Assembly: GCF_009914755.1 (NCBI RefSeq)
Contig: NC_060935.1
From: the human T2T-CHM13v2.0 reference genome, Homo sapiens
DNA length: 64,000 bases
Direction: 5' to 3' (one strand)
The notes below the pieces were generated by a model. It ran no database searches, was not told the origin of the DNA, and was given only the letters and a program-made list of their open reading frames with translations. The position numbers were made by a program, and so were the translations under genes. This document shows positions 1 through 64,000 of the stretch, in pieces. Within the stretch, counting starts at the first letter, position 1, and each line of letters starts with the position of its first letter.

Positions 1-30
1 TGTGAGTTGCAAGGAAAATGTGAATGATCA

Positions 31-205
31 CCATATTTCATCAATTGTAAAAGGCAACTTTTTCCACATTTTTATATACCTGAAATAAGGCTGCATCTTA
101 CAGTTGATCATACCTTATAGTTAAAATAGGCAGGTTTTTAAAATGGAATATAACATATAATGCTGTATCCCACATTAGCTGCATTTTAGACTCAAAGTTA
201 ATTAC
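31..205. mobile_element. MER104/Kanga-like Tc2 DNA transposon relic
   Basis: ccatatttcatcaattgtaa...ctgaaataaggctgcatcttaca...cattttagactc resembles the consensus as I recall it. Confidence 0.55.
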
Positions 206-994
206 CCCAGGACCCATATCCCACTCTTTATTTTGAAATTTCTCTCTAGTCAGGCACAATGGTTCCTACAATATTGTCTGTCCTTCTTCTCTCACTGGTC
301 CTGTCATATTATTAACTCATTTTAAAAATATTGATTGTCTATTTTGCCGGATCTCATATTCTTATAAAGTGGTTCCATTTATAGAACAGTCATTGCACCT
401 AATTTAGACCAGTTCAAGATATTTCAGAACTTATCTTTCAGGTAAGCCCATGTTGGCCATTTGTTTGAACAAGAGCCTCTGAAAACTGTTTGGTGGATTC
501 TAACTACAGATGGGTTATTTAGGAAAGAGAAGCCATTTCTTAATGAATGGGAGTATGCCTCATACCAGCTTATGTAAAATCACAGCAGTACTATCGCATG
601 GCTGGAATCACATAAGCATTGGCTACCAGATCCCCTGAGACAGGTGCAGAGCTGAGAAAATCACGGTGGGAGTGATTGTGGAGGGAGTAATGATTGTGAG
701 ACAGCAGGAGGGAGAAGCTTCCTACCCTACCACTCCCAGCTTTTGGAACTTCAAAGTGCTGATGTATCATAGACATTCAATATATGGTTGTTTAATGAAT
801 GAATATATTTAGCCAAAAAATCAGATTAAAGCAATTTGAATGAGTGGTGCTGAAAAGAAATGGAAATCACAAAGGCCAGTTGCCCCAAAGGGGTGTGCAG
901 GGAAGGGAGAAGGCAAATGTCACTGACCTTGCTGTGGTGGTGAGGTTGGATGGGAGTTACTCTATCTTTCTGCCTGTCAACACTTGGGATTTAT

Positions 995-1210
995 TATCAT
1001 TGAGTCACTATTGTAAGAGCTTTATAAACATTAACCTACTTAATCTTCAAAATTATCTTATAACATAGCTACTATTATCTCAATTTTATTAATAAAGAGA
1101 CTGATACACCAAGAGGTGAAGTGCCTTTCCCAGGGTCTCACAGCTAGTAAGTGACAGATTTAGGGTTTGAACACAGGACTCTGGTTCCAGAGTCTGTGCT
1201 TCGATCACTT
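995..1210 (-). mobile_element. MIR
   Basis: gaggtgaagtgcctttcccagggtctcacagctagtaagtg core. Confidence 0.85.
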
Positions 1211-2524
1211 CATTTCAGTGCATCTTTCTTCACTCAGGAGGTGTTCTCTATTTTAGTCATTACAATACTATGGCCTTTGAAGCCAGATGTCTGTGGTCTG
1301 TCCCAGACTTGAGGAGAGACAAACTCGGCTCTCAGGCTGCAGAATGATAGGCTGATAGGCCTGCCCTGTAGGTGTGGTCAGGCAGAGATGGCCGGCACAC
1401 TCTCTAGATTTGACTTGGATATGATCCATGTTTTTAGAAATACAATTAAAAACTTTACTTAAAATTACATGTTCTGTTATAGTATTAAAATGACATCTCC
1501 CCTGTACCCTCAAATCCCAGGTTAGAAAAAAGTAATGTTTGACTTTCTTTGTTCTTTTTTGTCCTGGCATTGTAAAATATAGCCTAAAGAAAGTCCTGGG
1601 GAACTGCTCATAGCTATATGTCAAATGAATTATTTTATCAGTGTGTTAAAACAATTTTTTTAAGCCCACATTTTCTCTAAAACTCTTGATGGAAAATTAA
1701 CATCTTGATGGGATACAGAATTAAAAACAAATACTTTAAGAAATTACTGCTAGAGGAATTAATCAAAATACTGAGAGGCAGCAGATTTGTTCTGAAAATA
1801 ATCCTGATATCTGAGTTTCTGTCTTGAAAAGGAGAAATATTTACCTTTTAAAATTCCATACTATAAATACATTCTAAATCAAAATTCTGGCTCTTGATTG
1901 TTGTTTAATATCCAGAAAGGAAAATGGCTTTTGATTTGGGGTTGGCGTTTAACAGAAATCACAAAAGTGTCCATTTGTACACCATAGGCTGGATTTGGGC
2001 CTATGATACTAACAACATACCTTCAGTTTTAACAGAGGTTAGATATTTAATGCAGCATTAGAATCCAAGATGTAGACAGATGTCTCAGACAGACAAACAT
2101 GGTAGCCAAGTAGACCTTGCTTTTTCAGCCTATGAGAGTGAGAGCTGTGTCTTTGTTCCTAGTGCCTAGCAAAGGGCTGGAACATAGGAGGCACAATATA
2201 TGTACAATTGAGTTTCTCCAACTGAACAGAGATAGAAAACTGTTGCCTTTGTGCACCAATGGAAAGTTAAGGTATTAGAATTGCTACCCAAATATACTCA
2301 ATAGTGATAGTGTATGTTTGTCTGGAATGTAGATGTAGATAATAAATAAAAAGTAGATTCACATGAAATTTTGAGAGCACACTTGACAGCATACAATGTC
2401 CATTTTATTTATTTCCTTGACACTGTGTTTTGCTCAGTTACTTGGATGTTGACAAATGCTATTATCATATTTTCTTCTTAGAAGCAATATGAATATTAAA
2501 ACTAATCTTGGGAGATTCCACTGA

Positions 2525-2825
<301 letters not shown>

Positions 2826-3244
2826 TGCCTTTTTTTTTTTTTTTTTATAATGAGTTATGAGTTAAGCCTATTTATCTTTGGTATTCTTCTTTGTGTTCCA
2901 TGGCAATGCAGATTCCACTGTGTTCCTCCTTCTTATAAATTTGAAAAATGAGGAAAAATGAGATTGTGTGCCTTTAATTATATTATCAGCAATTGAGGGA
3001 AAATACAGGTACCATGTATTTTGCCAAGGTTATCTTTTCTAACAAACTGCCTGTTAATTTGTGGGAATGCTTCTGAGTCATTATTAGCAATGCTTTTGTT
3101 TGCTATTGTCTCTTAGAATCTTAATTTCTTACATATATTTTCTTTCATTTTTCTAACTTGATTCTCTCATCATCTTTTATGGTTTCTTAACATTCTTATT
3201 TACCAGTAGTAAATACAATTATTATCATTTTTTCTTAGTAGCTC

Positions 3245-3635
3245 ACAGCAACATACATTTATCTGAGAGTCTAGAGTTTAGAAGACAAAAATAGGTTTCA
3301 CTGGAATAAATTATCTGTCCACAGCACTGCATTCCTCCTAGAGGTCCAGGGAAGAAACTGTCTTCAAAGCCAGCGATGCCCTGTATAGTCTTTCTCGGGC
3401 TGTCAATCTGGTCTCTGCTTCTGTCATAACATCTTCTTCTCTGACTCTCCTGCCTCTCTTTTTCTATCAAAAGGCCCTTGTGATTAGATTAGGCACATCC
3501 AGATAATCTAGGATTGACTTCTCATCTCAAGATCCTTAATTTCGTCACATCTGAAAAGTCCTATTTGCCTTATAAGGTGACGTAATCATAGGTTTTAGGT
3601 ATTGGGATATGGACATTTTGGGATTAATTATTCTG
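3245..3635 (-). mobile_element. MLT1 (MaLR) solo LTR
   Basis: cccttgtgattagattagg...cagataatctagga...catctcaagatccttaat...cacatctgaaaagtc...taaggtgac...ggacattttgg. Confidence 0.85.
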
Positions 3636-3654
3636 TAGTGTTCTTTTTTTAGGA

Positions 3655-3792
3655 TAAAATTTTATTTTATATTTTCCCCTCTACTTTTAAGTTCTGGGGT
3701 ACATGTGCAAAATGTGAGGATTTGTTACATAGGTAAATGTGTGTCATGGTAGTAATAATTATTTGATTAGAGAATTATCCCATCACCTGGGA
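3655..3792 (-). mobile_element. L1P 3'-end fragment
   Basis: cttttaagttctggggtacatgtgcaaaatgtg...tttgttacataggtaaa. Confidence 0.85.
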
Positions 3793-3949
3793 TTACAGTT
3801 ATAATTCAATTAGGTCCTTGTTCTCATGGAGCTTATTTTCAACTGGGAGAAGGAAGACCATGGCAAATAAATATGGTAATTATATGTGGTGACAAATGCT
3901 GTGAAGAAACTAAAACAGGCTATCATTTTACAATAAAAAGGTAGCAGGC

Positions 3950-4200
3950 TCTGATGGTCAAGAGCAGGGAGGCTACAGCCAGACCAGAATTTTAATCTCA
4001 GCACTAATACTTTGCTGTGTGATCTTGGGCAAGTTATTGAGCCTTTCTGTGCCTTTGTTTCTTCATCTCTGAAAAGGAAACAATCATAGCCCCTATCTCA
4101 CAGGCTTGTTTTAGGGATTACATTAATTAATACATGGAATACATAGAACCCTATCTGATATACAGTAGGCACTTTGCAAGATTAACTTTTTTTTTCATTA
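3950..4200 (+). mobile_element. MIR
   Basis: gctgtgtgatcttgggcaagttattgagcctttctgtgcc core. Confidence 0.85.
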
Positions 4201-5989
4201 TTTTAGTAATTAATACCTCCCGGATACTTTCTATCAGCCGGAAATTATTATTATAACTTGTCCATCAAAATTACCCTATGAAGTAGGTGTTAGTCCCTTT
4301 TCACAGATGAGAAATCTGAAGGTTGGAGAGGCTAAATAACTATCACAAGGTCATGCAGCTAGCCAAGTAGCAGAAGCACTGCATTTGACTTCTGCTCTGT
4401 CCTCAAACATCTTTGCCTCTCTTCATAAGACGTAAGTTTGATTTTTTCTGAATATTTACTTTCTAGTGGCTCATTAATTAAGCCCATTATATCCATAATC
4501 TCACATTTAGGACTAGCGAGATAATGCACATTTACTGACAATAAAACTCATCCTTCTTAGCCTTTTTCTTTTCTGATTTTTTTCTTATACAAAAGAAAAA
4601 ATTTTGCTGCTGCCTAAAGTCAGACTGATTATAACCTCAGCAACATCTTTTATATACATTTGACTTAACTTTATTCATATAGAATTTATTAATTACGAGC
4701 CAAATATCTTGCTCCTTAAAGGTTGCATGCAGTTTCCTGTTGCATCTGTACCTTCTACATTAGATGCTTTAGAGTAGGGTGCTTTAGAAAGTATTTCCAT
4801 TTGTGATCCCCCAGATTTCACCCATTTAGTTGAAATTCAAAATTGCTATTATTTTTCTTTTCATGACTTTTTCAGATGTCTCTTTTCTTTTCCTAATCAC
4901 AGTTCCATTTAGACCAAATGACATTCAGAAATTCTCACTTCGGTGGTAATCTGCTTTCTTTTACATCCAGTTTTAAACCATAATCACTACCCTCTTCCCT
5001 CAATTGCTCAGATAGTTGGTGTATATTTTATTAAGCAACAACTTGCCAGATTTAAGAAAAGTGCTCTCTTAGAGCAAAGCATCATTCTAAAGCCCCAGGG
5101 CTTGGCAGCACAACGTGGCTCAGCAGATCCTGAGGCCATGCATATAAGTTTAATGAGGCTGTGAAGGGAAAGTGCTGTAAAATCCATGAACTTCGCCCAT
5201 ACTAGTTAAAGGAGCATGGCCTTTTTCTCCTTCTAAAGAAGTGAGGAATAGGTGAGGACCCAGAGATTGGCAGTTAAGATCTGGCTGTTGGCCCCCTCTT
5301 GGAGATATGGTGTTTCAAATGGACACCAGAGTCAGGCAGGCCATTATCAGAATTTTGCCTCTTCTACTTAATTGTTGTGTAACTTCCCTGGGATTTTATT
5401 CTATCATTCACAAAATGGGAATAACAGTGTTTACAGTGCTTTGTGAGAATTAAATGGCATAATGTACATAAATATTTAGACATACTGGGCACTCCATAAT
5501 GATAACAAGTATTATAACTAGTTACTACCTGTTCTTTCTACATTCACTTGTGATTTTTTTCTGAATCCTTGAACCCAGTTCATTCCTTCATAAGTGGACT
5601 TTCATGATGGTGTAGAGCAAAACCTCTCCTTTGGCTTTGTTAGTTCACCATTTATTTTTATTATTTTAAGGACTAGCCATCAGCTTCTCCACATGAACCT
5701 ACCCATTTTCATGATGCTTAGGCTTAAAAATATTACTGGCACTCAAATTTTTATTGATCAATTGACTGAATCATTCATCAAACATTTATTGACTTCCTAC
5801 TAGAGTCACTCCTTTCCCCCATGAAGCTCATAGTCTCTGGCCAGGTCAGGTGCTTGTTTACATGAAGTACAAGTCTGAGGGAGAAAGGCAACAACACAAG
5901 ATGCTGAGATAGCACAGAGGAAGCAGTGTTCCTCTCCTGGGGATGGAGTGTATGGTTAGGGAAGGCTTCCTAGAGGAGAATGACTCTAG

Positions 5990-6777
<788 letters not shown>

Positions 6778-7829
6778 GAAAGTAAAGGTGTGTTAAGTAG
6801 GCAAAGGAAAAAGGGAATTCTGGGCAGAATATAATTACTAAGCCCCAGAGGATGAAACATCAAGGCCTGTCGGGTGAAGGATGAGCAATTTGGTGTCATT
6901 TGAGTAAACATTCAAGGAGAGGTATAGCTGAGAAGAGGATGATAAGAGAAGACATACATTTGGATGTATAAATTTAGAGGAAAAGTGCCCAAGAAAACTG
7001 CCTGACATATAGTAAATGCTTGATAAGTGCGCTTATTTTTTTTTCTTCTAAAGACCAGCTCTTGTTTTATAAAATAATATACATTATGCTTAAAAGCCAG
7101 ATATTATACTTGATTTTCTTTATAGCTTGTTCTGTACTCTCAGGCTTTCTGTAAAATTTTACTTTTTATTTTTGGTTTATAGTTAAGAAAGTCAAAGATG
7201 GAAAATACAAATTGTGAGAAAAAATTACAATAATGTATCCTTAATATTTCAACATCAACAATCACAAAACGAACAAATAAGAGATTAATAAGAAAATCCA
7301 CTTTTTTTGCTTTCAATAAGAAAATTAAACATCCATATGTCAGCAGACTATTAAAAACGTTTTCTCTTGAATCTATTAGAAGGAGGGAAAAATGCATTCC
7401 TAATGATAAATAGAACTATCCAAGTTGAAAACATTTGATTTTCCTCAGCAATTTTCTCAGCACGTCCTTCTGTCTCCCACACCCCTCCCAATAATCTTCA
7501 CATCTTCATTTCTTTGGAGTTTGTTTCAGCTTTGTTTTGATAATGATAGTGTAGACACACTACTTTCATTATTTCTCACTAATAGTTACCTAAAGCAACT
7601 ATTTGTCTGCAATTTTATAGATAATTGTGTTTCTTTTAGAATGCTCTTTGTGTTTCTGCTGCTCATTACTAAGTATACAACAGTGGGGAATTGTCTCTAA
7701 AACCCTACTACTCCTTCTTTTGCATACTGGGAAAATCTCCCACAGTGAAGAATGCCTATTTTTAAGAAATTCAAATATTTCTTTTTCTTTTTTGTAGGAA
7801 ATTCAAGTGTTTAAAAGAAAATAAAAATA

Positions 7830-8144
7830 CAGCAATGTGTTGCTTAACAATGGTGATTATGTCTTTTGGTGTCACGGGAACATCTCAGAGTGCACTTACA
7901 TGAACCTAGATGGTATAGCCTAATAGACAACTAGGCTGTGTGGTATGGCCTCTTGTTCCTGCGCTACAAATATGTACAGCATGTTACTGTTACTGTACTG
8001 AATACTCTAGGCAACTGTAACACAACGTAAGTATTTGTATATCTAAACATATAAAAAGTACTATAAACATATGGTATTATAATCTTATAAGACCACCGTT
8101 GTATATGTGATCCATTGTTAAACATTATTTTGTGGTGCATGATT
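7830..8144. mobile_element. Tigger3a/MER7-type DNA transposon
   Basis: gaacatctcagagtgcacttacatgaacctagatggtatagcc...tgtacagcatgttactgt...tattataatcttataagaccaccgttgtatatgtg. Confidence 0.85.
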
Positions 8145-8546
8145 ATTTTAAAAATTTGGATAAATGGGGTATGATTATTTCTATTACCAAGAAATCAATC
8201 ATTTATAAAATCAGTTCTTCTGAGTGACCTTCAACAGAGGTATTTACGCGTTGACTATTGCATAATGAAAACGGATTATAAATATCTTTATATGAAGATG
8301 TCTATGATATGAAACTGGTTAATTTTTGCACATATTTCCAAGGGAATGGGGTGGTTTTAACCTTGATTTCATATCCCTTTAGATGCCAGTAACCTCTTTA
8401 AAGATTATTGTGTTCCATTTTTTTTTCTAGAAAATCACACCAGTTAATGAAGTACAATTGCATGGAGATTTCTTTTGTAACTTGTGATCCCTTGGCAATC
8501 TACAGAAGATTGGTTATTATGATAGTCACATTGAAAGAAAAATCTA

Positions 8547-9054
<508 letters not shown>

Positions 9055-9559
9055 CTAATGCTATAAAATTATTTCTGATTTGGGAAAATATCTTTAGGCA
9101 TGAAGAGCAGGTGTCAGTGGTAAGCCAACTAAGAAATCACAATGTTTCATTCCTTAACTCCCCAGGCCATTACACATTCTCCTGTTAAGTGTTTTTTTCT
9201 TCTTTAAAATAATACCAATAAGATTTACCTGTATTCCTCTATGGTCTTAGTTTCAGATTTTATTTAGATAAGTTTCTCATTAATTTAACTGGCTACTAAT
9301 AGGGGCAAGAAGAAATTGGGATCAATGGAGACGAAGAGGATATGTGACTTCTCAGTGTACACATTTTAATATTATTTTGATTTTTGAACCCACATATTAT
9401 GTTAGCATTAAAAATAAAGTTAATATACCACCAAGCATTCACTCATCAAACAGGTAAATAAGTTTTCTCAAAATATGATTAGCAAACTTATGGAAAGCCT
9501 GATAATTCTATGCTCCAGCTAGTTATTATTTGGATAATAAAATTAATTAGAGTATGATG

Positions 9560-9800
9560 CTGAAGAAAGAGCACAAGAAATGGAACCAGAGCATCTGGGT
9601 GCAAGTTTGGCTCATAGTATTTACTAGTTGTGTGACCTTGAGCGAGTCACTTAACTTCACTGAGCTTAACTTCTCTTATCTATGAAATTACAATGATGAT
9701 AATACCACCAGTATATTTACCTCTTGGAGTTGTTCTGTAGATTCAATAAGAAACACACATGAGAGCGCTTTGTAAACTGCAAAGTCTTATACTTGTGCTA
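9560..9800 (+). mobile_element. MIR
   Basis: tactagttgtgtgaccttgagcgagtcacttaacttcactgagc. Confidence 0.85.
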
Positions 9801-10759
9801 GCTAATATTTTATATTTCAATTAATGTTTCCAAGACTCTATTTTCAAATTCTCAAAGCCACTATTAAGATCATTACGAAATATGTTTATTTGTTTGCTTA
9901 ATCTTTTGCTTTCATGCACCAAACAACCAAAGTAAAACTGAGTGTGTGTTTGTCTTTAGTTAACCTGGTCAGCAGGAGTGTCAGAATCATTCTTGGAAGC
10001 AAAGAAAATCTGCTCCCATAGAATGGCTATTTTTCGGCATTGAAGATCAATATTTGGGAGCTCTAGTTAACTAACAGAACTCCCAACAAGCATTTCAGCG
10101 GGGATGAATTTACTTTGTTACCCATAGTTCGAAGAGAAACTGCAAGGTATGGTCATTTTTTTGGCCCATTTGTTCATTCCACAAATATGTATTGAGTGCC
10201 AACTCTGTGCTGGGTGCTCCTCTAGGCACTTCGGACACGGCTGTGAGCAAGACAGACAAAACATGATGCTCTCATGGAGGTTACTTTCTACTGGAAAAAT
10301 AACTGAGCTTACAGCTTTTTTCATCCTAAGCACACAAATACCTTAATCTGAAGAGCATTTCTTGCCTTCTGATAAACAGCTTTAAAACTGTTTTTTGGTG
10401 GTAAGATCCTTGCTTCATGTATCCAAGACCAAACATGAAAAACAAATAAAGATTGCTCTGGCTGGAGTGGGACTGGGGCCAGGGGCCAGGTTGTCTCCTC
10501 CTACACTCCCCATCCCTGCTCCTGCCATCCCTCTGCCAGACCCCAGGACTCTTCAGAGGACAGTTTATTTGAAACTTCCACACAGGGCGTTATCTCCACA
10601 TCAGTTTTGATACTGAAGACATCCTGTAAGTGCCTGCATCCACAGTCTCCCAAGGGTTTTCTCAAGTTCCATTCCTCCTCTGGGTCTAATTATCTCTCTC
10701 TCCACATAATAGCCACATTATAGGGTTTCTGTTGTTTCTGATAATTATGATAATAACGA

Positions 10760-10960
10760 TAATTATCGCTTATGGAGGACATACTATCTGTCAGGACAGT
10801 GCCAGGCATTTTATATGTACGCCTTCGTTTAATCCCCAGAGTCATCCTGTGAGATAGGTATGAATCATCATTTTACAGATAAAGAATGAGACTCCAAGAA
10901 GTGAAGTAATTTTCCAAGGCTACAGAGCTGTTAATGGTGGAGCTGGAATTTGAACATATC
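10760..10960 (-). mobile_element. MIR
   Basis: cattttacagataaaga...tccaaggctacagagctg. Confidence 0.8.
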
Positions 10961-11754
10961 TATCCGATTTCACAGTAGGAATTCTTTTTTTTTTCTTCCT
11001 ATATTTCAGGCCCATCAGCAGGAAGTAAGGAAATTCTTAACTACTGCTGCTTCCCAAACTCTGTGAAGCTCTTTGACCCTCTCAGGGATAGTTCTAAGTA
11101 TGGTGCAAAGGGCTGATTAGAGCAAAGGGCAGCACAATGCTCACTCAAATATGTGTTGAAGGTTATTACACTAGCTGTCATTTACGCATGGCCTACTCCA
11201 TTCTGAACATTCTACATCCATTTTCACTAATCTTCCAGCAACTCTGGAAGGTAAATATGATTACCCCTACATTCCTGGTGAAGACTCTCTGGCACAGAGA
11301 GGTTGTCACTCACTTGAGGTCTCACAGCTAGCAAGTGGTGAGCCCTCTGCTTGCCTTTATGACAGCTTGGGGCCAAACTATTCCTAGAGCCAAACTATTC
11401 CTAGAGCCAAGCCCAAGACTCCCATATCCCCCAAAAGAACAACAACAATTTTAAAAAGAGAAAGAAGACATACTCTCCTAGCCCGCATCTGCTCCTAATC
11501 CAGGCCCTACTCCAAGCCGCTACTGTCGGACTCCGTTCTCATTTACAACTGGGTGCTAAACTCTCCAACTCCACCAGCATGAACCCTCCTAACTCTATTT
11601 CCTTGTCTGACAAATTTTGTCCCTCCATATCCCTCTCCTGGCATCTTTTTCTTTTGGTTTCTCCACACCCATTCCAAACTATTTTATTTGTTTCCTCTTC
11701 AAGCCTTTTATTACAGCATGAATCTGTTTATATTTTCTTCCTTTTATGAGAAAC

Positions 11755-12010
11755 AGGATGGTGCACGGGTTGTTCTGGAGCCTTTCTGCCTGAGACTGAA
11801 ACTTTGTTTTACTCTACTGTATAGTTTTTAACCTCGGGAAAACCACTTATGCTTTCTGTGTCTCAGTTTCCTCATCTGTAAAATGAGTAAGGGAATATAA
11901 CCTATATCACAAGTTTTTGCAAAGTTTAAATGAGTTAACACATGCAGAGATTTTTAGAAAGGTGTCAGGCCTGTAGTGAGTGCTTCATACATGCGAGTTT
12001 TAATTATTCT
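11755..12010 (+). mobile_element. MIR
   Basis: tctcagtttcctcatctgtaaaatg. Confidence 0.85.
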
Positions 12011-12231
12011 CTTCTTGTAACCATGTCCCATTCTCTCTACATCTTTCTTTTTCTCTCATCTATATTTTACTCTGCTTTAGCTACACATTGTTTTAAAAAG
12101 TAAAAACAGAGTTTATATAAAATAAGTTCATTGTCATTATTCTTTTTTTTTTTTTCAATTTGGTCTACATTTAAATGCCTACTATTAGCCAGACACTGTA
12201 CTAAGGAAAAAGAAGGAATATAAAGATGAAT

Positions 12232-12592
<361 letters not shown>

Positions 12593-12669
12593 TTAATTAG
12601 CCAATCATGCTTTCCATGTTTTCAGGAAAGGATGAATTTATGTATTCATAGGTCAATATTTATGTCTAT

Positions 12670-13565
12670 TGGTTTTATCACCTACATCCTTCCCTGAATC
12701 TATCTACTTCTCTCTACCTATTCTGCCACCACTCTTTATTTTTTATTTTACCTTTTTTACAGATAGGGTCTTGCTCTGTCCTGCAAGCTGGATTGCTGTG
12801 ATGTGAACATAGCTCACTGCATCCTTGAACTGCTGGTCTGCCACCATGCTTATCCAACTAGCACCATCTCTCACACAGACTCATGCCTTTCAACTGGTCC
12901 TACCCCAGCCTCTTCGGTGCTTTCTGGCCTACTTTCTATTCAGCAGCCAGAGCCATCTTTGTGAACAGCAAATCTGATCTTGCCAGCCTCAGGCCTAAAA
13001 CCTTTCAAAGGTCCTTTCATTGTTTTTAGTAGAAATAACACAGTCCTGTGTGATCTGTCTCTGCTTCTCTCTTCTGCCTCCTCCAGTGTTTCTCCCACAT
13101 TCCCTGGTTTGCTTTCAGTCCCTCCACTGCACCATCCTCTCTCCTTCAGATACACTTCAGATATCTTTCCCTCCTGAAATACTCTTCCTCCTTTTTCTGC
13201 TATGCTTTGACAATACCTACTCACCCTTCAGATTAAAGAAAGTATTATTCCCGTGGAATGCCTTCTTGACGCTCTCCTCTAGGTCAGAGCTTTTGTTTGT
13301 CTTCGTTTGGTCTGGTTTAGTATTCTCTGAGTACATTTGAGTACGTAGACTTTAAGATTTTGGATCCAAGTTCTCTTCTTTTTCTTGAGCATTCACTTTG
13401 TATAATTCGTTAGTGTGATTTTACTTGGCTGACTGTAGGTCCATTAGGGAAGGAAGGGGCCATGTCTATTTTGCTCACCATTGTATCTCCAGAGTGCAAG
13501 GCAGCATGTCACTCACTGGAATAATTTAATAAATATTAGCTGAATAAAGATTGAATGAATGAATG
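12670..13565 (+). mobile_element. L2 fragment
   Basis: cagcagccagagccatcttt...tgctcaccattgtatctcca...tgaatgaatgaat. Confidence 0.8.
12750..12836 (-). mobile_element. Degraded Alu/FLAM fragment
   Basis: agggtcttgctctgtc...atagctcactgcatccttgaac. Confidence 0.7.
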
Positions 13566-16500
13566 TTGTCCTGCCATTGCTTAATGTTACCAATGTGCCA
13601 GCAATTCTTTAGTAATAAAGTAAATTACTTTTAGCAATGGGAACATGATAAATGTGAGGAAGCTAAGAGGAGAATAAGAGATTATCTTGAAACAAAGTGC
13701 AATTTGGAATTTTTGTCTTTTAAAGACTTAGGTAATGAGTCTATCAGGAATTCTATGTGAATTAGGAATCTAAAAAGCACATTAAAGATGTATACTTTCT
13801 ATTTCTTGGGCTTGGGTTTCCACCCTAAAGCTGCCACTACTTGTGATTCTGACAGTTCAAGACATCTCCACTATTTCAGCTTTCTGCATCTTTAATGTCC
13901 TGAAATTGATTTTTTACATTACTTTCCTTCAGCCTCAAAAAATCTATCTGCAAGTTTAGCAATTACAATTTAATTTATTAAACTGATAAGATTTAGGCCA
14001 CAATGGTTCTATAAACAAAAAGATCATGAACAGTAAGTTGTTAATCCTGAAACCCCCAAGAAACAATAAATGCTTCTACTTGAATTAAACTTAAAATCAT
14101 TATTGAATGTTTCAAATCCCATGGTACACAGAGACAGCAAATTACACAGATACAGATCTTTCCCCTTCTTCCGAGTGGGTGAAAGATAATTTCTGTGTGT
14201 TTAAAATGTATGGGGAAAAAAGGAAACATTTAGAAATTACCTTCTTGTAATAATTGTTATTTGATGGCATGTTTTAATTAGAAGACACAATAAACTAAAC
14301 TTCATAGAACATCAGCTGGAAAGGGCCTTAAAACTAATCTCTTGAACCACCTTAATTAACAAACAATGGAATCCATGTTCAGAAAAGTGATATGACTTAG
14401 GTGTGCTCAATAAAGTTGCAGAGTGAGGGACAGGACGAGAAAAGTGCCTCATTACTCATTATTAAAGTTGAGGACTGACAAATAGCTATTCAAAGAGATG
14501 TGAGGGTAAACTATACTGGGCACCCAGAATATAGAGTGAAGTCAGAAAGTTTTAAAGCTGTCTTGCTTTATAGTCAGTCCTCTTTGCATATCTCTGTGCA
14601 ACATTCTTTTACAGTTCTCTAACACCCTGAAATTCCTTATCAAATTGAAGGATTATCTAGTGAAGATCTGTGTTCATTTTGTAATACTTGTAGAGTCAAG
14701 AGTAGTATTAGAACCCTTTATTTCCATGCATTTGATCTGGGTGTTGCTAATGATAGATGTGAATCTAAGAGGTCTCCTTGTTGTCAAAATGTCTCTTGCA
14801 CAAGGATCTATTTGGCTTTTTCCAGTATTAATGAGTGACTGATTTATGTCACTAAATGTCAACATACCCCTCAAATAATATAAAATCACAAGATGAAACT
14901 GTCAAAGATAAATATACTTTATTACGGAATGAAAGTTTTTATGGGGATGTTCGGAACTGTAATCATACAATGAGAGGAGGTTATATCTATTATTAACCTA
15001 TAATCAGCTTTGTAAATATTTTTAACCCCTTTGATATGAGTTAAAGATGCACCATTCCCAGGATAGATAATGAGATGAAGAGAGTTTTCTAATTTAGGAG
15101 TTAGGAAGTGATACCTGCTTTTGTCCTTATTATATTACTCGAGGTCAAAAACTGGCTGTTAGGCATGGGGAGAGGTATGCAGCATGATTAATTATTAAGG
15201 AATCTGGAAAGGACCTTTCATGAATGAATCTGCAGACTGTTCAGGAATCATCTTTTTAGTCATATTCTATGCTGCTATGGGTTAGATGGAGGTTGGGGAG
15301 GAAACAAAGGCAACTAGGAGAAGGTTATTAAAAGGATACAATAAGTGAAGAGACTTCCTGGGAAGTGTCTAGTTGCTGGCAGAGGCCTTTTTCTGTTAGT
15401 AGAATGTGTACATGTGTGGGAGAGAGTTGTGGAGAAAGAAATGTCTAAGCAATAAAAATCTAGAGTCATGTAAAGTTTTATTTAAGTTTCTTTCCTAATA
15501 TTTCAGTACAAATTAGAATATGATAACTAGATTAATTAGAACATAATTAATGTAACATATTAGGTGAAATTTAATACTTGGCAACAAAGAGTATCACTAA
15601 AGACAAGCTTATTGATAACAGATAAATGAATGGATAAGCAGCTGGCTGGCTGGCTGGATAAAGGGTGTGCACGAAGAAGGTAGGATGGAAAGAGAAAAAC
15701 TGTAATATATTTGAACTACTTGTTGAAAAAAATAACTATTTCCAGATTTGTGGCTATTTTAAAAATTAACAATAGTTGCCTACACTTACAATAATGCTGT
15801 CATGTATACATCATTCAGTTGTGATACAGAAACAATAGCAATTAACAACAGTAACATGCTAGAAATGAAAGTGATGCAGTATGCCCGAGAAAGTGGTGAG
15901 GCTCCCTCAGAAATTTTTTGACCCCTTTATGTCCATTTGATTATAATAATCTCATTGCATTCCATTCCTTGGGCTATTAAAGCCACTCCCCATCATGAGC
16001 TACTACAGTAAATTTTAAAAATCAAGGAAATTACTAACTGCTCAGCTAGCCTCAGCTTTAACAGCTATACCAATTTTAAAATATTAAACGGCTTTCCTAT
16101 CTAGATGCTGAACTTTAGTTCCTCCATATGTGAAATGAGTAAACTTGACAAGATTATCTTTAAGGATTCTTAAAACTTTTAATTTCTATTTCTTAGTGAT
16201 TCTAGTTAAACTACACAGAATCTATCAAGTTAACTAGGTCGTGCATTCATTTCTCCTTATGTATTAAAAATGCAAAGAAAAGATGTAATGTTAGCGACAA
16301 AACTTTCAAGTAATGAAACTTATGCTTCTATCTCACCTAAGTTGGAATTTGCACCAGAAAACTGGTCTTGTCCAGTCCAAGTCGTGTACGGTACTTTCTG
16401 TTCTGAAAGCTTACTTAAATGTTCTCTGATGATTCTGATGCAATTTCTGATCAAGATCCACAGCTGGACTTTAAAAATCTTTCCTGGGTATTTGTGATGC

Positions 16501-17365
16501 AGTTACGTGAGTTGGGAAAATGTTTCAACATGCCACAGCTGCTCATTCATATGCATAAGCCTACATAGATGTTGATTTAAAGAAAGAAATATGTCTTGCA
16601 TTGTAAGTATGCTTCTTGGATGGCGTATGTACTTTCATTTCTGAGAACCTTCAGGTACAGAAGGTGTCCATATTTTTCAAGGGATAAATTGCATATTCAT
16701 GTCAAGCTTTCATTATATCTTTGACCCCATAGAGAAATGCACCGTGGTGTCCAACTGTGGTTTAAGCTCTGTGACAGTTGTTACCCCAAATAACATCAGA
16801 GTTTCACTTATTGCTGAAAAGAATAGTTTTCCTTCTGAATTAGCCTCACAATTTAAAAGGAGTGAAACAGATTATTCACATGAGTTTCTGCATTAAAGTG
16901 TGGTAAGCTATTCAAATTTTCAAATTTTATAGTGAAGCCTTAATGACTTTCCCTTGGTTCATAGAGGCATCTGTGAGGATAGGAATCAATGTTACTTCAT
17001 CCCAACTCACTGCTTCTAAACTCACTTGCTGTAGAGGTCATAACTAAAGGCAATGAAGCCCGAATAGGTTCATTGTCTCACTAGCTGAGGAGTTCTAGCA
17101 AGACTTATGAATTTGCTTGATATTGGTATTTAGATGGGAGGGGTAGACAAAGTAGAGCTGAATGGCACATGAACTTCTTAGATCTCCTGCAGTTTGACCT
17201 ATCCCTACTAAAAGCACTGAGCCATGACCAATCATTGGGTGACACATGCCAGAAATCAAATCTAGTGATGCAGCCTCATGTGACTTTGCCCAGTTCTCCA
17301 GGTAGAGGGAGTCCAACCCAACAGTGACAAGTGACAATTTTTGCAGGGTCTCCAAGTATGTTAGG

Positions 17366-17535
17366 GCAACGCCTCACAAACTCTAATGTGCATACAAGTT
17401 ATCTGGGGAATCTTGATAAAATGCAGATTCTGATTCAGTAGGGTTGGGTTGAGACCTGAGATCTTACAATTCTAAGAAGGCTCTCATTTAATATCTATGC
17501 TTTTGGTCTGTAGACAACATTTAGTAGAACAAAAC
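17366..17535. mobile_element. MER5 (hAT-Charlie) MITE
   Basis: tcttgataaaatgcagattctgattcagtagggttggg..gagacctgaga. Confidence 0.8.
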
Positions 17536-20500
17536 TCTAGAATAATTCATTTCTTCCTTCAGATGCCTGCATAGCTTACTCCCTCATTTCTTTTAGATCT
17601 TTGTTCAAATATCACCTTATTAGCATGGCTTTCTTGCCCACTATATATTTCTCTGTCACTATTGTCTTTCTCCTGCTGCTTCTTTCTTTATACTACTTAT
17701 CACCATGTGACACATTTTACATTTATTTGAGAGGGGCTTTTTTGGTTCACTGCTTTGTTATTTCCTTATAACATGGACTGAGGCATAATAAGTATCCAGA
17801 AAAAAAATACCTATTGATTGAATGAATGTATAAATGAATAAATGAACCATGTGGTCACTCTGCCACAATTCCATAAACCAGACTACACTTATGAGTCTCC
17901 AGGCAATTATCAACTCTGCTTTTTGGGCTTTTCTTTTAACTCCAGTACCTTATTAAAGAATAAAGGGTGGATGAAATCAGGTCCCTTCACTATCTACCGA
18001 AGTTCCTCATCACTGGTAAGGACTGTACCATCCACGACTTCTTTTCTACCTGCAGGCCATTCTGAAATCCTGGCAGTCTCTCCAACAATGTCCTGAGAAG
18101 TCATATTCAAGGCAAAAGAATTTGTGGTTCTCACAGGGACCACTTGGCTCTTAACTCCATTTTGAGCTTTATCTAATACTAGCTACTGCCTACCTAGTTC
18201 TCCAAGTCAATATCTGTGGCTTATTATTTCAAACCTAATCAGTTATCTCACAATAAATGTAGATATTATTAGAAAGAAGGCAGCAAATACAGATCAGATT
18301 TACCCTGATCTGACTTGGGGAAATGCTGTGTTATCTTTTTTGAAAAATGTATAATTAGGTTGTAATCAATTCCCTTTTTATTCATCAATGGTGTCAAAGT
18401 TGAGTTTCAGAACTTGAAAAAAATGTTAGTGCTTTAATCATCTTATCTTTGTGCTATATTTCAAAACAACAGCTGTAGATTTTCTGCAATGCAGGGGAAA
18501 TGGAGTTTATCTACTAGGGTTGCTAAAGGTTTTATGACTGAAAACCAAAAGGCACCATCTAAAAACTGTGTCAACACCAAATGTCCAAACCAGGGATTCA
18601 ATTACCATCTCTGAATCTAATATAAAAACCCATGCCATTCCTTTAATAATTACTCAGCAAACATTTCTTAAGCACCTACTATTAATATATGTCAACACAC
18701 TGAAAACATTATATTGCATTTAAATTAAGAGCAGACCCATTCAATAACTCATTAATAAACCATAGTCAAATTCATATTGCATGGATTAACACAAGATATA
18801 AAATGAATGACAGAAGGGTCTATCACAGCTCCTAGTGCTGTCTAGGAGCTCACTCGAGTGGAGAGGTGTGCAAACTGTCATAATGGGCACACCAGGTGTT
18901 TACATACAGTTTTGGGGAACTCAGATAAAGAATCAATTAATGCTGACTAAGCAGATTAAAAATGGCTTTGTAGTGGAATTGACATCTGTGGGCTCTCAAG
19001 ATGAGTAGGAATCCTGCAGGTGGAAAGGGAGAAAGGCAATTCTGGGTAGAGGATTCCACAGAGCAAAGGCATAGTTCAGGAACAAGTGTAAGAGCAGACA
19101 GCAGTCCTGTGTAGCAGGGGTACAATGAGAAAGGCTGATACTGTGGGTGGTGGAGGGGTGAGTGGGGTGAGTTGGCTGGGAATATATTGTGAAAGACAAG
19201 GAGTTAGTGCACAGGGATCTTGGTGTCATATCTCTTAGAAAGATAATTCTGAAATCAAAGGGGAAGGTTTCTGGGAAGGGTAAGGAAAGGGAAGGGGTAC
19301 CTGTGGGTGCACATGTGTGTAAGACATTATATTTCCTTCTGTGAAGTGGCATTACAGCAACTTCACTAACTGGGTATAGGTAATTAAAGGTTTGACAATA
19401 ATTAACTTTGCATAGTGCTTAAATGGAATTATTATTGAAGTACAATGTATGTAATCCTCTTGAAAGAAAGAAAAACAACTTCATTATTTTCCTCTTCTTA
19501 TGAAAGTAATACATGTTAATTTCAAAGTAAGTGCATGATAAAATTGAATTTTAAAAGTTGGCAAAAATGAATCACAATCACACCACCAGAGAAAAACATC
19601 ATATATGACTCTTCAAATTGGTGTCAATTCTACTACCATGAACCAGACACTGAATAAGATTGAGGATGGATATAGCAATGTGGACAACTGGAGACAAGCT
19701 CATTTTAAGCAGAAGTGAGTAAAATTGTGATCTCGCTTTGTAAAGTGAAACTTGCCAAAGAAGACATTTATTGCTACATTATGTTAATTAGACATTTTAT
19801 AAATTATTTATAATTATCACAAAAATATGCTAAAGACTATGAGGAACACAGTTGGAAATTGTTTGATATTTTGCAATACACATTTCTTTAGCAATTCCTT
19901 TATGTCTTTGAAGCAAAAATGAAAAGCGCAAGTAGTGAAAATGAAGAATCCCTTCAACCTTTAATTACCTTCAAGTGAAAACTCAAGTGCTGAGGAATGG
20001 TAGGCTTTTATCCACTAGTTCATCAACTCTTTAAGAAATACCAAGTAGGACACCAGAGATAGAGCTATCAGCTACCTATATTTTGTTAAATATAGGTATG
20101 GTGTCTGCATGCATGGAACTCACAATTTTGTAGTTTAGCAAGATATTCTTTCTCCCTCCACTCCTGAATAGAAATTTCACCCATTTTTCAAGGTCTGGCT
20201 CCATTTCCACATTTCCATGGTGCACTCTTGCACTGTCCTGACCCCTTCAGGCTTATCCTTTCTCTGACATTCCATAATTCCTAGAAATACTGCTGCTAAG
20301 ATCATTCAATCTGATCATATGTTACCAGGAACTATACTCTATTAAATGTATAAAAATCTCTTTTCCTCAACTAGATTAAAAAAATCCTTGAAGACAAAGA
20401 CTATGCTTATTACTTAAGGTTAGGGGCAGATTTTTGTGAGCATCTGATAATACTGACAGATACATTTAGGAAATTTTTGATAAAGCATTTGATTATGACT

Positions 20501-21487
20501 GAAAAATGTATTCACTGAAAGTCTAATTCTTGACCATACTAAAAGTATGCCAATAAAATCATCTGCCAGCATTGTCTTAAGGGTTGAACGACTTACAATA
20601 TGGGTGCAGATAAAGGGCACTTGGTGAGAATTTCCTAATGGAATCTCATGAGGCACTCTTCATTTCATTTGTTATTTTAAAGGTAAATTATTCTTTATTT
20701 CCTAAAACTGTTGTACAATTTAAATGTCTCTAAACAATAATTCAATCACTTTTTCATTGAAAACTGCAGTTAAATTAAGGCTCAGTTACACGTAAAGTTT
20801 GGATAGGAGAGGAAAGAAATCTGATTGCTTGATGTTGCCATTACCACATTTCCAACTAATTTAAAGCTGCAACAGATTAGTATACAGTTAGGCTATTAAA
20901 ACAGAGAAGTCATTCTGTGAATCCAATCTGTACTTTGGCATTTTGTAAAAAGCTTGTTGTTATCTGCAGGTTTCTTTACAAGCACTTTAAAAATCAATTT
21001 GTATGATTTATAGGACATGCTTTGAACAAGCATCTTGATAAACTACAGCATAGTAACCAAATTAAACATATTGCTTAAAGGAAACCAAGATGTAAGGAAG
21101 CTCCAGTAGAAAGATGAAGATCTACATTGATAGAACAGGGACATGTTTGTCCTTTTATGTAAACTTTAAAGCTTGAAGTCATTCTGTTCAAGGTTATTTG
21201 AACACTTGATCACTATCGAGAGCTTCTAATTGCTTATCTATGATTCTAACCATCTTATCGTCTGCAGAATTGTTTGAGATGAGATTTTTCAGAAACAGGA
21301 AAATGGGGACATTTATGTTGCAATGTCAGGCGATGGTGAAGGACATACAGTTTGAGACTGAAAAAAACAGCTATTAAGAAAATGGAAGATTCCGATGAAA
21401 AAGTTCTTACTCTATATGAAGTAGAACTTGTTATTCAAATGGTACCAGCATATATCTTTTAATTTTCAGCTTTATAATGGATACTTA

Positions 21488-21778
21488 TTTTTTTTTTGAG
21501 ATGGAGTCTTGCTCTGTCACCCAGGCCAGAGTGCAGTGCCACGGTCTCGGCTCACTGCAAGCTCCACCTCCCGGGTTCATGCCGTTCTCCTGCCTCAGCC
21601 TCCTGAGTAGCTGGGACTACAGGTGCCAGCTACCACATCTGGCTATTTTTTTGTATTTTTAGTAGAGACAGGGTTTCACCGTGTTAGCCAGGATGGTCTC
21701 GATCTCCTGACCTCCTGATCCGCCCGTCTCAGCCTCCCAAAGTGCTGGGATTACAGGCTTAAGCCACCGCACACGGCC
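21488..21778 (-). mobile_element. AluY-like
   Basis: gcaagctccacctcccgggttcatgcc; TSD-like tat(a/g)atggata on both sides. Confidence 0.95.
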
Positions 21779-23114
21779 TATGATGGATAATTTTTAAAGC
21801 ATTTGTCCCTACTGAAATACAAGTCTACTAATATTTAGCAAATAGAAAGACTTTTCAAAACTATCTGAGAAGAGAATATTTCCTTGGTGTTGTCATCATC
21901 CATCTGTGACCATCACAAATCTCCTCTTTCCCACTCTCTGGCCATATCTGGCCTAGGCCACATAGGAAAAAACATTTATTAAAAATTTTGAATAAATTAA
22001 TTTCAAATTCTAATTCTAAAGCCAGGCACAACTGAAAGTAACATGTCAAAACATGCATGGAAGAAAATATTTTCTTTATTCATGGGCAGACCATGTGATT
22101 GGCCACCATTAATGGTAAGATCTAAGCTGTCACAGGCAAGACACAAACCTCAGTCTTCCAAACAACAATAGACCCATCGATGCTAACAAATCATCACTTG
22201 AAAAGGAGCTCCTAATACTCATATGCACAGAGACTCTTCCTTGATGACATCTTATACTCTCATGTTCAGCTGTTTAATACTCCTCTTTGCTAGCCATATG
22301 GACCAAAAGCAATGCGCTTCATTTCTTGAAGACAGTAGCCATTTTCCTCTTCTTTTTTTAGTAACAAGATCTGACCCATAATTGTGTGCTTACATTAAGT
22401 ACGTTTCATTTCCAAAGGAGCAACCTATATATGAATTTTCTAAGAAATCAACCATACAATAAGTAACATCCCAGTTGTCTCATTGAGCCTCATTTTAAAC
22501 ACGGAAACAGATGTTTAAATAAACCAAAAAGCAGGGCATGGCTAATCCAATTTAGGATATCTCATCAAGTTTAAGTTGGCTAATCTAATTTACATGATCT
22601 CACTGAGTCCCATGGTTTACAGTGATTTATTTCAAACAAGGGATATTGTAGGAGTAAAGGCAAAAAAAATGTCAATCAAGCACCCCCAAAAGCCATGTTA
22701 GTGTTAATGAGAATTAAGTTAATGCCATGAGGAGAGAATATGGTCTACTGGTCTATTTCTGCAGATGAAATCTCTCCCTTTTGCTTCTTAAGTCTTAACT
22801 GTTTTTACAGTATCCATTGGTGACCGAAAGTGTGTACCACATAAGAATATAAATGAAATAAAGCTGATGCTGGTTGCTATTTATTTGAATTCATATTTTC
22901 ATAGGCCTTTCTAACTGCTTGATATTTTCCTGGAAGATTAGAGGTAACAAAGCCACGGTTCACGTTCTTTGGACATGAACCATCAATTTTTCACTATAGG
23001 TAGGTTTACAAAACACCAATGATGGTGACTCTAGTTAATAAAAATTATTAGTAATGAGGGTACAGATCCACACAGAGACATATCAGAACATTATTAGTTT
23101 GAGTTCTGACTGAC

Positions 23115-23217
23115 CTTCAGGTTGATATTGTGCTATAATCGTCACTGTCTGTCCAGCCCCCTTTAGTGCAGCAGCTGCCTGCTCGTGGGATGCACCACGG
23201 AGGTCAATGCCATTCAC
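23115..23217 (-). CDS. DLG2: Internal coding exon of DLG2 (PSD-93), C-terminal half of PDZ3
   Basis: The minus strand reads tcctctctttcag|GTGAATGGC...CAACCTGAAG|gtcagt, with canonical AG/GT ends. 103 nt = 34 codons + 1 nt, translating [45 protein letters not shown] and YQPE match DLG2 rather than DLG1/3/4 as I recall them. The rest of the window is therefore DLG2 intron. Confidence 0.97.
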
Positions 23218-23721
23218 CTGAAAGAGAGGAAGCCAGAGAATCTTGGTATTTCATAAGGCATATTATCCTGATAGAAGAAAAAAGTTTCCCAAAACCAGGC
23301 TGTCTAACATTATATCACATGCCTCAGAAACCCCTCATATCCTACTCAGGTGTTTGTGGACTTTCATGATCTTAATCACTTTTAGTTAGGAGAGACATTA
23401 AATTTCACCTTGTGGTGTTTGTGCCATGGTCTGACCGGGTTGGAAACATTTTTATCTATTCATGTTCTAGTGTATGCATTTAATATGCCTCTGTGAGCTT
23501 CCTAGATTTCTAGGGTAAATAGGGATAAATATGAGCCTTCAAAATTAGAGGGAAAACAGGATGATAAAGAGAGACACATGTAATGTAAATAGACAAATAT
23601 ATGCTAAAAGATTAAAACATTCAGATGAGATTCTGGGGACATGGTATAAAATGGGGCCAGATGGTTGCCAAATCCCTCTCTGTGGTCAATTGTCTAGCCT
23701 TGTCATCCTGAGCCTGGTTAG

Positions 23722-24052
<331 letters not shown>

Positions 24053-25305
24053 GCCTTGTTTTAAAATATATACTTGACTGTCCTATTTCTCATATACAAT
24101 TCTAGAATAAATTCTGACAAAATGAAATAAAGAGTGCCTGGAGTTTATTTAGCTATTGCTAACTCCCATTTTGGGTCCCATACTGAAAGAGAAACAGAAA
24201 TGTCTTAAAAGCTCCAAACTCTGCCAGGGTGAAAGGCATTCTTAACTCAAATTTAATAAGAAGAAAATGCTAAAATTTTTCTTGAATCAGTTCAGCCTAA
24301 GTCAATATAATGTAATTAATAAGTGCTCTCCAATGACAGAGTTCTCTGTCTGCCCCAGAAGAGGGACAATGAGTGGAGCACAAAGGGAGACAAGATAAGC
24401 CCTCAAGAAGTTTTTCTGATGAACACACAGTAAGTATGGGTTTCTAACCTACAAAAAACTAACTTTTTGCAGATGATAGCAGAATTCTGCTTCCTTTTAT
24501 TCATGGGGCAGGTTGATATGGGCTATGAAAGAAGAATAAAGAACTGATTAGCTTATACACGTTCAAAATGTATAATCGTATTTTGCTTTTCATCAATCCT
24601 ATTTGAGAATGACATTGGGTGGCAGATGGGGGGTTACTACTTTGTTTCCCCATCAGGCCTGGGACATCCATACGCTTAAATTCCACATCATGATCCTCTC
24701 ATAATAACTTCGTTAACATCTCCTTATTCTCTTTTGTAATTTTCCTTGCCTCATCCCTGGCTTTCTAGTGTGGTGAACTCCTTACAGAAAGCATTGATTA
24801 CATGGTAACATTGGGGAGTCCACTGAGCTAGGCCTGATCTGGCTGTGCCACTCTCTTGCTGACTGTCATACTACCTGAGACTCAATTTTCTCCTCCCTCG
24901 GAGGGAAGAGACTGTTAGGCTATATGAATCTAAAGCCCCCTTAAAGTATAAAATTCCAGATCTATTCTTGAGTTATTCTTGCTAGATATAGTCATTTCAG
25001 AGACTGTCTAGGCTATTGATGAGTTAGAAGTATGAATCTGCTGGCCAGAAGAGACAGGAAAGGTAATTAGATCCAGGCTACTGCCTACAGGAGGCTGAAT
25101 TGCACAAACTTCACATGCCAAATAATTTATTCTCTTGTCAAACAGTTAAGGTTTACTTTTTATAAAAGAATAAAATGTGATCATGGCAAATAAATTCTGT
25201 TTCAGAAAGGTCTAAAAGGAAGAGGTAAAAGTCCCCTCACCATCTCCATTTCCAGTGGAACCACTTTTATGGATACTTTTTTCTTTTAGGATCATCTAAT
25301 ATTTC

Positions 25306-25311
25306 TTTAAT
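25306..25311 (-). terminator. ATTAAA polyadenylation signal of the SOCS6 retrocopy
   Basis: Plus-strand tttaat, 18 nt from the start of the T-rich poly(A) remnant. Confidence 0.75.
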
Positions 25312-25952
25312 CATAATTCTAGTTCCATAGGTTTTCATGTTATGGCAATTTGTACCTGAGTTTAATGACAGAAAAGGCAACAATTTCTAAATTGGTGGTA
25401 AACATTTCTTTACAATTTTTTAATGTAAGGCCATTTATTATAATAGGCAAACTATAAGATGAAAATGAAGGCAACAGATGAAACGAAGGCAACGGAAAAG
25501 CTCAACTTCTCACAACCAATAAAATTAGCACAACCTAAGAAATAATTTAGAAAAAAGTGTTGTTAGAAGATATGTTGTAGATCTCCATTCCATTACCCAA
25601 GAGTATGCCAATTCATGATTCTAAATAAATCTTTTTAAAGTAATAGATTAAAAATTCATCTTCAGTGTATACGTAAATTCTGTGTTTTATCACACGGGTA
25701 TGTTTATTCAACACTATCTTTTGAAAATGGGCCATTTAAAAAGACATAGCAATTTCCATTCTGTTTAATGCATAAAAATCACAGTGGATAGCAGCAAAGG
25801 ACAGGGCGGGGCGGGAGGGGGGGCAGCATTGAGGAGAATTTGATAATTCACATTGTGATTATTCTGCACATTGAGGAAAGGTAATTCACACTTCTAAAAC
25901 CTCAAGACTTCCCTTTTTAAATAACCAAAATAAACCCAAGACACCTTGCTGA

Positions 25953-26267
<315 letters not shown>

Positions 26268-28083
26268 ACTGATGACTCTTTTATACATAAAAGTGAAATA
26301 GTTATGGCAGCAAAAGATTTTGATGGCAATGAAAGTTTGTAAACTGTGTTTCAATCTCTTTTTCTTATTCCCAAAGTGCAAGATGCAGGGTTCTCAGTCT
26401 TTCAGTAGTGCTTCTCCTGTAAATAATCCTTCATTTTGTTTGGCAAAGGCAGTTTCTGAATTAAGTCTATTCTGGTATACTGACATAAAACAAAATGACA
26501 CAGGTACTGCAACGAGTGTACCTGCATGAACCGAGACACTGGCTTGGCCAGTCTGACAAGGTAAGTTGCAGATCCAGGCAGCTGAGACCTTGAATAACAA
26601 AAAGTTCCATTTTCAGAGTCCCTGACTGAATGCTCAATTAGATCAACTATGGATGTATGCCCTTCCACATTTGGCTGTTCATAAAAGCTAAACCTACCAT
26701 TTGAGTGCCCAAGTCTAGTGTGAACTGTTTTACCATGGGAGCGAAAGCTCAAGCTTAAAAGGTAACAGTCTTCAGAACTGTCCCAATCAAGGAAAGAACC
26801 ATCTGGCAGGACTGCTAGCTTCCCTTCTGCCTCCCAACATGTGATTGGTCCCCAGTACCATCCTTGTTTTGCAAGATCTTTTTAGCTCCTCTGTAAGGCT
26901 TGTCACTACCATGGGACCACTACTTTGCACTGAGACATAAACTCTTGCAACACCAGGAGCAGAGTTAAAATCAAAATTCAAATGACAGAGCATACTTTCA
27001 GCCATGTGGGCTTCTGTGCCAGTAAGTCCACTGAAGTTCCTTTGGATTTGATTATTTTGCATTGGAGGTAGCAATGGTGAGAGTGGAGGGACATGATGCG
27101 GACCCACTCTGGGGCTCTGCAACATGACTCCCGTGGTGCCAGTCAACAACCCATTCATGGACTGATCCACAAAGATCTCTGGGGCAACAACTAGGTTCTG
27201 GTCTGCCTGACTCTCATCTTCGGGGAAAGAGCGCCCTCCCACTTGAGAAGGAACCACAGAGACTTCCATGGTAGAAGAACTGTCCAGACAATAGCTACTT
27301 GATCCTTCCAAAGGACACATCCCCTCATCTAAAGGCACAGTATACTGAATGTAGTCCTGAGGCAGAAGTCCAATAACGACAGGCACATGTTCATCCAGGC
27401 GAAGATACAGGTCTCCGTTCTGAGAAGCCGAGCTTTTCAGTGAATTGGCTTGTTCCTGGCACGCGGTCTCAGACTGAAGGTCGTGGAAATCCTTTCGGAC
27501 GCCATTCAGGGGTGGACTCGGACTGGAAGAGTGGCCTTGACTCTCACCTCCATCTTGATGCACGTCTCCTCAGAGTTTGTGGGTCGAAGAGGCCATGGCA
27601 TGGGACTGCAGTGATGGCTGCGGAGGGAGGTGGCCTTATCGGCCTCTGAGCTCTCACGGCTTTAAAGACTATCGGTGCTGAGGAGGAGGAGAAGGTGTCC
27701 TCATCGGCAGAGCTCCCAGAGGGTTTGCCCGCCTTGCCTTTTGGCTTCTGTTTGGCAGAAAGCTGCCTTTTTAACGTATCCATCAAGCTTTTGCTTTTTG
27801 ATCTGTCTTTTTTTTCTTTTCCACCTTTTTCGTCTTTCCTGTTGATATCGCAGTTGGCCATATCTTTACCATAGCAGCTACCAAATTAGGAATTATCTTT
27901 CCAAAGTCACTGGCTAGCGATGGTTGTTGTACTACCATGAAATCAGTTTATTTTTTACTTTTATTCAAGTTAAAGGATTTCCAGAAGGTTTTAAAACTGA
28001 TTTTCTTCATTATGACTAGTTACCTAATCCAACGGATGAAAATACTAGGGGATTCACTTCTGGCATGATGGAATGAGATGGTC

Positions 28084-28200
28084 AGCCGGGCGCGGTGGCT
28101 CACGCCTGTAATCCGAACACTTTGGGAGTTCGAGGTGGGCAGATCGCTTGAGCCCAGGAGCTCAAGACCAGCTTGGGCAACATAGGGAAGAGCCCGTCTC
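28084..28200 (+). mobile_element. FLAM_C/AluJ left-monomer fragment embedded in the SOCS6 retrocopy 5'UTR
   Basis: gccgggcgcggtggctcacgcctgtaatcc...gatcgcttgagcccaggag...gggcaacatag...cccgtctc, with no A-tail and no TSD. Confidence 0.9.
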
Positions 28201-31200
28201 CGAAGGTGGCCGGGCTACGCTTCCTCTCCCAGGACCGGCGTGACTGCTGCGCTCGCCTTTCCTCCAGCAAGTCCTTCTCCCGCCTCCTTCCTCCTCCTCC
28301 AGCTTGTGTGTACTTTTTAAAGATTCACTATATGCACATGCAAGCACATGACTTTATTTCTCTTGCTCTCCTTACATACATATTTTAATATATTATTGCC
28401 TTTTTATTTAACTGAATAGATCATAACATATATAATTTGACAGCTTTTGTTTTGCTTTTCATTGAGCAATGTATCTTGGACATCTTTCATTATCATATCA
28501 GCTCATATCATTCTACCTTTTTAATGAAAGCCCAGTATTCCATGTTATGGATGTGCCAGCACTTTTCAGTGAGATCCCTCTTGATGTTGTTAAGGTTGTT
28601 TCCAGTTTTTCTGCTGCTATGAACACTTATAAAAGTGTTTCTGAAGGATAAGTTCCCTGGAAAGACTTCTTGGTGAAAGGGTATATGCATTACTTGTTTT
28701 TTTTTAATTTGCTATTGCACATTTTCAAAATGATTATTTATTCATTAAACATATAGGAACTAATAAATAAGAAAACAAAAACAGGCCATAATCGAATTGC
28801 CCAGATAGTGTACTGATATGAAAAATAAAATTAATATACCCACATCATATCCATATATCATAAGTAAGGCACAATGAAAAGACATACAATTAAAAGGCTC
28901 CCTTACCTCCTATTATTCTCTACAAAGGTAATCATGTGAATGGTTTCTTGTATATACTACTAATTATTTTTGTTGTGAATATAAGCCACTTTATAAAATA
29001 TATAATTTAAAATTTTATACAAATAAGATCATGTTCTACACCTTGATTTTTTCCACTTACTAATATACCTTAGTCAGCTTTCTAATTTACATATTTCTTC
29101 CGATTAATCTCATTCTTTTTAATAGCTATGAGTGTTCTATTATTCAATGAAAAACAATTTGTTTTACCAGTGCATGGCTGATAGACAGCTAGGTAGCTTC
29201 ATTATTTTGTTATTATAAACAATGAGGTAATAAATATCATCTAACAGTAAGTTGTTGAGTAAAGGATATGAATGTCAAATTTTGATAGGTATCGCCAGAC
29301 TGCCTCTAAAAGTGTAGTATTAATTTATATGCCAACAAATAATATACGATTTTCAACTTCCTCACACTCTTGTAATAGTTACATATACCTCGACATTTGA
29401 CTTTTTCCATTCTGATAGGTAAACAATTTTATTTTTAAATTTTGTGTTTCTTCAATTATAAGGTTAAGCATCTTCTTATATGTTTATTGGATATTTGAAT
29501 TTATTTTTACATAAAATCCCTTTTTATTTATTTTGCTTTTTTTGTTGTTGTTGTTTAGGCAGTTTGCTCTTTCAAAAAATTATCTGCAAATGAAGAATGT
29601 TATTGTTCCTTCTTAGGTAACTATTACAAATATTCTTAGTTTGTTATTTGTACTGTTGTATTTTAACTTTTCTTTCGTACATTATTTCATATCATAGATA
29701 GAGTGAATTTTTAAACATTTAGTGAAGTCTTATTTAATTTCCTTTTCTTTTTTGGCTCTTAAGTTTTAGATTATATTTTCTCTTCACCAATCTATTTAAC
29801 AAATTACCCATGTTTTCCTGTAGCAAACTATAGTTTAATCTTTAGCCATTTAATCCTTAATCAATTGGAATATACTTTAATGTTTGATGTGAGAACCAAG
29901 TGAACAGCCACAATTTCTTGGACGTTTCCTTTACAGCATAAGATTTCTACATGTTTCATCATTCTAGTCATCCTCTGAATTTTTTTTCAGTGCATTAAGA
30001 AAACTGCATGGAAAAATGGGAAGGAACAAAGGATTTGCAGTTAGACAAAACGGGTTAAATCTCAAGTCTACCTAGGTTTCCTAGGTAACCTGGGGAAGTC
30101 ACTTAACTTCTTTGAACCTTAGCTTCCTTTTCTATAAAATGAGTATACCTACCTACCTACCTACCTATCAGGGCTGTTGCAGGTATAAACAGGCATTCAG
30201 CAAATAGTATCTATTATTATTGTTTTAGCATTTCTTCAAAGAGCTGTGATTATAAGTGATGAAATAAAATCTAATAGAAATTAACCAACACAGAGTGCAA
30301 TATATTAGTTACTTCATGCTTTTTTTAAAAAGAGGAACACAACATTTTAGGAGTAGAAGAGCCTTAGAAACTTGTTTGTCTAGCACTTATACATTAGAGA
30401 TGAACCCCGTAAAGGAAGGGACTGGCCCAAAGTCATACTGAAGTTAGCATAGGGATAGGACCAGCCAAGCGCTCCTCTTGCCAAGCCCAGAGTTCTTTCT
30501 AGTTTAGCAGATGTGCTCTAATATGTGAGTTTGTTTCTTTTTCACTGGACCAATAATAAAATCTTGTTCATTTTAGGCCCAAATCTACATGGGCCTCTGC
30601 ATTTTTGGAGAGGTTTGTTGCTGCTGTTATCCTGAAAAATATCATATTGCCCTTGTTCCTGTTGATTTCTTCCCTGGTTTTAGCAAACATGTTCTTCTCC
30701 AGTCTTTCAAACTTTTCAAGATCACTTTGATTCTTATTTCTATCCCTGAGGTTTCAGTTTTTATCAGTAAACCTTGAACAAATAACATTTTCAAGTATTC
30801 ACAGTTTACATCATTGATATGACACTTTAAAATACCAAGTGTGACACAGCCTCATATATTTACTATTGGTTTTTTTTTTGTTTTTTTTTTGCTTCAGTTT
30901 GAACTTTTTCACCTGGATGCATGGATTCTGAGAGTTCTATTTAGAGTCCTCTCCTCTCCAAGAAAAATTCTTTTCTTGAAGCATACATTCTCAAAGATTG
31001 GATGCCATTAATTATTGTTGAGATTAATAATAATAATTGTTAACATTAATTGAGCATCAGGTATGTACATCAGAGATAGTTATATATTATTTCATTTAAT
31101 CCTCAGGAGGGTGGGATTATTTTTCCCATTTTACTGATAAGAAAACTAGGCTCAGAGACTCACTGACTTACTCAAATTTATATGGTGGAAAGAGGCTAAG

Positions 31201-31551
31201 GATCTAAAATAATGTAACTAATACTCCTGAGTTCCTAACTACCAATTTACACTGTAATTTAATATCCTGTCTAATTCCGAGGGTCTACGCCTACAAGATT
31301 CTAGTTCTGAAACCTGTCTTTCAAGGGCATAAGTCAAGCTCCCTGAGACTGGCAGCAGATGATTGGGTGTGTTTTGCCACTCTGCTCTGTGGTGGTCCAA
31401 AAGCAACCTGATCTAGAAATTATGGCCCAACTTATAATGATTAGATCATGTAGGGCTAAAGCAAAAGGCATTGTCAAGCTAGAACAATTTCATTTATTGC
31501 TACCTCTTTATGTATATGACTTTTATTGGATCATTAAAATATTTATATTCC

Positions 31552-32010
<459 letters not shown>

Positions 32011-33660
32011 CTAGTTGTGTTGCTGCTGCTGTTTTTCACATCTTAATGTGAAGATGAGTGGTTTACCATTCCCAAGGTCAAATTTTTTTTCTTTTTGTTT
32101 TTAAGAGATGATCATTATATTTGCTACTTCTCCCACTAGGGGCATTTATTCCTTGAATAAATGATGATTCTCTGGAAATATTTGTCTATTTCTTAGTGCT
32201 ATAGAATGAATGATATCAGAATCAGAGGATTTCAAAAATGGAGGAAGTCTTGTGATCTTCTTCAACCCCAATTTATATCATTAGGCTGATTCAAACACAT
32301 TCTTATACCCTTGTCCCTCACCATGTTGACCTTTTAAAATTTCTCTGATTCAGCCATTTCTGCATTTATGCACATGCTATTTTCCATATCTAGAACATAG
32401 CTTCTCACTCTTTCCTCATCTGGAAAACTTCTTCTAGTTCTTAAAGACTCAATTCAAACTGAGTTGTGTAATGTATCTATTTATAAGCTCCTTAAAAGTC
32501 AGATCTCTGCTTATTGGAACTTGTGTTCCTGGCATAGGGTCAGGCAAATAATAGGTGCAAAAGAATAAAAGAGGATTGTGAGTGAATAAGTGAGTGGATG
32601 AGTGAATAATATTTTCTCACTGCATTATCCTAGGCAAATGATCATCTAACCTCCATGTGACACTGGATCAACACTAATGAAGAACTCACTGCCTTTCAGG
32701 AAAATCCATTCTGTTTGGGTCAGCTCCAGTGATTAAAACAAACAAACGAAAAAAAACAAAACAGTTCTTTGTGTTGAATCTTTCTTTCCACCTCTTGGCT
32801 TCAGTTCTGCCCTCTGATGGCTCATAAAACAATATCATTTCTTCTTCTATATGATCCTAATATTTGAACACATTTTTCACTTTTCCAGGGAGTGATCCCA
32901 CTCCCTTCCGCATCCCTTCATATCATTCTCACCAAGTGACCATTTGCTTGTGCTTGCATACCTCCTGTGTCAGGGAATTCTCCTTCCCTAGTTTCTAAAT
33001 TCTACTTTTTGTTATCTCTTATGGGTGTTATTTCCAGCATCTTGATATAATGTAATATCTCATTAGAGACTCAGATAAGTGATTGTGAGATCAAATATGG
33101 CAATATGGATGCTTACCCTATGGTTCACTGTACTATCTTTTAATGTGTGCCTACTGTAGTGCCTAGAGATAAACACAGTATTGAAATATATTTGTTTTTT
33201 AAAAAGTATCCACTTAGTTATTTCACTTTCCAGTTTAAGGGAAGAATGAACTAGAGTGACACATAGCCATTGTCAAGCAATGTGCTGTTCATTGCAGGAC
33301 AGTGACAGCTAAACACATGATTAAATGCTGGGCGGTAAGTGCTAGCACAAAAAAAGTCAGAATTCTGTGGCGTACAGAGGAGGCATTCCTACCAAGGGAT
33401 GAGGAGGAATGAGCTTTCCTGGAGAAAGTGACATTGAGATGAGGTCATGAATGTTAGCAAGGTGAGGATGGGTGGAGGTTCTCACAGAGGGGGAGATTGG
33501 GGTGAGGAGACCAGTGGCAAGAGTATTCAAGGCAGAAAGGGAGGCACATATGGAGGGCTGGAGGTGAGAGAGGGCCTGCACATCTGAAGAACAGGAAGCA
33601 GTTGTTACTGAAGGGTAGATACGGGAGGAACAAATGTGAGAAAGAAGTGATGAAGGAAAA

Positions 33661-33708
33661 GAAGAAGAAGAAGAAGAAGAAGATGATGATGATGATGGTG
33701 ATGATGGT
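33661..33708. repeat. (GAA)7(GAT)5 compound trinucleotide repeat
   Basis: Read directly. Confidence 0.95.
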
Positions 33709-33940
33709 AGCTGACATGTACATAACACTTAATATGTGCCAGGCACTGTTATAAGCATTTGATATACAGAAATTCCCTTAGCCCTCATAACAACTGTGTG
33801 AAGTAAGAACACACAACAATCCCCATTTTACAGAGGTGGTAACTGAGGCAGAGATTAAGTAACTTGTCCGAGGGTACATTGCTAACATATGACAAAGTCA
33901 GGAATGAAACCCAGGCAGTGTGGTTTAAGTGTCTGCATTC

Positions 33941-34256
33941 TTTTTTTTTTTGTTTTGTTTTTGTTTTTGTTTTTTGAGACAAAATCTCTCTCTTTTCTCC
34001 CAGACTGGAGTGCAGTGGTGCTATCTCGCTCACTGCAAGCTTTGCCTTCTGGGTTCATGCCATTCTCCTGCCTCAGCCTCCCGAGTAGCTGGGACTACAG
34101 GCACTCGCCACCATGCCCAGCTAATTTTATGTATTTTTAGTAGAGATGGGGTTTCACTGTATTAGCCAGGATGGTCTCGATCTCCTGACCTTGTGATCCG
34201 CCCGCCTCGGCCTCCCAAAGTGCTGGGAATACAGGCGTGAGCCACTGCACCCGGCC
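33941..34256 (-). mobile_element. AluY-like inserted in a MIR
   Basis: TSD gt(c/t)tgcattctt, (TTTTG)n tail, and MIR sequence continuing on both sides. Confidence 0.95.
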
Positions 34257-34589
34257 GCGTTTGCATTCTTAACCATGACATAGCCTCTCAAGGATCTGGT
34301 GATCCAGGGCATGATAAGCCATTTTAGTATATTTGACCATAATGAGGAGTCATTCCTCAGCTTAAAATTGAGAAATATTATTTTAACATCATTCTTGTGC
34401 CCCAGGAGTGCTTACAGGTAGAGAGAATGCACAGGAAGGGAATATGCAGGAAGCATGTGCTTATGGCCAGCCTGGCTACAGGACTCTGAGGTTGGATGGA
34501 CCCCCTTGGAGATGCTGCTTAGAAGGCAGAGCAAATGCTCATGGCTGCCAAGGTTTTCCACCACAGCTCATGTCATCTGCCTGCTCTGA

Positions 34590-34840
34590 AAGCAGTGTCC
34601 TGGGAAGAATACTGGGTTTAGACCCGGGAAGGCCAGGATTCAAATCTTGGTCCCTTCCCTTACCAGCTCTATGACTTTGGGTAAGTTCCTTAATCTCTTT
34701 GAACTTGTTTCCTCATATGCATCAAAAGATGTGAACCCTTCTTTTGTTAGGCTGTTATCAGGATTATTAGAGTTTAAGCAAATAAAATGCTTAAAATAAT
34801 ATTTGGTACATGGTAGGTACTTACTAAATAGTTGCTATGT
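34590..34840 (+). mobile_element. MIR (representative; many more MIR/L2 fragments are not listed)
   Basis: ggattcaaatcttgg...gctctatgactttgggtaagttccttaatctc. Confidence 0.8.
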
Positions 34841-35689
34841 GTATTATAGCATATCCATTATCTATGTGACCAGGACTTTTAACTGGCTTTTATTAGCAAT
34901 AATAAAACCAAAGAATATGTTTGGTAGAAGACTATCTTAGGATAAAAGTAGGTAAGAACTACAAATTTAACAGAATTATTAACTGTGAAAAAAATACAAA
35001 GGAGTAACCAAATGGGAAAAGGCTAGATAATTGGCACCACATTTCAATTAAAATGAGACAGGTACAGAACACAGGGGACTGTTTCAAGCCAATAATTTCA
35101 CAGTTGGGGGTCTGGGTGCAAGGTGGCAGGGGGCAGCAGGGAAGAAATTGGTGTAGGATCCAAACTATTTCTACTTTATTCAGAGAGACCATGGGTAGGA
35201 AGATGAACAGATGTATTACAGTGTATTAAATACATGTAGAAGGCTCCCGTTCTTTTTCAAGAGGGAAAAAAATCTATTTTCATTTTTCCTGAAGTGATGA
35301 GATGCAACGAAGTGAAAATGTAAGTTCTGTTGCCAACTCTGCCATCAACTTATTCAAGCCAGCTAAGGAGCTGCTCTGAAAAATGAAGGTGCTGGGCCAC
35401 ACCATCTCTAGGGTCCCCTGTGTTGTAAATTTAATTATTTCTATGGCTTAAAAATAACATCTCAAAAGTATTTCACAGTTAGTAAACTGTTTCCCCACCT
35501 CACATTTGTTACCGAACAAGGTGATACATAAACTAACAAATAGAATAAACAAATTCACATGTATTAAATGATCTTACCACATACTTATGTGGGTAACAGG
35601 GAAACTACAGATATCACATTCAATGTTGAATTGTGAGCAGTCTGATGGCTGGCATAGAACATAGATAGGGAGAAAGAAAAAATGCTGCC

Positions 35690-36360
35690 AGCAGAAGTAG
35701 ACCTTGAATGCCAGGGCAAGAAGTTTTGTCAATAAGTGGCTATGGAAGGGTTTTACAGAAGCATTTAACACAATTGGACCTGTGTTTATGGGAGAACAAC
35801 TCTGGCAACAGTGAGAAACTGGGGTTAATGAATTAAGTGAGGACAGGGTAGGAAGTATCCCAGTAGATAATCGGATGTGATACTATTGAAGTGTTACCAA
35901 TGATACAAATAATTAAGGCCCAAATTAGGCAAATGAGGGTGGATTTGAGGGTGGGAGATGTGGCACAAATTTGAGAGAGGAAAACAGAGGAAGATTCTAT
36001 GCAGCTATTCTCCTCAAATACTTCTGGAAGCCAAACAGAGTTTAAATAATATTTACTGTGTTGAGCAGATTGAAAATGGGAAATGGGGAAGGTGTCAAAA
36101 AGCTTTAGGATGATTGGAGGTGTGATGATACCATTAATCAAGACAGGAACACAGGATGGAGAGTGGGTTTGGGTGGGAGGATAATGTATTTTGTTTTAGA
36201 CATGTTGACTTTGCTATGTCTGTTGGATATCTACAGTTTTGCAGACAGTTAGAAAATATCTACCTGAAGCTTAGAGAAGTGGCCAATGTTCAAAATCATT
36301 TTAGATTTCATATTCCTGTGGTCAGTACCCTGGTCAAATTAGACACAGATGTAGAAGAAG
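35690..36360 (-). mobile_element. L2 fragment
   Basis: accttgaatgccagggcaagaagttt...ttttagacatgttgactttg. Confidence 0.75.
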
Positions 36361-37349
36361 CTTGATATACAAGATGGGGATAATAAGAGTACCACATCAC
36401 AGAGTTGCTGTAAGGTTAGATTAGTTAATACATGTAAAGCATTTAGAACAGTGCCTGGCATCTAGTAAGGGCATATAATTATTAGCTATTGTTGAACCCT
36501 CTCCTGACGTACACAAAGAGGATGACTTGGGAGAGTATAAAATTATCTCAATGCAGGCTCATTTGACCAGGGAAAAGTGCTAGGGTTGAAGGCACTGAAA
36601 CAGAAAAGCACAATCCTAGGAGTCAGGAGTGCTGAGTTCCAGTCATGCTGTTAGCTTATTTGACTTTGAGAAGCCCCTTCATCTCTCTGGGCCTCAGTTT
36701 CTTTATCTAGAAAGAGAGCCTCATACTAAATCACAGAGGTACCGTCTAATGCTTAATAAACAAATATATTCTATGCTCAAAATGTATTTTGTTGACAACT
36801 TGAGACAAACAGATCATTATGCATTAAATTTTTCAAATACCCTCCAGCATGTTTCGGAGTGAGTGAACTATAAATTGTATTTGAAGTGGAAATTTCTAAT
36901 TAAGTTCCCTTCTCCTCCTGGAGGCTGTTATACTTTGTGGAGAGTGGTAATATTTCTGACAGTATATGCATTACAGCTCAAGACTAGAATCCTTCTGGAG
37001 CAGAGGCAAAGTGAAAAATTGATATTGAATATTTATGTATCTTAGCAGTTAAACATTAACTTCCCTTTAAATTTGGATTCCTGATGCAAAAACAGGCTTA
37101 TAGTTAAAAAAAAATTAGACCTTTAAAAATGTTTTGGATTACCAGGTCATTTCTAGAGGGATGATTATTTTGGAATCTTTAAATGAAAATAATAAAGTAT
37201 AACTTGGCTGTCCAAACCCAGCTTATTAAAGGCTGAAAGACAGTAAGATCTAGAATTCATGCATTTCAAGTAAAAAGTTAACTATCTTTATAAGAATATA
37301 TAAGCAAAAAATAGTTGAAACCTTATACAAATATTATACAAACACAAGC

Positions 37350-38320
37350 TGATACTAGTATCTCCAAGCTCTGATTTTTACATTAACTCCAGACTTGAAA
37401 TCTATCTGCTTACTTGACATCTGCAGATAGATGTGTAAGACTTTTCAAACTCATCGTGCTCAAAATCAAACTCAAAATTTCTCCCAAACATGTTTCTCGA
37501 GAGTTTTCTCATTTTCAGCAAACAGTACTACCACCATTCTCCTCTCAAACTACTGAATCAAGAACCTCCATTCATTTCTTACCCTCCCACCTCCCCATGC
37601 AATCCCTTAGTTCATAGCCATATTCTAATTCCATGCATTTTCTCTAACTCCACCCCATCCCTCTAGGCCAAGCTATCATTTTCCCTGGGAATACTACAGT
37701 AGCCTCGATGGGTCCCTCCATTGTCTCTGTGGCCCACTCCTCCCACCCTCCTCTATCCCCTTTTGACTCGGCAGCCAGAATGATCTCAAACTCTGTATCA
37801 GATCATGCCTCTCCTCTGCTAAAATCTTTCTTTTGGCTCCTTGTTAGACTTTGAATGAAATTCAAACTCCTTTCCTCGGGCTCTGCCTATCCCTCTTATT
37901 CCATCTTATTCCACTCTGTCTTCTTTACTGTTTGCTGGCCACAAGGGCCTTCATTCTGTTTTGCATCAGTCCAAGTTTCCTCCAGTCTTACAGCATTTAT
38001 GCCAGTGGTCCCTTTGACTGGAGTGCTCTTACCTAGCTTTTCTCATCTTTGACAACTTATTTTCATAAGCTCAAATGCCAATTCCTCAAAGAGCTCTTTG
38101 CTGACAATCACATTGAAAGTAGCCTCCCAGCCTATCTCTAATTCATCTGGTTTTACTTTCTTACAGAATTTAGGCCCACATGTTATTCTGTTCATTATCT
38201 CACCCACCCCGAGAAAAGCTTCCCATAAGTAGAGACCTTGAGTGTCTCTTTTAACTCCATACTTTTAGTGCTGACTACACTATGTAGATATTCAACAATA
38301 TTCCTTAAACTAATGAATGG
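37350..38320 (+). mobile_element. L2 fragment
   Basis: ctgcttacttgacatct...caaactcatcgtgctcaaaatcaaactc...gcagccagaatgatct. Confidence 0.8.
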
Positions 38321-38507
38321 TTATAACTATTAAATCACATAACTTTATTTAAATCATTAAAATTTATTTGACAACCAGTTACTGTGCACTTGTTATAAGC
38401 CAGGTACTAATTAGAGTCCTTTTCAGAAGGCATTTGTCCTCTAGGGGGAGAATGGTTGATGAAACTGAACTCACTGAATCAGCATCTTTGAGGGTGAGGC
38501 CCAAGAC

Positions 38508-38615
38508 TTTTTTTTTTTCTTTTTTTGAGACAGGGTCTTACTCTGTTGCTCAGGCTAGATAGCAGTGACATGACATGCACCATTATGCCTCGCTAATTAA
38601 AAAAAAAATTGTAGA
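38508..38615 (-). mobile_element. Internally deleted Alu fragment
   Basis: Poly-T, then gagacagggtcttactctgttgctcaggct, jumping to gctaatt...ttgtagag. Confidence 0.75.
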
Positions 38616-39059
38616 GCAACCAATATGTTCCTTGAAGCACCAATATGTCTTAAATGTCCTTGCAAACATTGTTAAACAACCACCTCCACTTCATCCAAGC
38701 CTCTAAATTGTTCAGGCAGTGTCAGACTCTGGGCTGAAGGCTAAATTCCTACCCTTCAAGATCTGCTTTGTGGCTTCTCAACTCACCCACCAAATGTTCT
38801 ATCCTGAGATGAGATGTGTGTGTGCTGCTAGGCTGACAGATTCCCTTTGGTTAGGGTTAAATTTGAAGCTGAGATCCTTTCTCTGGTGGATGGTGGTAAG
38901 AAAAAAGCCTTCTGAATTTGCTCAACATGTTCTCCCTTTTGAAATCAGTGGACTAACTGAAAGTGCTCTATTATTCTTTATTTAAACTTAGTTTTTTTGT
39001 GATTTCTGGGTTTCAGATATTAAAATATCACTATTTAATCTACTGTTAAAACACTATCA

Positions 39060-39445
39060 ATAATAAATTGATTAAATAGATAATGAACTATTCATATAAT
39101 GGAATACTATGCAGTCATTAAAAGCAACAGCATACATGTCTAATATTTTGAAACTAAAAAAAAGTCATTATCTATTGCTAAATTAAAGAAAAGCAAGTTG
39201 TAGAACTATATGTGTATCTAGTTTGTTTGTTTCAAAAAAAGAAAAGGATGAATGATCTTATAGAGAATGCCTGCAAGGTTACACAGTGAATTGATAACAG
39301 AGGCTTTAAGGGGCTATGGCATTGTGGTGGGGAGGGGAGAAATGCTGAAGAGGAGAGAATGGGTTACATTTCATTTTATAGCCCTTAACAGTATGTGAAT
39401 ATTTTTAAGTAAATATGTTGTATCATAACAATTTTAAAAGTCATA
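39060..39445 (+). mobile_element. Old L1M 3' fragment
   Basis: attcatataatggaatactatgcagtcattaaaag. Confidence 0.7.
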
Positions 39446-39704
39446 CAAAAAAGTTTTAACTACTGAATTTGAGGTTTGTGTTACCTTAGCAATAAAAGGC
39501 AAAAGGGGTTATGTAGGCAAATTTAAAATATGATAATATTTATAGAAAACATGAGTCCTAGGGTAATCAAATTTTCAAACATTGCATTAATCCATTCAAT
39601 ACATATTTACTGAATGCCTTCTTTGTGCCAGTCATTGTGCTATTTTTGGGGGATGGATTGGTGAAGAAAGCAATGGTTCAGCCCTAAGTGACTTAGAATC
39701 TAAC

Positions 39705-39900
39705 AGTAGTTCTCAACTGGGTATGAAAAGGTGTCTATTTGTGAGGGGGGATGGTATTTTCTGTTGTTAAAATGTCCAAGTCAGGAGTCAGCATTGGCAT
39801 TAATTGTAGAAGGCTCATGTGTGTTAAATGTTTTGCAAACCGTGGCACAATCAGGCATAGTGAAAAAATGTCCTTCCAAAGGTGCAATAACACCTGCAAA
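39705..39900. mobile_element. MER20-type hAT relic
   Basis: cagtagttctcaactggg...ggcattaattgtagaagg...aaaaatgtcc. Confidence 0.55.
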
Positions 39901-40859
39901 AGGAAATACTGAATCAATACCATTTTTCACATAAATGCCCTAATTCCCAGTGAACCTTATTATTTTGTTCAAACAAGTTCAGTTGGCTAAGTTCTGGGTC
40001 AAAGTTATTAACTAGGAATTTGTCTAAATAGTATACAGATTTGAAAGCAATAAGGATGTTCATTTCTACATATCCTATAATATTCACTAATTTGGTTTAG
40101 TTTACATAAACTAATCTGAGTGAGATTGTAATGTAAGTGAAAAGGGTTCTTGTTTCCTTTTTTCCTCATACACAATTAATCTTGTTCATAAGCTTTGGAA
40201 TCAATTTTAAAGGAAGGAATAATGCTGCCTCCAGAGACATATCTGTCAAACAGTCCACTCCTAAAACATCTGAAAGGCTTGAGCAGGAATAATATATTAA
40301 TGGAATTAATCTTGGTCAAAATCTGTTAATGCAAAACTCAAACTCTGGCTGCTGCATGTGGGACTCATCTGATGTTTTTTTCATCATAGTTCCTCAAGTT
40401 GATGACATTCTTTTGTGTTTGGGCTTATGTGTATCTTGGCATCTGGCTGTTGCCCATAATTACATCTTAGTATTTCTTTGACTTATTCCTCATCTAAAAA
40501 TAAGGTAATCATCTCATTGCCTAAAAGCTCCCAAGAAACAGGTTTTGTGAGTTTAGGCAAACTGTGTCAAGAACTCTTAAGTCCCCTCTTCCCAATTACT
40601 TTCATCAAATCTTCCCAATTGCAATCAGTCAAATCTTTTTGGGAAGTCAAAATCTTCCCAACTGCAATCAGTCAAATCAAGAGGAGGAGATCTGAATAAA
40701 CAGAGATGCATGAAAATCAACTTGTATTCACCACTATGAATGAGAAATAATATTTATTAAACTATTTCTCTTCAAAATATCTGTTGCTTTTGTTTTTTCC
40801 TTTCTAATTTACTATGCTAGTTCTAAGCATTGATCTGAACTATTGAAACAGGCCCTGTT

Positions 40860-41018
40860 TCCTGTTTATTTTGAAAAATTTCAAATTATAGAAAACTTGA
40901 AGAACATTATAATAAAAACTCATAAAGATTCAACAGTTCTTAACATTTTGGTACATTTGTTCTCCCTCTCTTCCTCCTTCTCACTCTCTCCACTTACCTA
41001 CCTATCTGCCTAGCAGAA

Positions 41019-41069
<51 letters not shown>

Positions 41070-41800
41070 ACACTTTTTCTGAACCATTTGAATTATGTTG
41101 CAGACGTCATTCCACTTTCAATCTAACATATCAGCAAGGCATCTTCCCAGTGTAAAGACATTTTCTGTATAACCACAATGCCATTATTACTCCAGAGAAA
41201 GCAAACAAAACTAATATTTCTATAACATTTAATATATTGCACCTATTCAAATTTCCTCCGTTATCCTCCAAATGTCTTTTACAGATTTTTTTCTTAAATC
41301 CAGGATTTAAGTTTTATGCATTGCATTTGGTTGTTACTATGTCTTTAGTCATTATTAGTCTTGAACATTACCTACATTTTTCTTTAAATAAAATTTACTC
41401 TTTTTTTAAAAATAATTTCAGTCAGATGCTTATAGAGTGTTCTGCATTTTGAATTTGTCTGATTGTTTCTTCAGAATCAGGTGAAACATTTTTAGCAAAA
41501 TCCAGTGTGTAATGAATGCTGTGTATTTCTTACTGCGTCATAGCAGGAAGCTCAAAATACATGGACCACCAGATCTCTTCATTTAAAAGGCACCTTTCTA
41601 TTTTGCAAATAACAATCTATAAGGTGGTTTATTTGAGACCATGTAAATATCCTTTTTCCAGTCAACTTTAACCCCTAATTGTTTTAGCATCTATGGATTA
41701 TGCTTTCTTGAAATAGTTATTTTGTAGCGGGTTAAAAAATGGTTATTTTATAAATTCTTTATTTATTCTAGAATTATTAGCTGGTATTATTTTGTGCAGG
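40860..41800 (-). mobile_element. Old L1MC/ME fragment
   Basis: tttattttgaaaaatttcaaattatagaaaa...tgaaccatttgaa..gttgcagac...ttgcatttggttgtta..tgtctttagtc. Confidence 0.75.
41020..41073. repeat. (CA)n microsatellite
   Basis: About 26 units with one GA interruption. Confidence 0.97.
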
Positions 41801-44800
41801 AGAGCTTCTCCCATATATATATATAATTTTTCTCTATCATTCTGGATTTATTTTTGATATATCATGACATAATTTTTTATATATCATATTAGAATGTTTT
41901 TGATATATAATATTGTTCTTTTTGATATATCATATATTTGGTTTTTTGATATAGCATGATATTATATCTCATTACCATGTGGTAGACTTCTAATTGATGT
42001 TAGCTTTTCCTCTAATCTCTGTCTCTCTCCCATCCTCCCTCTCCCTTTTGTCTACTCTCAATACCTTGATAGTCATCTTGTATATCACAACCATTCTACT
42101 TTTCTTTAAATACTGCCTTTCACATTTTATACATGCCACAGATGCTCATATTCATCTGTGTTCCTAACTGCTTGTAAATTATGTGCAAATTTCTTAGCCC
42201 TATATTTAAGCCCTTTCACAATGCAGCTTTTACCACAACCCTCTCTAGTCTTTTTAAGACCAGATACTTCTCTGATATGAGGGAACGTTAGAGTGGATTC
42301 TGTCTAGTCCTCCCATATCATTGGTGGAAAAAGTGAGGCACAGAGAATGAAGTTATTTTCCAAGGCCACTCAGTGTATTTGTAGTAGAGTCCAGATGAGA
42401 ATGCTAGAGTTCAATGTCCTACATTACACGCCTCCTCTCCTAAGCAAACCCTCTGCTGCTGCTAGAAGCTTCATGTCCATCCCTAGCCTAATGTTATTCC
42501 CTTGGGCCTAACTTCCTCCTCCTTGTTTTACTTCCTGTTTTCCTGGATTCTTTGAAGTCTTGGCCTTCTCTCTTGTCCAGGTCAGGTTCTATCTTCCCAG
42601 ACCTCCTGTAATCATGATGGTCCGTGACACTTACTTGGCCATCAGCCCCACAACCTGGCAGCATTACATGAATTTTGGTCCTTCTTTACTCTTTTATTAT
42701 TATTTTTCAGGTGAGCAGTAATGCAAGCTCATTTTAAACAACTAAAACAATACAAAAAAACAGCAAGTAAACTGTGAACATCTTTCTATCTTAACCTTCA
42801 GGTAACCACTGATAATAAACTAGACAAATTAACTCTATACACTTTCTCTACACATATTTACATATCCCCAGCTACATTCCCAATGTCTAGGATAGTGCCT
42901 GGTTCCTGTCAGTGAGTGAATATACGTGAGTGGAAAAACATTCATGTTTACCTCCATATATAGTCATTGTTTTAAAGAATGATCCCATAATAACACACGA
43001 TGTTCTGTGATTTGCTTTCTTTTTCTATTTACCTTTTTAATGAATAAATATCAATAACTAGACTGTAAGCCCCACGAGGGCAGTCCCAGCCACTGTTTCA
43101 GGCTTCTTGTTTTCCCAGGATGTGGCACAAATCGATGTCCTCATACATTATTACTGAGGGTGACTACAGCTTTACGTGCTTGATGAATCTCTTCCTCAAC
43201 TCTGAAGAAGCCTTAAGGTTCACAAAGACTCCTGTTCCTCTAAAGAGGAATTATTAATCAGCTCACCAAGGATTTCATGGCCAATTTCAGTGTCTAATAG
43301 TGAAAACGATGTAAACTAGAAAAGAAAGTATAAGCGAGGAGAATAATATAGCAGACAAGCAGGACCCTAGAAGGTGGCAACCAACTTTGCCACCTTGAAA
43401 GGCATAATTCTCTATACTGGAGCTGCCATCTTGAATGTGGACTTTTGTGGGAAGTATTAGGCAGACCACATAAATACAGCCTTAACTCCAAGCATTACTG
43501 ATTTCAAAAAATGCTTCTAGACATTTGGGAAAACTAGAAGCAGCAACAGAATCATTTCAAAACTCTCCTGAAAAGACAAACTCCATACAATAAGGAGTGA
43601 GAAAGAGTGACCATCGTCTGGAATCATCTCTCCTTCATCACTTTCCTTTGTTCTCTGAAGCATATATCAAGACTTCATAAAAGCAGTCAAGGCTGTGCTG
43701 AATCTTTCACTATCAGTCCCAAGTGGATATTATAAGCATCAGAAAAATTTTCCATTTACACAGGCAGGGAGGTATTTTCAGTAATTTATATCTTTTCTAA
43801 TTACTAACCAATTCTCTCTTTCCAGCCTCCCAATTTAGCACATAGAATTGCTGCTCCCTGCAGAAAACAACTCTCCAGCAAGGTGTGAGTTTCCATGGTT
43901 AGTTGCCAGAGCTTCAGATGTGAACGGAGCTGCAAAGCCACAATCCATTCAGTAGATAAAAACATCAAGAAATAAAGTTCCACTGCATTCGTTCAGTTCC
44001 TAGCACAAAGTGAATGCTCAGTAAATAATAGGAAGGAGGGGAAAAGCGAATCAGGAGAACAGAAAAGAAAAGGAGAGAGGGAATAAAGGGAGAAGAAATC
44101 AAGGCAATTGACTTTCAAACTGTTTGTGACCAAGAATTTAACTGTGGAAGGAGATCACTAATAAAGATAATACTAGTTACTGAATACTGAACAAGAGGGT
44201 ATTGTGTTAGGCTTGTTATTGTTAATCCTCCCAAGAACTTTGCTGAGGTCAACTTTAAGATGGGAAAACTGAGGCACAGAAAGATTAGATGCTTCGAAAG
44301 TAGCAGAGCTAACATAAGAGATACGGTCTGTGTGGTGCACACACTGTGTCCTTTCTCCCCTACTTAATCTTCCCTCTTCTCTTATAATACCTGCTGTCTC
44401 CAGCCTTAGGTCTGCAGGTAACACTCCTATCTTTGACAGTCATCAATGTTGCTATGTGCTTCCAAATCTACTTCTGCTCCCCACGCATACACATTCCCTT
44501 CCCCATAATATCACATGCCTTCTAACAGCAGCCTCGTGCCGGTCATCACAATGGGCCACTTTGCTTTTCCATCTCAGTAAACAGCCCCCTCCAGGCATAC
44601 TGTAGTCTTGGTGTCTACAGGCTGTTTCCCTGTTTCTTTAGGGCAAGCTTGGTCAGTGCAGGGACCAGCTTTCCTCAACAGCTCTGCCACTTTGGGTATT
44701 AGAGAGCACAACAATCTCCCAGAGCATTTTAACGTCAAACCCTTTTAATATTCCTGTGGCCAAGTTCAGTGCCTTCTCACCCAGCTCCTTCCTTGAATTA

Positions 44801-47800
44801 TGCTTCAGCCTATATTGGGGCCAGTTCTGTGAGAGGCTGGCTGCAGGTTCTGATCAGCGGTGGGCTCTGCCACATCTTGTGAGACCAAGAGGCATTAAGT
44901 CAGTAAGCACAAGGGCAGCAGTCATCCAGAAGGGGAAGAAGCACTGGAGGCTGCCTGAAACAGAGGACCTGGAACTCTCAAACTCCATTCACTGCACTAA
45001 CAGTTGCCAGCAACAGAATAAAATATATGTGACTAGCCCTTGCTGTTCTTGGCACGAGGAGTTCCATGAAACCCAGACATATAATTCTGCATTCTTTAAA
45101 TCATCATCCTCTATCTTTTCCCTTTCCAAGTTTGCATTGCATGCAGTTTCCTGTTGCATTGTTTTCTCTTTTGTCAAACTCCTACCACCTGGAAAAGTTG
45201 CCATGTACACTGCACTGTACACCGTACACCATACACTGCACACTGCACTGTAAAGGTGTGGTCCCTTGATTCTCATTTTTTTTCCTCTCTATTATACCCT
45301 CACCCTTTCCTCCCATTCTCCCCTGCAGGGTCTCACCTCTGTGATCCTCTCCTGATCTGTCTCTCTGCATCTGTGACTAGATTCCCTTCACTTCTTCCTT
45401 CCTTACCTTTCCTCTGCGGCTGGGCTGTGTCTATTTCCTCCTCCTGCAGCTGGTCTCACTTGCTTTTTCTTACCACCTCCCTCTGAGTGATCTGCCTCTA
45501 CTTTCCTGCTGCATCCTCTCTTCTCTTCTCTGGTTGATTTATCGTGCTTTATTGGGAAGACAGCCTATGACTGGCTGTTTACCACCTAATTTCTGGAATT
45601 GTGTTATCCTTTTGAAGTCCAAACTGATGTGCTGTGAAAGTCTCATAATTAGACTTATAAAAATAAATCTTTCTCATTCCACCATCAATACAACTAAAAC
45701 ACTGGGTTAGCTGTCAAATACAGGCAAGCCAGAGGAGCTTGCTCCTGAAAACTAAAATAGCAAAATTATCTGTGCTAGCATTTGGAAATGCTATCTTAGG
45801 CTGTGTTGCTTATACATAATGCTCTGTGACTCTAAGTCAAGGACAAGCCTCAAGTTAGGGTTTTTCCATGTAGGGCTTCTGGAGAAACTCCTTAGGATTT
45901 ATAGGTCTCTGGAGCTTCTTCAAAATCCACTTGTTCCTGTCTACTATAGAGACCTGCTACATATCAAAGAACCAAGTGAATGTTCAACCCCCTTCTTAAC
46001 ACCATCATTATAAACTGAATGTTCTAAATTCTATATTTGCTCCTGAACTGACCCTTAGTCCTTGCCTAGAACCAGTCAGTCAACAATAGCTCAACTTTGG
46101 GCTTTTGGGTATGTATGTAGCTCAAGGTTTATATCATCTGCATTGTAACCTCCATTTCTTACCCATCCTTTGCCAATATTTTCTTCCCTCTTAAAAGTAT
46201 GAAATAAGTACTGAAATGTTTCAATTTTTGTATGGCCCTAAGATACAAAATACGGGTTGAAGAAGCACTAAGGGGAAAATTCACATTTGGAGATGTGAAA
46301 ACCATGAATATTATATTAGAAGACAGATGCATGCATGCCATCCATTTGCAGAGAATGCATCATTGCTAAATATTGCTTCTCTTCAAAGTTATGCATAATG
46401 AGAAAGTCAGGTAAACCAGGAAAAAGTATGGATTTTTGGATGAATAGGAGACTAAGCAAATAACTATGCATAAAAAGCATAAATCACTCACCAACAAATT
46501 GTATAAACTACAATGTGTTTTCCAGGATAAAGTGTGTGAAGGTATCTGTTGTATGAATACAAATTCACCCTTCTTTTCTTTCTTTTTCAGGCTTGTGAGT
46601 GTTTGACAATGTAAATTATTCTTCCTGAGAACAAGTCCACCTGAGGATTAGTGAATGGGTGTGATTTTCAACCAAAAAAACTTGTATTTAGCTGCCTTCT
46701 TTCTCACACCTATAAGTTCCTGGCTAATGTTGATATTTATCAAATGCTGTGTGCAATAAAAACAAGTATTTCCCTAAAGAAAGTAAATTGTGCTGCAATT
46801 GTTTATGTGTGTGTGTGTATGTATACATGTATATATGCTGTGTATAAAAATATAAATAATTTTGGTAATTATTGATGAGTAGATAATACCTTAGCACATT
46901 TATGTTCCTAAAGGAAGAAAAATCCAGGGATAGGTATATTTTCAAGAAGGCTTGGTAGATTTGGCTCTGGCTTGTGTCATCATTTAGCTTTGGAATTTTG
47001 TACTTTAGTTCCTTTGTTTATTAAATAAACAACAAACAAACAAATATTGTACAAGAGGAACTCTGGTATTCCATTCGGAGTTATGATTCTGTGATTCTAT
47101 CTTGTGGTTTTAAAATACCTACATACTGTAAGATGTTTGATTCTGCAAAGAGCTATGAACCTATTCTGCCTTTTCCCATGCAAAAGTCATTCTTTTGTTT
47201 ACTCATTTATTCTAGAAACATTTATTTGTGATTTACTATGTTTATTTATGATTTACAATAGGTTCTGTGCCATGTCCCATGGATTCAAAGATTATTTAGA
47301 TAGCCTCTGTTCTTGAGGAGCTCAGTATATATAAGATGATCTCCTACTTTACAGAATTTTTTCTCAAAGACCTAACTGTAGAAAGTCAAGCTTTCTATGC
47401 AAATAACTCAATATGTACCCATAACTCCAAGTCCTGACGCTAACTGGTATTGTATTTTGGAGAAGTGGTTTATCTTCTGTGTTAAATCTCTGAGGTAGTG
47501 TAATAGAAGGGAAAGAGTGTGGGTTTTGTCCAGCAGACTCAGGATTGGAATTTTGACTCTGTACATCTATTAAGTGATGATAGGAATATCTACTTCAAAA
47601 TGGTTGCAGAGTTATATTGAGAACTGAATAAGGTGATGCAGATGAAAACCCACTCAATGAATGGTAGCTTTTGCTTTTACTATGGGAAATTGAAGAATAC
47701 TTCTGCTTTGTTTAAGCACCCTTTTCAAATCAGTAAACCAATAAATTCATTTTTTCTGGACTAAATTCTTTGAAGACTCTTTTCTTAGTATAATCTATGG

Positions 47801-47826
47801 CTGTAACCTCTATGCAAGAGTCTGTA

Positions 47827-47901
47827 TTAGGTTGAACCACACAAAATTGACAATATTCAACTTGACCTACAGAAATGGCAACTTCACATGGTTCAGCCTA
47901 A
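47827..47901. mobile_element. MADE2 mariner MITE (palindromic)
   Basis: TA|ttaggttgaaccacacaaaattg ... caacttcacatggttcagcctaa|TA: terminal inverted repeats with a TA TSD. Confidence 0.85.
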
Positions 47902-50819
47902 TAACATTATTAATATCACTAAAAGAAAATTTTAATTTCTACTTTTTAATGTAAATAGCATGTACAATTTCAATTTTTTTCTAGAAGAGTATTTCCTCAC
48001 TAAAAAGTATGTTTAGTGTGTAAAATTCACGACATTTGCTGTTTTGATTAAGAAAAATAATGTTAAAATAAATCTTCCTGGTTCTTTTTCCCAAAATAGT
48101 TTTAGGAAGTTTAAATTTGAGTTAAATGTTGTGAAAATTTTAGCCTCAGGAAATGTGAAAAGGGACATTAAAGTCTTATGTATTGTTGGCTATCAGGGAA
48201 AAGAGTAAATCTTTGACCATTCTAAAAGAACAACATTGGAGTTGTCAGCTAATGAGCTGAAAGTTGTTCTGTGATATATTACTGAGCAAAAGATTAGAGG
48301 AAACTAGTATAACAGAGAGAAAGAGAAAGAGAGCCCTATTTTTTCCCCTGCTGTATATGTGGCAGAGACTGAGGACTGGGAGTGTGTAGAAGTGTGAGAG
48401 AAAAATGTGGGAGAAGTGTTTAAAGTGTTCCAAGGAAACTAAAATGAAGACAAGAATATGTATGCTGGGGTTCAGGTTTTCAAAACAAGCTAGCTTCTAC
48501 CTAGAACTTGTCATCAACACCCTTTACTAGTAGCTTTTGAACTTCCATCTGTCTACTGAGCTGGAAACACTCTTCTTCGTAGCCACATGTCATGCTGCCA
48601 CCCTTGCCTTGGGAAGCTCAATTCAAATCCTACTTCTCCTATGAAATTCTCCCCAGTTACAGGGCATTTTCTAGAAGAACTGTTATTTCCTCTATCCTTA
48701 ACACTAAAGCAAAATACTTCTATGTCTTCCAACTCTCCCATCCCAAGTGTTTTATAGATGGTTTGTGGTTGTGTTTAACAGTAATAGATGGGCTAAGAAA
48801 TATATTTGTCCATCTGATATGGCCTCAAGACTATCTAGTCCACATTTATTGAACATCTACAATGTGCCAGGGGCTGTGTCATGTCATGTACTGAAATCAA
48901 TAAAAATAAGACTTGGGTTTGGTATGAAGAAGATCACAGCCTTATGTAGCCATTTTTGAGATGTATAAATGAATAATCCTATGAAGCACTTATGATGTTT
49001 CTGAAATTCTTTCCTCATAAGGTTTACTGGGAATCCTATAATCCCACCATCTGAGATTCACTGTTTTGGTCTTAAACTTAGTAGATATACTGTGAAAATC
49101 TCGATATAGTTAGTTAAAATAATGCTTTGCCTGTTTCCTAACATTCAACCTCAGTGTGAACTCCTTCATCTGATTTCTTTCACTGAAGGACAGACAAGAA
49201 AGAGCATGAGGACACTAGACCCCTAGGTACCATAGAGTGTGAGGAGGGACCAGAATTGTGGGAAATGTACTTGAGGTCAGCTTTTATCTGGCAGGAGTTG
49301 CACAATGTTACAGAGTTGAGGAGATGGGATGATGACCAGAAGGCCAATGCCCATTCCTCTTAGAGTTGAAGCTCATTCTTAGAGCCTTGAGCACTGGGAC
49401 TGTTGGTGGCACTGTCAAAGAAGGCAGGACCACTTGCTTTGTGTCAGGCACCATGATGGGTGCTCTATACCCCTTGGCACATTTAACCCCCATAACAATC
49501 CTTTGAAGCAGGAGTCATTGGCTCCATTTTATAAATAAGAAGACTCAGTTTGGGGAAGCTAAGTACTTGTCCAAAGTTTGCACATCTAGTTGATAGTAAA
49601 GCAGGGTTCAAGCCTCTTGCTGGTTCCAAAGCCATACTTTTTCATCTTCTTAACCTTTGAGAAATAAAGGAATCCAGTTACCCTCAAAAGGCAGGTACTA
49701 CTTCAAGGGAAATACTTTTGAATGCAAGTCCATTTGAGGACCAGCCTCGTGCCGTATCAGAGGAAGACAATTTCAAAGTGAGAACAAATTTCATTTCCAA
49801 CATTTTCAAGAGCAGAAACAAAGATTGTTTATAGGATCCTCTGAGATTTGATAAAAAAATTCCATCCTTTGCAGGAATGCTTTCTCCCAAGCCCTCTAAA
49901 TGCCTGCAGATGGTCAGCTGGCTCCTGCTTGAGTAACTACAATGCAGTGACACAAGGCCTTTTCACTCCACCCACAGTGCTTAGCACAGTGAACAGACAC
50001 ATTAAGTCCTCAGTAACATCAGAAAATGGAGACTGAGTAAGGTTGAGTGACTTGTTCAAGATCAGTTAGGCGATACATGGTTTAGTATTTAAAACTAAAC
50101 CTGTTACGAACTCTTGCTTTTAGATGATGCCTCTTTTGGTTCTAATGGCATTTTCTAGGGCAACACAAATAAGTCTACCTTCATTTCTGCAGAATGGTCT
50201 TGCAAGTGCTTTATCAACAAAAACAACAGCAGCAGCAGCAACAACAACAAAAATAACAGCCAACATTTATCAAATCCTTCCAGGTGCGAAATGTTACACT
50301 AAACACCACATGTATTATCAATTTCTCCTCATAACAGCCCTATACGTAGACACAGTCATCATTTTATTGATAAGAAAACTGAGGCACAGAGAAGTTAAAT
50401 AAATTGCCGAAATTCACAATTACAAACAACAGAGTCAGGATGCAGACTCACTTTTTTTTCTTTATGTGCACTTTTATTTTTACATTGTAGAGAAAGTAAT
50501 GACTTCTAAAAAGAGTATGTAAATGAGTATAATATAAGCCCATCAGACCAAAAAAATATTAGAACGTATTTAAAAGAATCAGGATTTCTATAAAACAATA
50601 AACACCTAGATCATACATTCTTTTGGACCAAATGGCAAGTGCATATACATACAAGGCAAGTACTGGCACATCAGACGTATCAAAAACACCTTCTTTGATG
50701 CAATCGCTTAGGAATTGTAAAAAATAAGTATCATTCAGCATCTGGATGCTAATAATAAAAGCGATAGAGGCTAAATAAACAGGGCCGTTACTCTACTCCC
50801 TTTCCTATTTCCTATTTTT

Positions 50820-52270
50820 AGGAATTCAAGTTTATTCAAAAGGTTTATATATAATCCCAAAACTGCTATTTCTCTTCTTCTATAATTTCAGAATGATAGC
50901 TTTACACAACTTTAAAGCTTGAGCTTCTTCTGAATTCCCAAAGTGTTTCTGTGCTCCTTTACAAATGGGCCACATCTTCAAGGGTCAGCTTTACCTGTGT
51001 AAGGTCTGCAAGACCATTCTCTCTCAGATACGAGGAACACTGAAGAATACATCATTCATTCCATAGAGGCCCTTAATTATGTGGAAACTGAATGCGCTCT
51101 CCTAGGATTCTCTAAAATGCTTTCTGTTCAATCTGTTACAGATGGGCCAATGGCCCAAGAAGTATAACCTTTCATTTTCATAATTTCATAAGCACTGGCA
51201 ATCACTTCTTTGTGGACATTTTCCCCCTTGCTCTAGATCTTGATCAATTCCTTTATCTGAGTTTAGATCCTTCAGAGGGACACCAGCAATGTTCACTCCA
51301 CTCCACACAGGAACACTTGAGTCCCCATGCTCTCCAAAGATCCACCCATGGCAGCTTCCAGAGTGGATTCCAAGCACTTGCACAGTCAAGAAATGGAAAT
51401 GGGCAGTGTCCAGATTACAGCCATTTCCAATAATATGGGTTTTGAAAAATGTACTCAATTTCTAAGCTACATAAATTAAGATATCCACTGGACTGGAAAC
51501 TATCAATTTGCAGCAGGACTATATTGAGTAATATTAGACATCATTAATTTAACGATGGCCACATTTAGACTGACTAAATTAAAGTGTTTCACCTTTTTCC
51601 TGGCATGCACCTGATGTGATAATCACTAGGTTGGAGATTGCAGAGATGAGATAATCTTTGCTGGAAGCACTATCTGGCAGTTTTAGGAAAAGACTGCCAT
51701 GTTTAAGATCCATTGTCTCACACCCTTCAATTCACCATTATCAACAGCTACAAAGGCAACTTCATCCCTCAAGTCTTTTAATAACATGGTGATTGCACGG
51801 GCCATGCTAACTGATCCAGTTCTTATAATGGAGACCTTACTGTGGTGAATAACCTCCTCTGAAGCAAAATTCTCAATAAATTCATTCTGGATAGTTACCA
51901 TCACGTAACCAGAGGTGGGAAGGTTGGTTAGGGGCCAGCTGACCCTGTGATGTGCGTTCTCTGTTGGTGACACAGATTTATCCTGGGGCCAAGAAAATTT
52001 ACTCCCATAGTGCCTACGCTCCAGCTGGACCACAGAACTCCTGCAGCCCACCTTGGGGATACACACACAAGAGGTGGATGGAGCAGAGAATGGAAGAAAG
52101 TGGTGGGCAAGCTGCAGGTTGAGCTTGCTGGGGCAAGCCGAAAGAACCTGTTTGAATGTTCAGTGCCTTTCACTTTACTTCAGCTATTGCAGTTACCAAG
52201 CAAGGCCATGCTTAGCTCCCTGCACACAGGCCTCATGGGGGCCTCTGGAAAGTGCTTCTGATGTCTGCTC
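50820..52270 (-). pseudogene. Processed pseudogene of the LDHAL6 (LDH A-like 6) family
   Basis: ATG at 51901 ([26 protein letters not shown]), internal [27 protein letters not shown], stop TAA at 50912-50914 after ..KLKL, AATAAA at 50831-50836. It is intronless, with frameshifts and a TAG replacing the Trp of YVAWK. The 5' boundary is uncertain (52270-52390). It may be the annotated LDHAL6DP (unverified). Confidence 0.92.
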
Positions 52271-52559
52271 AGATTAAAGCAGTAAAAAGGCTTCTTCTTT
52301 AGCTCTGTGTGAATCCTGGAGAATACAAACAAGTATTCTCTTCAATATCTGACATGGATAAGAGGCCAACCCAGATCTCTGGAATTACTCATTTCCTGTT
52401 TTTAGTAGGTATGCCAAGTCGGACCCACTCTGGCTCCTGAGCCTATAGCTTAAGCATCACTGTGTCTAATTCCCTCTCTTTCTCTCTCCTTCTTTGGGAC
52501 ATTTCACTTTGCCCTTCACCCTCTAATATATCATGTCCAGGAACCTTAATCCTATTCTG

Positions 52560-52810
52560 TGGCTTCTTGATATCTTTATAAAAATGCAGCAACTAGAGTG
52601 GAACATATAGCTTAGATAGAGTCTAACCAGTGTGGAGACAGAAGGATGTCTCCTTCCCACATTCCAGGACTACATTTCCGTAAATAGGCTCCAGCCTATT
52701 AGCCTATTGGCAGCATCATCAGATGGCTACCTAAAACCACAAGATCTTCTTTTAAGGAGCTGTTGCCATATGTCTCCATTCTAAACTGGTACAATTAATT
52801 TTGGAACCTG
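52560..52810 (-). mobile_element. L3/CR1 fragment
   Basis: gagtggaacatatagcttagatagagtctaaccagtgtggag...cagcctattagc...ctaaaaccacaagatctt. Confidence 0.6.
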
Positions 52811-53228
52811 TATTTTCCCAGACTGTCTGTCTTAGCAGAGAATTTTGTATGCCTGGTAAATGTAAGTAGTTAATAAGTATTTATAGGATTTGTGTCAATA
52901 TTTTGCTACCTTATGGCTACTTACTAGCTTAATGCCTCTGAACCTCAGTTTTTTTTCACTGGAAAATGGGAAAATAGTATATTCCCTGGTAGTGCTACAG
53001 GAGGTTCATATGAGATAATGCATGCAGTGTAAGGTGATGTTATTATCACAGAGAATCTAGGTTTGAATTCCACACTAGAAAGGTAATTATAACTACTAAA
53101 CCCATAATCACAGAAACCACAGCCTACAGGTCCTATAACTATCCCAAACATAAGATTATATGCCCAGATTTCAATCAGAAAACATTTTACAATTCCTTTC
53201 CCCCAAAGGATGTTCAACGTTTGCTTTC

Positions 53229-53247
53229 ATTGCCCTCTAGTGGTTGC
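53229..53247 (-). promoter_or_regulatory. Candidate CTCF site
   Basis: The minus strand reads aaCCACTAGAGGGCAa, matching the core CCASYAGRKGGCR. Motif only; occupancy unknown. Confidence 0.55.
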
Positions 53248-54046
53248 TATACAAAAGATATAACTACATTTTGTTTGTTTCTCATTTTGATTTTTGAGAT
53301 GTCAGACACAATATCTTATAAATATTCTTCAAGTTTGGTTAGGTTACACACATTCCTGTCAGCTGGAAACCTTTAAATAATCAGCCTATAGGGACAGTAC
53401 CTAACATTGTGTCCTGCGCAATATAGGTGTATACTGCCCATGCAGTTGGCCATGCATTTATTTTACTAGATCTTTACTCAGAATCTACTGACTTAAAATA
53501 GTAATCTAGCTTCATTCATTCATTATATATTTATAAGATATATTATATGTCAGGTAAACAAGACAAGCATTGTCCTGGCTTACAATAGAGTAAGGAAAAT
53601 GGAGTACTAAACATGTCTTTAAAAATTAACATGGTAAGTGCTGTCATAGGAAGAGTATGGGATATACAAAGCACATTAAGAGGGGTACCTAACTTGGAGG
53701 TGCTTCTGTGTGTTTTTGGAAGGTGAAGTGGGAATGGCAAGAGAAGGCATTTAGAGAATATAACAATCTAAGATTTGAAGGATGAATAGAATAGAAGAGT
53801 TATTCAGAAGAAGGTGGGGTGGGGAAAGTTTTCAGGAGAGGATACAATGTCAGATATAGTTACATGACAGAGAAAAGACTGACTTTTAGAGATATGGCTG
53901 GACAAGTTAAGAGAAGCTATATCGAGGAATTGAGACTTTATTTGGATGGTTAAGTTATAACCAATGGACTCTGAAAAAAGTATGAATGTATGCCTTTAAT
54001 TTTAATTTCTGATTTTAAAACTTTTATTATTTAAAGGGAAGTCTTA

Positions 54047-54347
54047 GGCTGGGTGAGGTGGTTCACACCTGTGATCCCAGTGCTTTGAGAGGCTGAGGTG
54101 GGAGGACTGCTTGAGGCCAAGAGTTGAAAAACAGCCTGGGCAACATGGTGAGACCCAGTATCTTAGAAATATTTTAAAAATTAGCTGTGTATGGTGATGC
54201 ATGTTCATAGTCCTGGCTATTTGAGAAGTTGAGGTGAGAGGACTGCGTGAGCCCAGGAGCTCAAAGGTTTAGTGAGCTATGATTGTGCTACTGCACAATC
54301 TAGCAGCAGTGAGACCCTGTCTCTAATTAAAAAATAAATAAATAAAA
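54047..54347 (+). mobile_element. AluJ-like
   Basis: Diverged dimer; TSD taaagggaagtctt. Confidence 0.92.
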
Positions 54348-55601
54348 TAAAGGGAAGTCTTTATTCATAACTAACATACGTTTAGTCATAACTAATAAAA
54401 AATTAATTGTTCAAAAACCCTTCAGTGCATCCTTTTTATCACACAAAGTTCTCTCAAACACATACATTCCTAGCATATTGGAGCTGGAAGGGCCTTTAAA
54501 GATCCTGAGTCTCCGTCTTTTCACTTTACAGAGGAGTGAGAAGATCAGGAGTTTGTTCAGGTTGTCCTGAGTAACTGAATTGTTGCTCCTGGGAGCTATT
54601 TGCTTTTCCTAGCCTAGCCCAGTGCTTAAACTCCTCATCCCGTTTATTCAGAGGCCAAATAGTCTCCTGCATCTGGTGTCTTGTTGGTCTGGGCTGTTGA
54701 TAATTCTTGAGCACTCCTGCTTTTCAAAACTTCTGCATTGGACTTCATGTTCTTCCTTTGTGGCCTGATGAAAAAATCGTTTATCTTAGACTTGCAGTGA
54801 GGATCTGGGAAGGTCTTTCCATTACCAAGGAAAACATGAATCCTCCTCAGAATACCTGGTGAGGTTTTGCCTTTTCTATGGAACTCCCTTGCCTCACTGT
54901 ACTTTTCTTATAGTATAATTCGGGGTGGACCTGCTTATTACTTCTGTTAGACTATAAGCATCCCAAGGACATGACACATGGCTTAGTCATCATTACATTC
55001 CACATAGCAAGGTGACATAAACACAGAAGCCCCTATCAAGTTCGTTGTAGACAGGGATGAGAGGATACATGAATAAACAGAGGAATGGAGTGGAATATCT
55101 TATTTCCTGACAGGAGGTTTAAATCTATGTTAGTAAGGGTATGAAAGCTATATATATTTTTTCCTTCAGGGAAAGATGGTGAGCCACCCAAGGTGAAAAG
55201 AGAATCTCTGACAAGCAAGCAAAAATTAAGGTTGTACTCTTTGTCATAAGAAATGACTATGAATATGAACGTAAAAAGACATTAGAGAAGAAAAGTCAGG
55301 AAAAGGGGAAAGATAAATTTGGGTAGCATAAGAGACTGCCCAAAGGACTTTAAAACCAGAGATACCTGACGTTCACTTTTAAGTTTTTACATGTTTATGC
55401 AAATCCACTGCCATCTTTTTGAGGCATAAGTCCTGTCTGCTACACACAAAGGAGATGCTAAGGAACACTTGCTTGCCTTTATGTTAGAAACAGAAACAGT
55501 GTGATTTTTTCTGATGTTCTCAATTACAGAGTCTACTGACTCAGGTCTGTATGTGCCTGATGATGATCACGAGCCCCATCAACAAAGGGAGTTCCCGCTC
55601 A

Positions 55602-55970
<369 letters not shown>

Positions 55971-56584
55971 AAAATATAGTCTTCATTCTTCTTAATTCTA
56001 TCATAAATCTGAGAGTAGAATAATAAAAGTACATGAAAAACTACCCATAGCTTAGTATAGTTTATGTTACACACAAAACCTGAGAGATATAGGCAATAAA
56101 TGTTCCTGGAATATGTTTTACAGCAACATTGGTCCATCAGGAAAGTTTCCCTCCAGGAAAGATTCTGAACATAGAGAAATAACAAGAAATCAAATTATAA
56201 GGAAGATTAACTATTGACCTTTTCCTGACCCCTCTATTTCTCCCCTTCAAGCAGGAGAATTATAGGTCAGTCCAACGTTGAAGAAGGAGTAACATTTCTC
56301 ATTTTGAGCTTTCTCAAGAAATCTTGGCTATCAGAGCTCCCAGCTGATTCCTAGTGGTTTCTTATGTTTAAATACAGGACCCTCACAATAATAATAATAA
56401 TAATAAACAAAGTCACAAATGTTACTTTCAGGTTTGAATTCCACTTGAATTCATTGAGTTATATTTTAAAAAGCTATCATTATGATAACCAGTTTTAATA
56501 CTGTGATCAAATACAATCACTAGTATGAAAACTGGGCAAAAGGCCACATTCCACTAGTGTCTCCAGTTCAATGCAAAATCTTTT

Positions 56585-56603
56585 ACTGCCATCTTGTGGA
56601 TTT
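56585..56603 (-). promoter_or_regulatory. Candidate CTCF site
   Basis: The minus strand reads atCCACAAGATGGCAGta. Motif only. Confidence 0.45.
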
Positions 56604-58849
56604 TTAGGAAATAATCCCAGTCACTACATATTATTTATTGTCTTACGGGAACAATAGGTTCATAGGCCAGTTTATGAAAATAACTGAAAAAAAGTATAAG
56701 AAAAGAGCAGCTAAATAGTCAGGTTTCCATCTAACATTATCACTTTGTATTCTCTACTAAGCATCTCTGAGGCTTGGTTTCTTCATAAAAAGTTGTTATT
56801 ATAATAATACCATCCCCTGCCTGTCTCAAGGTTGCCATAAGAATAAAAATTTTAAATTGCTCCATAAATCAAAAGTACTATTCAGAAACAACCAATTATT
56901 ATCAATGCTATCAGCCACATTATTAGAATGACGATACCTAAGCATTTCATATGTAACAAGGTAAACTATGGTTCAGGCTGAAAAGTCCAGACCTTGGTAC
57001 CTGCTTTCAGAGTGATTTGTCTCATCTTTTATGGCTTTCAGGGCAAGAGAATGGATGTTTCAAATGAAAATATTCCCTGGAGATAGTTGTTCCTGGGGCA
57101 GAAAATACTGTGGGCCTGACAACTGAGGAAGGGAATATTTCCTTTTTTACTGATTCACTGATGAGCAAGTGAGCCCCGACATTTGAAAAGCACAGCAAAT
57201 ATGTAGTATAGGAACAGCTTTTTCCAGTGAAAAATGCTACCCCTGGGATCCTATCTACTGATCCATATTTAGTTATTCTCTGGTAAGTTATTCATCCAGG
57301 ATTTCTCTCTTCCAACCAACCGACACTTAAACTGGAAAACCAGGCAATAGGTTGGCTCATAGATGTCACAGACAACTTAAAAAAGAATCTTCTGAGAATT
57401 TCAGGGAAAAAACTTAGAACAAAATCTCCAAAAGCTTTCCTTTCCCATTAGCGAAGACTTCAAGTTCTTTCATCTAATTTATTCATCACCTATGAACACC
57501 TGTGTGTGCCTAGCACTGGGTTAGGTTCTGGGATGCAATGATGATGCAGACATAACGCTTATGCTTACTGACCTCCATACTAGCTGGAAAGTTCACATCT
57601 CATAACTCATGATATCTGCTGCTTCAAGCTCTGCAGTTGTTCAGAACCTGAGCAGAGAAAGGGCCAATGCTGCCCTTGGGAATTTGAAAGAGAGAAGCAG
57701 CTCATGTATGAGCAATTTGCTGTTAGAGGACGCTCATCGACTCTCCACTTATGTCAGCTGTTGAGAGCGGTCATTGCATGTGGTGGAGTGAATGGTGTCA
57801 GAAGTGGTGATGGTGATGATGAAGAAGATAAGATGATACTTGGAATTAAGAAACTTATTATGGATTTTTTTTAGATGAATGGATTTTAAATAATGTCAGC
57901 GTGAGAAGAATAAGTCATAGTAGTTGTTTCTTTTTATCAATCTGCCATGCATTACGACCATGTTCATATCTTATGTCTCCACTAAGCTATCAGCCCCTGA
58001 AGGTGAGAACAATGTCTGATATACCTCTCTATTTCCTATAAACACTAGAATAATATTTGACAGTCATGTTTTCATTATTGAACACTTATAAAGTGCCAGA
58101 TACTTTTCAAAACTCTTCGAATACAGCAATAAACAAAATAAATCAATAAGAGATATTCAATAAATCAAATAATTAACAAATAAGAGTCACAGCCATACAG
58201 CCAAAGTGTTTTCCACTTCTTCCACTTAATATACATGTATATGAATTGCTAAATAAATCACCAATTTCCTTCTCTCTACTGAATCATTTCCGTCAACATA
58301 TAAACACTGTTACAAAAAACAAACTCTACCCTCAAGTTCCCATTCTATTGCATTCCTCTCTAGAGCAAACTCAAAGGAGATAACTCTTCTCCTTGTCATT
58401 AAAAGAGGGAATTTGGATGGAAAGGCAGGAGGAACTTGTCGAAAGATATTAAGTGGAGGAGTAACATGATCAAAGTTGATAGAATCTATGGAGTTGGTGT
58501 GAAAGATGAAAAAAATACTGACTTTGAAGCTGGGCAGACCTAGAGTCCAGTCCTTTTACTACAGTCTGGTCTTAACCAAATTATTTAACCTCTCAGAATC
58601 TCAGAACTTTGACCTGCAAGATAATAGTAATCAAACCATTTGAAGTTCTTACTAGGTAGGAAGCACACAATATGTCTCTCATCCTTTGTCTTCAATTCTT
58701 CTCCTTTTATTCTCTCAGGCCTAGGCTCCTCCCACTAGAGGCTTCTCTCTGAAATAATTTCTATTGTTTAAGAAGCACTTATGATCCTTAAGATACTAGA
58801 CCTAAAACATTCCTCAAATAGAGCTCAGTGAGCCAAATAATCCCCGATG

Positions 58850-59278
58850 GTCATTTATCATTTATCTACCCAGTGTTCAGATATGCTTCTTATTTGGGGA
58901 CAATTCAAGACAGGAAGGAGGCACAGCCTTACCCCCATTAGAGAAGCTGGAGGGGGCAGCTATTCCCTTTTCCCACCCCTCAGCAGCTACAACAGGGCAA
59001 GTCAAGCAGATGTTCCAGTTGGGAATTTAGCATCCCCACACTAACGTGTAAGGTGCATGGAGAAACAGAGATTTTTCATGGCAGTGTGGTTTGGCTATAA
59101 GTGGCCAGTGGTGACAGCCCAGCACCCTTAGTAGGAGGATTTCCTCCTTGGCCTCTGAGCCTGGTTCCTCAGGCTTCCTGAAGAGCTTGTAGACTATCTG
59201 TTATTTCTCCAATAAATTCTTTTTTTTCATATAAGTTACCTGGAACTGACGTCTGTTGTCTGGAGTCAAGAACTCCAG
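58850..59278 (+). mobile_element. Old ERVL LTR (LTR33/LTR16-like)
   Basis: 3' end ccaataaattcttttt..taagttacctggaactgacgtctgttgtctggagtcaagaac. Confidence 0.65.
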
Positions 59279-60092
59279 GAGGTAAATTCACCAATCAAGC
59301 TCCCATCAGGTATATTCCTAGAGTAGTTAGCGTTAGAGGTAAGGGAGCTTGTCATGAAAGAAGGAGGCCTATACCTAGAGTCAAACAGGCTTTGAGTTAG
59401 AAAACTGTTGAACCCTTCAGTTTCTTCTTGAATAAAACAGCAGCATGATCACTTTCCTACCTATCCTGAAGGTACCCTATGAGGATCAAATGAGATAATC
59501 ACAGTGAGATACTTTATACATATATATGGTAATGCAAATCTAAGGGTTATTAGAGATTAGCTAATAAAATAGGTTATTCTGAGGCCCAAACAAATTGGAC
59601 TAAAAATCAGTCCACTTTTTGACTCAAAAGAGATTTCAGGAGGGATGATCAAGTCGATGATCACTCCTTCTTTAAAACTTGAGAACTCTTTGCACGATTT
59701 CCCCTTTATCTGTGATCAGCTGTTATACCACAGTTTAGATGTTTACATAGAGAAGACACTTTGAAACTTGTATAGGAAGTCCTTGCTACCCAAATTTTTT
59801 GGAAGAAGAGAATATGTCATAAACATATTTTAAATGATCATCAAGTATTTAGCATTTAATATGTAATAGAATAGTTAATTAACATTTTTCTGATCTATAG
59901 GAATTCCTTTTAGTCAATTAGGAAATGATCTGTCTGAATTGGAAATATATTCCATTGGCCAGAAATCTAAAAGCTTTAATGTATTCTGAATCTTCAGGAC
60001 AGAAGGGATTAATTGGCCAGAGCGCAAGATGAATAAAACTGAGAGGGGTCCTAGGATTTCCAACTGCCTTCAGAGAAGTGGGCAAAGATGAG

Positions 60093-60128
60093 TCATTCAT
60101 TCATTCATTCATTCATTCGTTCGTTCAT
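60093..60128. repeat. (TCAT)n repeat at the tail of an antisense L2
   Basis: tcattcattcatt... followed by aaacatttgctcag. Confidence 0.85.
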
Positions 60129-61471
60129 TAAACATTTGCTCAGTAGCTCCGTTCTAAGTTAATCAACAAGGGAGCAGAGATGAATAAAACACAGTTTCAT
60201 CCTCAAGGGAAGCTTCAAAGGATCTGAACGTTGCTTCTAAGTGCCTCAATCTTACAGCCTTCGTATACAATGGCTTCCTGTGGTGACTCATATGTCTCCT
60301 TTTAAATGCTCTTTTTTTAGGCATTTATGCTTTTTTCATTAACTAGACTTTGAGTATGGACTGCCTCAGACATAAGTAAACTGCCAAATTCAATTCTTTT
60401 GTGAAGGCCTGCATCGCAGAAAGAGCATAGCTTTGAAATCAGAAGCAACAGTATTCCAAATACCACCATCATTACTGATTATCTGTGTGATCTTGGACAA
60501 ATTATTTAATTTCTCTGAGCCTTCAATCCAACAAGGTTGTTAGGACAATTCAGTGAAATCACAGCGCAGTATCCAGCAAAATGCTTTGTGCTGAGCATAT
60601 ATTCAATAAAGGTTAGGCATTTTATCTCCAATTCTCTACTGGTTTTGCTTTCTAGGGGCCCTCTTTGTTGGGAAGTTTCCCCTCCAGAATCCTTCTTACT
60701 TCCCCAGGCTGAGCTAAGGATGGTCTCTTCTTTACGCCCATGTGGTCCCTGGAACTTACCGTTAGCATTTCCATGTTATATTGGAAATAATCTATTTATT
60801 TGTCTGTCTCCCTTCATGAGGCTACATGTTCACTGAGGACACAATGATTTTTTTCACGTTGCATCCTTAGTGTCTAGTAGCTTTTGGTACTTTGTGAATG
60901 TCTCTGAGCTCTGCAAACAAGATTTTAAGGTGAAAATTTACTTCCGTCAAATAAAATACTTGCAAGAGGTTTTCTGGAGATTATGACAGAATTTTCAAAA
61001 AATATGTTTCACTTGATAGTAATTTATATCCAAAGACTAAAAAAGTTATTTTGTTAAATAATGTTAAAAAACACTTTATCAGCATTTAAAAAATTTGCTG
61101 CAGGACTTCTCAGATCTTTCATTGAATTATGAACCTTTTTTATGAAGCATTTCACACATCCGCTATTATACACAGTTTTGGAAGTACCACTGCGAGAAAA
61201 GCTGGTGTTTTACTGGTGCACTGAGTTAAGTTTCAGACTTTTGAAAGCTGCTTACAGTTAAATCCTTTGAGTAGTGATATTGTGAGTCAGGTGTTACAAG
61301 TCTGATGTTAAGTACATGGTTCCCAATGTACTATTTTCACTGCACCTTGCTAAGTTGTGACATATAGTATGTTTATGACACATTGAATAAGCAAGACTTA
61401 AGGAATATAACTGGAAAGGAGCAATGTTAATTTTGTTTCCCTACATAGTTTGCTGAGTGCCCACAGATTTT

Positions 61472-61567
61472 ATTGTTTTTCTTTTTGTTGTTGTTGTTTT
61501 TGTTTTTTATATATACACATATATATACACACATATATATACACATATATATAGACATATATATACA

Positions 61568-61621
<54 letters not shown>
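61472..61621. repeat. Compound (TTG)n/(TA)n/(CA)n microsatellite at the Alu tail
   Basis: Read directly. Confidence 0.95.
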
Positions 61622-61921
<300 letters not shown>

Positions 61922-62379
61922 TAATTACTGCTTTTCTTTAACATATATTATACAGCCGGATTCTATGTCAGACAATGGGGATGCTGTTTAAGTGACGCTT
62001 GGGGCAATTCATGAGTTCTCTGGTCCCTTTTAGATAATGGAGGGTTTTTCCTTGTCTACTCCAAGTTCCTTTTCGAGGAAATTCAGTGAACAAGATGGAG
62101 GTAGGAGGGAGCTCAGCACAGAGGGGACAGGGCTGCTGCTCCGTCCCCACTCAGTGATATGGCTCTTCCTTTTTGTACAACAGTGAAACACACTTGTGTG
62201 TGGTTTGTTAGTAAATAACTGCTGTCCTGAGCCCTCCTGAGTGACCCACAACTCTGGCTCCCTAGAAGTCCCCACTGCCCTGCTGTCTGGCATCTGTGGC
62301 ACTACGGCCATTCATTGTGTGGATGGGTGCCAGGGTTATGCCAAGGTGTGAAAATTTTGAATAGCATCCCTGACCATAG

Positions 62380-63010
62380 GTAAAGAAAAATCCAGAGTGG
62401 CTGAGGCATCAGTGAGAGTAGGGGAAGTATTGTGGATGGGGCAGGCTGTCCAGGCAGGCAGGGGCCAGACTCTGCAAAACTCTGTGGGCTGTGTTAACAA
62501 TTTTAGGCTTTAAGAACAGCAGGACACCATTTGAAAGGCTTTAAAGAGAGCAGGAAAAGGATATGATTAGATAGGCTTTTTGTACAGTTTCCTCTTTCCA
62601 AAGGCTGGAAGTCTGTATGTGATGGGTGATGTTTATATGCACTAGGCAATCATCAGGAATAAAGAACTCTGCCCATAGTCAGGCCCTGCTGAATACCCAC
62701 ACTCTGGTGGCTGGGCCAGGAGGTACAGCCTGGCTAGTGGGGCTCTGAAGCCAAGGCTGAGCAAGAGTGACTCCCCTGGAGCCTCTTCACAAGCCATATC
62801 TGTTTTCATTTGAGGTGGTCTTGTGATCAGGTGAGCAGTGAGTTCTGAGCTGTGCAGGAAGAAAGATCCAGTAAGGTAGGGAGAAGTCTAAATGGGCTCT
62901 ACAATTAAGAGAGGCAAAAGCCAGAAATGACTGAAGAGTCAATGTGTCTAGATGCAGTGGGTTAGAGAGAGAGAGCAAATGCCTGGAACAAGCATGCTGG
63001 TTTGGAGAGG
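62380..63010 (-). mobile_element. L2 fragment
   Basis: ccagagtggctgag...ggccagactctgcaaaactctgtgggctgtgttaac...ggtggtcttgtgatcag. Confidence 0.65.
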
Positions 63011-64000
63011 CAACTTCCACATGGTTTCTGGACCAGAACTCTAAATTTAACTGGTCAGATTTAAGGCAATAAGCTTTTACCTCCTCAAAAACAGCATCAA
63101 CTCCACTTAGTTGGATTTCACTTCAAAGTTTAAGAGTATGTCCTGGCTGATACAGTACCTTGAAATTTCTGAAACCTTACTGATACTTTTTCCTGAAGGG
63201 AGAGTAGTGGTTTTGCTGGAGTTTGGGTGACTCCAAGTTTTGAAGATGAGAGAAGAGAAGCTGAAGGTGTGGCTTAGGTGAAAGGTTTCATAAGATTTCT
63301 GATTTAAGCTGTTTCACTTTTGGGGACAAGGTGAAATAATAGCACTGAGATGTGGAGATGAGACTTGTCCCTAACACTGCATAGGCCCCAGATCCTCTTT
63401 AGCATTTCAGAGCGTGCTTGTTTCAGGAACACACAGAGGGAGAGAGAGTTTCTTAGGCAGAGAACATCAGTACTGAAAACTAGGAAAGCAAGGTTCCTCC
63501 ATGGGACCGGGAACCAGAGCCAGAGAGGAACGGCACGGCAGGTATGGCATGGTGACTGGAAGGGATGAGGTCTGGCGGCTCATATGAGGACCACTTCAGG
63601 AAATCGAAGAAATAATTTTGGACATCTTTACTGGGGATGGCAGTGGAGAGGGGGAAGCAACAACACCAGAAGAGATTTAGAAATGTTATTTGAGGTAACA
63701 ATATAAGGTGACCTTATCAGTACCCCAAGATGGAGAATAGTCTGTATAGTGCTCATATTCTGTTTAATTAACTTGAAAATAGAGTCCTGGCAAATCAAGT
63801 CCTTCCCCTCTGCACGTTTCTAAACATAAAGATAACCTGAAAATTTTTGAAATACCCATGTCAGCTGTGACTCATTTTTACTCTTTTTAAATCAACAATG
63901 CAATTTAAATTCTAATTTGGAAATCCAGTTACCTATTATACCTTCACTTCGACAGCTGCAGCATTTCACTTCTGGCAATACATATTCCCAATCACGTATC

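What the first reader, a model, noticed from the sequence alone, without database searches (positions are those of the whole stretch)
27361..28303. SOCS6 retrocopy keeps a CpG-rich 5' end while its 3' end has decayed: candidate retrocopy-born intragenic promoter or DMR in DLG2
Seen: manual CpG counts per 480 bp are 3 (26401-26880), 4 (26881-27360) and 20 (27361-27840), plus 16 in 28081-28300, giving a sharp step near 27370 within one insertion of one age. In the SH2/SOCS-box part, about 7 parental Arg codons became Cys/Trp/His/Gln (ITRW>ITCW, VRD>DWD, DRY>DCY, SRL>SQL, VRS>VHS, CRF>CHF, IRQ>LCQ; parent from memory), so that part had CpGs and lost them. Known: methyl-CpG decays in the germline, and intronic retrocopies can become CpG-island promoters or imprinted DMRs (PPP1R26P1 in RB1, NAP1L5, MCTS2, INPP5F_V2). 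Inference: the 5' part stayed unmethylated in at least one germline and may act as a regulatory element.
Basis: partly seen in the sequence, partly recalled or inferred. Interest (0 to 1): 0.8.

Follow-up and report, generated by a model that had tools for sequence, protein, structure and literature searches.

The report
SOCS6 pseudogene with uneven CpG decay
A dead, roughly 30-50-million-year-old copy of the SOCS6 gene sitting in a DLG2 intron has kept more CpG sites at its front end than at its back end, but ordinary pseudogenes elsewhere in the same genome show similar unevenness, so nothing here yet points to a hidden promoter or imprinting mark.

Summary

The object is one processed SOCS6 pseudogene, and it is longer than annotated. 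It spans window 28303 to about 25290 on the minus strand. It contains about 103 nt of exon 1, an Alu-derived alternative 5'UTR exon, and exon 2. A later Alu insertion splits it.

Non-CpG divergence is uniform along the copy: 3.55, 3.27 and 2.85%. Against the chr18 parent, the copy retains 26 of 43 parental CpGs in the 5' 940 bp and 8 of 34 in the rest. The step therefore does not simply mirror parental composition.

However, the 5' part still lost about 40% of its CpGs, including 6 of the 13 inherited from the parent's true CpG island. A UCSC-style caller finds no island. No transcription start is annotated in that part, and no common CpG-island or ZFP57 motifs occur there. Of 32 control GAPDH and HSP90AB1 pseudogenes, 3 are equally heterogeneous.

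Verdict: ordinary uneven decay of a CpG-rich relic. A promoter or DMR role is untested and unlikely.

Side note: an annotated DLG2 exon (25241-25323) starts inside the pseudogene's tail.

The parts
28201..28303 (-). Retrocopy 5' end. It is a copy of about 103 nt of SOCS6 exon 1, which lies in the middle of the parent's CpG island. It holds 8 CpGs and retains 7 of 13 parental CpGs.
   Evidence: matches C18:70504058-70504160 at 85%; the parent has a GT donor right after this stretch; the parent stretch lies in a 1.4-kb island (GC 0.72-0.86, o/e 0.8-1.03); retention counts.
28044..28200 (-). Copy of an alternative SOCS6 5'UTR exon made of an antisense Alu fragment plus 37 nt of unique intron-1 sequence. 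It is not a later Alu insertion. It holds 8 CpGs where the parent now has 3.
   Evidence: matches C18:70525554-70525708 at 88%, extending beyond the Alu. AG and GT flank it in the parent; 3/3 parental CpGs are kept, and 5 further CpGs stand where the parent has CA or AG.
26268..28043 (-). Copy of SOCS6 exon 2 (annotated as LOC100420800). The start codon is at 28010 and the stop at 26404. The reading frame is disabled by in-register stops at codons 21 and 42 and by frameshifts.
   Evidence: 92% identity to C18:70539699-70541473. ORF map, indels and stops; the SH2 part matches SOCS6 structure 2vif at E = 7e-67.
27361..27840 (-). CpG-rich block within the N-terminal coding part. It holds 20 CpGs: 14 of 23 parental CpGs retained, plus 6 not present in today's parent.
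25985..26268 (-). Alu inserted into the retrocopy after it formed. It has a 15-bp target-site duplication and 9 CpGs.
   Evidence: parent coordinates overlap by 15 bp on either side of the insertion; flanking sequences and CpG count.
25290..25984 (-). Unannotated continuation of the retrocopy, derived from the SOCS6 3'UTR up to a proximal ATTAAA signal. It retains 1 of 5 parental CpGs.
   Evidence: homology with C18 runs to about window 25290; retention count.
25276..25289 (-). Short A-rich remnant of the poly(A) tail. It is followed by an imperfect copy of the sequence that lies just upstream of the retrocopy's 5' end, which is a target-site duplication of about 16 nt.
   Evidence: end of the alignment and both flanks.
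25241..25323 (-). Annotated exon of other DLG2 transcripts. Its first 34 nt are SOCS6 3'UTR sequence. It has no AG acceptor but has a GT donor, and it ends in ATGGAGATG in frame with the PDZ3 exon at 23115-23217. It is probably an alternative first exon.
   Evidence: Hub annotation table; flanks and frames; the downstream exon matches DLG2 PDZ3 (2he2); extent of the retrocopy.

Best explanation
This is one dead processed pseudogene of SOCS6. It was copied from a three-exon transcript: exon 1, an Alu-derived 5'UTR exon, and exon 2 ending at a proximal ATTAAA site. It inserted in the sense orientation in a DLG2 intron and was later split by an Alu. By inference from 3.2% non-CpG divergence, the insertion happened roughly 30-50 million years ago.

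The copy started with a CpG-dense front end and a CpG-poorer back end. Since then the front 1.0-1.1 kb has lost CpGs at about a third of the rate of the back end and about half the typical pseudogene rate.

The most likely cause is the ordinary regional unevenness of CpG decay. This is inferred, not shown. CpG-dense, GC-richer DNA tends to be less completely methylated and to deaminate more slowly in the germline, and sampling noise on 77 sites adds to the contrast. On this reading the CpG-rich block is an eroding relic of parental CpG richness and not a maintained CpG island, promoter or imprinting mark.
For: Structure:
- All three exon junctions fall on GT/AG sites in the parent gene.
- The poly(A) remnant, the target-site duplication and the 15-bp duplication around the inner Alu are.

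Same age throughout: non-CpG retrocopy-specific divergence is 20/563, 32/979 and 17/597.

Partial slowdown only:
- Retention is 26/43 against 8/34.
- Overall retention of 34/77 matches the 0.38-0.41 expected from 29 GAPDH pseudogenes of the same genome (pooled slope 19.9-21.4).
- The loss ratios are 11.0 for the 5' part, 31.7 for the 3' part and 17.9 overall. Whole-pseudogene ratios are 12.6-36.1 in 28 GAPDH copies and 13.3-26.9 in 8 HSP90AB1 copies.

Unevenness is common:
- The any-split permutation p is at or below 0.0235 in 1 of 8 HSP90AB1 pseudogenes and at or below 0.023 in 2 of 24 GAPDH pseudogenes. The GAPDH cases keep CpGs only at the 5' end.
- Among-locus overdispersion is 1.63.

Not an island and no sign of a promoter:
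- One search shows the largest block is 169 bp, and Alus give equal Gardiner-Garden patches.
- One search finds no common CpG-island or ZFP57 motifs.
- The hub table lists no exon or functional element in 27361-28303.
- Retained CpGs sit in higher local GC (p = 0.03-0.05). Mugal and Ellegren 2011 (PMC3218846; abstract and section 8 read) report that the CpG substitution rate rises with sperm methylation and falls with GC content.
Against: - Position (5' versus 3') still predicts retention after local GC is accounted for (p about 0.009), while GC adds nothing once position is known. GC context alone is therefore not sufficient.
- The 5' ratio of 11.0 lies below every whole-pseudogene control value, although it is a sub-part picked after the fact.
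- Two short stretches lost no CpG at all. In the Alu exon (28088-28202), by my reading of the alignment, 7 CpGs present at retroposition are all kept, while the parent's intronic copy keeps 3. In 27378-27520, 7 of 7 parental CpGs are kept. These could be protected footprints, although the longest-run test gives p = 0.10.
- The controls have fewer CpGs per copy (36-52), so they are less powerful than the 77-site test here.
- No methylation data were available, so the mechanism is inferred.
Confidence: 0.62

Rival explanations
1. The 5' about 1 kb is, or long was, unmethylated in at least one germline and acts as a retrocopy-born regulatory element in DLG2. It would be a weak CpG-island promoter or enhancer, or a differentially methylated region like CpG85 in RB1.
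For: - Retention is non-uniform at equal age: 26/43 against 8/34, Fisher p = 0.0014, any-split p = 0.023.
- Position remains significant given local GC.
- The Alu-exon piece keeps CpGs that the parent's intronic copy lost, 8 against 3 CpGs.
- There are 6 extra CpGs in 27361-27840 and none in 27360-26268.
- An annotated DLG2 exon that looks like a first exon starts 2 kb downstream, inside the same retrocopy, so the locus may be transcriptionally active in some tissue.
- The class exists. The RB1 CpG85 island lies in the PPP1R26P1 retrocopy (PMC3839921 and PMC4122923; abstracts and passages read).
Against: - 40% of parental CpGs are gone, including 6/13 in the piece from the parent's real island. 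The loss rate is about half the normal methylated rate and not near zero.
- No island is called by a UCSC-style caller.
- There is no RefSeq exon or functional element in 27361-28303 (hub table).
- There are 0 TGCCGC motifs and no GC-box, NRF1, E2F, CRE, ETS, YY1 or CTCF-core matches there.
- 3 of 32 ordinary pseudogenes are equally heterogeneous.
- The genome-wide screen for retrocopy-derived intronic islands by Rademacher et al. 2014 names neither DLG2 nor SOCS6 in its text or in the 5 supplementary files searched (a further file, file 1, could not be searched).
- Carelli et al. 2016 (PMC4772013, passages read) estimate that only about 3% of expressed retrocopies inherited a parental promoter.
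- No paper was found for SOCS6P1, for LOC100420800, or for DLG2 together with retrocopy and CpG island.
Confidence: 0.1
2. Pure chance plus parental composition. The whole copy has always been fully methylated and decays at one rate. On this reading the apparent step is sampling noise on a parent that was already richer in CpG at the 5' end.
For: - The parent is about 1.5 times richer in CpG in the 5' bins: 23 against 15 and 14 per 480 bp.
- The overall retention of 34/77 is exactly what controls predict.
- With the break point free, p is only 0.023, and 0.066 within exon 2.
- The longest run of retained sites gives p = 0.10.
- About 9% (3/32) of controls reach the same p.
Against: - The step in the copy is 5- to 7-fold (20 against 4 and 3), far larger than the parent's 1.5-fold.
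- The controls themselves show more low p-values than a single-rate model predicts (3/32 at or below 0.0235 against about 0.75 expected) and an overdispersion of 1.63. A single uniform rate is therefore not the right null for pseudogenes in general.
Confidence: 0.23
3. The 5' part is younger than the 3' part, for example through later gene conversion from SOCS6 mRNA or a second insertion. Alternatively, GC-biased gene conversion has been restoring or protecting CpGs there.
For: None beyond the CpG contrast itself.
Against: - Non-CpG retrocopy-specific divergence is the same in both parts, 3.55% against 3.27% and 2.85%.
- Weak-to-strong against strong-to-weak changes are 7 against 10 in the 5' part and 12 against 11 in the 3' part, so there is no GC bias.
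- There is one set of flanking duplications and one poly(A) remnant.
Confidence: 0.02

Closest known systems
Ordinary processed pseudogenes (L1-mediated retrocopies) of genes with CpG-island promoters, such as the GAPDH and HSP90AB1 pseudogenes examined here
   Same: - It is an intronless copy of a spliced mRNA with a poly(A) remnant, target-site duplication and broken frame.
- Its overall CpG loss per unit of non-CpG divergence is 17.9, inside the control range of 12.6-36.1.
- Uneven decay, often biased toward the 5' end, also occurs in the controls.
   Different: - It preserves an otherwise unlisted Alu-derived 5'UTR exon of the parent.
- It lies in the sense orientation inside a neuronal gene.
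- Its tail overlaps an annotated host-gene exon.
CpG85 in PPP1R26P1, the retrocopy-derived imprinted island and alternative promoter in RB1 intron 2. Also the retrocopy-derived intronic islands in ASRGL1, PARP11 and PDXDC1 (Rademacher et al. 2014, PMC4122923)
   Same: It is a primate-lineage retrocopy inside an intron of a host gene that carries CpG-rich parental sequence.
   Different: - Here no island passes a UCSC-style caller.
- No transcription start is annotated in the CpG-rich part.
- There is no ZFP57 motif.
- 40% of parental CpGs have been lost.
- Methylation is unknown.
- The locus is not named in that screen's text or in the supplements searched.
Imprinted mouse retrogenes with promoter DMRs in host introns: Nap1l5, Mcts2, Inpp5f_v2 and U2af1-rs1 (Wood et al. 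2007).
   Same: It has the same intronic retrocopy architecture.
   Different: - By recall, those retrogenes have X-linked parents, intact ORFs or expressed transcripts, and strong promoter islands.
- SOCS6 is on chromosome 18.
- This copy is disabled and has no annotated transcript of its own.
Internal first exons of mouse Dlg2 that give the short eta isoform: eta1, eta2 and exon 15a (PMC6389146; passages read)
   Same: The DLG2 exon at 25241-25323 looks like an internal first exon spliced onto a late PDZ3 exon. That would give an N-terminally truncated product.
   Different: - The human exon's first 34 nt come from a primate retrocopy, so by inference it cannot be orthologous to the mouse exons.
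- Whether it is a true transcription start was not shown here.

Membership tests
Processed pseudogene (retrocopy) | Colinear with a spliced mRNA, with introns absent | tested here: met
   Three parental exons lying 21 kb and 14 kb apart on C18 are contiguous in the window. Each junction sits at a GT or AG in the parent.
Processed pseudogene (retrocopy) | Poly(A) remnant after a polyadenylation signal, and flanking target-site duplication | tested here: met
   An ATTAAA lies 16 nt before homology ends, followed by a 14-nt A-rich remnant. An imperfect direct repeat of about 16 nt stands at both ends.
Processed pseudogene (retrocopy) | Loss of coding capacity | tested here: met
   There are in-register stops at codons 21 and 42, indels of 1, 1, 7, 1, 9, 1 and 1 nt, and 69 of 536 positions differ.
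CpG island | Gardiner-Garden and Frommer criteria: longer than 200 bp, GC at least 0.5, o/e at least 0.6 | tested here: inconclusive
   The interval 27361-28303 taken as a whole passes narrowly (GC 0.508, o/e 0.64). With 200-bp windows only patches pass, and ordinary Alus in the window pass equally.
CpG island | Called by the UCSC-style scoring (+17/-1) with the length, GC and o/e filters | tested here: not met
   My own implementation gives a best block at 28087-28255, which is 169 bp with 15 CpGs and is shorter than the 200-bp filter. Nothing is called in 27361-27840.
CpG island | CpGs protected from methylation-driven decay | tested here: not met
   17 of 43 parental CpGs have been lost. 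The loss ratio of 11.0 is about half the pseudogene norm of about 20 and not near zero.
Retrocopy-born intragenic promoter or imprinted DMR (RB1 CpG85 type) | A transcription start or alternative host transcript arising in the CpG-rich part | tested here: not met
   The hub's RefSeq table (64 DLG2 transcripts) lists no exon in 27361-28303. The only nearby extra exon is 25241-25323, which lies 2 kb downstream in CpG-poor sequence. CAGE data were not available.
Retrocopy-born intragenic promoter or imprinted DMR (RB1 CpG85 type) | Parent-of-origin or germline-specific methylation | not testable with these tools
Retrocopy-born intragenic promoter or imprinted DMR (RB1 CpG85 type) | ZFP57 binding motif TGCCGC, which by recall is typical of germline DMRs | tested here: not met
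   There are 0 matches on either strand in 25200-28400.

The most novel reading that the evidence does not exclude
The SOCS6 retrocopy has become a primate-specific internal promoter module of DLG2. On this reading its 3'UTR tail supplies the transcription start of an alternative first exon (25241-25323) that encodes a short, PDZ-less, eta-like DLG2 isoform. Its CpG-rich 5' about 1.1 kb, which lies 2-3 kb upstream, would be a partly germline-hypomethylated and possibly allele-specifically methylated control region for that start.
Probability: 0.06. Interest if true: 0.6.

Novelty: new member of a known kind. Interest (0 to 1): 0.17.

Why it matters
If the CpG-rich end were a real hypomethylated or imprinted element, it would add a primate-specific regulatory layer to DLG2, a gene tied to neurodevelopmental and psychiatric disorders. 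It would also be a second RB1-like case of a retrocopy creating an intragenic control region.

The evidence here points the other way. The pattern is what decaying retrocopies of CpG-rich mRNAs commonly show.

The practical value lies in three things:
- A corrected anatomy of the pseudogene. It is about 3 kb and not 1.8 kb, and it carries a fossil Alu-derived SOCS6 5'UTR exon.
- The observation that an annotated DLG2 exon begins in its tail.
- A same-genome calibration: about 20 CpG-dinucleotide losses per unit of non-CpG divergence, with roughly 9% of pseudogenes showing comparable unevenness. This can be reused to judge similar 'CpG step' findings.

Tried and rejected
- **Older chrX SOCS6 retrocopy as a test of sequence-intrinsic protection.** By my count from the table, this copy (C23:69959480-69963520, about 13-14% private divergence) keeps only 1 of 25 and 1 of 30 parental CpGs in the two parts, so it is uninformative. 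It was still useful as an outgroup.
- **LDHAL6DP in the same window as a local control.** It is too old, at 76-77% identity to its relatives.
- **Younger 5' part or GC-biased gene conversion.** Both are rejected by the uniform non-CpG divergence and the balanced weak/strong substitutions.
- **Local GC as the sole explanation.** It is not sufficient in a logistic model.
- **Rfam scan of 25000-28700.** No family matched.
- **Literature.** There were 0 papers for SOCS6P1, for LOC100420800, and for DLG2 together with retrocopy and CpG island. Searching DLG2 with imprinted, DMR and placenta gave 7 papers (6 listed), none of which by title or abstract concerns this locus. Reggiani et al. 2017 (PMC5518101, passages read) deals with promoters near exons 7-9, far from this locus.
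- **A wider HSP90 control set with HSP90AA1 as a second parent.** Copies that were more than 20% diverged from HSP90AB1 were therefore left out of the control, 4 of the 15 with a hit. Three further copies with fewer than 20 parental CpGs were not tested, and one locus gave no hit.
- **GAPDH copies dropped.** Five of the 29 GAPDH copies had fewer than 3 retained CpGs and were dropped from the any-split test.


Full report
**Observation.** The interval 27361-28303 has 39 CpGs, GC 0.508 and observed/expected 0.64. The 64-kb window as a whole has o/e 0.175.

**What the object is.** The window's own genome could be searched. The minus strand of 26268-28043 matches chromosome 18 at C18:70539699-70541473 with 92% identity. 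This is SOCS6 exon 2, and its SH2 part matches the solved SOCS6 structure 2vif at E = 7e-67.

The copy is larger than annotated, for the following reasons:
- Window 28300-28200 matches C18:70504058-70504160 at 85%. That stretch ends at a GT donor and lies inside a 1.4-kb CpG island, so it is part of SOCS6 exon 1.
- Window 28200-28045 contains the stretch masked as a repeat. It matches C18:70525554-70525708 at 88%, including 37 nt of unique sequence beyond the Alu, and the parent has AG and GT at its two ends. This 'Alu' is therefore an Alu-derived alternative 5'UTR exon carried in the retroposed transcript and not a later insertion.
- At the other end, the Alu at 25985-26268 is a later insertion with a 15-bp target-site duplication. 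SOCS6 3'UTR homology then continues to about 25290, 16 nt past an ATTAAA signal. A 14-nt A-rich remnant and an imperfect 16-nt repeat of the sequence found just upstream of the 5' end follow it.
- The reading frame (ATG at 28010, stop at 26404) is broken by stops at codons 21 and 42 and by several frameshifts.
- An older SOCS6 retrocopy on chrX served as an outgroup.

**One age.** With CpG-involved positions masked and the chrX copy used to polarise changes, retrocopy-specific divergence is:
- 20/563 (3.55%) in the 5' part of exon 2;
- 32/979 (3.27%) in the 3' part;
- 17/597 (2.85%) in the 3'UTR.

Weak-to-strong and strong-to-weak changes are balanced (7 against 10 and 12 against 11). A younger 5' part and GC-biased gene conversion are therefore both rejected. 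The pooled value of 3.2% suggests an age of roughly 30-50 million years. That figure rests on recalled primate substitution rates and is an inference.

Parental CpGs per 240-bp bin along exon 2 are 12, 11, 9, 6, 7 and 7. The copy has 8, 12, 3, 1, 1 and 2. Retention of parental CpGs by segment is:
- exon 1 piece: 7/13;
- Alu exon: 3/3;
- then along exon 2: 2/4, 6/12, 8/11, 3/9, 1/6, 1/7 and 2/7;
- 3'UTR: 1/5.

Pooled, retention is 26/43 upstream of 27361 and 8/34 downstream. Fisher p = 0.0014. With the break point left free, the best split is 27222/27186 (28/48 against 6/29) with permutation p = 0.023. Within exon 2 alone p = 0.066. The step is therefore not just parental composition.

Local GC predicts retention weakly (p = 0.03-0.05). 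Position still matters once GC is included (p about 0.009).

**How strong is the protection?** It is not strong.
- The 5' part has lost 17 of 43 parental CpGs, including 6 of the 13 inherited from the parent's real island.
- Expressed as CpG-dinucleotide loss per unit of non-CpG divergence (parent-versus-copy d = 0.0456), the ratios are 17.9 overall, 11.0 for the 5' part and 31.7 for the 3' part.

As a yardstick I took 29 GAPDH processed pseudogenes from the same genome.
- Their pooled ratio is 19.9, or 21.4 for the younger half.
- The per-copy range is 12.6-36.1 (28 copies), with overdispersion of 1.63.
- This predicts 0.38-0.41 retention at this divergence. The copy as a whole (34/77) fits that prediction.
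- The 5' part lies above the prediction (p = 0.003-0.012) and the 3' part below it (p = 0.05-0.11).

Eight HSP90AB1 pseudogenes give ratios of 13.3-26.9.

**Is such unevenness unusual?** I applied the same any-split permutation test to the controls.
- Among 8 usable HSP90AB1 copies, one reaches p = 0.0235.
- Among 24 testable GAPDH copies, two reach p of 0.023 or less and three reach 0.05 or less. Those copies keep CpGs only at the 5' end.
- In total, 3 of 32 ordinary pseudogenes are as heterogeneous as this one.

Uneven CpG decay, often favouring the 5' end, is therefore a fairly common property of retrocopies and not a mark of function. The controls have fewer CpGs each, so they are less powerful. 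Several GAPDH copies on chromosome 1 are probably duplicates of each other and so are not independent.

**Island and promoter features.**
- A UCSC-style caller that I implemented myself finds only a 169-bp block (28087-28255, 15 CpGs), which fails the 200-bp filter. It finds nothing in 27361-27840.
- Gardiner-Garden windows pass only in patches, as they do for ordinary Alus elsewhere in the window, for example 23746-24107 with 20 CpGs.
- In the CpG-rich part there is no TGCCGC, GC box, NRF1, E2F, CRE, ETS, YY1 or CTCF-core match. These motifs were recalled from memory.
- Rfam finds nothing.
- The hub's RefSeq table lists no exon or functional element in 27361-28303.

**Literature.**
- No paper mentions SOCS6P1 or LOC100420800, or combines DLG2, retrocopy and CpG island.
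- Rademacher et al. 2014 (PMC4122923) screened the human genome for exactly this class. They report 104 intronic islands with similarity elsewhere in the genome and 665 retrocopy-associated islands overall. Neither DLG2 nor SOCS6 is named in the text or in the 5 supplementary files searched; a further file, file 1, was not searchable.
- Carelli et al. 2016 (PMC4772013, passages read) put parental promoter inheritance at about 3% of expressed retrocopies.
- Mugal and Ellegren 2011 (PMC3218846; abstract and section 8 read) show that CpG substitution rates rise with sperm methylation and fall with GC content.

**Points that still favour something more.**
- Two short stretches lost no CpG. In the Alu exon, by my reading of the alignment, all 7 CpGs present at retroposition are kept, while the parent's intronic copy kept 3. 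In 27378-27520, 7 of 7 parental CpGs are kept. The longest-run test gives p = 0.10.
- The 5' ratio of 11.0 is lower than any whole-copy control value. However, best-split sub-parts of the controls reach similar retention contrasts (split counts).

**Side finding.** The only other annotated DLG2 exon in the window, 25241-25323, begins 34 nt inside the retrocopy's 3'UTR tail.
- It is preceded by GA and no pyrimidine tract, so it has no acceptor. A GT donor follows it.
- It ends in ATGGAGATG, in frame with the downstream exon 23115-23217, which encodes the end of PDZ3.
- It therefore looks like an alternative first exon whose start lies in retrocopy-derived, CpG-poor sequence.
- Mouse Dlg2 has several internal first exons that give a short eta isoform (PMC6389146, passages read).
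- I could not see which transcripts carry the human exon or what supports them.

**Verdict.** Its size is within what ordinary processed pseudogenes show. The block is not an island and has not been protected like one, and nothing marks it as a promoter or DMR. The most likely account is an eroding CpG-rich relic of the SOCS6 5' end. The regulatory reading remains possible but needs methylome and transcription-start data.

Noticed in passing
window 25241-25323 (minus strand): An annotated exon of other DLG2 transcripts starts 34 nt inside the SOCS6 retrocopy's 3'UTR tail. It has no AG acceptor but has a GT donor, and it ends in ATGGAGATG in frame with the PDZ3 exon 23115-23217. It looks like a retrocopy-derived alternative first exon for an N-terminally truncated DLG2.
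   Followed up: partly
window 28044-28200; parent C18:70525554-70525708 (L005:1501-1655): The retrocopy preserves an Alu-derived (antisense Alu plus 37 nt of unique sequence) alternative 5'UTR exon of SOCS6, flanked by AG and GT in SOCS6 intron 1. This is fossil evidence that the spliced form existed when the copy was made.
   Followed up: partly
window 25290-25984 and 28044-28303: The annotated pseudogene span (26268-28043) covers only the middle of the retrocopy. The 3'UTR-derived part beyond the inserted Alu and the two 5'UTR exon pieces are unannotated.
   Followed up: yes
G000 C23:69959480-69963520 (L003/L004): A second, older SOCS6 retrocopy lies on chrX at 73-80% identity. It is interrupted by two insertions, starts at exon 2, and has almost all its CpGs gone.
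   Followed up: partly
window 23746-24107: This is the most CpG-dense element of the window: an Alu with 20 CpGs (o/e 0.88), about 530 bp from the DLG2 exon 23115-23217. It is probably just a young Alu.
   Followed up: no
window 50600-52250 (LDHAL6DP): This old LDH-like retrocopy is 76-77% identical to intronless relatives on C15 and C12, and it matches exon by exon a gene at C11:18.56-18.58 Mb.
   Followed up: no
GAPDH pseudogene loci L030, L041, L043 (also L034, L025): Older GAPDH processed pseudogenes keep their few surviving CpGs only in the 5' part (for example 6/18 against 0/18). This hints at a general 5' bias of CpG survival in retrocopies.
   Followed up: partly

What the first reader, a model, noticed from the sequence alone, without database searches (positions are those of the whole stretch)
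28011..28303. Retrocopy preserves a SOCS6 splice isoform containing an exonised antisense Alu/FLAM
Seen, in mRNA sense: a GC-rich leader (...gtagcccggccaccttcgG) joins directly to AGACGGGctctt..., an antisense Alu monomer lacking its poly-U tract and any TSD. It is followed by 73 nt and then the ATG. Known: ...tag|AGACGGG is a recognised 3' splice site in antisense Alu left arms. FLAM/AluJ elements are older than this well-preserved retrocopy, so a later insertion is unlikely. The monomer has also kept its CpGs, as expected near a CpG island. Inference: the retroposed mRNA was exon 1 + Alu exon + coding exon, recording an ancestral germline 5'UTR isoform of SOCS6.
Basis: partly seen in the sequence, partly recalled or inferred. 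Interest (0 to 1): 0.72.

Follow-up and report, generated by a model that had tools for sequence, protein, structure and literature searches.

The report
SOCS6 retrocopy preserves an Alu-exon isoform
A dead, intron-less copy of the SOCS6 gene on chromosome 11 was made from a messenger RNA that carried an extra leader exon built from part of an Alu repeat, so it is a fossil of an old splice form; this is a tidy example of a known phenomenon.

Summary
On the minus strand, window 28300..25290 is a SOCS6 processed pseudogene. It maps to the parent locus on chr18 of the same assembly as three colinear blocks.

- **Exon 1:** window 28300..28200. The parent donor is G|gtaagc.
- **Alu exon:** a 155-nt exon, window 28199..28045. 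It is the antisense left arm of an Alu (116 nt) plus 39 nt of unique intron-1 sequence. The parent acceptor is a T-run followed by gcag|, and the parent donor is TAG|gtatat.
- **Coding exon:** from window 28044 onward.

A 33-nt piece of the unique tail occurs exactly twice in the genome: here and in SOCS6 intron 1. This rules out a later Alu insertion.

- The parental element is a full dimeric Alu, not a free monomer.
- It lies 21.4 kb from exon 1 and has itself lost most of its CpGs, so the CpG-island explanation fails.
- The last junction is fuzzy within about 4 nt.

I estimate the age at roughly 30-50 My, using mutation rates I recalled rather than looked up. Whether today's SOCS6 still makes this isoform, and whether it is already annotated, could not be tested here. 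Both underlying ideas are known: retrocopies as fossils of splice forms, and left-arm Alu exonization. This is a new member of a known kind, of moderate-to-low interest.

The parts
28301..28318 (-). Candidate 5' target-site duplication of the retrocopy (starts AAAAAGTA, preceded by TTT)
   Evidence: Read: 12 of the first 15 bases match the copy at about 25281..25267. Judged by eye and not tested against chance.
28200..28300 (-). SOCS6 exon-1-derived leader (last ~101 nt of exon 1)
   Evidence: matches C18:70504058-70504160 at 85% (E 5e-22). In the parent the block is followed by gtaagc.
28084..28199 (-). Alu-derived part of the cassette exon: antisense left arm, starting at the splice junction
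   Evidence: Metazoa_SRP hit on the + strand, 28085-28202. (Alu copies genome-wide match it). (aligns to the parental Alu at C18:70525555 onward).
28045..28083 (-). Unique (non-Alu) 3' part of the cassette exon; carries an upstream ATG at 28066
   Evidence: 33 nt of it occur only here and at C18:70525676-70525708, with 0 mismatches; the ATG opens a 16-codon uORF that ends at 28016. The parent follows this stretch with gtatat.
26268..28044 (-). Coding-exon-derived part: 34-nt leader, ATG at 28010, disabled SOCS6 reading frame, start of the 3'UTR
   Evidence: 92% identity to C18:70539699-70541473; stop after 20 codons; the frame is broken into pieces of 105, 258 and 116 aa.
25983..26267 (-). Younger sense-oriented Alu inserted into the retrocopy's 3'UTR part, with its own A-tail and target-site duplication (GTCATCAGT on both sides)
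   Evidence: sequence; Metazoa_SRP 58.7 bits; the parental alignment is interrupted here with a 15-nt overlap.
25290..25988 (-). Rest of the retrocopy's 3'UTR part. It ends 16 nt after an ATTAAA (25311..25306) and is followed by a short A-rich run
   Evidence: matches C18:70541459-70542178 at about 91%. Homology stops at GATGATC in both copies, and the parent has the same ATTAAA.
25264..25289 (-). Remnant A-rich tail and candidate 3' target-site duplication
   Evidence: read by eye. The tail is only about 12 nt and is interrupted.

Best explanation
Window 28300..25290 (minus strand) is an L1-type processed pseudogene of SOCS6. It was copied from a mature mRNA with three exons.

- The first was exon 1.
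- The second was a ~154-nt cassette exon lying 21.4 kb into intron 1. Its acceptor sits just after the internal T-run of an antisense dimeric, AluJ-like Alu. Its body is that Alu's left arm plus 39 nt of flanking intron. Its donor is a GT in the flank.
- The third was the coding exon, cleaved at a proximal ATTAAA poly(A) site.

The mRNA must have been present in the germ line or early embryo, roughly 30-50 My ago. The Alu stretch therefore did not insert into the retrocopy: it came in as part of the RNA.

**Shown:** the three colinear blocks, their GT/AG edges in the parent, the uniqueness of the tail, and the loss of both introns.

**Inferred:** the date, the germ-line expression, and that the exon was a regular alternative 5'UTR exon. 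It adds an upstream ATG and a short uORF, and so may have lowered SOCS6 translation.
For: - **Colinearity:** the three blocks lie in order on the + strand of C18 at 70504058-70504160, 70525555-70525708 and 70539697-70542178.
- **Splice signals in the parent:** G|gtaagc after block 1; a T-run plus gcag| before block 2 and TAG|gtatat after it; ccag and atag within 4 nt of the start of block 3.
- **Unique tail:** the 33-nt tail is found in only 2 places in the genome, the retrocopy and SOCS6 intron 1, at 33/33 identity. The reversed-pattern control gave 0 hits.
- **Truncated Alu:** the parental Alu is complete, with a right arm and poly-T upstream, while the retrocopy holds only the part downstream of the acceptor.
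- **Same age as the rest:** non-CpG divergence is 13/135 = 9.6% in the Alu exon, where both copies evolve neutrally. It is 105/2278 = 4.6% in exon 2, where the parent is constrained. The ratio of 2.1 is what a single common date predicts.
- **Retrocopy hallmarks:** the copy ends 16 nt after an ATTAAA shared with the parent, followed by an A-rich run and a candidate target-site duplication. The ORF is dead.
- **Literature context:** left-arm antisense Alu exons are a recognised minority class, 77 against 313 right-arm cases, with the acceptor just after the internal poly-T (PMC2639721, passages read).
Against: - The junction between the Alu exon and the coding exon is not base-exact. After ...CCCCTAG the retrocopy reads 12 nt, of which only 8 match the parent. 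One base is missing if the atag| acceptor was used, so the acceptor is placed only to within about 4 nt.
- Today's parental donor, TAG|gtatat, looks weak (no G at +5). This is my reading of the motif; no splice-site score was computed.
- The poly(A) tail is short and the target-site duplication is decayed (12 of 15, by eye).
- One retrocopy samples a single RNA molecule, so it says nothing about how common the isoform was.
- No transcript annotation or RNA-seq for SOCS6 was available. Present-day use is untested.
- No other primate genome was available, so the date rests on mutation rates I recalled.
Confidence: 0.92

Rival explanations
1. The template RNA was a one-off product of cryptic splicing (noise). 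Under this reading the retrocopy does not record a regular SOCS6 5'UTR isoform.
For: - A retrocopy samples a single molecule.
- The parental donor TAG|gtatat looks weak (my reading).
- The exon is absent from one large Alu-exon catalogue. There was no 'SOCS6' in the three supplement files held, and no chr18:679xxxxx row in the 6,311-row list. The hg19 position of SOCS6 used for that look-up was recalled, not checked.
- The RefSeq pseudogene span starts at 28043, which suggests the reference mRNA used to define it lacks the Alu exon (hub annotation; inference).
Against: - The acceptor is strong-looking: about 20 T plus cag.
- Both junctions use canonical sites.
- Retrocopies come mostly from abundant germ-line transcripts (general knowledge).
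- Nothing here measures how often the exon was included.
Confidence: 0.3
2. The Alu inserted into the retrocopy after it had landed on chr11. In that case the 5'UTR of the source mRNA had no Alu.
For: Alu insertions into retrocopies do happen. One sits at 25983..26267 of this same retrocopy, with an A-tail and a target-site duplication.
Against: - The element at 28084..28199 has no A/T tail, no target-site duplication and no right arm.
- It starts exactly at the exon-1 junction.
- It is followed by 39 nt that are unique to SOCS6 intron 1.
- Its divergence from the parental Alu fits the age of the retrocopy.
Confidence: 0.01
3. The structure is a chimeric retrocopy made by reverse-transcriptase template switching from SOCS6 mRNA to an Alu RNA, or it is a DNA-level duplication of the SOCS6 locus.
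For: Template-switch chimeras between mRNAs and small RNAs exist (general knowledge).
Against: - The Alu is antisense and internal, with SOCS6 exon 1 on its 5' side.
- All three pieces lie in order in the one parental gene, and their edges fall at GT/AG.
- 21.4 kb and 14 kb of intron are missing, so this is not a DNA duplication.
Confidence: 0.01

Closest known systems
Processed pseudogenes as 'genomic fossils' of splice variants (Shemesh, Novik, Edelheit, Sorek, PNAS 2006)
   Same: A retrocopy keeps the exon structure of the mRNA it came from, and so can reveal alternative or ancient splice forms of the parent gene.
   Different: I saw this paper only as an entry in two reference lists. The paper itself is not held, so its content is recalled. 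I do not know whether SOCS6, or any Alu-exon case, is among its examples.
Left-arm exonization of antisense Alu elements (Schwartz et al. 2009, PMC2639721; Gal-Mark et al. 2008, PMC2330237)
   Same: The Alu is antisense in an intron. The acceptor AG lies just after the internal poly-T linker, and the exon body is the left arm. This is a minority class: 77 left-arm against 313 right-arm exons (passages).
   Different: Here the donor lies 39 nt beyond the Alu, in unique intron. The evidence is a genomic fossil rather than ESTs. For PMC2330237 I saw only the search listing and the start of the abstract.
Alu exons in 5'UTRs that change translation (Shen et al., PNAS 2011)
   Same: This is an Alu-derived cassette exon in a 5'UTR that brings in an upstream ATG and uORF.
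   Different: No effect on SOCS6 translation was tested. The paper is not held and was seen only in a reference list, so its content is recalled.
Gradual emergence of Alu exons in primates (Attig et al., eLife 2016, PMC5115870)
   Same: Antisense Alu exons with long U-tracts at the acceptor, dated across primates.
   Different: The SOCS6 exon is not in the supplementary lists held for that paper. The dating here comes from a retrocopy, not from species comparison.

Membership tests
L1-mediated processed pseudogene (retrocopy) | Introns of the parent removed at exon junctions | tested here: met
   Two introns (21.4 kb and 14 kb) are absent. Junction 1 is base-exact. Junction 2 is placed within about 4 nt.
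L1-mediated processed pseudogene (retrocopy) | 3' end at a poly(A) site, with an A-tail | tested here: inconclusive
   Homology ends 16 nt after an ATTAAA shared with the parent. Only a short, interrupted A-rich run (about 12 nt) is left.
L1-mediated processed pseudogene (retrocopy) | Flanking target-site duplication | tested here: inconclusive
   The candidate starts AAAAAGTA on both sides, with 12 of 15 bases matching by eye. No chance control was run.
L1-mediated processed pseudogene (retrocopy) | Disabled reading frame (pseudogene rather than retrogene) | tested here: met
   Stop after 20 codons. The frame is split into 105-, 258- and 116-aa pieces.
Antisense Alu exonization, left-arm class | Alu lies antisense to the host gene, in an intron | tested here: met
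   The parental Alu at C18:~70525343-70525670 reads antisense on the SOCS6 strand, inside intron 1.
Antisense Alu exonization, left-arm class | Acceptor AG after the internal poly-T, with the exon body in the left arm | tested here: met
   A run of about 20 T plus gcag| lies directly before the first exon base. This fits the window Schwartz et al. describe.
Antisense Alu exonization, left-arm class | GT/GC donor at the exon's end | tested here: met
   TAG|gtatat at C18:70525708/09. It lies outside the Alu.
Antisense Alu exonization, left-arm class | Exon found in mature mRNA and alternatively spliced | tested here: inconclusive
   Presence in at least one mature mRNA is shown by the retrocopy itself. 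Whether it was alternative, and whether it is used today, cannot be tested without transcript data.
   In the parent, a right arm and a poly-T lie directly upstream of the exonised left arm. The monomer look of the retrocopy is produced by splicing.

The most novel reading that the evidence does not exclude
The Alu cassette is not splicing noise. It is a long-lived, uORF-bearing regulatory 5'UTR exon of SOCS6 that has been spliced in the anthropoid germ line for about 40 My. In addition, the retrocopy's 5' end (exon 1 plus Alu exon) has stayed hypomethylated since insertion, for example as a small promoter-like island inside DLG2. That would explain why it kept all of its Alu CpGs while the rest of the copy lost about 60%.
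Probability: 0.1. Interest if true: 0.5.

Novelty: new member of a known kind. Interest (0 to 1): 0.33.

Why it matters
The retrocopy gives a minimum age for one Alu exonization, taken from a genomic fossil rather than from transcriptomes. It shows that an antisense Alu in SOCS6 intron 1 was already being spliced into mature germ-line mRNA tens of millions of years ago.

It also corrects the extent of the annotated pseudogene. The real span is about 25290..28300, not 26268..28043. Finally, it points to an untested upstream-ATG leader variant of SOCS6, a cytokine-signalling regulator.

It does not change how retrocopies or Alu exons are understood.

Tried and rejected
- **Later Alu insertion:** rejected, because the 33-nt non-Alu tail is unique to SOCS6 intron 1.
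- **Template switching or DNA duplication:** rejected on the block edges.
- **Shared private substitutions:** I tried to show that the retrocopy's Alu and the parental Alu share changes found nowhere else. I compared them with a majority rule over 22 other Alu copies. The 9 shared differences are mostly present in 5-41% of the other copies, so they look like subfamily traits and add little. The unique tail is the real proof.
- **CpG-island explanation:** rejected. The parental Alu is 21.4 kb from exon 1 and keeps 3 CpGs against the retrocopy's 8.
- **Literature:**
  - SOCS6 + Alu + exonization found 1 paper, which was irrelevant.
  - SOCS6 + 'Alu exon' found 0 papers.
  - The Attig 2016 supplements have no SOCS6 and no row in the recalled hg19 interval.
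  - Shemesh 2006 and Shen 2011 are not held.
- **chrX copy's upstream flank:** searched against the genome for a further SOCS6 exon. No chr18 hit was found. A local alignment to the end of exon 1 gave only a weak score (29, against a maximum of 27 in 200 shuffles).
Full report
**What is in the sequence**

Read on the minus strand, a GC-rich stretch begins at 28300 and ends ...ccaccttcgg at 28200. It is joined without any spacer to agacgggctctt... at 28199. The next 116 nt (to 28084) are the antisense image of an Alu left arm.
- Rfam's SRP/Alu-domain model matches 28085-28202 on the + strand (47.8 bits, E 2.9e-10, below the family's gathering score of 70).
- In a search of the window's own assembly, about 40 scored Alu copies match just this part at 84-89%.
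- There is no T-run, no right arm and no flanking direct repeat.

The SOCS6-like reading frame that follows stops after 20 codons and is broken into pieces in different frames. The locus is therefore a dead pseudogene, as RefSeq annotates it.

**Mapping to the parent gene**

The region falls into three blocks that lie in order on the + strand of contig C18 (chr18), where the SOCS6-coding match is 92% identical.

| Block | Window (minus strand) | Parent (C18) | Identity |
|---|---|---|---|
| 1, exon 1 | 28300..28200 | 70504058-70504160 | 85% |
| 2, Alu exon | 28199..28045 | 70525555-70525708 | 87.5-88% |
| 3, coding exon | 28044..25290 | about 70539697-70542178 | 92% |

Block 3 is interrupted at about 26267..25983 by a younger, sense-oriented Alu that has its own A-tail and its own target-site duplication. 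The introns removed are 21.4 kb and 14 kb.

**Block edges in the parent**

- Block 1 is followed by gtaagc.
- Block 2 is preceded by a run of about 20 T plus gcag, and is followed by gtatat.
- Block 3 begins within 4 nt of two AGs (ccag, atag).

The first junction is base-exact: parent ...CCGG plus AGACAGG..., retrocopy ...TCGG plus AGACGGG....

The second junction is fuzzy. After ...CCCCTAG the retrocopy has 12 nt before the shared TTGGATTAGG. Only 8 of these 12 match the parent, and one base is missing if atag| was the acceptor. I can place that acceptor only to within about 4 nt.

**Why this is not a later Alu insertion**

The exon is not all Alu. Its last 39 nt (28083..28045) are ordinary intron sequence. 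A 33-nt piece of that tail occurs exactly twice in the 3.1-Gb assembly: in the retrocopy and at C18:70525676-70525708, both with 0 mismatches. A reversed control pattern gave 0 hits. In one search the chr18 match is the only one of the 44 listed that extends beyond the Alu.

In the parent the Alu is complete. An antisense right arm headed by a poly-T lies directly upstream of the acceptor. The 'monomer without poly-U or target-site duplication' seen in the retrocopy is simply what splicing left of a dimeric Alu, so it is not a FLAM.

I call the element AluJ-like only from recalled diagnostic motifs. No repeat library was available to classify it.

**Same age as the rest of the retrocopy**

Non-CpG divergence between retrocopy and parent is 105/2278 = 4.6% in the coding exon and 3'UTR, where the parent is constrained and most change is on the pseudogene branch. 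It is 13/135 = 9.6% in the Alu exon, where both copies drift. The ratio of 2.1 is what is expected if the Alu exon left the parent at the same time as the rest.

The exon-1 block is more diverged (10/74), but the numbers are small.

With recalled neutral rates of 0.9-1.5e-9 per site per year, 4.6% gives about 32-53 My. That is around the split of New World and Old World anthropoids. This is an inference and could not be checked against other primates, because none were available here.

**Retrocopy hallmarks**

Homology to the parent stops at 25290, 16 nt after an ATTAAA that both copies share. The source mRNA therefore used a proximal poly(A) site about 0.7 kb into the 3'UTR.

What follows is a short, interrupted A-rich run and a candidate target-site duplication. 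It starts AAAAAGTA, and 12 of 15 bases match the sequence just upstream of 28300, which is preceded by TTT. I judged this by eye and did not test it against chance.

RefSeq's span for the pseudogene (26268..28043) is shorter than the real copy at both ends. It stops at the younger Alu on one side and at the coding-exon boundary on the other. The second point suggests that the reference mRNA used to define it lacks the Alu exon. That is an inference only.

**How it most likely came about**

- An AluJ-like element inserted antisense into SOCS6 intron 1.
- Its internal T-rich linker plus an AG served as an acceptor, and a GT 39 nt beyond the Alu served as a donor.
- A germ-line or early-embryo mRNA of structure exon 1 - Alu exon - coding exon, ending at the proximal ATTAAA site, was reverse-transcribed by L1 machinery. 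It inserted into a DLG2 intron in the same orientation as DLG2.
- The copy then decayed.

Left-arm antisense Alu exons are a recognised minority: 77 against 313 right-arm exons, with acceptors just after the internal poly-T (PMC2639721, passages read).

The exon brings an ATG (28066, also present in the parent) that opens a 16-codon uORF ending just before the main ATG. A second ATG, at 28183, is present in the retrocopy only. A damping effect on translation is a reasonable guess by analogy with other 5'UTR Alu exons. That analogy is recalled from Shen et al. 2011, a paper I could not read.

**What remains open**

- One retrocopy samples one RNA molecule, so the template could have been a rare mis-spliced product. 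I give that reading about 0.3.
- Today's donor, TAG|gtatat, looks weak by my reading; no score was computed.
- I found no mention of a SOCS6 Alu exon in print:
  - SOCS6 + Alu + exonization gave 1 irrelevant paper.
  - SOCS6 + 'Alu exon' gave 0 papers.
  - The exon is not in the supplementary Alu-exon lists held for Attig et al. 2016. The hg19 interval used in that look-up was recalled.
- No transcript annotation or RNA-seq for the SOCS6 locus could be consulted, so the exon may well be in GENCODE already.

**The CpG remark**

In detail: the retrocopy's Alu exon has 8 CpGs. The explanation is not supported. The parental Alu lies 21.4 kb from exon 1 and has only 3 CpGs left, all shared with the retrocopy. 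At the 5 other sites the parent reads CA or AG.

Elsewhere the retrocopy kept only 30 of 74 parental CpGs (7/13 in exon 1, 22/56 in the coding part, 1/5 in the 3'UTR). By that yardstick, keeping 7 of 7, or 7 of 9 on the most cautious count, is unusual, with P = 0.002 to 0.03. The stricter comparison, using parental CpG sites only (10/16 against 23/61), is not significant, at P = 0.09. I leave this as an unexplained side observation.

**Comparison with what is known, and verdict**

The idea that processed pseudogenes preserve old splice forms is established. I know Shemesh et al. 2006 only from reference lists and from recall, because the paper is not held. Alu exonization, including the left-arm class, is well described.

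This case is a clean, fully checkable instance of the two combined, and it gives a minimum age for one exonization. It is a new member of a known kind. Interest is about 0.33.

Noticed in passing
window 25241-25323 (minus strand): The DLG2 exon annotated for 'other transcripts' starts inside the 3' end of the SOCS6 retrocopy (its ATTAAA and A-rich tail) and runs through the candidate target-site duplication. It ends at a canonical donor, GATG|gtgagg, at 25241/25240. The bases before 25323 are GA, not AG, so it looks like an alternative first exon partly supplied by the retrocopy.
   Followed up: partly
L011/L012 (G000:C23:69959444-69964235, minus strand): There is an older SOCS6-derived copy on chrX, about 79-84% identical, with later insertions. 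Its homology starts at C18:70539606, directly after a strong T-rich acceptor (...ttttag). That is 92 nt upstream of the acceptor used by the chr11 copy, and the homology runs past the chr11 copy's poly(A) site. So two retrocopies record two different acceptors for the coding exon. Its upstream flank has no chr18 match and only a weak resemblance to the end of exon 1 (score 29, against a maximum of 27 in shuffles).
   Followed up: partly
window 28045-28300: The 5' end of the retrocopy kept its CpGs much better than the rest. The Alu exon has 8 CpGs against 3 in the parental intron copy, and exon 1 kept 7/13, while the coding part kept 22/56. CpG observed/expected falls from about 0.7 here to 0-0.25 further into the copy. 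The cause is unknown; persistent germ-line hypomethylation is one idea.
   Followed up: partly
window 25983-26267 and 26268/28043: A younger sense Alu, with an A-tail and GTCATCAGT on both sides, splits the retrocopy. The RefSeq pseudogene span (26268..28043) stops at that Alu on one side and at the coding-exon boundary on the other. It therefore misses about 700 nt of 3'UTR-derived sequence and the 256-nt leader.
   Followed up: yes
window 26018-26145: Sub-threshold Rfam hits to mir-1268 (48 bits; gathering score 83) and mir-3135 (37 bits; gathering score 80) lie inside the younger Alu. These are Alu-derived look-alikes, not evidence of miRNA genes.
   Followed up: no
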